From assembly GCA_002269645.1 (NCBI GenBank), contig NIVC01000746.1:124001-188000 (forward strand): a stretch of 64,000 nt of DNA. The letters are read 5' to 3'. The stretch is from Macrostomum lignano (lineage: Eukaryota). Shown piece by piece: positions 1-64,000 of this stretch; within the stretch, counting starts at the first letter, position 1, and each line of letters opens with the position of its first letter. Under the pieces are notes generated by a model. That model was not told the origin of the DNA. It saw only the letters and a program-made list of their open reading frames with translations, and searched no databases. A program made the position numbers and the translations under genes.

Positions 1-923
1 GAGTAAAATAAGAAAGTCGAAAATTTACTTCTACCTACTACTGATACTAAAAAGTAGTGTAAATACTGTGAACATTCTAAATAAAATTTGTAATAAATAA
101 GAAGTCGCACAGTCACGGGTATTTCGAAACTCGCACAGTGAAATCAAGCACTCGTTTATATCTGTCTGTTACAATGCAGCATCAAGGGATTTTGTTTTCT
201 CAACCACAAGCAACTCATATTCATAGGAGGGTTCGGGAACAGAGGAAGAAGCTGACAAAAAATTATTTAAAATATTATTATTACTGATTTATAATTTCAA
301 TGCGCTATACACGCTACTTTAAACGACCAAGGTTCAGACAAGTAGTGCACACCGTACAGGAGCTCCCACAATGGCCTGCACTGCAATGCGTAGGGCAACA
401 AAAATGCTGAATCGCTCAATTGAGAAACAACAACCAAACAAAAAAACAAAAAATTAAGACAATACATATTTTTTTAAATTTTACGACAGCAACGAATGAT
501 GCAACATTAGTGAGGCCTACAATAGCAGGATCGAAAATTTTTGAAGCTTACTTAAAATCATCTCCTTAGAAGATCTACGGCAACAGGAAAAAATAGCGAT
601 CATCAGTCAGACAATGGAATCCACAGCGTTAAACTACTATATGCCGTAACAATTTACTAATATTATATTAAGTATCCAGAGTTTACAATTTAAGTAATGC
701 ATCAACTGTGTCTCAACTGCCCGACAACATGGATTAGGGAGGGGTATTGATCAACAAAACAACTGTACTTTTCTAGGCGAATCCTTGCTAATATAACTTT
801 TATGGGTCAGAAATTAATCTGGTAGGTTATTAGAGAAACCAACAGACAAATTAGATGGCATCAAGCCGAACTGAGATTATTATATATCCAGGTTCACCAG
901 ACTGGAGCTGTGGGGTAGCTGAA

Positions 924-1481
924 GGCCCGCTGAAGGATCAGGGAGGGTGCAGCGGTGGCCCGCTGAAGGATCAGGGAGGGTGCAGCGGTGGCCCGCTGAA
1001 GGATCAGGGAGGGTGCAGCGGTGGCCCGCTGAAGGATCAGGGAGGGTGCAGCGGTGGCCCGCTGAAGGATCAGGGAGGGTGAAGCGGTGGCCCGCTGAAG
1101 GATCAGGGAGGGTGCAGCGGTGGCCCGCTGAAGGATCAGGGAGGGTGAAGCGGTGGCCCGCTGAAGGATCAGGGAGGGTGCAGCGGTGGCCCGCTGAAGG
1201 ATCAGGGAGGGTGCAGCGGTGGCCCGCTGAAGGATCAGGGAGGGTGAAGCGGTGGCCCGCTGAAGGATCAGGGAGGGTGCAGCGGTGGCCCGCTGAAGGA
1301 TCAGGGAGGGTGCAGCGGTGGCCCGCTGAAGGATCAGGGAGGGTGCAGCGGTGGCCCGCTGAAGGATCAGGGAGGGTGCAGCGGTGGCCCGCTGAAGGAT
1401 CAGGGAGGGTGCAGCGGTGGCCCGCTGAAGGATCAGGGAGGGTGCAGCGGTGGCCCGCTGAAGGATCAGGGAGGGTGCAGC
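924..1481. repeat. 33-bp GC-rich minisatellite, about 17 copies
   Basis: Unit gcagcggtggcccgctgaaggatcagggagggt with internal hairpin cagcgg-tggc-ccgctg. Explains the ORFs at 855-1680. Confidence 0.97.
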
Positions 1482-1540
1482 AGTGCTGATTTTCAATGCT
1501 CAAGGATGGAAATCTAAATCTTGGCATTTTCCAGGAATTA

Positions 1541-1546
1541 TTTATT
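1541..1546 (-). promoter_or_regulatory. Probable eIF5B polyadenylation signal AATAAA
   Basis: tttatt on the + strand, about 90 nt past the stop codon. Confidence 0.6.
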
Positions 1547-1634
1547 AAACACCCCAAGAAGTTCACGAGAGAAAAGTGTGCAATAGACGGAGAACAGGCG
1601 CCAAAGAAAGACCGCATAGTCAGGGGGGAGTCTC

Positions 1635-1856
1635 TCAATAAACATTGAAGGCTTTCTTTAGCTCGATGACCAGTTTCCAATCCTCCTTGCCGAGATCGTC
1701 GCGGAAGTACTGCTTGAGAGCGTCGATGCTCTCTCGGCTGACCCGGCTCATCAGCAGGTCGTTGTGGTCGAAGTGCCGGCCGTACATCTTCGGCGCGTCG
1801 CCAGGCGGTGCGGCGATTTTAATGCACAGCTCGGCGCCTCGGCGGGCCTCTTCCAC
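1635..1856 (-). CDS. EIF5B: eIF5B coding exon 6 (C-terminus)
   Basis: aaacag|GTG to TGA at 1635. Encodes VEEARRGAELCIKI...YGRHFD...SRESIDALK...WKLVIELKKAF. The six exons total 3195 nt (1064 aa plus stop). Confidence 0.95.
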   Translation of the reverse strand: MEEARRGAELCIKIAAPPGDAPKMYGRHFDHNDLLMSRVSRESIDALKQYFRDDLGKEDWKLVIELKKAFNVY

Positions 1857-1919
1857 CTGTTTGCCGATATGTAGTGTAAAAGACTTTATAAGGCATGAAT
1901 TTTCAATTAAAAGAGCTAA

Positions 1920-2035
1920 GAAAGACACTAGACACACCAAGAAAGACACTGAGGCAGTCACTGAGACCGACACTGAGACAGTCACTGAGACCGACACTGA
2001 GACAGACGCTAAGACAGACGCTAAGACAGACAATA
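1920..2035. repeat. Degenerate 6/12-bp repeat in eIF5B intron 5
   Basis: gacact/gagaca/gacgct iterations. Confidence 0.85.
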
Positions 2036-2072
2036 AAACAGGCACCAGGACATAAAAAATGCAATAAGTCAC

Positions 2073-2424
2073 CTTTTTATGATTGAGCTCGAGCGACTCG
2101 ACCCGGCCGAGGTACACGGACTCCTTGCTAGGCACCGAGATCGGCGTGCCCACCTTGAGAATGCCGGCCTCAACAATGACGCCGCACACGATTGGGTCCC
2201 GGCTGTTGAAGATGAACTGCGGCAGGACGCGCAGCTTGCAGGGGAACACGGCGATGTCTTTGAACTTCTCCCGTTCCGCTTTGATTCGATCGTCTCGCCA
2301 TTTGATGAACGCGTCGCTCAGGTGGTAGATGATGTCGGCAGTGAAAATCTTCACGCCGTGACTGTCCGCCAGCTCCTGCGCCTCGCGCTCCACCTTCACG
2401 TCGAAGGCCAGAATGACCGCCCAC
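2073..2424 (-). CDS. EIF5B: eIF5B coding exon 5
   Basis: ctccag|G TGG...AAG|gtgact, 352 nt. Encodes WAVILAFDV...IIYHL...AVFPCKL...FNSRDPIV...LELNHKK. Confidence 0.94.
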
Positions 2425-2511
2425 CTGGAGGGGAATTCAGGGTTAACGATTGGTTTCACCTGCATAAGTTAGAGTACAAAGTAATCCTACCCTGAATAAT
2501 CTATATCCGCA

Positions 2512-3194
2512 TTGGCTAGATTAGCAATCCATTCTATTCCTTCATTTGAATGGACTAGATTAGCAATCCATTCTATTCCTTCATTTGAATGGACTAGATT
2601 AGCAATCCATTCTATTCTTTCGTTTGAATGGACTAGATTAGCAATCCATTCTATTCCTGCATCCTTGTGGGCTAGATTAGCAATCCATTCTATTCCTTCA
2701 TTTGAATGGACTAGATTAGCAATCCATTCTATTCTTTCGTTTGAATGGACTAGATTAGCAATCCATTCTATTCCTGCATCCTTGTGGGCTAGATTAGCAA
2801 TCCATTCTATTCCTTCATTTGAATGGACTAGATTAGCAATCCATTCTATTCTTTCATTTGAATGGACTAGATTAGCAATCCATTCTATTCTTTCATTTGA
2901 ATGGACTAGATTAGCAATCCATTCTATTCTTTCATTTGAATGGACTAGATTAGCAATCCATTCTATTCTTTCGTTTGAATGGACTAGATTAGCAATCCAT
3001 TCTATTCCTGCATCCTTGTGGGCTAGATTAGCAATCCATTCTATTCCTTCATTTGAATGGACTAGATTAGCAATCCATTCTATTCTTTCATTTGAATGGA
3101 CTAGATTAGCAATCCATTCTATTCTTTCATTTGAATGGACTAGATTAGCAATCCATTCTATCCCAGCATCTACATGGGCTAGATTAGCAATCCC
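2512..3194. repeat. 39-bp minisatellite, about 17 copies, filling eIF5B intron 4
   Basis: Unit ctagattagcaatccattctattccttcatttgaatgga with a gcatccttgtggg variant. Confidence 0.97.
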
Positions 3195-3217
3195 TAAACC
3201 CCCAGACAGCGCCTCAC

Positions 3218-3426
3218 TGTGGATCCTTCTCCAGCATGATGCTGCACTTAGTGACGTCGCGCTTGTGCACCGGTCCGATGTTGATGCCGCAGTAGGGTAT
3301 CTTCTCCGTACGCAGAAACAACAGCAGAGCCTCCAGGGAGCCCAGCGTGCTGGCTTGCACATACACACCCGTGTCCTGCACTTCGATGCTCTTCAACACT
3401 TTGCTCAGCTTGGCGCTGACGTCCAT
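3218..3426 (-). CDS. EIF5B: eIF5B coding exon 4 (domain III)
   Basis: tttgtag|ATG...CA|gtgagg, 209 nt. Encodes GVYVQASTLGSLEALL...GINIGPVHKRDV. The split codon CA|G joins exon 5 in frame. Confidence 0.95.
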
Positions 3427-3631
3427 CTACAAAGTGGATAACGGGGGCTGAATTGATGTTAAATTGCTCCCAACTTGGGTGCCAGCATCCTTCGATACAC
3501 TAAAGAACCACACGGGGATGCATTTGCGGAAAGAGACAATTAGCATTGAACAATGGGAGCTGAAAATACCGGTATTTAAATTTCATGGCATCCCAAGAAA
3601 GACACTTCCAACACCCTAAAGCAGACCTTTA

Positions 3632-3988
3632 ACACCATAAGACAGACACTACTAACACCCTAAGACAGACACTTCCGATACCCTAAGACAGACACTACCG
3701 ACACCCTAAGACAGACACTACCGACACCCTAAGACACACTACTAACACCCTAAGACAGACACTACCAACACCCTAAGACACACTACTAACACCCTAAGAC
3801 AGACACTCCAGACACCCTAAGACAGACACTCCAGACACCCTAAGACAGACACTCCAGACACCCTAAGACAGACACTACCGACACCCTAAGACAGACACTC
3901 CAGACACCCTAAGACAGACACTACCGACACCCTAAGACAGACACTTCCGATACCCTAAGACAGACACTCCAGACATCCTAAGACACTA
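3632..3988. repeat. 19-23-bp minisatellite
   Basis: Unit ccgacaccctaagacagacacta and variants. Confidence 0.93.
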
Positions 3989-5051
3989 AGAGGTTTTCTT
4001 ATTCTACCGGGGCACTCCTACCAAAATTTAAGCAACGTTTTACGAATGAGATCCTACTAACAATTAGTAGTAAGGTTAGAAGATTTTATTATTTTATTAA
4101 GAAAATTTCACATCAAGGACATATGCGCCAACTCTATATTACAGTAGGAATTTAGTGTGTCCTCATTTATTGTATAGCATCGCAAAAAGTGTCGTGGGGG
4201 GGTAAATCCGAATAAAAGAGGTTTAAACTATTTGGCCCGATAAAGAGTACATGCATAAGCTCGAGATGGATGGAGAGCAAACAAGGGGCCAGCTCGTGTC
4301 GAGTAGCTGCCAAGCTGATCAAGTGATGCGAAAGAAGGGAGACGGATACGCTAGGAGAGAAAGTTAGACTGAGAGAGAGAGAGAAGTGAGAGAAGAAAGG
4401 ATTTTTTTAGCCCCACGTCCTGCCAGGCTCTCCTAGAAGACAGACAGCAGCAAGAACAGGAGAGACGCGCTGGCGCACACGCGAGTCCATGGCAGAGGAT
4501 ACTTGAGATTAAATTTACTCTCTCCTCCTCGCTATTTTCCTCTTCTAGATCGGAGCAACCCGGCAGCCCCACACAGGCAGAGCTTAATTCGCGTTTTAGC
4601 TGCTGAGAAAGAGGGCGAGAAATAGAGAGAGGGAGGGAGAGTATCGTATGAGAATCCGATTCGAGTGTACACAGAATTTCAGTACACCCAGTGGATGCAC
4701 GAGTAGACCAGTAGACAGCCACCCCACTGTCCGATCACTCTCCATTATCACCCCCACACACGCCGGCAGCGGTTGACCCGCTCTTAGCGAGAAAGTTTCC
4801 ATTCGAAATGAGCCGACCCGATCCCCAGCTCTGTGGCAGTTTCAAGTAGTTAGCATAGTTAGCAAGCCAGCCAGTTCAGCTAACTGTGCCGCAATTGGGT
4901 GAAAGTGAAAGTAAGAAGATTAGAGTCTAGGATTGATTAAACACACCAACTGACTGCTCACATAGCCTTCTCTAGAGCCTGACACTAGAAGTCTGCTTTG
5001 AAAGTTCTGGAATGAGTTGTTCTCGGGGTTTGAAAAGCTGCTAATTCGGGC

Positions 5052-5250
5052 CTGATAGGTGGACATTGTGGCTCTGAAGGGAGTGACACTAGGTGGACAT
5101 TGTGGATTTGAAAGGAGTGACATTCCGGGTTTCATAGGAGGCCATTATGGATTCGGACCGAGTGACATTCCGGGTCTGATAGGTGGACATTTTGGCTCTG
5201 AAGGGAGTGACATTCCGGGTCTGATAGATGGACATTGTGTATTTGAACCG
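5052..5250. repeat. 45-bp degenerate minisatellite, about 4.5 copies
   Basis: Unit ggacattgtggctctgaagggagtgacattccgggtctgataggt. Confidence 0.85.
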
Positions 5251-5999
5251 TAATAAGTTCTCAATGATGCAAATAGGAGGTTTAAGGCGGCCAATGTACG
5301 CTAAATTCCTAGAAGAGATTTCGGATCTACAGAAGATATAATTCTCCGACACTAGTAGAGTTAGAGAAGCACAGTTGAACCAATCGAATTGACGCACGGA
5401 ATTCAGTGCATAGTGTTCACTCGCAGATCCTAGCAATGGGACTCGAGAATGTAGGAATGGGAATCTAGCAGGGGGATTAATATCTAAGCTGGGTGGATTT
5501 CAGTCGCCCGGATTTGCGATATATCTAATAGTAATAATAGGCAGACAGGCTGAGCAGCCATGAGCGGGGCTGCATAAATTATCGACGCTTGCAAACGCAA
5601 AAAAGAATATTATATTATTGCCGATGAGCCATAAAAATACAGCGAAATATTCCGTCTCCCTATAGGCCAAGGGAAACTGGGTGAGGATTTTAGCAGATAA
5701 ATTTTTCCCAGACTGGGGTTTCATATTGAAACAGTGCTTTAATATTTTATTAATAGCAGCTGTTCTCAATTGAACTGAAGCACAGCTAAATCTCACAAGT
5801 CTGTCTTTAAACCAACGAAATTCTAAATGAGCAAAAATGTCAGAGCCAGCATCCTTACTGACTCATCGCGATTTGGGGTCGATATTGAACCATTTTGCAA
5901 GGGCACTTTATAGCTCGTAATGACGTCGGTAATATATTCTTTCGCAACAATCTCATCAGTAAGGACTTAAAATTAGACCTTTTGTCCATTTTTCCTTCA

Positions 6000-6140
6000 T
6001 TTTTACCGGGAGTGCAGAATATTTTAAACAGAAGAAACGTGAATGCTGCAATTAAGGGTCTAAGTGAGTCCAGGGAGATGTGCATGGCCTTAACCGGCCA
6101 TGGATTCTTCCAGAGACATATCTGGTTGCAAACCAGTTGC
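6000..6140 (+). mobile_element. Possible non-LTR retrotransposon ORF2 C-terminal remnant
   Basis: Translates ...[18 protein letters not shown], resembling the LTGHG-x-F-xx-H motif that precedes the C-terminal zinc knuckle in R1/LOA/I-type elements. The match is short. Confidence 0.4.
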
Positions 6141-7099
6141 CGTCACCTTCTGCCCTTATTTCAATACAAATATTGAAATAATTGTGCGCGGCACAAACAG
6201 CTCGGCAACTCCAGGCGGATGGACGAACTGACCACCCCGGACAACATCCGTGATCTTTGCGCCTTCATCAGAGATACCGGCCGGATGAGGGTCGTCGATG
6301 CCTCCCCCTGCGAACCTGCCGACTACTGGCGGGGTCAAAAATCCAGATCTTTAGAAATCCCTGGCTGTAGTGTTCCGGTGCATTTTTCAACCCTACCCAT
6401 TTTAAAAAGCCGTCTCAGTATCAGCTTTAAGCAGCAGACAGGCAGGTTTAAAAAAGCGCAAGCAACTCACTGAGCGTAGGCGTGACTCATAAAAGTGATT
6501 ACACAGGGCGTCATTACCAAAAGGTACAAATTAGCTAATGGAAAAAATCTTTTCAATTTAATTTTTTCATTGAATGTAGAAACATGAAGACAGACAGACC
6601 TTAGAGATTTAGTATATTGTGATCCATCACGCTGCATGAAGTGGATAAAGAGTACAATTTACTTATGACATACATGTAGTGAATAGACTGTGCTCTTGCT
6701 CAGGTGCCTGGATAACGACAGAGGCACATTGTGAGCTAGACAGACACGGGAGAAATCCTGCTAGCTGTTGGTTGAGAATTTTTTAATTACGCACTGCAAT
6801 GGAGGCCGCTTGCTCAAACACTGACTCAGTTGCAATGCAATTTTTACTGCTGACAGTCTGCGGTTCTCTAAAATCTTTATGACGCTGCTTTGACAATGCG
6901 CACTTTTTTTGTAAATTATTGATTTGCCAAGCCATAGAATAAACATGAGCGTATACAAATATTGAAAGGTGCAAACTGGAAAGTGAATCGCCGGGCACTC
7001 TGGCCATCCGACAAACGAGTTAGCCGATTGCATGGTCTTACTAGTTCGACCAGGACCAGTGGTGGCTTCAAAGCACAGGGAGAGGTGGGCAACCGCCCC

Positions 7100-7237
7100 C
7101 GACTGTCGGCAATCCCGCGCGCGGCTGTCCCCTGTCCTTTCCCCGCCTTCCATAGGGCCCTGCTTGGATTCAACCGCAGGGACATCAGGGCGGTGACCAT
7201 GGCCCTCTCGGGCCGTTTCAATTTCCTGCTCATATAA
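7100..7237 (+). mobile_element. Second possible non-LTR ORF2 C-terminal remnant
   Basis: [23 protein letters not shown] resembles the LL-x-L-x-R-x-D-I-R...L(T/S)GH region. Degenerate. Confidence 0.3.
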
Positions 7238-8674
7238 GTATTGCTATTTATGGAGAAAACTGACTAAGACTAAGGTAAAGAGTGTTCCGAAATTCAAACG
7301 TGCTATTTCTTTCTCCGTAAAGACTATAGAAAAGGTTAGATCAGTAGACAAGAACAATAACTGCAAAGCATATGCGAAAGTCAAACTCATAAAAAAACTG
7401 GTGAAGACATAAAAACCCATTCTAGTAACGATAAAAATACTTGGATTTGGACAATCTAGACTGGTAGACCCCTAACCTGAGAAGGTAGGTTGCGTGCAAA
7501 CTGTTAAAATCAACATGAAAATACAGACAAGTCCAACACAGCAATGAGCCATCGTACAAAAGACTCAGCAAGCCTGTGGGTTTTGGACTCTTAATCAAAT
7601 AAACGGGCCAACTCGTTTTTTTCCAATATTCGTAGAAAGCTAAATGACGAATGGAAAGCAAATAAGAAAAGACAGTCCGATTCCAAAGCAAGCACAAGAG
7701 CTCGATTTGGCAGCTTAATGAGCTGTATGGGGGGAGGTCATTGAGAACGAGTGGCAGGCAGAATGGGAGACACTCAGCTGAAAAACAATAGTTACAGGAC
7801 CGATCCGCAGTTAAACAGTAAGGAGAAATGGGGAGCAGAAGCCGACTAAATAGGGGGGGGGGGCAGAGGAAATTGAAGAGGGAGGGTAGGATCGGATTTT
7901 TTGGTTTGGTCTCGTCGTGGCGAGGAGGAGACGGGGGAGCAATGCCAGGCGAGTCACTCCAAAAGTAATACAAACGGTCGCAGCATTGGCTGAAGATAAG
8001 AGAGAGCAGCGAGAGACGAGACCGAGAGCAGGAGCAGTTGAGGGGAGGACTTCCAATGCGCACGGGCAGCCAATGAATGAGGCGAAATGGTGGGAGAGGG
8101 AGGGAACAGAAATAAGGGCTTAAAGTTATATAGCTTCAAAGCTCCTCATTGCAAGCTTTGGCCAGAGGGTAGGAGCTGAAGGAATGAGTCAGGGATGGGG
8201 TGGGCCGCCTCGGGTGAGTGGAGAATGATAGGAGGAAGGGAAGGACAATATAGGGGGGCAGGGCCAAGTATTTTCAGGAGGAGGAGGGGGTGGGTGCTCC
8301 GCGCTTGGAGGGCTCCTGCCGGCCCGACCAACCCCCGCGTCACCCTCCTCGCCTCCCAAAAACAGTGGGCCGAGACGAATAAGCCCCCCCACCACCCCAT
8401 TCCTCCGTTCAGTTCTGTTCCGTTCCAAATCTGTCCGAGGCTAAACCAGAGCCCACCCCACTCCAATCCTCCGTTCTTCCCCTCCATAGTCCTCTGCCTG
8501 TTCGTCCTTAGTCAGGATAATAATTTTCTCTCCCTCTTATAAGCCAAGCCAACACTGAGGCACAGACATGGCCGAGTTCAGCAGTTGTTGAACAAAGCGA
8601 ACCTCCGTCCTGTTTACACCCTGACCAGACGCGGGTCAACTGGACAGAATAAAAAACACAAAAGCGCTGCAATC

Positions 8675-9525
8675 ATGATGCTTCGAGCCGAATGCACCCT
8701 GATCAGCTGCATAGCCCTGCTAACGCCTCAGCTATTCGTGCATTTGCCTCTGCGAGCCTACATCGAGTACGGACTATGGCCTGTCCTAGTTCAACTAGCC
8801 GGCATACTGGTTCTAGTGCAGCCGTTAGTGTTCTGCGAATTAGCGCTGGGCCAGCGAAGTCAGTTTGGCCCAGTGAAATGCTGGTGCTTTGGCCCGGCTT
8901 GGAAAGGCATCGGCCTGCTGATGCTCACCTGCAGCGCGCTAGACCTATTGGCTACCAATGCCGACGTGCTGGATCATCTGCAGCGGCACCACAACATCGG
9001 TGGCTTACAATACACGGCTTATTTTCAGCTAGCCCTGTGGCTAGGCGTACTGCTACCTGTGCTAACCTGGTGGCCAAAGTATGCCAGCAAACTGTGGGTC
9101 CTCGGCTCCCTCTTGTGCATCGGCGCCCTCTGCGCCGTGGCCGCTCGCACACTGTCTCTGGGCCACTCTGAGGCCGCTCTCCAACGCCTTTGGCAACTGT
9201 CAGCTAAACTGCCAGATAGCCTGCTAGACCTGCTGCGAGCCTCACTACTGCCCTACCTGTACGCCTGCGGCACAGGAGCGCTAATAGCGCTGGGCAGTTA
9301 CAGGAAGCCGCGAACCAACGCATTCCTAGACTCCGGCCTAACAGTTGGCCTAGTATTTCTGTTGCACGCGCTCTACACTGTGTCAACTAGCGCATTGGTT
9401 ATGCAATTCTGTCAGGGACATCCGGCTTTATTTGGCGACGCAGCTTCTCCAGCATCGGCAATTGACGCTTCTGGTGCGGCACCTGCGCCAGCTAGTAGCT
9501 CTAACGGCACCTGTCAGATGCCTCG
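8675..9525 (+). CDS. Divergent SLC6 (sodium:neurotransmitter symporter)-like gene, exon 1, nested antisense in eIF5B intron 3
   Basis: PLVFCELALGQ...GPVKCW...PAWKGIG matches the SLC6 TM2/TM3 signature and GALIALGSYRK matches the TM6-7 signature. Donor CG|gtgagg at 9526. The start is taken as the first in-frame ATG; further upstream exons cannot be excluded. Confidence 0.75.
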
Positions 9526-10651
9526 GTGAGGACTGAGGATTCCTACATGGCTAGTAGAGCCACAAGTTTGGGACCTGACTGACACGTCCGCTAGTCTCTT
9601 TTTTCTCTTTTTGGGACAAATATTTGAACTCCTTTCCAGCTTCCTTCCTGCCCACCGCTCGTCTCTCGCTTCCTGTCACAATCTGGCTATGCTATTGCTA
9701 GTAAAGTCGCAGAGCTGCCAAGGGATACATGGGGCGCATGGGCGAGCGAGCTGACTGAACTGGGGAAAAATTCCAAAGATATAATCCCATCCTGCAGCTC
9801 GCATAGTCACAGCCGTTTTCACCACCCCATACTGTTGGAGATTTTTTCCCTCTCGCCCCAAATATATCAAATCTCTCTCGCCCGAAGCCAGTGAAGCTGA
9901 CTAGCGTCCTAGCGATGTACTTGATCGCCAGCTAATAAAACTACGAAAAGTTCAACTTTTTCTCTAAAAAGACAGGAAGGTGGTAAGATCCTAGGAATGA
10001 TATTGTGCTGGACTATACACAAGCAGCGTTCATGTGCGTGAACTTATAGAGAACGTGAAGTTTTTTCACTTATAACTGCGCAAAACTGAACTTTTCGATT
10101 GCCGTTAGAATTCTAGTTGGCTCTTTTCCTATGCACAGTTGCGCTAAAATAGATAAAAACCTATGCTAGTCTTAAGAACTTCAGATCGCTTAGTAATACA
10201 CAATAAGCAGCGCGCTCAGATGAAGAGAATGAAGCTTTAGTAAGGACCAGTTGCTTCAGGCTGAAAGTCAAAGATAGGAGATTGGATAGTGGGTAAGTCA
10301 GTGTTATTCTTCAGTTTCTGACCCAAGGGAGTTAGTTGTCTGTCAAGTGTCGAATTACTGAAGTTTCTAGCATAGTGCTGGAATCCCAGGAGCTTTGATA
10401 AGACACCAGGGGAAAGGAAAGTTGACAGACCGAACTAAACATAACGAATGCAAGAAGTGGCTGCAGCTCACTGGTTGGACGACAGGACAAGAACTAAAAT
10501 CAATTTTTTTCAAAGCAAACAAACTCAATGATATAGAGCATAGAGTACGTAGACAACTTTGGCTACATATTAACGTGAAGTTTCGTTGTGCTAAAAGTAA
10601 TTAGAAAGTCCCAGCTGACTTAACCAACCCACCGGAATTCGCTTTCTGCAG

Positions 10652-11958
10652 CTACAACGTCAGACTGCCAACCGTGCCTTCAGCCAGCGCCAATCAACCT
10701 GGCTGGGCGATCGCTCCGCCAGAGGCCGACGATCGAGCCGGTGACGATGTCCGAGTCTACCTGGAGCTGTTGGAAGGCTTGCCAACTAACATGATCTCGC
10801 CAAAAATTTGGCTCTGGTTTTGGCGCAGCGCTCTTGGCTGGCTATTCCTAACTAGAATGCTGGTACGCGCCGACGCTTGGGTGCGCGCCGTATCTGACAA
10901 ATTTCGCGGCTGTCAGAGCCTTCGTAGGCGACAATGGACTGCGCGTCTACTAGCTAGTCTAATTGTGTGCACCTTTGGCGCCGGCTTGGGCTTTGTGCAG
11001 CAGCACTTCAAGCAGAATCTCAGCCTGCCAGATCTGTACCGAATGTCAACTGTGCGTTGGCTGCCTCTGCTGCTGACGGCTCTGGCCTGTCTAGCTGTGG
11101 CTCACGGCTACGGAGGCGTCCGCTTCATCAAGGAGGTTGGCGGCGGGGTAGCCCTCCGGCCCTGGTTCCTAGTGCTGGTCGGCTTTGTCACGCCAGGCCT
11201 GGCCATTGCACTAGCCGGTCTCCGCATGCACGTCAGTATCCAGGCGCTACTGTGGCCCAGCGCTGGCAATCTGTTTTACCGCATCATCGGGCCGTCCATA
11301 CAGGTGCCCAACTATGCTAACCTACTGCTAGCCGTAGCCGCCTTTCTATTCCTACTGGCTGGCCTGTTTAGCCCGCTGATCTGGCACGGCCTGTGCCGGA
11401 GGCAGCGCTGCATAGATCTGGTGCAGCCGACAAAGAGCTGGCAGGGCGAACAGTTGCACAGGCCTGGAGGTCCCGGAGACGGCATCGACGGCAGCACCGG
11501 AGACATGGCATCGGAGGATTCGGCCAACGGTACCAATGGAGGCGGCGGAGTCATGGGCGGCATGATCGGCAGTGGCAGCGGCGGTGGAGGCGGCTATGGC
11601 GGAGGCGGCGGCATGGGTGGCGGCGATTTCTTAGTGCGAGACCTCGGCGCTACAACCATCGGCAATGAGAGTCCGGTGATGACGCACACAATGCGCCAAC
11701 AGCACCAACAGCAGCAGCAATATCAAGCTGCTACCGCGGTGAAATTGGCAAATCCTATGCTGCCGCCACCGTCTAACGATATTGAGCCGCCCTTGCCGCC
11801 GCCTCCGCCGCCAGCGGCAGCCGCTCTAATGTACACTAACGCCAAGCCGACGCAGCCTGTGAGACCCATGGTAGAGCAGCAGCAGCAGCAGCAATACGCA
11901 ATGACAGCCGTAGTCTCTTCAACGGCTTCCTCCATGTCTTCTACTCCGCCACCGCCCC
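10652..11958 (+). CDS. SLC6-like gene exon 2 (C-terminal TM helices, then a G/Q/P-rich tail)
   Basis: ctttctgcag|C completes the split codon CG|C. Several hydrophobic helices are followed by poly-G, poly-Q and poly-P tracts. Confidence 0.7.
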
Positions 11959-12027
11959 TCCGCCGTCAATTCTGCCGATGTCAACAATAGCTGGCACAGC
12001 GGACACCTACGGAACTGTGCGGTTCCA

Positions 12028-12058
<31 letters not shown>

Positions 12059-12406
12059 CAGAACCAACAGTACCCGCAGTACCAGAGCGTACCGACCTCC
12101 TACTCTACGTCCACACTGCCGGCTAGGGACAGGCAGAAGGGCGAGATTCGATTTAATCTGTCTGGCGGCGGCGAGGACGCGATCGGCGGCCAGGCGGCTG
12201 GCGGCGCCGCCAGCGGCACAAAGACTCTAAACCGGGGCATACTGAAGAACAAGCACCAGACAGCGGACGGCTATCAGCAGCAGCGACAGGCGGGCCAGCA
12301 GCAACAATTCTTAGAAGAGTGCATTCCGCTGCGCGGAAATCACGCGGATAATCCGTACCAGGCCAGGGCAGAAATGTACAGAGGTACTGGAGGCGACATG
12401 TTATAG
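11959..12406 (+). CDS. Probable frameshifted continuation of the SLC6-like cytoplasmic tail
   Basis: One extra C in the run at 11955-11958 gives PPPP-PPPSILPMSTIAG...QQQQ...GILKNK to TAG at 12406. Low-complexity style is the same as upstream. Confidence 0.55.
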
Positions 12407-27270: not shown

Positions 27271-27504
27271 TTGCCTAAACTGCACTATGCATTGCCTAAA
27301 CTGCTCTATGCATTGCCTAAACTGCTCTATGCATTGCCTAAACTGCTCTATGCATTGCCTAAACTGCACTATGCAGTGCCTAAACTGCTCTATGCATTGC
27401 CTAAACTGCTCTATGCATTGCCTAAACTGCACTATGCATTGCCTAAACTGCACTATGCATTGCCTAAACTGCTCTATGCATTGCCTAAACTGCTCTATGC
27501 ATTG
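27271..27504. repeat. 21-bp minisatellite, left block (about 11 copies)
   Basis: Unit tgcattgcctaaactgc(t/a)cta. Confidence 0.97.
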
Positions 27505-29028
27505 TTAGGATTCTTGAACGCTAACGAGTGCGTCATTGGCAAAAGCACGAGTGCGCGAAGCGCACGAGTGCTCTTTGCCATAGACGCACGAGTTGTCGTG
27601 CATGAATCTCATTCTTATTTGATTCTTTCATTTTACATTCTGCCCAAAAAAGGTTATAATTGATATTACTATAGACATTACCCGCTGCTAGCGGGGTGCG
27701 GGGGCAGAGCCCCCGCTGGGGGCGTGGGGCGAAGCCCCCACATTTTAACCATAGACAAAATCAATCTTGCACGCTGGAGATGGTGAGGGGAGGGGGTAAC
27801 GAAAGGAGATTACAATTGAAAGCTAGTTGCCACTATAAAAACAAAGCAATGGTTTGTTTCGCCATATTATGAAGTTGCGAGCGATTGACATAATAAATGA
27901 TAAAGCCTTTCATGCCGCCAATCTTACCATGAAGAGCATTTGCAACGCTTTCCTTCGATCTGGAGGAAGAGTGAAGCACTACGATGCTATTGAGAGTGAC
28001 GACCTGAAGAAGCTCGGTAAATACTTCGATCGTTCGAATCCGGTGCGTCTTCAAGAGGAAGTATACTTTAACATCATTTATTACTATGGGAATAGAGGCC
28101 GTGAATGGTTGCGTGGTTTGAGGTTTGATCGGTTTTGTGAGAAGCGGCTCGCCAATGGACTCTACGCGATTGAGCTTGTTCAGGGAGATTCAAAGAATCT
28201 ACATGGTTCTATCAGCGTCGCCGTCTTGGTTGACAACAAGCAAGCGTTGATGGTGTCAAAGGGAGATTCTGCCAAATGCCCAGTTGAGGCGTTCAGACTG
28301 TACAAGCAAAAGGTCACCGAAGTTGAAGGATGGAACGGAGTGGACTTCTTTCTGCGACCAAACGCTAACTTTCGTTCATCTGGTAAGTGGTACAGCAAGA
28401 GTGCAGTAGGAGTCAACACCCTTGGGCCTCTGATGAAGAAAATTTCTACGTCCGCCGGATTGTCCAAGCCATACACTGCGCATTGTGTGCGTGCAACTGT
28501 AATCACAGAACTTCACGACGCTGGATTTAATGTCGAAACTATCGCTAAAGTGACTGGCCACAAGCGAGGTGCATCCGTCGAGCGCTACATTCGACGAGGG
28601 AATAAACGAGAGCAAGCGATCTGTGCTATGAGCCATCAACTAACGGCTGCCGTGGAGGTGGCTACTACGGCCGACCCTCAAGTTGTAGGCACTGAGGCAA
28701 GTGACCCAGTTGACGTTATCAACGATCCTACGTCGGGCTCGGTGCGCTGTGTGCGAGTTATTCCGGAAAATCGGAAGAATTTGAAGATTCGAGCCAATGG
28801 TGACACCAACGTCATTGAATTTGTATTTGAGTAGCATCTGATCGCAAGCGAAAAACTAGTAATGATATTAACCAATTTTCACTCGTTATTTTCTTGTTGT
28901 CTAAAAATAAAGTGCAATCCTGCACGTAAGATGCATTAGACCTAAAGGATAATTTGCCATAGACAACATCAATTCTGCACGCTTGGGCGTGCCAGATCAG
29001 CAATCCTGCACGCAGAATCAAATAAGAA
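27505..29028 (+). mobile_element. Crypton-like tyrosine-recombinase DNA element inserted in the 21-bp array
   Basis: Interrupts the array in register with TG on both sides. Imperfect terminal inverted repeat, internal 17-bp inverted pair (27610-27626 and 29014-29030), 62-bp hairpin at 27528-27589, and a single YR ORF. Confidence 0.8.
27869..28834 (+). CDS. Tyrosine recombinase, Crypton/DUF3504-like (321 aa from the first ATG)
   Basis: Catalytic motifs in the correct order: R (GNRGRE), K (DSKN), HxxR (HCVR), H (TGHK), Y (VERY). The family assignment is from recalled motif similarity and needs an HMM search. An in-frame TAA at 27836 suggests the N-terminus may be truncated. Confidence 0.88.
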   Translation: MKLRAIDIINDKAFHAANLTMKSICNAFLRSGGRVKHYDAIESDDLKKLGKYFDRSNPVRLQEEVYFNIIYYYGNRGREWLRGLRFDRFCEKRLANGLYAIELVQGDSKNLHGSISVAVLVDNKQALMVSKGDSAKCPVEAFRLYKQKVTEVEGWNGVDFFLRPNANFRSSGKWYSKSAVGVNTLGPLMKKISTSAGLSKPYTAHCVRATVITELHDAGFNVETIAKVTGHKRGASVERYIRRGNKREQAICAMSHQLTAAVEVATTADPQVVGTEASDPVDVINDPTSGSVRCVRVIPENRKNLKIRANGDTNVIEFVFE

Positions 29029-30410
29029 TGCCTAAACTGCTCTATGCATTGCCGAAACTGCACTATGCATTGCCTAAACTGCTCTATGCATTGCCTAAAC
29101 TGCTCTATGCATTGCCTAAACTGCTCTATGCATTGCCTAAACTGCACTATGCATTGCCTAAACTGCACTATGCAGTGCCTAAACTGCACTATGCATTGCC
29201 TAAACTGCTCTATGCATTGCCTAAACTGCTCTATGCATTGCCTAAACTGCTCTATGCATTGCCTAAACTGCCCTATGCATTGCCTAAACTGCTCTATGCA
29301 TTGCCTAAACTGCTCTATGCATTGCCTAAACTGCACTATGCAGTGCCTAAACTGCACTATGCATTGCCTAAACTGCCCTATGCATTGCCTAAACTGCTCT
29401 ATGCATTGCCGAAACTGCACTATGCATTGCCTAAACTGTTGTATGCATTGCCGAAACTGCACTATGCATTGCCTAAACTGTTGTATGCATTGCCTAAACT
29501 GCACTATGCATTGCCTAAACTGCACTATGCATTGCCTAAACTGCACTATGCATTGCCTAAACTGCCCTATGCATTGCCTAAACTGCCCTATGCATTGCCT
29601 AAACTGCTCTATGCATTGCCTAAACTGCCCTATGCATTGCCTAAACTGCTCTATGCATTGCCTAAACTGCCCTATGCATTGCCTAAACTGCCCTATGCAT
29701 TGCCTAAACTGCTCTATGCATTGCCCAAACTGTTGTATGCATTGCCTAAACTGTTGTATGCATTGCCTAAACTGCCCTATGCATTGCCTAAACTGCCCTA
29801 TGCATTGCCTAAACTGCCCTATGCAGTGCCTAAACTGCCCTATGCATTGCCTAAACTGCCCTATGCATTGCCTAAACTGCCCTATGCATTGCCTAAACTG
29901 CTCTATGCATTGCCTAAACTGCCCTATGCATTGCCTAAACTGCTCTATGCATTGCCTAAACTGCCCTATGCATTGCCTAAACTGCCCTATGCATTGCCTA
30001 AACTGCTCTATGCATTGCCCAAACTGTTGTATGCATTGCCTAAACTGTTGTATGCATTGCCTAAACTGCCCTATGCATTGCCTAAACTGCCCTATGCATT
30101 GCCTAAACTGCACTATGCAGTGCCTAAACTGCCCTATGCATTGCCTAAACTGCCCTATGCATTGCCTAAACTGCCCTATGCATTGCCTAAACTGCACTAT
30201 GCAGTGCCTAAACTGCCCTATGCATTGCCTAAACTGCACTATGCATTGCCGAAACTGCACTATGCATTGCCTAAACTGCTCTATGCATTGCCTAAACTGC
30301 ACTATGCATTGCCTAAACTGCACTATGCATTGCCGAAACTGCAGTATGCATTGCCTAAACTGCACTATGCATTGCCTAAACTGCCCTATGCAGTGCCTAA
30401 ACTGCTCTAT
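29029..30410. repeat. 21-bp minisatellite, right block (about 66 copies)
   Basis: Same unit and orientation as 27271-27504, with a variable triplet (ctc/cac/ccc/ttg). Confidence 0.98.
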
Positions 30411-31442
30411 AATAACTTGACTCAACATTGCCTCAATGCATCGCCGAAACACAATTAAGAATGTCACAAACTCGCTGATTAATAATTAAAGACTCCGAGA
30501 CAAAAAAAATGTAAACAAAAAATGTTCGCTACACGAAGCGAGCTGAAAATTCTCTCAGCAAAAAAAAACAGCAAAACGAAATGAGAAAACAAATAGGCAT
30601 AGCCGACCCCCCGTTCCCTGTCCATCACGCAGGCATCCGCCCGGCAGCAGGGGCGTTCGAAATCCTTTTAAATTAGCTCATAATCGATTGTTTCACCCAC
30701 TGGCTGGGGGAGGGGAGGCCCGAAGCTTAGAGAGCTTCATCAGCGAAGTGGCGAGCCGCTACAGGACACACACAGTGAGCTGAGTGGAACACAAGGGAGA
30801 GAAAAATCTGCTCCCATTCGATCCATTTCTCCCAATGAAATTTTGCTTAGGGAGGCCGGGTAGACGCGATGAAGATGCTCAGAGAGACTGACAGAGAGAG
30901 GAAAACACACGCGGAGCATTAGAAATCAATAAAACTAACTGCCAATGTCAATGCAATAGACAGGCATACAGAGTAGTAGTGCATTCTACAGCACACGACT
31001 GACTAATGTGTTCATATAGTACTCAACTTATTTACATGTACAATCCCTTCTCAAGTTCACGAGAGAGATTGATTATTAAAACAAGCAGTGAGAATAGTGC
31101 AAGCTTTCAGATCTGTTCACACAGCACTGCTACAGGCAAATTGCATTAGGATCAACTAAGGATCAGAGAGCAACCCCGCCCGTAAGAATTCTACGACAGC
31201 CGCTCTCAGCTGCAGCGGTCCAGCTTTTAACTAACGATGCGTGGCGCGACACTCGCCCTAACTTGATTAACCCAAGCTAATAACAGGGCCCGGAGGTTTG
31301 AAAGCAACTAGCAAAGACCGCCATTGCCGTCCCAACTTTTGAAGTCGGGCTTTTCATAAGCATCAACACTTTCTGCATTTTTTTAACGACTAGGTAGCCT
31401 GGCGCCTAAAACAGGGACAATCCGAAGCGAAGGCAGATCACA

Positions 31443-31700
31443 GGGGCCGCAGCCCAGCGGTCTAACGCGTAGTCGCATTAATTTGGGGCTGAATTGGAAT
31501 CTCGGCTTGGCTCTGCTCGTGCAATTAACGGCCTTGAGGGCCAATCCCCAAGGTACAGTGAAGTGTACATGCCTAACGATAATATAAAGTTAGGACTGCT
31601 GTACACTCCTGTGTGACTGCGTACGTATCCGCGCGCTTGCGTGCCTGCTCAGGGGAGTCGGCGGAACGGGCAGCAATGCCTCTCGCCGGTTGCGACAACT
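31443..31700 (+). mobile_element. tRNA-derived SINE, copy 2
   Basis: ggggccgcagcccagcgg head (A-box-like) and a body homologous to 21797-22075. Confidence 0.75.
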
Positions 31701-31821
31701 AAGGCAGAGACTCATCTGCCTCCAAAAAACGGGGGCAATCTAAAGCTAAAGGCAGCAGAAGAGTCTGGCATCAAAAAGTTCAAAAAACACTACAAGCCAA
31801 CAGAAAAAAACTATTGCCTAC

Positions 31822-32004
31822 CTCCATAACTGTAGCTTCCAGATCCTCGTGATACACCAGCCGTTTCTTGAGTTTGAGCAACGACAATTCGCAGATGTGC
31901 GCCATCAGGTTGCCCATGCCGTCGCCAGAATGAGCGGAAGTCGGCACCAAGCTGATGTAGTCGTCAAAATTCTTGTTCTCATTCGACAGGCACACGTTCA
32001 ACTC
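31822..32004 (-). CDS. EIF5B: eIF5B coding exon 2
   Basis: tatgcag|GAG...GAG|gtaggc, 183 nt, phase 0-0. Encodes ELNVCL...SLVPTSAHSGDGMGNL...ATVME (G5 region). Confidence 0.94.
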
Positions 32005-33080
32005 CTGCATAGAAATGATTATTGTTTGAGCAGTCAAGGGAATAGTCAGGTGAAATCAACGGTTCCGACGGTAAATTAATTAATAATACGGGGACAGCCG
32101 AATACGCGGATACAGATGCGATCAATCATAAGCTGCCAACCCGCATAGATTTGCTTTTTATAGCGGTTGGGGATCGTCAATATCAGACCGTGTTCACCTG
32201 GGCAGCGGGATTCACTCGCCAACCCAGGTATACGATGGCATGTTGGCTTATTGTATAGCAGGAAAGTACGGGAGGTTGCAAGATTTTTTACATATGCCAG
32301 TTCTAACTGATGCCACCGGAGTCATTTCAGGTTCTAATAGAAAATATGCAGATTTACCAGCTTAGGCCGATCAAGCACTTTAGTAGTACGCTCGTGTTGC
32401 AGCCCTATAGAGGAGGATTGCTACGCTCGTACGATCTGAAGACATCTAATGAGCAATCCGACTTTTCTACAAAGCTGCAAATGCTACTACATAAGGACGT
32501 TGTCTAACCTATTGGTACACGGAGCCTCTTGTAGTACTTAATCTGTCTGAAGTTGTGGCATTTCTATTTGCTTCTTTTCAGACGCATGACCCGATGAAAA
32601 CAGTACCCAGGCCAAGAAGCATCCCAGAGTCACTTGCTTTTCTACAGATTTGCTTCAAAGTCGTTGCAAGTAACACTGGTAAAACAGGAGAAAGAAGTGA
32701 CTCTAAACGACTCTAAAACAATGAAAAGTTACGTACAAGTCGCCTGAGAGTCAATTTGAGGCGTTTCATTGTCTGCGACTCTGTGGTACTTCTATGATGA
32801 TTCTGGGGCTATAGAGTCGTATCTGAGTCGTTCTAGAGTCTAAAGCGCATCTGCGTCACCTTGTGATTAAGAATCGCATTTCGCATTTATAATTATAACA
32901 ATTCTACTTTGTCTAATTGAGTCAGTAGAAAATTTAGCGATGACGCAACGACTCTAAAGTCACAAGAGACGCCCCAGAGTCGCTAGAGCCACTAGTGAGT
33001 TGTTCGCAATGACTCTAGTGATTCCTGTCACGGTACCGTTTTCAACGGGTGAACCCGAGTTACATTAAAGTCACACTAAC

Positions 33081-35015
33081 CTGCATAGCGAACTGCGCCA
33101 CCACCTGGTTTAGCCTGTCCTGGAAATCATTATTAGTGGCTTGAGACTGTTTCTTCAGCGTGGCAAACACATCCGCATTTGCATTCTTTTGCCAGTCGTA
33201 CAGTCGATCGATTTTATTCAGTGCCACAATAAACGGAGTGCCGCGGTTTTTCAACAGCTGAATGCTTTCAATAGTCTGCGGCTCGATGCCGTGCATTATG
33301 TCAACGACAAGGATGGCAACGTCGCACAGGCTGGAGCCGCGAGAGCGCAAATTGCTAAACGACTCGTGGCCGGGCGTATCGATAATTAACAGGCCAGGCA
33401 GGCGCATTTCGTTTTGATTAAACGACTTCACCATCCGTGTGGAGGTCAGTATGGAGGCAGCCGGCACATTGGTGGCACCAATCTGCTGCGTGATGCCGCC
33501 AGCTTCGCCGTCCTGCACGTGGGTCCTGCGCAGTTTGTCTAAGATTGATGTCTTGCCAGTGTCTACGTGGCCAAGCACGCAGACTAGAGGGCATCGAAGT
33601 ACAACGTCCGGCGAGTCGACCGAGGCTTCTGCGTTGGCGATTGCGGTTTCACGACGCTTGGCGATGCGCTGGCGAGCTCGATCAATAGGATCGACATCCT
33701 CGTCTTTGGCGGTCTCTTCTTCTTCGGACTCGTCTTCGTCGTTATCATCATCTGAATATTCATCGCCGTCAGATGACGATCCTTCATCATCGTCCTGGTC
33801 TTCAGCAGCCGCCTTCGCTCCTGCCTGTTTCTCTTTCGGCGTGGTAATAGGCGCCCATTCATCGTTGGTCTCCATTTTATCCCAGGTAGTGTCCATCGCA
33901 GCGTCCTCCCACGATTCGGGCACTGCATCATCGGCCGCCTTCACAGTCTCGATTGGCGCCGGCATTTGTTCCGATGATTGTTGATTTGCCTGCGATGCAG
34001 CAGGCTTGCGCCGCTTCAACTTCTCGTATTTCGGCTTCTTCTTCTGTTGCTGCTCAGCTGGTTTCTGTTCTTGCTGCTCAGCGCCATCTTCAGCAGCTGC
34101 CGGTAGCTCTACACTGCTCAGTTGGATCATCTGCTGCAGCCGCTGCCTATCCTGCTTCTGCTTCTGGGTTAACAGCTTGCCCTCCTCTTTTAGTCGCTTC
34201 TTGCGCTCCTTTTCTTTCTGCTTGCGCCGCTCCTTGCGCTCGCGCTCCAACCGCTCTTCTTCCTCGCGACGAAGACGCTCCTCTGCGCGCTTTCGTTCGG
34301 CCTCCTCCTCCTGGCGGCGCAGCTTCTCCTCTTCCTCGCGCTGCTTCTCCAGCTGCTGCTTAATCAGCTTCGCCACAGCGCTGGTCGGCTTTTTCGCCTC
34401 GCCTCCTCCAGCAGCTGCTCCGCCAGACGCGGCCGCTGCCGCTTTCTTTTCCTTTTCCTTCTCTTTTTTCTTTAGCTTTTTCTTCTTGGCAGCAGACATT
34501 TCTTTCTCTTCGCTTTTTCCACCTTCGCCTGCACCTTCGCCATCAGCCTCGTCTTCCGCCTTTTCTTCCTTGGCTTCCACCTTGCCAGCCTCATCAGGCT
34601 TTTTAAATTCTTCTTGCTGTTTCTGCTCCTGCTTCGGCTCGACAGACTTTGCCTCAGTTTCATTGTCTGGCTTTTTTGCGGCATTTTCTGCTGCTTTTTT
34701 AGCTTTCTCACGTTCCTTCTTCTCTTTGCGCTTTTCTGCCTCGGTCTTCTTTGCTGGCGCCGCTGCGGCAGGGGCCAAAGGCGCATCGGCCTTGGCCGCA
34801 ACGCCGTTCTTGTCGCCGCTATCCGCAGTCGGTGGCTTCTTCTCGGCTTCCTCCTTCTTGCCGGCCTGGTCATCATGATTCGCATCTTGCCCAGCACCAC
34901 CAGCCTTGTCCGTCGCTGGCTTCTTGGGAGCTTTACCAGCCTTTTTGCCTTTCTTCTTGTCTTCTTCAACGTACATTGCTTCCAGTTCTTTCATCATTTC
35001 CTCTTCGTCAGCCAT
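33081..35015 (-). CDS. EIF5B: eIF5B coding exon 1 (charged N-terminal region and G-domain motifs G1-G4)
   Basis: ATG at 35015 in aaaccATGg context (the ORF-track start at 35045 is a TTG). Contains GHVDTGKT (G1), DTPGHE (G3) and NKID (G4). Ends CAG|gttagt. Confidence 0.96.
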
Positions 35016-35047
35016 GGTTTGCTGCTTGTGTGGTTGAGTCTTCAATG

Positions 35048-35062
35048 CTTAGAAATTAGTAA
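35048..35062 (-). promoter_or_regulatory. 3' splice acceptor 32 nt upstream of the eIF5B ATG (5'UTR intron or trans-splice site)
   Basis: Minus strand cttactaatttctaag|cattgaag contains a branch-point-like TACTAAT and an AG. Confidence 0.55.
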
Positions 35063-36524
35063 GATCGTGCAGCCTATTATTTAATGCGCCTATTAGTCTT
35101 TCGAGCTTGCTATTTTGGCAGCGTGCCAAAATGAACATGAAATAGGAAATAAGCTCTCATAAGTATATAATATTAATAAAATCTAGGCTTTCAAATTTTA
35201 TAAATTGGGGGAAGAGCGCCCTGACAATTTTTTTGCTGCGCCGGAATGGAGCAACGCAGGGACACGAAATTCAAAAACACGGGCAAACTTTTTGTTGAGC
35301 ACCTGCTCAAACAATAATTAAGTCGCCAGCCCGCTAGGATGTTGAGTTTTGCCCATTATTGAAGCTTGATAAGAAAAATCTGACATAGTTGCAACAGAAT
35401 CTTCATAGTCACCTGGTGTAATCTGTTGAAGGTGCCGACGGCGTCGGGATGATGACGGAATGCTTGAGAGACTAGCTGAGAATGTCTGGCGGTTGATTCT
35501 TACCCACTGTCGAGGCTTGATCGGCGAAACTAGAGAAATCCGCATCAGGGTGTCCATAGTCACCTGGTGCCACCTGTTGAAGGTCCAGAAGCTCCATCTG
35601 GGTGAAAGCTAGTGACCAACGAAGTCAGAACTGATGCAGACACATGTGGTCGACGTGCTGATGAAATTTGGAGGCTTGGCAAGGCTGCACCGAGGCGCAG
35701 GGCTGATTGGCGCACAGGGGTGTACTGAATACACTAGCGCTTATGGAAAAAATCCGACCTTCTGGCAGAATCGTCGAATATCTCGACGGTCCGGAGGGCT
35801 GGCGACTTGATTCTTGTTTGACAAGGTGCGCAACAAAGAGTTGGCCTGTGTTTCTTGAATTTCGTGTGCTTGCGCAGCAAAATAATTGCAGGCATGGGGA
35901 ATTCCCACCTTGGTAGTTCGACGGGAGTACAAATAGCTTGGTATTACTGCTGTTAAGTTAACCTAAATGAAAAAGGAAAACACAACAGCAAAATGATGCT
36001 TCGCTGACTAATTGCAATTTTATTAAGAAGCTATACGGGAGACACAAGCACCCGATACAAACAGAAATCAGCAGTTAAAATTGGAGCTATCATCAAGCAA
36101 GGCAATTTGTTACTTTGATGCTCAGGCCTCGGATTAGCTAAGACAGGTAAACTAATAATAATTATGTAAGCTAATTTCACTGCTACAAAAAGAAATGAAT
36201 CATTAACTTGAATTTATCTTCGCTCGCACTACTCAATGTGAGTAGTCTAGCAAGTAAAAAACGCAATTCAATTCCAATAAAAGTATAAAGAAGCCAGTCG
36301 AAACAAAATCTAGTCATATGTTTTGTAAAACAACAAAGTCAGTTTAAAATCAAGGCCAAAATTAGAAATGAAACGAATATTTGGTATTCGACAAATCGGT
36401 TATTTTTGGTGGCATTAGTTTGGCTCTTCGTTTCGTTTTTTGATTCGTTTTTAAAGAATTTCCGAATACCGAATAAACAAAAATAACCATTTATGTAACA
36501 TTACATTCCGTATTTGGAAAATCA

Positions 36525-36676
36525 TAGATCCGAATATTCGGTATTCGGAAAATTATGGATCTGAATATTCGGTATTCTGAAAATTATGGATCCGAATATT
36601 CGGCATTCTGAAAATGATGGATCCGAATATTCGGAATTCTGAAAATGATGGATCCGAATATTCGGTATTCGGAAAA
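36525..36676. repeat. 31-bp tandem repeat (5 copies) containing the palindrome ccgaatattcgg; possibly the inside of a MITE in the HACD 3'UTR
   Basis: Unit tggatccgaatattcggtattctgaaaatta, with related cgaata motifs back to about 36370. Confidence 0.85.
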
Positions 36677-36723
36677 TTAAACAAGCGAATTCCCCATCCC
36701 AACAAATCGTCAACTGTCGCCAG

Positions 36724-37164
36724 TTAATCAGCGTGCGGCCTGGCATCATCCAGTCGCAGCATTTTCTTTCTCTGAGCAAACATGTAGCAGTAGAGCTGGG
36801 GAAAGAACACCAGGTAGGACAGCATGATGCCAATCAGGCAGTAGCCGTAATCGAATGCGAAATTGAAACTATTCGGCATGCTGATTGAATAGATGCCACG
36901 CTTGCCAATTATCGGCAGAGCAGCGTAGATGCATAGCAACTCCCCGGTTACGCCCATTGGGTACAGCACAATGAACAGGCTGTAGCGAGCCCACAGTAGA
37001 GGGAATGGCCGGAAGCCGATCAGGTTCAAGGCGTAGTAGCCATAGCGCATGACCTCGGTGACGCTCCAGGCAATGATGAGCAGCATGCAGCCGATGGACT
37101 CGGTCACTGACGGATCCGGCACCGTGTACAGAATGCCCCACACTAGCAGCACCCGGGAGAACAC
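36724..37164 (-). CDS. HACD: Very-long-chain 3-hydroxyacyl-CoA dehydratase (HACD/PTPLA/Phs1 family), exon 2
   Basis: ccgcag|GTG; encodes VFSRV...WSVTEVMRYGYY...RYSLFIVLYPMGVTGE, including the catalytic Y and E. Stop at 36724. Confidence 0.93.
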   Translation of the reverse strand: MFSRVLLVWGILYTVPDPSVTESIGCMLLIIAWSVTEVMRYGYYALNLIGFRPFPLLWARYSLFIVLYPMGVTGELLCIYAALPIIGKRGIYSISMPNSFNFAFDYGYCLIGIMLSYLVFFPQLYCYMFAQRKKMLRLDDARPHAD

Positions 37165-37246
37165 CTGCGGACACAGGTGCGATTTAGTGTTTAATTGTCA
37201 TGCTTGAATAAAAGTACAACAGGCAACCTAACCGATTGTTATGGAC

Positions 37247-48001: not shown

Positions 48002-50784
48002 CCCGATCAAAAAGAAGTTGTCTTAAGACGTCTTAGAATTGTCTTAAGATGGCTAAAGACACCTCAAGACAATTTCAAGATATCTTCAACTTTGCTTCCA
48101 CAAGCTATCCTGATAAAGTTGTCTTGAAGATGACTTGAAATTGACTTTTATGAGATGTCTTGTTGAAGACATCTTTAAGACATCACCTTAAAGACTAAAA
48201 ATTTACATAAACAACTGTTTCTACTGTAAGTAGGAAGTTTCAGATACAAATTTATCCAGATCGTTAAAATCAATAAAAAATAAAACAAGCAACTATTGTG
48301 ACATTTATCTAAAAATTTTGTTGTATTGTAGTCTGTGGAAGGTGTGCCTTTTTATTAAAAATCGTTTACGCTTTTGAAGTGCAATTATGTGCAATTTTTG
48401 TATCGAGTCGTTACAAACTTTGAGACAAAGTTTAACTACAACAGTTTTGATTGGAGCAAATATATTTACAAAATTCTAAACAGCTAAGCATTAAAAAAGA
48501 CAAAGTTGCAATATATATCGGTTATGCTTTTGTTAAAAACAGCTAAAATCAATATGGCGGAACGACATTTTTAAAAAGGACTAAAAGACAACCTTGTGAC
48601 CGTGAAGGCCGCCTAATTGTCGAACACTTGCTTCTATCTTTTGTGATAAGTTTCAATTTTTCATTGGCTGCTATAGCCTATATAGATTTCTGGTGTAAGC
48701 CCTACCCTAGATTTATCTTTACTTAATGCGATAGTGTATTACTATTCGTGATGATACATCTACTATCCTCAAATTAGACCAATTCCTAGACCTAGTAGTA
48801 TTTTTTACTAATTCTTCCTTGGATAGCTTCTAGGATTGTATTTCATATTCTAGTGCCAGGTGCCAGCAAAGAAACCAGATTGGCCAGAAATGTTTTTATG
48901 CAATAGGCAATAGGGATGCTATGTAACATCCTGACCTAAAAATTACAATTTTAAATTGGACCTTGGATGCAATGTTTTTTTAGTTAGGCCTACTGCATAT
49001 ATATTGCTATGCCTAGCACTAGTAAGCACTAGTTAACTAATGCATAGTCATGTTTACATTTTAAGTTAGGCCTTAAAAGATTCAGGCATTAACTAGAGGC
49101 CCATGTACTAGGCCTAAAACTAAAATTATATGTTTTATTTACTTCTGGCTTTTTAAAGTCAAAGTTTTATAGTTGTTGAATTGGCTTATTAGGCTATTTT
49201 GTTCTGTTGTAGGCCTCTTAGCTGTAGATAGGCCCTAGCTTCTTCCTTAGGCCTAAATAGTTTTTGCTTTGATTTTTATGTCAAAAGTAATAAATAATTT
49301 CCATGAGCCTATAGCTAGGTTTATTTTTTATATGCAGAGTTACTTTTAATTTAAAATTGCACCCAGAAATTGAAAATTGCAATTTAGAGACAGTCTTATA
49401 ACCTGTTTTTATGTTAAACTTGAAGCCTCATTTGCATTGCCCTAAAATAAGAAAAATAAGAAATTGCACTTTGAGCCTTAAAATTGCACTATAAAAATGA
49501 GTATAGAGTGCACTTTTGCACCTTGTCTTTGGCAAAAAAGAAAACCTTGGCCTATAGGCCTTTATATGTTGCTTCCTCTTTGCCTTTATTATTGGCTAAT
49601 GGCATATATATGATGTTTTCAATATATCAATATTTTGAATATTAGGCCTAGTCATTCGTGCTTTTTTCTTGGCTAGGCCAATGAAAATTTAAATAAGAAA
49701 TAGATATAGCCTTATAATTTATTATTAGGCCTATATCACATTCAAAAATTGGATTAGGCCTAATAGAGAATAAATAGAGTTGGTATGCCTAGAAGTTTTA
49801 TATAAAATTGATATTCTAATCTTTTTATTTTGCTTTGAGATTAGGCCCTAAGCTTTAGCCTATGTATTTAAGCCTAAGGCAAAGTTATTGTATAATACAC
49901 TTGTGTGAATATATAGTAGGGGCCTAGGCAATTTATTTATTAGATTTTTAAAGTATATTAGTATAATAATCTATTATTTATTATTTATTGTTTTTTTACT
50001 TATGAATTTCAAATTATTTCAGCCTAACAACCTATAAACTATAACCTTTATTAAACTTATCCTTTTCTGCCTTATCAACACATGCTATCCATCATAGTGG
50101 AAGCTAACCTGGATCTTGAATCTTCCTGGATTGAGCCAATTCTAAACTACTAAACAATTCTGGCTAGCAAAGGATCAATTTACAGCAAGTTTTCCACCAA
50201 GCAATGAGCAACTTTTATTGCATTAACCAAGTATTTCCATGCAATGACAGGGTATGATGCATTATAAAATTATACACTTGCACTTGAGTATTTTTGCATT
50301 TTTATTTAGTGTATTTTAACTTGTTTTTGATTCACCATTTTATTGCTTCTGTGACTTTTAAACTGTGCCTTTTATAAAATGAAAATATAAATCATAAATC
50401 ATAAATTACATTGAACCATGTTTAGAAGCCTACTAAATAGCTTCTCTTTCATATCAATATTGCCTGAAACGAAACAAAAGAGTGCTGTAATATTTTTAGT
50501 CATTTTTCTTTTAAACAACTGTGATTGCAATGGCAACAGCATTTCTTAAATGATCTTGGGCAAGACGTCTTCTGCAAGTCATCTGGAAGATGTCTTTAAG
50601 TAGATTTTAAGATGTCTTGAAGATGTCTGAAGACGTCTTTAAGTTATCTCTAAGTTGTCTACAAGTGTTGCAAGGAGCCAATTTTTAGACCGAATTAAGT
50701 CAATTGTAAGATGTCTTGAAGACATCTTTCTGTCTTATGCAAGACATCTTTAAGACATAATTAAGCCAACTTTTTTTGATCGGG
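48002..50784. mobile_element. TIR element or inverted pair of MITE ends with aagac(g/a)tctt subrepeats
   Basis: cccgatcaaaaagaagttg ... caactttttttgatcggg, with about 200-bp subrepeat zones at both ends and a non-coding AT-rich interior. No clean TSD. Confidence 0.6.
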
Positions 50785-50808
50785 TTATTTACAGCATTGC
50801 ATTACAAA

Positions 50809-52038
50809 CAACAACAACAACAAAATACGCTGTCATGATGGTAAAAGTCAGCGTCACAGGGCGCGCTTCATGGCTTGGGCGCGAACAAAGGCCGCGCCAC
50901 CGGCAGTGTCCGGGGCGCCGGCGTCAGCCAGCAGACAGTCGACATAACGCCGAGTTCGCGCTTGACCTCGCCGGTAGGGTGCCTGCAGCGTGAGCAGCAG
51001 CACCTCCTGCACCGGCTGTGGGCAGTACGACTCGGCGCGGATGAGATGGCCTGCGAGCTGGAGTCGCCGACGGCGCAGTAGATCACTTGGACGTGGCAGG
51101 CCAGCGCGGCGATAGAGTGCCGCGTTGGTGACTCGCTCGACGCCGATGTTGAAGGCGGCGCGCAGCAGACCAGCGTGCGCCGCATCGACTTGCTGTTCGA
51201 GTGAGTCCGTCAGCGTCCAGGTCTCGGCGTTGTACAGCAGGACGGTCTCGATTACCGCCTGGAACAGCGCCGCCCTCTGGCGGTCCGGTAGGGCCTCGGA
51301 CTGCAGGACTGCCCTCACAGAACGAAAGGCAGCCCAGGCAAGCCCGCGGCGGCGTCGCAGGTCCTCGCGAGCGTCTGGAACCAGACCGCCGAGGTAGACG
51401 AACTGCTGACATCGCGGGAGTTCGGTCGCCTGCCCGTCAGCGCCTCGGCAAAATATTGCAGCCTCGATTTCGTCCGGCACGCAGAGCACAACGGTCTTCT
51501 GCGTGTTGACCACCAGGCCGACACTCGCCGCAACGGCAACCAGCCTGTCCAGCTGCCGTTGGGCGCCCTCGACGGTCGAGGACAGCAGGGCGAGGTCGTC
51601 GGCGTAGCCAAGCACGCTGAGCCTCTTCTCCGGTTGACGTCGACCCACGCGTCGCTGCAGCAGAAAACCGTCGTCGTTGGTAGGAAGAGCAGTCCGCAGC
51701 ACCCAGTCAAGCACCAGGACGAACAGAAACGGCGCCAGCGTATCTCCCTGAAGCACTCCGGAGGATGTCTCAAAGGAGTCCGATAGGCCGTCCGGTGTTG
51801 TCACAGCAGCTGTCGTATCACGGTACATCGCCATGACGGCGGAGATCAGCTGCTCAGGCACGTTGTACGCGCGGAGCACCATTGGAAGCACGGCTCTGAC
51901 AACCGAGTCGAATGCCTTCTTGAAATCAATAAAGATTAAAATCAGTATCGACTGACGAATCCGCGCCTCCTCGATGACTCGGCGAAGAGCCAGGATCTGC
52001 GCCACTGTGCCGCGATGGGGCCGGAAGCCGTTACAAAA
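50809..52038 (-). mobile_element. 5'-truncated RTE-like non-LTR retrotransposon, recent insertion
   Basis: Uninterrupted RT ORF 50854-52032 (NGFRP, FIDFKKAFDSV, GVLQGDTLAPFLF, YADD), (TTG)n 3' tail, and 13-bp TSD attgcattacaaa at 50796-50808 and 52039-52051. Confidence 0.95.
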
Positions 52039-52893
52039 ATTGCATTACAAAATGAGAATGCAAGTGTTCTTGGTGTAAGAATTTTTAGTTTTCGGATATT
52101 GCTTTGCCGGCTTTTGATTGTGCTAGCGTCATGTGCAGCGCTTAATAGTCTGTCCGGAAATATATAGCGTTAAGGCCAAAAGTAGTTAAGCAAAATAAAA
52201 GCATTCCAAACAGTTAAAGAAGCCGCCTCTTTCTCAAATGGCGGTATTTTTTTATTTTAACATCTAATATATGCAATTTTGCGGAAAACTAATAAAACGA
52301 ATTTTTATTTACCCTCTTGCATTTTCATTGTGCAATGCATTATTCTTGGATAAATAAATTGTCACGAGATCTTAACTAAGGTTTCATTATATTGCGTTGT
52401 TTAGGCCTGTTTAGAAATTTTTTCTTTTGCTTTTCCGTTTCCTTTAACTGTTCCTTAATTAAAAACTAGAAACTTGTTCCACATCAAGAACTAGATATCT
52501 ATTAAAAAATTGAAAAAATTTTCTGAATGTAGCATGTAGGTCAAGACTCAAAGTAAGTGTGTCGTGTGTCTCATGCTGTTGCCTGTCATCTGTCTAACAC
52601 ACATCTGCCTTACACTGGGAATCTGTTGAATCCGATCCCTTGAAGCTCTCTCCTTTTTGCTTTTTTCATAATATTTGTAAATAAATATTTCACTTGTTAG
52701 CAAATTATGCTTCAGCTACCTAAAACTTTGTATTAAACGCATTTTTTTGGTGTTATTTCCTTCTTAATATAGTATAATATTTTAAAGCTAAGCCTATATC
52801 TTTCATTTTTAATCTCTTATATTGTTAGCAATCCTTACACATTACACTATAGCTTATATTTAATATTTGTTATTAACTGATTAATATTTAAAT

Positions 52894-53589
52894 TAGTGTT
52901 CTGCCATGGTATCCTACGGCAAATATGGTAAAATAGGTGCCTATGGCAGCTACGAATACGTCTATGGTAGCTAGCTGCTCTTATGGCTATGACTAGGCCT
53001 ACAGAAATATGGTAGTTGCTATTACATTCCATAGATTCCTATAGCCATAGGCATAGTTATTAATATTAAAAAATTAAAAAATATTAGAAACAGGTAGAAT
53101 AAAACAAAAATACTTTTAGTAAACTGTATTATCAACCTAGAAACTTATAAAATATATCTAAAAAAGTACAATAAAATACTAGCAAACTCTAATTTTAATT
53201 AATGTGAAAAAGTTTAGCGTTAGTACTTTCAGTAACAATTAAGTATTGTTGCTCTGAAAAAAGACGAAGTATAATCTTACAAGGGCAATTGAGTGTTTCT
53301 TTTATTTTCTTTTAAATTAAAGAAAAGAAAAAAGAAGTATTTTAAATTATGTTTCTTTTAAATTAAACAATTTATAGTTGTTTAAGCACTAGGTTATCTT
53401 CTTGATTCAAAATATTTTGTTTTCTAGACTTTTTGTTAAAACTATGCCTATGGCTATGGCTATGGGAACTACAGGTATATAGTAATTTCAGGGTCCCTAT
53501 GGCTACAGAATATGGAAAATTGGAATAAGCCATAGTTTTGCTTATGGCTACGGCTACAATACATAGACCCTCCTTATGGTGGAACACTA
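52894..53589. mobile_element. hAT-type MITE
   Basis: TIR tagtgttc...gaacacta, 8-bp TSD atttaaat on both sides, and ctatgg subterminal repeats. Confidence 0.85.
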
Positions 53590-53729
53590 ATTTAAATACT
53601 TATTTAAGTCACTTTTTGGAAATATTGCTTCCTATCAAGTTCATATATTCATATAATATTTGTTTTAACTTTTACAACTCTATATTCAGGGGTGTCTAAG
53701 AGGTTTTAGGATGGAAGAGCCTAGACTCC

Positions 53730-54180
53730 AGAAGGTTACATGTATACCAGAAAATTCTGGCATACAAAGAAAGTCTTGCCATTTTTGGCATACAAATTTT
53801 GGCCTACAAACTCATGCTATGTGACTTGTGCATGAAAATTTTGATATAAATTTATGTAATTTAAATAAAAAATTTTCAAGAACTATTTCAAAATGAGTTT
53901 AAATTTCTTTTTATTTCTATTTCTACAACATCAATCTGCCAACCTTTATTGGCATAGACATTAATTGCAGAGACGACTGAAAGAAGATGACCAAGTAACA
54001 TTACTTAATTCAGACATAACTATTGTCTTACACTTTTTTGACCTGAATGACCTTTTTTAGAAGTAATTTTGGCATACACATTAGGGGAATTGTTATCCTT
54101 TCTAGTGTACACCTTGGCATACATTTAGATGAGCTAAGATTCTTGATCTGGCATACACTACTACATAATCCAGACCCTAG
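53730..54180. mobile_element. Degenerate ggcatac-motif repeat, second copy
   Basis: See 44540-45130. Confidence 0.45.
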
Positions 54181-54519
54181 GGAAAAGCCTAGTTAGGGCC
54201 CAGTAAAAACTGAAAAGGCAATGCCAACATCTTGAATTAAGTTTTTTAATTATTATAAAGCTAATTTTTACCAAAAAATTAAAATGATACCCAAGAAGAT
54301 CTTACAAAGAATAAATGCAATAGCTAAGTTGATTTAACTAACATTGCTTTTTGCCCAAGAACACTTTTTAGGATTAGCAATTGGAAAATTTTTGAATAGA
54401 AAGCTAAACACAAATTCATTTTAAACTTTATAATTTGCTTTTCCTGGCAAATTCTCATCAAAAAAACTCTGTCAGTTCATTTAATTATTGGCTAATCTCT
54501 ATAGAGTATATATTTTTAC

Positions 54520-55890
54520 TGAGAGAAGAGGAAAAGTGAGAGGAGAGGGCAGAAAATAAGGGGAGAGAGTAGGGATAGAGAAATGAGAGGAGAAAGTAGA
54601 GGTGAGAAGAGGGAGATATGAGAGAGATAAGTAGAGAGGAGATAGAAGAGAGGAGAGAATAGATAGGATAAAGTAAAAAGGAGATAGAAGAGAGTAGAGA
54701 TAAGAGAGGAGATAATAGATAGGAGAGAGTAGAGATGAGAGTGGAGAAAGGAGAGATTATAGGGTAGAGATAAGCAAGCAGAGAGAAAAGAAGAGAGATG
54801 TTAAAAATGATAATACAGATTAGAGATGAGGGAGAGAGGAGATAGATAGGAGAAAAGATTAAGACAAAAGAGGAAAGAGAATAGAGATGATAAGAGAAAT
54901 GAGAAATGAGAGCAAAGAAGTAGAAAGAAAAGAGGAGGGAAGTTTTGAGAGGGGAGAGTGAGGAGTGAGAAAAGGGGAAATAGGAGAGAGTAAAAAGCAG
55001 AGAGAAATGAGAAGAGATGAGAGCAAGCAGAGATAAGAGAAGACAAATGAGAGACAAGAGAGTATAAGTTAAGAGAAAAAAGATAAGGTGGTAGAGATGA
55101 CAGGAGAAATGAGAAATAAGAGATGAGAGATTAAAGAGAAGAGAAGAGAAATGAAAGAGAGGAGTCAAAGATAGGAAGTAAAAGAGTACAGGGGAGAGAC
55201 ATGAGAGAACATATAAAAGATTAAAGTTGACAGAAGAGAGGGAAGGAGAGAACAAATACGAGAGTAAACAGACAAGAGATGGGAGAGTAGAGAGAACAGA
55301 GGAGAGAGAAGAGATTATGGAGACAAGAGGAATGAGTAGGGAGAAGAGAAATGTGTGAGAGCAGAGAAGAGAGACAGAGGGAGAAAGAAGTGAAGTAAGG
55401 AGAGAAGAAGGGAGAGAATTGACAACAGGGGAGAGGAAAGAGTAGAATGGAGAGGGGAGAAAGTAGAGAGAAGAGAGATGGGGGTAGAGAGCATAGAGAT
55501 AAGTAAGAGGAAAGAGGAAATAAGAGAGAAGATATGAGATGTAGGAGAAGTGAGAAGAGAAAAGAGGAAAGGGAAGAGATGAGAGTAGAGGGAAGAGAGG
55601 AGAGCAGAGAGAAAAGAGTGAAGAAAGAGGAGAGAGGAAAGAACAGGGAAGAGATTTAAAGATGAGGGAAGAAAGAGGCAAGAAAAAAGAGAAATATGAA
55701 GAGATAAGAGAGCAGAGATAAAAGAAGAGAAAGGAAGGATAAAAAAGATAAGAGAAGAGAGGTGGGGGAAGAGACAAAAGAAAAGGGGAGAGAGGAGAGA
55801 GTAAAGAGGAAAGAAGAGATGACAAGAGAGAGGAAAGATGAGAGAGAAGAGAGGAAACAGAGGCGAAGATAGAAGTTTCAAAGGATCCAA
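54520..55890. repeat. 1.4-kb imperfect polypurine (GA-rich) tract
   Basis: The + strand is almost all A/G. The S/L/F-rich ORFs on the minus strand are artefacts. Confidence 0.95.
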
Positions 55891-57892
55891 GGGATGTACA
55901 TGTAGAGAGAGGCAGAGGTCAGAGTTTTCCTAGCTTTTCCAATACATGTTTTAGATTGACATTGCTTGATATTCTGCACAGCACCCTAGCCAACAAGATC
56001 AATGCTTGCCTCAAATCTTAATTTTACACGAATTTACTCCATTTTATGTTCATCTTCATCCTAACTATTAACAAGTTTTTGTTTGAGTATGACTTCAAAT
56101 TTTAGAATGTATGTGAAAATAATTCCAGGGATTGGAATTCCATGGCTTCAAGATCCGCAGGTTTCAACAGCTTACAAGTGCTTGTATAAAAACTATTGTT
56201 TTTTATACAAAGTAAATTTGTCCTTGGTCATATTGCCTAGCTCATTATAGTGCAAATGTTTCCAATTAATGAGCATTGCATTCATTTTTGCAGCTATCTG
56301 CCTTCTATATCTAAATTTGATCTCTAGATAGGCAAATATGTAATTAGTTTAAGGGTAGATACAGAATAAGGGGTATGTAACTTTAGGCATGGAACTTAAA
56401 AGTGAGACATAGGCAAGGCAGAGATAACCTTTCTTTTAAACCTCCTTAATCAGAATGAACTGATAAGAATTCACAATAGCATGCATAAAGTGCATTTATT
56501 ATATAAGAAAAAGGAATCATTATGTTGAAATTTTAAGTAATGATGCTTATTAGAAGTTAGAGTAGAATAATATTGCCATTTTGTGTCAAAGGCCATTGCC
56601 TTAAACTTTCCATTGTTCCTTTGAATATATTCTTATAATTTATACAACTTTCAAATTGAAAAAATGAAAGTCAATCCATATTACAATTGTTTTGATTGCA
56701 ATTTATCTATAATAAATTCATATAACTATCAATTAGAACTTCTAACAAATAACTAGTAGTAGTGAAGTGGGCATATTTTTTATTGAATTATTTATATTCA
56801 CTATTTTAGTTAAAAAAAAACTAATTTTGTCTTATCTCTTAGATAATGCAACATTGTTATTCAATCTAGTATACTAATATGCTATAGGCCCAAAGATAGA
56901 CTAGATCTAGTAGCTAGGTGATAATAAGATAGCTGCCCTCAAAAAAGCTGCCCTTTGTAATGGCTTTCTATGTCATGCAGATAGGACATGCCTAGACATA
57001 GCCATCAACAAATTGGGTTCTATTTCAGTATAGCAATCATTTCATTAGAGCTTCTGGGCATTGTCTATAGACCCTAGAATTTAGCAGTTTTAATGTGGCA
57101 AGCTAGCAAATTGTTACCATGCTGTCTGATGTGAGTAGCACCAGTTCACATAGGGTAATATCAATGCCACAAAGCTCAGCTGCAGGCCTTAGGTTAGCTT
57201 GAGATATAATAGAAATTGGTACTATAATAGGTCTCCCAGTCATTGCACTATCACCAAATTGGCTGAAAAGTTAGGGAAAATTGTAAATAATTTAGTGTAG
57301 TAAACTTAAAGATGGCCAAGATTTTAGAGACAAAAAATGTAGAAAATTGAAGATGTTATATCATTATAATAAAGTATTTTCTTTCTATCAGACTAGAATA
57401 TTGTGTTCAAATTAAAAACCTATTTCTATTCCTATTTAAATATGCATTTACCAATATTTTCCTAATATGCATTTTTCACAAGTCACATTTTTTTTAAAAA
57501 TGACCATAGGTAAATTTCTAGTTTTTTTAATTGCCTCACTGGACCTCATACTAATATATCATGTTTAGCTTTTAAAAGATAACAATTTGTTGTACCAATA
57601 AAAACTAAATATATGTTTATAATGTATTTTTTTTCTATGCAAAAGGGTTTTTTGTTTCCAATAACGTGGTTTAGCTAAGCCATATAATAAGCCAAAAATG
57701 AGAAAAATTGTATTTGAAGTTTTCATAATGCTTTTTTACTAATAGGCCTATTGCTGCACATGGCCATTTAAATAATCATTTAAAGAATCTGTGCATTACA
57801 TATGCCACTGTCAGTTGCCATGATTCTAATTAAAACTAGCATTGTGTACACTCATTCTACAGCTAAAAGTCGCAATAAAGCCATTGTAAGCC

Positions 57893-58007
57893 ATGCCTCT
57901 AGCAAGGGATCTGCTGCACCCATCGATGTCCCAGGAGAAGCGAAAGCACAAGAAGAAGCGTTTGGTTCAATCGCCAAACTCCTGCTTCATGGATGTCAAG
58001 TGTCCAG
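57893..58007 (+). CDS. RPS27: 40S ribosomal protein S27 (eS27), exon 1
   Basis: [11 protein letters not shown]...[21 protein letters not shown]; ends G|gtgagg. Confidence 0.96.
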
Positions 58008-58158
58008 GTGAGGCAGCTAGCTTTCAAGCTGAATCCTACTGTTTCAGTCCATAAGTCCATATGCTGCAGTCAGTCGCAAGGGTTTTGTAGTTCAAAGAAA
58101 CGCCTTGAAGTTTTCCTAACCAGACTTATTAGTAAGCCACCGCTGTCCCATTTCGCAG

Positions 58159-58298
58159 GCTGCCTGAAAATCACCACGGTGTTCTCGCACGCCCAGACTG
58201 TGGTTGTGTGCGCCGGCTGCAGCACCGTTCTGTGCCAGCCAACTGGCGGCAAGGCCCGACTGACCGAGGGCTGCTCGTTCAGAAATAAAACCTACTGA
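58159..58298 (+). CDS. RPS27: RPS27 exon 2
   Basis: tttcgcag|GC; [42 protein letters not shown]. Total 84 aa, with AATAAA at 58339. Confidence 0.96.
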
Positions 58299-58776
58299 TT
58301 TGATCTTTGCGAATATTGATACAACTAAATTTACATTAAATAAACATTCAATGCTACTGATAGTAGCGGTATGCGCTGGGTGATTTTGTCGCCAATAAAT
58401 TGTGTTTAGACTGGGGTTCTGGTGTTGTGTCCGATTGGCTGTAATTATTGTTCAATTTAATAATTATCTTCTGTTTGAAAGCAAATAAACGCATCAATGC
58501 TGACTGGAGAGGAGAGATCAGAGGAAGAGACAGAGGCCAGTGAGCTGTTTTTGCGTCTTTCGTTCGTCTCCGCGGCGCGACCAGTTCAGTGAATTGATCT
58601 GCGCACGGAGTTCCTGTTCGATCTTGGATTAAAAAAATCTATAAATTGTGCTTCTCTTGAATGCTAGTTGCGTTTGACTTCGTTATTTTATTTTAATATC
58701 TCAGCTGGTTATATTCAGATATATCTGTAGTCTAAAGTTCCATGGTTATGATATAACCTTGGAGGATTTTGGGCTT

Positions 58777-59012
58777 TATTGGAGTCCTTCCTCACTATCA
58801 AGCTGTATTGGAGTCCTTCCTCACTATCAAGCTGTATTGGAGTCCTTCCTGTCTTTATCTGGCTGTATTGGAGTCCTTCCTGTCTTTATCTGGCTGTATT
58901 GGAGTCCTTCCTGTCTTTATCTGGCTGTATTGGAGTCCTTCCTGTCTTTATCTGGCTGTATTGGAGTCCTTCCTGTCTTTATCTGGCTGTATTGGAGTCC
59001 TTCCTGTCTTTA
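58777..59012. repeat. 29-31-bp minisatellite, about 8 copies
   Basis: Unit ttggagtccttcctgtctttatctggctgta. Confidence 0.93.
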
Positions 59013-59351
59013 TGGGGCTGTAATGTCTAGGGATATGAATATTTTGTTTGCCTAAAGTTAAAAACCGGATTCATCGTATCGTACTACTGATAAGAGTGTC
59101 ACAAGTAGCAATATAGAGCGTAAGTGACGAGTCCCCATGACATCCGATTGGTCTAGTTAATCTTGGCATAATCAAATTTGTTCGAGAATGCAATGGCACC
59201 TTGCTTGTCCCCCGGGCAGCTGTGCTGTTACAGTGTTGTACGAGCGTATTCATTTGTGGGATATTTTTAGTCTGATTCTGATTTCTCTGTTTGCAATCCG
59301 ATGTAGCCAGAAATTCGTGCTAATCTATAGACCTGTACCTTATCCCCTTAG

Positions 59352-59459
59352 GCAGAGCAGAACTGCAGAAGCGCTGATGTGATTTTCATTGACTCAGCAT
59401 TGATGTACAAGTACGTTGATAAATGGCTCAGTGATTTCCAACACCACTGCACTGTGCAG
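59352..59459 (+). CDS. Candidate extracellular exon of the receptor PTP
   Basis: ccccttag|GCA...CAG|gtacat, 108 nt open in phase 0 (AEQNCRSADVIFIDSALMYKYVDKWLSDFQHHCTVQ). No recognisable homology. Confidence 0.3.
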
Positions 59460-59477
59460 GTACATGCAGCTACAGAG

Positions 59478-60853
59478 GCAGGGCAGTCAGATGTCACTGA
59501 CAGTCGAATGTCACTGATTGTCAATTCTCACAGGCAGTCAAATGTCACTGATTGTCAATTCTCACAGGCAGTCAAATGTCACTGATTGTCAATTCTCACA
59601 GGCAGTCAAATGTCACTGGCTGTCTAATGTCACTGACTGTCAATTCTCACAGGCAGTCAAATGTCACTGACAGTCGAATGTCACTGATTGTCAATTCTCA
59701 CAGGCAGTCAAATGTCACTGACAGTCAACTGTCACTGGTAGTCTGCAAATGTCACTGACAGTCGAATGGCACTGATTGTCAATCCTCACAGGCAGTCAAA
59801 TGTCACTGACAGTCGAATGTCACTGATTGTCAATTCTCACAGGTAGTCAAATGTCACTGACTGTCAACTGTCACTGGTAGTCTGCAAATTTCACTGACAG
59901 TCAAATGTCACTGATTGTCAGTTCTCACAGGCAGTCAAATGTCACTGACAGTCGAATGGCACTGATTGTCAATTCTCACAGGCAGTCAAATGTCACTGAC
60001 AGTCGAATGGCACTGATTGTCAATTCTCACAGGCAGTCAAATGTCACTGACAGTCAACTGTCACTGGTAGTCTGCAAATGTCACTGACAGTCGAATGGCA
60101 CTGATTGTCAATCCTCACAGGCAGTCAAATGTCACTGACAGTCGAATGGCACTGATTGTCAATCCTCACAGGCAGTCAAATGTCACTGACAGTCGAATGT
60201 CACTGATTGTCAATTCTCACAGGCAGTCAAATGTCACTGACTGTCAACTGTCACTGGTAGTCTGCAAATTTCACTGACAGTCAAATGTCACTGATTGTCA
60301 GTTCTCACAGGCAGTCAAATGTCACTGACAGTCGAATGGCACTGATTGTCAATTCTCACAGGCAGTCAAATGTCACTGACAGTCGAATGGCACTGATTGT
60401 CAATTCTCACAGGCAGTCAAATGTCACTGACAGTCAACTGTCACTGGTAGTCTGCAAATGTCACTGACAGTCGAATGGCACTGATTGTCAATCCTCACAG
60501 GCAGTCAAATGTCACTGACAGTCGAATGTCACTGATTGTCAATTCTCACAGGCAGTCAAATGTCACTGACTGTCAACTGTCACTGGTAGTCTGCAAATTT
60601 CACTGACAGTCAAATGTCACTGATTGTCAGTTCTCACAGGCAGTCAAATGTCACTGACAGTCGAATGGCACTGATTGTCAATTCTCACAGGCAGTCAAAT
60701 GTCACTGACAGTCGAATGGCACTGATTGTCAATTCTCACAGGCAGTCAAATGTCACTGACAGTCAACTGTCACTGGTAGTCTGCAAATGTCACTGACAGT
60801 CGAATGGCACTGATTGTCAATCCTCACAGGCAGTCAAATGTCACTGGTAGTCA
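59478..60853. repeat. Composite satellite of four related 17-bp monomers with higher-order periodicity
   Basis: Monomers aaatgtcactgacagtc, gaatg(t/g)cactgattgtc, aattctcacaggcagtc and aactgtcactggtagtc(tgc). Confidence 0.95.
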
Positions 60854-61302
60854 AATTGCTGCCGTCAAATGCACGAGGACCGGCTGCACGATACATGGAT
60901 ACTATACTATTCAATATAAATCTATCTATGGGTTGTCTGGAGGCAGAAACTCTGTTTGATTGTGTTCTCTAATTAATTCTATGGGATAGAAAAATCTAAT
61001 AATGTTTATATCTATTTAACTTCTGCGTGAACATAAGGATGATGAGCTCAATTTTGGTGTCTTAATCCGTGTGTATAACATAGCGCTTCTCGCATTTTCC
61101 AATGTCAGAAGGCAGGTAAAAGTCGATGAGACACCTTGAGTCTCGGACCCATTAGAACGGCAGACTGTACCGCTCGAGATGGTCCATCAACGTGACTGCA
61201 TCTGCAGTTTTAGTGCGTCAGTCAAAGTCAATTCGCTGTCCAATAAGAACCGAGAGTTGTTGCTGCGCGAGACAGGCTATAGAAGAGAGCAGGTCTGAGC
61301 AG

Positions 61303-61517
61303 GCGGCTTTCTAAGTCTTTTAGTCTGCATTACATTCGTCCTTTCGACCCCGAGCATGTTCGTGTGGAGGTTGTGCAGCCTAATTCACAAGAGAAAGCTT
61401 CTTGTTGAAGAGGAGCGCCGGCTGAACCGCGTCAGCCAGGATCCGATCGCGATCGAGCAGTTTGTGAACGAATTTCGCAGACGGTGCAAAGCTAAGGAGT
61501 TGCAGTACGAGTTCAAG
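61303..61517 (+). CDS. Receptor-type protein tyrosine phosphatase: TM and juxtamembrane exon
   Basis: Hydrophobic GFLSLLVCITFVLSTPSMFVW followed by basic HKRK, then PIAIEQF...LQYEFK|gtagct. The 5' boundary is uncertain because the acceptor is weak. Confidence 0.7.
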
Positions 61518-61564
61518 GTAGCTCTGAACTGTTCTTGAATAAGGAGCTGCTGTACCATTGGGGT

Positions 61565-61840
61565 CTGAAGCTGTGAGGAGATGCTGCAGGTGACTGAAGC
61601 TGTGAGGAGATGCTGCAGGTGACTGAAGCTGCGTGAGGAGATGCTGCAGGTGACTGAAGCTGTGAGAGGAGATGCTGCAGGTGACTGAAGCTGTGAGGAG
61701 ATGCTGCAGGTGACTGAAGCTGTGAGATTCTGCAGGTGACTGAAGCTGTGAGGAGATGCTGCAGGTGACTGAAGCTGTGAGGAGATGCTGCAGGTGACTG
61801 AAGCTGTGAGAGGAGATGCTGCAGGTGACTGAAGCTGTGA
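61565..61840. repeat. 29-31-bp minisatellite in a PTP intron
   Basis: Unit gtgactgaagctgtgaggagatgctgcag. Confidence 0.95.
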
Positions 61841-61894
61841 GGGGTAGAGGACGAGCGACTTTTCATTTTTAAAAAGCAATCAAAGTTTTTTCAG

Positions 61895-61930
61895 GCCATC
61901 GAGCTCATCTCAGTTGGCGACAAGCAGTCG
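61895..61930 (+). CDS. PTP 36-nt micro-exon (AIELISVGDKQS)
   Basis: ttttttcag|GCC...TCG|gtgagt, strong splice sites, phase 0-0. Confidence 0.6.
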
Positions 61931-62168
61931 GTGAGTCCAATTTGAACCCATTTGATACGGCAAAAATAAATCTGTGGGAATATTACCCGAGTCTGGGACT
62001 TCTTTACAACGTGAATCTATTTTTGTTGAAATTCGAGCCTCAAAGCAGCAGGTAGAAAGCATCGCTGCTTTGTTAGAAGAGTGCAGCTCAGAAAAATCAC
62101 TGGGATCACAGGGATATTTCTGTCACAAAGAGCCCTCCGCCAGTGTCGCATTCCCACCTGAAATTCAG

Positions 62169-62262
62169 ACGAAAATCCGCAGCGAAGGCAAGCACAAGAT
62201 CGCTTTGGCTGCCAAGCGCGCCTGCAATCGAGCCAAGAACCTCACGGAACGGGTGCTGCCCT
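62169..62262 (+). CDS. PTP exon with the pTyr-loop region (KNLTERVLP)
   Basis: attcag|ACG...CCC T|gtgagt. The split codon T|AC gives LPY. Confidence 0.75.
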
Positions 62263-62404
62263 GTGAGTTGCGACAAAATTTGTCGGGGAAATTCCGAAAA
62301 TACGAGCTAGCTTGCCATATATTATCCCAAAATCCCAAATCGTCCCAAGCAAACTGACACGAGAATCGTTTTTCAAAGCCCATTTTCTGACGGCCGTCTT
62401 GCAG

Positions 62405-62523
62405 ACGAACGCAACATTGTCCATTTGGATCAGTATTTGGACCAACCCGCCGCCGACCCAGGCAACGACGCAGCCGCGTGTAGTCATGGCAACGAGCCGT
62501 ATATCAACGCGAGCTGGATTGAC
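62405..62523 (+). CDS. PTP exon (YERNIVHL...EPYINASWID)
   Basis: cttgcag|AC...GAC|gtgagc; contains the YINAS motif. Confidence 0.88.
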
Positions 62524-63161
62524 GTGAGCATCACGGATGCCAATGCTTTGTGCTACACACTTGGCTTTGTGTGAGAGTGTCCTGTTTTAAGTCGTTAATC
62601 AGATCAAGTAATTACTGAAAAATCTTCAAAGAGTGAGTCTGTTATAATTACGAGTATAACCACTAAACGGACAGACTCTATTATGCTTCAGAAGAAAGGC
62701 GCGCGATTTCGGTTTTGATCTTAGGAGCAACACACTCGGGTTTGAGTTGTGAGGCGTCAATAATATGTTGAGAAACTCATTCACACTATATTATAGCCAT
62801 AGGCGGAGAGTCGCGCTCTTGTGATTCTCCCTGACGCTTCTTCACTTCTAAACAGGAACTGGGCCACTGATGTATTGAGGACGTTGCCAAGACTCCCGTG
62901 CTATGAGGCTGCTCACTTATTAAAGAAATAATCGGTGAAGAGCTGATTAAGCATATCAGAATTTGACTTTGCACTGGCTACAGTACGAGCGTATATGCAG
63001 TGTGTGCAAGCATTGGCATGTGATGTCAACTTGGATTTGTCTGGGTCTTCCTTACTGGTAGATTAAAAGGGTCCAACATGTTTGCCCCGTTGGTAACTTG
63101 TCCTCCAAATGTCTGTCCCGTGTTGTGTATTACAGCAAAATTACAGTGGAGAGGCTTGTAC

Positions 63162-63460
63162 GAGCGTAGCCTAGTGGTTAGAGTGTCAGACTCGCGACTG
63201 ATACGTCGTGAGTTCGATTCTCGACCCACTTGGAAAAATTTGTGTCCTTGAGCAAGACTTTTAACTCTGCACTGCTTCAGTTCACCCAGCTGTAGAATGG
63301 GTGCCTGCATTAGCTGGGGTAATTGAGGCTGTGTGTGGCGACCCCCCAGTCCTTGGACTGAACAGCCGTACGCAGCCTTCAGATACGCCGCGCAATAGCT
63401 GCGGCTGAGCTGTCGGTTGCACATCTGCCCATTAGGACAGGTGTAATAAATTATTGTTCT
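63162..63460 (+). mobile_element. tRNA-derived CORE-like SINE in a PTP intron
   Basis: A box tagcctagtgg, B box gagttcgattc, then gtgtccttgagcaagac...cagttcacccagctgtagaatggg resembling the CORE domain. Confidence 0.85.
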
Positions 63461-63593
63461 TATTATGTGCATTACAAATATAAATGACAAATACGTTTTC
63501 AGCCGGTGTCCCAGATTAAAGACAGTATCATTTTGTTATTCGATTGTGGCAACAGGTGTTCATGGAGCCCCTCACAACCAAATTGGATTCCAG

Positions 63594-63728
63594 GGCTACA
63601 AGCACCCGAAGAAGTTCATAGCAGCGCAAGGCCCGCTCTCCGCTACTAAAGCGGACTTCTGGCAGATGGTGTGGCAATATCAAGTACAGTGCATCGTCAT
63701 GACTACCAACCTGTTTGAGCACGCCAGG
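63594..63728 (+). CDS. PTP catalytic-domain exon; the gene continues beyond the window
   Basis: ttccag|GGC...AGG|gtatgt, 135 nt; [33 protein letters not shown]. Confidence 0.93.
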
Positions 63729-64000
63729 GTATGTCTGATTCTGTGAGAAATGAGCTATAGGATGGCGGGAATTATTTGCACCAAGTCCAGTGGTTGGTAT
63801 TCGAGAAAAGGAAAGCGAAAAGTTGAGTCCATATGGATTTAGCCGTGCTCAGGTCCGGGCACTTGACTTTACTCTTTCATGGTTTTGAGTTGAAGGCGCG
63901 GTTCGATCCGAGTCAGAGCTCAGCTCGTCACGCCGGACTTCAGAAGTGACAGGAGCTGCTAACTGAGCCATATGGTTTGCGCCAAGTCTGACTCCCGCTA

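What the first reader, a model, noticed from the sequence alone, without database searches (positions are those of the whole stretch)
27271..30410. Catalytically complete tyrosine recombinase element inserted in register into a 21-bp minisatellite, with ends that rebuild a YR-type core site
Seen: the array stops at ...tatgcatTG (27504) and resumes at TGcctaaac (29029). Removing 27505-29030 restores a perfect monomer. Joining the element ends gives AAGAAT-GTTAGG-ATTCTT, a 6-bp inverted pair around a 6-bp spacer. Read outward, both ends say AAGAAT(G)CCTAA(A)C, and CCTAAAC is part of every array monomer. The ORF keeps R, K, HxxR, H and Y. Established: YRs act on inverted binding elements flanking a 6-8-bp spacer, and Cryptons move through circles without true TSDs. 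Inference: this is a minisatellite-targeting Crypton-like system in which the array is a multi-copy landing pad (about 77 potential sites), or in which recombinase activity expands the array. Caveat: the N-terminus may be lost (in-frame TAA at 27836).
Basis: partly seen in the sequence, partly recalled or inferred. Interest (0 to 1): 0.85.

Follow-up and report, generated by a model that had tools for sequence, protein, structure and literature searches.

The report
Defective Crypton transposon in intronic minisatellite
A 1.5-kb broken copy of a recently active tyrosine-recombinase ("Crypton"-type) transposon of the flatworm Macrostomum lignano landed by chance in a 21-bp minisatellite; it does not target that repeat, but its family has an undescribed, conserved hairpin-forming structure spanning the joined ends.

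Summary
The sequence facts hold. A 1,526-bp insert (27505-29030) splits a 21-bp array exactly in phase, and its ORF keeps the catalytic R, K, HxxR, H and Y.

Of 9 independent insertions of this family and a sister family in Macrostomum lignano, only 2 lie in tandem repeats. That equals the 18-24% tandem-repeat content of the sampled DNA, and the two arrays are unrelated.

All 9 insertions share one thing. The left flank ends in S-A-N-T-G, and the element always ends in (G/C)AATG. This is the known Crypton rule of a short, near-identical donor and target motif with no target-site duplication.

The window copy is non-autonomous. [quoted passage not shown] Another copy with the same deletion sits at a different locus, so the deleted form has itself moved.

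The AAGAAT-GTTAGG-ATTCTT core is real (P about 0.01) but is not conserved in related families.

What is conserved, in 9 families, is an internal segment complementary to both termini. The joined ends would therefore lie inside a roughly 140-nt hairpin or palindrome (z -11 to -18, with compensatory changes). This resembles the internal complementary region of DIRS retrotransposons. I found no description of it for Cryptons.

The parts
27243..27504 (+). Left part of the 21-bp minisatellite (unit TGCCTAAACTGCTCTATGCAT). Its last bases, CATTG (27500-27504), are the target motif S-A-N-T-G.
   Evidence: TRF; 11 monomers in phase; sequence.
27505..29030 (+). Non-autonomous, internally deleted copy (1,526 bp) of a 1.98-kb Crypton-type tyrosine-recombinase transposon. 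Its ends are TTAGGATTCTTGAAC...CAAATAAGAATG.
   Evidence: 99.8% identical to the full-length copy in L001. Four other copies have the same ends and different flanks.
27505..27543 (+). Left terminus: TTAG plus the left arm (27509-27543). The arm starts with a degenerate copy of the subterminal motif (GATTCTTGAACGC).
   Evidence: Inverted repeat I1. 88% conserved with family 2.
27544..27573 (+). Hairpin tip: a GC stem-loop GCGCGAAGCGC flanked by direct CACGAGTG repeats. Similar tips, CGAG(G/T)-GC stem-CGAG(G/T), occur in the metagenomic families.
   Evidence: Folds; sequences.
27574..27608 (+). Left internal complementary region: inverse complement of the left terminus (35 nt, 77%).
   Evidence: I1.
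27610..27626 (+). Right internal complementary region: perfect 17-nt inverse complement of the right terminus, abutting the left one with 1 nt between them.
   Evidence: I2, 17/17; only two exact occurrences in the window. It covaries with the right terminus between families.
27662..27732 (+). G-run-rich segment of about 71 bp (GGGG/CCCCC hairpins). It is present in 4 of 5 copies and absent from L001.
27749..27775 (+). Subterminal repeat unit CCATAGAC-N-TCAATCTTGCACGC. Further copies lie at 28914-28926, 28957-28983 and 29000-29013. These are probable recombinase or accessory binding sites.
   Evidence: D1-D3, D5. The family-2 equivalent, ATTCCTGCACG, occurs 7 or more times.
27849..27872 (+). 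Native start codon (27849), the deletion junction at the TGGTTT microhomology (27850-27855), and the resulting premature TGA (27870-27872).
   Evidence: Alignment of five copies: 454-bp gap, columns 348-801, shared by the window and L005; translation.
27869..28834 (+). Residual ORF (321 aa from the internal ATG) covering only the catalytic domain. It includes R 28094, K 28193, HxxR 28481-28492, H 28559 and Y 28586.
29014..29030 (+). Right terminus AGAATCAAATAAGAATG. The final AATG is the donor copy of the crossover motif.
29029..30410 (+). Right part of the 21-bp minisatellite (65.8 copies), in phase with the left part.
22555..31818 (-). Host context: a roughly 9.3-kb, minisatellite-filled intron of the eIF5B gene (minus strand). 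The element lies antisense in it.
   Evidence: tblastn of eIF5B proteins: exons at 34388-33063, 32016-31819, 22554-22168, 3420-3196, 2459-2076 and 1862-1641.

Best explanation
The insert is a dead-on-its-own copy of a young, low-copy Crypton-type DNA transposon of Macrostomum lignano.

Intact copies are 1.98 kb. They carry one intron-less ORF of 478 aa and no other gene. The ORF encodes a Cre-like tyrosine recombinase with two domains, a core-binding domain and a catalytic domain of the DUF3504 / CryptonA kind.

The element inserts by recombination between its joined ends (...AAGAATG|TTAGGATTC...) and a genomic site ending in S-A-N-T-G. Exchange is confined to the TG or its edges. The target pentamer stays on the left, the element's own AATG stays on the right, and nothing is duplicated.

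The 21-bp array was hit only because every monomer carries CATTG (and CAATG on the other strand), and because about a fifth of this genome is tandem repeat.

The window copy lost 454 bp between two TGGTTT repeats. That removed most of the core-binding domain and shifted the frame. It was then moved in trans by recombinase from intact copies.

The cis-acting site is probably not the 6-6-6 mini-palindrome. It is more likely a larger structure. Bases 27574-27626 are the inverse complement of the left and right termini placed side by side, so the circle junction lies inside a 139-bp imperfect palindrome or hairpin, next to a 2-3-nt bulge. Direct copies of an 11-13-bp subterminal motif flank it.

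Shown: family membership, copy structure, termini, the target rule, absence of duplication, trans-mobilisation of the deleted form, and conservation of the complementary region.

Inferred: the circular intermediate, which strand(s) are exchanged, and what the palindrome does.
For: Host and family. The ORF is 100% identical to M. lignano BOX15_Mlig018289g4. Its homologues are mostly stand-alone proteins of 350-530 aa.

Protein. Pfam Phage_integrase is above threshold. DUF3504 is above threshold for family 2 and just below it for family 1. The AlphaFold model matches Cre over about 350 columns (E 1e-8, TM 0.64), and also the QRICH1 DUF3504 domain, XerH, IntI and Tn1549 Int.

Copies. Five family-1 copies are 99-100% identical, with identical ends and five different flanks. 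Four independent family-2 insertions were found.

Target rule. The left flanks are ATTG, ATTG, AATG, AATG, AATG, AATG, ACTG, ATTG and ATTG, each preceded by G or C. The right ends are constant. Five of nine have a mismatch at N, so this is not a target-site duplication.

Virtual empty sites. The periodicity of the 21-bp array here and of a 65-bp array in L009 reconstructs the sites before insertion. Neither shows a duplication.

Trans-mobilisation. The same 454-bp deletion occurs in the window and in L005, at different loci.

DNA-based movement. All family-2 copies keep their intron.

Published precedent. An active Chlamydomonas Crypton ends in CACCG and targets CAYCG (PMC9977147). Short terminal direct repeats are regarded as the recombination substrate (PMC3212892; PMC8969392).

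Palindrome. Free energy is -43 to -60 kcal/mol and z is -11 to -18 in five families. Between families 1 and 2 there are 7 compensatory pair changes and 0 broken pairs out of 54. The right internal complementary region matches the right terminus at 17/17, 15/15 and 16/16. The same layout occurs in 4 more metagenomic families, with no match on the 5'-side control in those loci.
Against: No circle-junction read, excision footprint or real empty allele was seen. These tools cannot search M. lignano reads or the whole assembly.

Only 9 insertions were sampled, all reached through annotated proteins.

Classical tyrosine recombinases exchange strands 6-8 bp apart and need homology across that interval. 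Here homology is 2-5 bp and lies on one side only. No copy shows the variable ends that a heteroduplex overlap would leave.

Family 1 falls just under the Pfam DUF3504 threshold.

No phylogeny with curated Repbase Cryptons could be built.
Confidence: 0.85

Rival explanations
1. One reading: a minisatellite-targeting Crypton. The 21-bp array is a dedicated multi-copy landing pad, or the recombinase expands the array.
For: The insertion is exactly in phase. Every monomer carries a usable CATTG/CAATG, 152 of the 1,489 sites in the window. In this copy the right flank CCTAA mirrors the left end TTAGG. A family-2 copy also sits in phase in a tandem repeat.
Against: Four of five family-1 copies and three of four family-2 insertions are outside any array. 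The two arrays that were hit are unrelated in sequence. Two of nine equals the 18-24% tandem-repeat background. The 21-mer is absent from the nine loci held when it was searched. CCTAA is absent from the other right flanks. Phase preservation follows from any insertion without a duplication. Nothing links the recombinase to array growth.
Confidence: 0.03
2. A DIRS-like retroelement derivative. The element is copied through RNA and single-stranded cDNA by a reverse transcriptase supplied in trans. The internal complementary region restores and joins the ends as in DIRS-1, and the recombinase then integrates the circle.
For: The layout matches the DIRS rule. The left and right internal complementary regions are inverse complements of the two extremities and abut at the circle junction. 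Integration is at a short identical sequence without duplication (PMC3266345; PMC7192593). The perfect match between the right terminus and its complementary region is what templated synthesis would give. Kojima and Jurka could not exclude a DIRS origin for CryptonA.
Against: There is no RT, RNase H, GAG or methyltransferase in the 1.98-kb element. There are no long inverted terminal repeats. All five family-2 copies retain an intron. Relatives are almost all stand-alone recombinases. The few long relatives are chimeric gene models with LINE, Harbinger or zinc-finger parts, not DIRS-type polyproteins. The left terminus and its complementary region match only 77%, so it is not templated.
Confidence: 0.05
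3. A cut-and-paste element moved by some other transposase, making a 2-bp TG target-site duplication. In this reading the recombinase ORF is cargo or a resolvase.
For: TG flanks both ends in all nine insertions. Tec elements combine a DDE transposase with a tyrosine recombinase (PMC3212892).
Against: The element has no second ORF and no terminal inverted repeats. The conserved S and A upstream of TG mirror the element's own 3' end in 9 of 9 insertions (chance about 1e-5 for A alone at 28% A, my arithmetic). The rule fits the experimentally observed Crypton behaviour.
Confidence: 0.03
4. A domesticated, immobile DUF3504 host gene that happens to lie in a repeat.
For: The DUF3504 similarity, and the structural match to QRICH1.
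Against: There are multiple near-identical copies with sharp common ends in unrelated flanks. Deletion derivatives sit at different loci. The catalytic residues are all intact. The window copy lies antisense inside an intron.
Confidence: 0.01

Closest known systems
Crypton DNA transposons, especially the animal CryptonA / DUF3504 lineage (Goodwin 2003; Kojima & Jurka 2011, PMC3212892; Glomhoppers, PMC13465315)
   Same: It has a single tyrosine-recombinase ORF, no RT, no long terminal repeats, low copy number and non-autonomous deletion derivatives. It has no C-terminal GCR1_C domain. The element terminus carries a short motif that is near-identical to the target, and there is no true target-site duplication. 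This is the same logic as CryptonF-1_cRei, which ends in CACCG and targets CAYCG (PMC9977147).
   Different: Kojima and Jurka found no terminal repeats at all in animal Cryptons and did not list Platyhelminthes among host phyla. The curation guide names the short direct repeat as the only structural hallmark (PMC8969392). Here the boundaries are base-precise, and there is also an internal region complementary to both termini plus subterminal motif arrays. The element is small (1.9-2.6 kb).
DIRS1-like tyrosine-recombinase retrotransposons (termini plus internal complementary regions)
   Same: Two adjacent internal segments are inverse complements of the left and right extremities and meet at the circle junction. 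Integration is at a 2-4-nt sequence shared with the target and makes no duplication.
   Different: It has no RT/RNase H/MT/GAG and no long inverted terminal repeats. The complementary regions sit about 30 nt from the left terminus, forming a hairpin with it, rather than near the 3' end. An intron is retained, so the element moves as DNA.
Folded single-strand recombination sites of bacterial tyrosine recombinases (integron attC; CTX-phage attP(+))
   Same: It is an imperfect hairpin of about 140 nt. The exchange point lies inside the stem beside a small unpaired bulge. Very little target homology is needed, and the junctions are precise and invariant, as expected from exchange of a single strand.
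   Different: This is purely a structural analogy. No single-stranded intermediate is shown, the host is eukaryotic, and the protein is closest in fold to Cre rather than IntI or XerCD.
Tn916/Tn1549 and CTnDOT integrases (heterology-tolerant tyrosine recombinases)
   Same: It shows low target specificity, presumed circular-intermediate logic, and tolerance of non-identical sequence at the crossover. Tn1549 Int is the best, though weak, PDB sequence hit.
   Different: Those elements carry variable coupling sequences at their ends. Here both ends are invariant in 9 insertions.

Membership tests
Crypton (tyrosine-recombinase DNA transposon) | Encodes a tyrosine recombinase with the catalytic R-K-H-R-H/W-Y set | tested here: met
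   R256, K289, H385 and R388 are invariant in 18 homologues; H411 and Y420 are present. Pfam Phage_integrase is above cut-off. The fold is Cre-like. The window copy keeps these residues but lacks the N-terminal domain.
Crypton (tyrosine-recombinase DNA transposon) | No reverse transcriptase or other transposase in the element | tested here: met
   The intact copies are 1.98 kb with a single ORF, and Pfam shows only recombinase domains.
Crypton (tyrosine-recombinase DNA transposon) | No long terminal repeats; a short terminal motif repeated, near-identically, in the adjacent flank and the same in all copies | tested here: met
   (G/C)AATG at the 3' end against S-A-N-T-G at the left flank in 9 of 9 insertions.
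Crypton (tyrosine-recombinase DNA transposon) | No true target-site duplication | tested here: met
   Two virtual empty sites were reconstructed from array periodicity. The N position mismatches in 5 of 9 insertions.
Crypton (tyrosine-recombinase DNA transposon) | Excision or integration through an extrachromosomal circle | not testable with these tools
   No read data or empty alleles were reachable. The attempt through the neighbouring eIF5B gene failed.
CryptonA / DUF3504 lineage | Recombinase domain matches Pfam DUF3504 | tested here: inconclusive
   Family 2 scores 39.4 bits against the 29.7 cut-off, so it passes. Family 1 scores 24-25.5 bits, below the cut-off. There is a structural hit to QRICH1 9hjt_H at E 1e-6.
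CryptonA / DUF3504 lineage | Groups with curated CryptonA elements in a recombinase phylogeny | not tested
   No Repbase sequences were available.
DIRS1-like retrotransposons | RT/RNase H (and usually GAG and MT) ORFs | tested here: not met
   They are absent from the element. Long relatives are chimeric models without a DIRS architecture.
DIRS1-like retrotransposons | Long inverted terminal repeats | tested here: not met
   Only a 6-bp offset inverted match between the ends, in family 1 alone.
DIRS1-like retrotransposons | Internal complementary regions matching both extremities and meeting at the circle junction | tested here: met
   27574-27608 matches 27509-27543, and 27610-27626 matches 29014-29030. 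The layout is conserved in 9 families, with covariation between families 1 and 2.
   One of five family-1 copies is in the 21-mer array. The 21-mer is absent from the nine loci held when it was searched.
Domesticated DUF3504 host gene | Single orthologous locus, usually with degenerate catalytic residues | tested here: not met
   It is multi-copy, has defined ends, and its catalytic residues are intact.
Folded single-strand recombination site (attC / CTX attP type) | Recombination uses a folded single strand and exchanges one strand only | not testable with these tools
   Only the hairpin potential and the invariant junctions are shown.

The most novel reading that the evidence does not exclude
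A clade of recombinase-only (Crypton-type) elements uses a DIRS-style internal complementary region. The two termini are brought together on an internal splint, or the circle junction is presented as a folded hairpin or cruciform, and a single strand is exchanged at the bulge beside AAT(G/A)|T(T)AGGA.

This would explain the invariant ends and the need for only 2-5 nt of one-sided target homology. These elements would then be the DNA-transposon counterpart, either ancestor or derivative, of the DIRS terminus system. They would also be a eukaryotic parallel to integron attC and CTX-phage recombination.
Probability: 0.2. Interest if true: 0.8.

Novelty: new variant of a known kind. Interest (0 to 1): 0.5.

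Why it matters
The headline claim, a transposon that homes to a minisatellite, is not real. The insertion is an ordinary event in a repeat-rich intron.

What remains useful is that Cryptons are among the least understood eukaryotic transposons. Animal Cryptons were reported to have no terminal structure at all. Here the ends are defined to the base, and a degenerate target rule emerges that matches the one active Crypton observed experimentally. A trans-mobilised deletion derivative is also present.

In addition, a conserved hairpin-forming region complementary to both termini links recombinase-only elements to the DIRS architecture. That gives a concrete, mutable cis-element for testing how eukaryotic tyrosine-recombinase transposons choose and join their ends. 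It also bears on the open question of whether DIRS elements arose from Cryptons or the reverse.

Tried and rejected
1. Empty-site allele through the neighbouring gene. I searched the eIF5B first exon against the protein collection. No M. lignano eIF5B came back, so paralogous or allelic contigs could not be fetched.

2. The 21-mer in the other loci. I searched the nine loci fetched by then and found none.

3. PDB sequence search. It gave only a weak hit to Tn1549 Int (E 0.04). The structural search was needed instead.

4. I rejected it because target homology maps to S-A-N-T-G on the left and never to GTTAGG. The repeat is also absent from families 2 and 3.

5. The left flank of L004. It resembles the element's right end at 10 of 12 positions, which suggested insertion next to an older copy. 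The 1.5 kb upstream has no significant similarity to any family, so I treat it as target likeness or chance.

6. A link to reverse transcriptase among long homologues. These turned out to be chimeric gene models.

7. The shared flank strings CTATGCAWTG (window and L003) and CGGGAATGTACA (L005 and L009). They suggest some wider target preference, but nine sites are too few, so this is left open.

8. The broad metagenome scan. Many loci with enough flank lack the palindrome, so the structure belongs to a subclade and not to all DUF3504 recombinases.
Full report
**What is in the window**

A 21-bp minisatellite (unit TGCCTAAACTGCTCTATGCAT) runs from 27243 to 27504 and from 29029 to 30410. A pattern search finds 11 + 65 monomers. 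The two blocks are exactly in phase once 27505-29030 (1,526 bp) is removed, with a TG shared at both junctions.

The insert holds a 326-codon ORF (27854-28834). The ORF matches Pfam Phage_integrase (2.6e-7, above cut-off) and DUF3504 (1.5e-5, just below cut-off). Its joined ends read AAGAAT-GTTAGG-ATTCTT.

**Host and context**

The ORF is 100% identical to a Macrostomum lignano protein, BOX15_Mlig018289g4. tblastn with eIF5B proteins shows that the window carries the eIF5B gene on the minus strand. Its exons lie at 34388-33063, 32016-31819, 22554-22168, 3420-3196, 2459-2076 and 1862-1641.

The array and the insert therefore lie antisense in an intron of about 9.3 kb. Tandem repeats of period 7 or more cover 24% of the window and 18% of the 174 kb of M. 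lignano DNA sampled here.

**The window copy is defective**

The annotated protein is 501 aa. The likely true product is 478 aa, starting MVSLINP. The full-length copy in contig NIVC01004419.1 (locus L001) is 1,916 bp. Two others are 1,981 and 1,978 bp.

An alignment of the five copies shows that the window lacks 454 bp between two TGGTTT repeats. The native ATG at 27849 now reads ATG GTT TGT TTC GCC ATA TTA TGA. Only the catalytic domain remains as an ORF, starting from an internal ATG at 27869.

An AlphaFold model of the full protein has mean pLDDT 69.6, with the core at 80-95. Its best structural matches are Cre recombinase, over both domains (E 1e-8, about 350 columns). Further matches are the QRICH1 DUF3504 domain, XerH, IntI, lambda Int and Tn1549 Int. 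The deletion removes most of the N-terminal core-binding helices.

The catalytic residues are all retained: R 28094, K 28193, H 28481, R 28490, H 28559 and Y 28586.

A second copy, L005, carries the same 454-bp deletion at a different locus. The deleted form has therefore itself transposed, which means it was mobilised in trans. The copies are 99-100% identical, so the family is young.

**Does it target the minisatellite? No**

All five family-1 copies have identical ends, TTAGGATTCTTGAAC...CAAATAAGAATG. Their flanks all differ:

| Copy | Left flank | Right flank |
|---|---|---|
| window | tatgcATTG | cctaaac |
| L001 | catagATTG | cattccc |
| L003 | ctatgcAATG | caaccgc |
| L004 | caaAGAATG | aacagcg |
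| L005 | cggGAATG | tacatgt |

Only the window copy lies in the 21-mer.

A sister family (55% amino-acid identity, 14 annotated members, one intron) gave four independent insertions. Their left flanks end in ACAATG, CACTG, GATTG and CATTG, and the right end is a constant ...GACAATG. One of these, in L009, sits in phase in an unrelated 65-bp tandem repeat.

Two of nine insertions in tandem repeats is what an 18-24% repeat content predicts. The 21-mer occurs in none of the nine loci held when it was searched.

**The real target rule**

In 9 of 9 insertions the left flank ends in S-A-N-T-G, and the element ends in (G/C)AATG. In five of the nine the N differs from the element's A, which mutation cannot explain at 99% or more copy identity. 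This is therefore donor-target microhomology and not a target-site duplication.

The two arrays act as rulers. The neighbouring units show what the site looked like before insertion (...GCATTG CCTAAAC...GGGGATTG TACACTCG). In both cases the target motif is present once and nothing is duplicated. Exchange is thus confined to the TG or its borders.

This matches what is published for Cryptons:
- Short terminal direct repeats are taken to be the recombination substrate (PMC3212892).
- A short terminal repeat that is the same in all copies is the only recognised structural hallmark (PMC8969392).
- The one Crypton seen transposing in the laboratory ends in CACCG and targets CAYCG (PMC9977147).

The window contains 1,489 S-A-N-T-G sites, 152 of them in this array. 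The array is a good target by composition only.

**The proposed core site**

The 6-bp inverted pair around GTTAGG is nominally unusual (P about 0.01 by shuffling). The best equivalent in family 2 and in a third family is only 3 bp, which is the null median. No target shows any similarity to GTTAGG.

The mirror CCTAA in the right flank is peculiar to this array. TTAGG turns out to be part of a conserved left-end motif, T(T)AGGA(A)T.

**A conserved larger structure**

Inside the element, 27610-27626 is a perfect 17-nt inverse complement of the right terminus (29014-29030). The adjoining 27574-27608 is the inverse complement (77%) of the left terminus (27509-27543). Together they are the inverse complement of the joined ends. 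The circle junction would therefore lie in a 139-nt imperfect palindrome or hairpin (dG -49.9 kcal/mol, z -11). The exchange point is 17 bp up the stem, beside a 3-nt bulge.

Family 2 has the same layout (dG -54.3, z -13.3). Its inner part is 88% identical to family 1, although the proteins are only 55% identical. Between the two families there are 7 compensatory double changes and no broken pairs among 54. Five of the seven lie in the stem formed by the right terminus and a site 1.4-2 kb away.

The layout recurs in relatives at 28-43% identity from metagenome contigs:

| Locus | Evidence |
|---|---|
| L011/L012 | junction hairpin z -14 |
| L013-15 | 15/15 match between right terminus and its internal complement; element bounds independently confirmed by flank divergence |
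| L016 | 16/16 match |
| L017, L019, L020, L024 | same layout |

A control window on the 5' side of the palindrome gave no such pairing in the metagenomic loci. It gave one chance hit, in a 13.5-kb M. lignano locus. Several more distant relatives with ample flank lack the palindrome, so it marks a subclade.

Three M. lignano copies (L005, L008, L009) carry central deletions of the palindrome, as long palindromes tend to.

An 11-13-bp motif is repeated near both ends and forms the start of the left arm. It reads CAATCCTGCACGC in family 1 and ATTCCTGCACG in family 2.

**Comparison with known systems**

The arrangement is the rule described for DIRS1-like retrotransposons. There, left and right internal complementary regions match the two extremities and meet at a 3-bp circular junction. 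Integration is at an identical genomic trinucleotide without duplication, and the region is essential for DIRS-1 mobility (PMC3266345; PMC7192593).

These elements nevertheless fail the DIRS membership test on several counts:
- They have no RT, RNase H, GAG or methyltransferase.
- They have no long inverted terminal repeats.
- Family 2 keeps its intron in all copies.
- Among 4,451 homologous clusters, the best 150 are mostly stand-alone proteins of 350-530 aa. The long ones are chimeric gene models, not DIRS polyproteins.

They are therefore not DIRS members. They are best filed as Crypton-type, DUF3504-lineage elements with a DIRS-like terminus logic. Kojima and Jurka found no terminal repeats in animal Cryptons, did not list flatworms as hosts, and could not exclude a DIRS-Crypton relationship. 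My literature searches found no description of such a complementary region in Cryptons. Repbase itself could not be consulted.

**Mechanism and its uncertainties**

Most likely, intact copies make a Cre-like recombinase that joins the ends into a circle. It then recombines the junction with any S-A-N-T-G site, and the defective window copy was carried along in trans.

One unexplained point is that classical tyrosine recombinases exchange strands 6-8 bp apart and need homology in between. Here homology is 2-5 nt and one-sided, yet both ends are invariant in nine insertions. A heteroduplex overlap should leave variable ends in about half of them.

A single-strand exchange at a folded or cruciform junction would account for this. 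That is how integron attC and CTX-phage attP sites work. It remains an inference, at roughly 20%.

**Verdict**

The Crypton assignment is supported. Minisatellite targeting and the specific core-site model are not supported. The insertion itself is ordinary. The family's conserved junction-spanning complementary region is the feature worth following up.

Noticed in passing
window 1641-35015 (minus strand): The eIF5B gene spans more than 33 kb, with exons at 34388-33063, 32016-31819, 22554-22168, 3420-3196, 2459-2076 and 1862-1641. Its introns are packed with more than 25 different minisatellite arrays. No M. lignano eIF5B protein came back from the protein collection.
   Followed up: partly
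window 8585-9529 and 10674-11990 (+): These ORFs have sodium:neurotransmitter symporter (SNF) similarity. They lie on the opposite strand inside the large eIF5B intron between exons 22168 and 3420, and may be a nested gene.
   Followed up: no
window 15915-18862: A 273-bp tandem repeat of 10.8 copies that TRF reports as 100% identical. It is bracketed by long TCTA (15555-15916) and CTAT (18848-19138) microsatellites. It is either very recent or an assembly effect.
   Followed up: no
window 50854-52005 (-): An ORF with a reverse-transcriptase domain (RVT_1, 2.3e-18). It is a retroelement fragment unrelated to the Crypton.
   Followed up: no
window 37254-37382 and 38351-38477: Two arrays of a 15/32-bp unit in inverted orientation flank a 182-aa ORF (37501-38049) that has no Pfam hit. 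This looks like a foldback-type element. A 26-bp array follows at 38489-38888.
   Followed up: no
window 27662-27732: A G-run / C-run segment of about 71 bp inside the Crypton (GGGGTGCGGGGGCAGAGCCCCCGCTGGGGGCGTGGGGCGAAGCCCCC). It is present in 4 of 5 copies, absent from L001, and varies in run length between copies.
   Followed up: partly
L005 (about 5281-5319 gap), L008 about 2850, L009 about 2863: Three copies carry deletions centred on the terminal palindrome, of 39 nt, about 7 nt and about 55 nt. This is the kind of instability long palindromes show and may inactivate those copies.
   Followed up: partly
L006/L007 2540-2888: This family-2 copy appears in two contigs as the same locus. Its left end is interrupted after 43 bp by about 350 bp of extra DNA. 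That DNA carries further direct and inverted copies of the ATTCCTGCACG motif and a partial inverted hairpin arm.
   Followed up: no
L010 1-4017 (ENA metagenome contig): Two DUF3504 ORFs (437 and 435 aa) lie in tandem behind a 143-bp palindrome (490-632). The palindrome tip, GGACGAGTGCGAAGCACGAGTC, resembles the M. lignano hairpin tip. This may be a two-recombinase element or two adjacent elements.
   Followed up: partly
L003 / window left flanks; L005 / L009 targets: The window and L003 targets share CTATGCAWTG. A family-1 target (L005) and a family-2 target (L009) share CGGGAATG^TACA. This hints at target preference beyond the 5-mer, but there are too few sites to judge.
   Followed up: partly
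L001 11702-11925: The right flank of the full-length copy is a short element of about 220 bp with inverted terminal repeats (ATTCCCTAGATGGGCCACTCT ... AGAGTGGCCCATCTAGGGAAT). The Crypton has inserted at its edge.
   Followed up: no
L013 vs L015 right ends: Two metagenome contigs share the left flank and the element but diverge after ...CAGAAT (GA|aattg against TA|tgata). This could be an assembly chimera or a rearrangement at the right junction.
   Followed up: no
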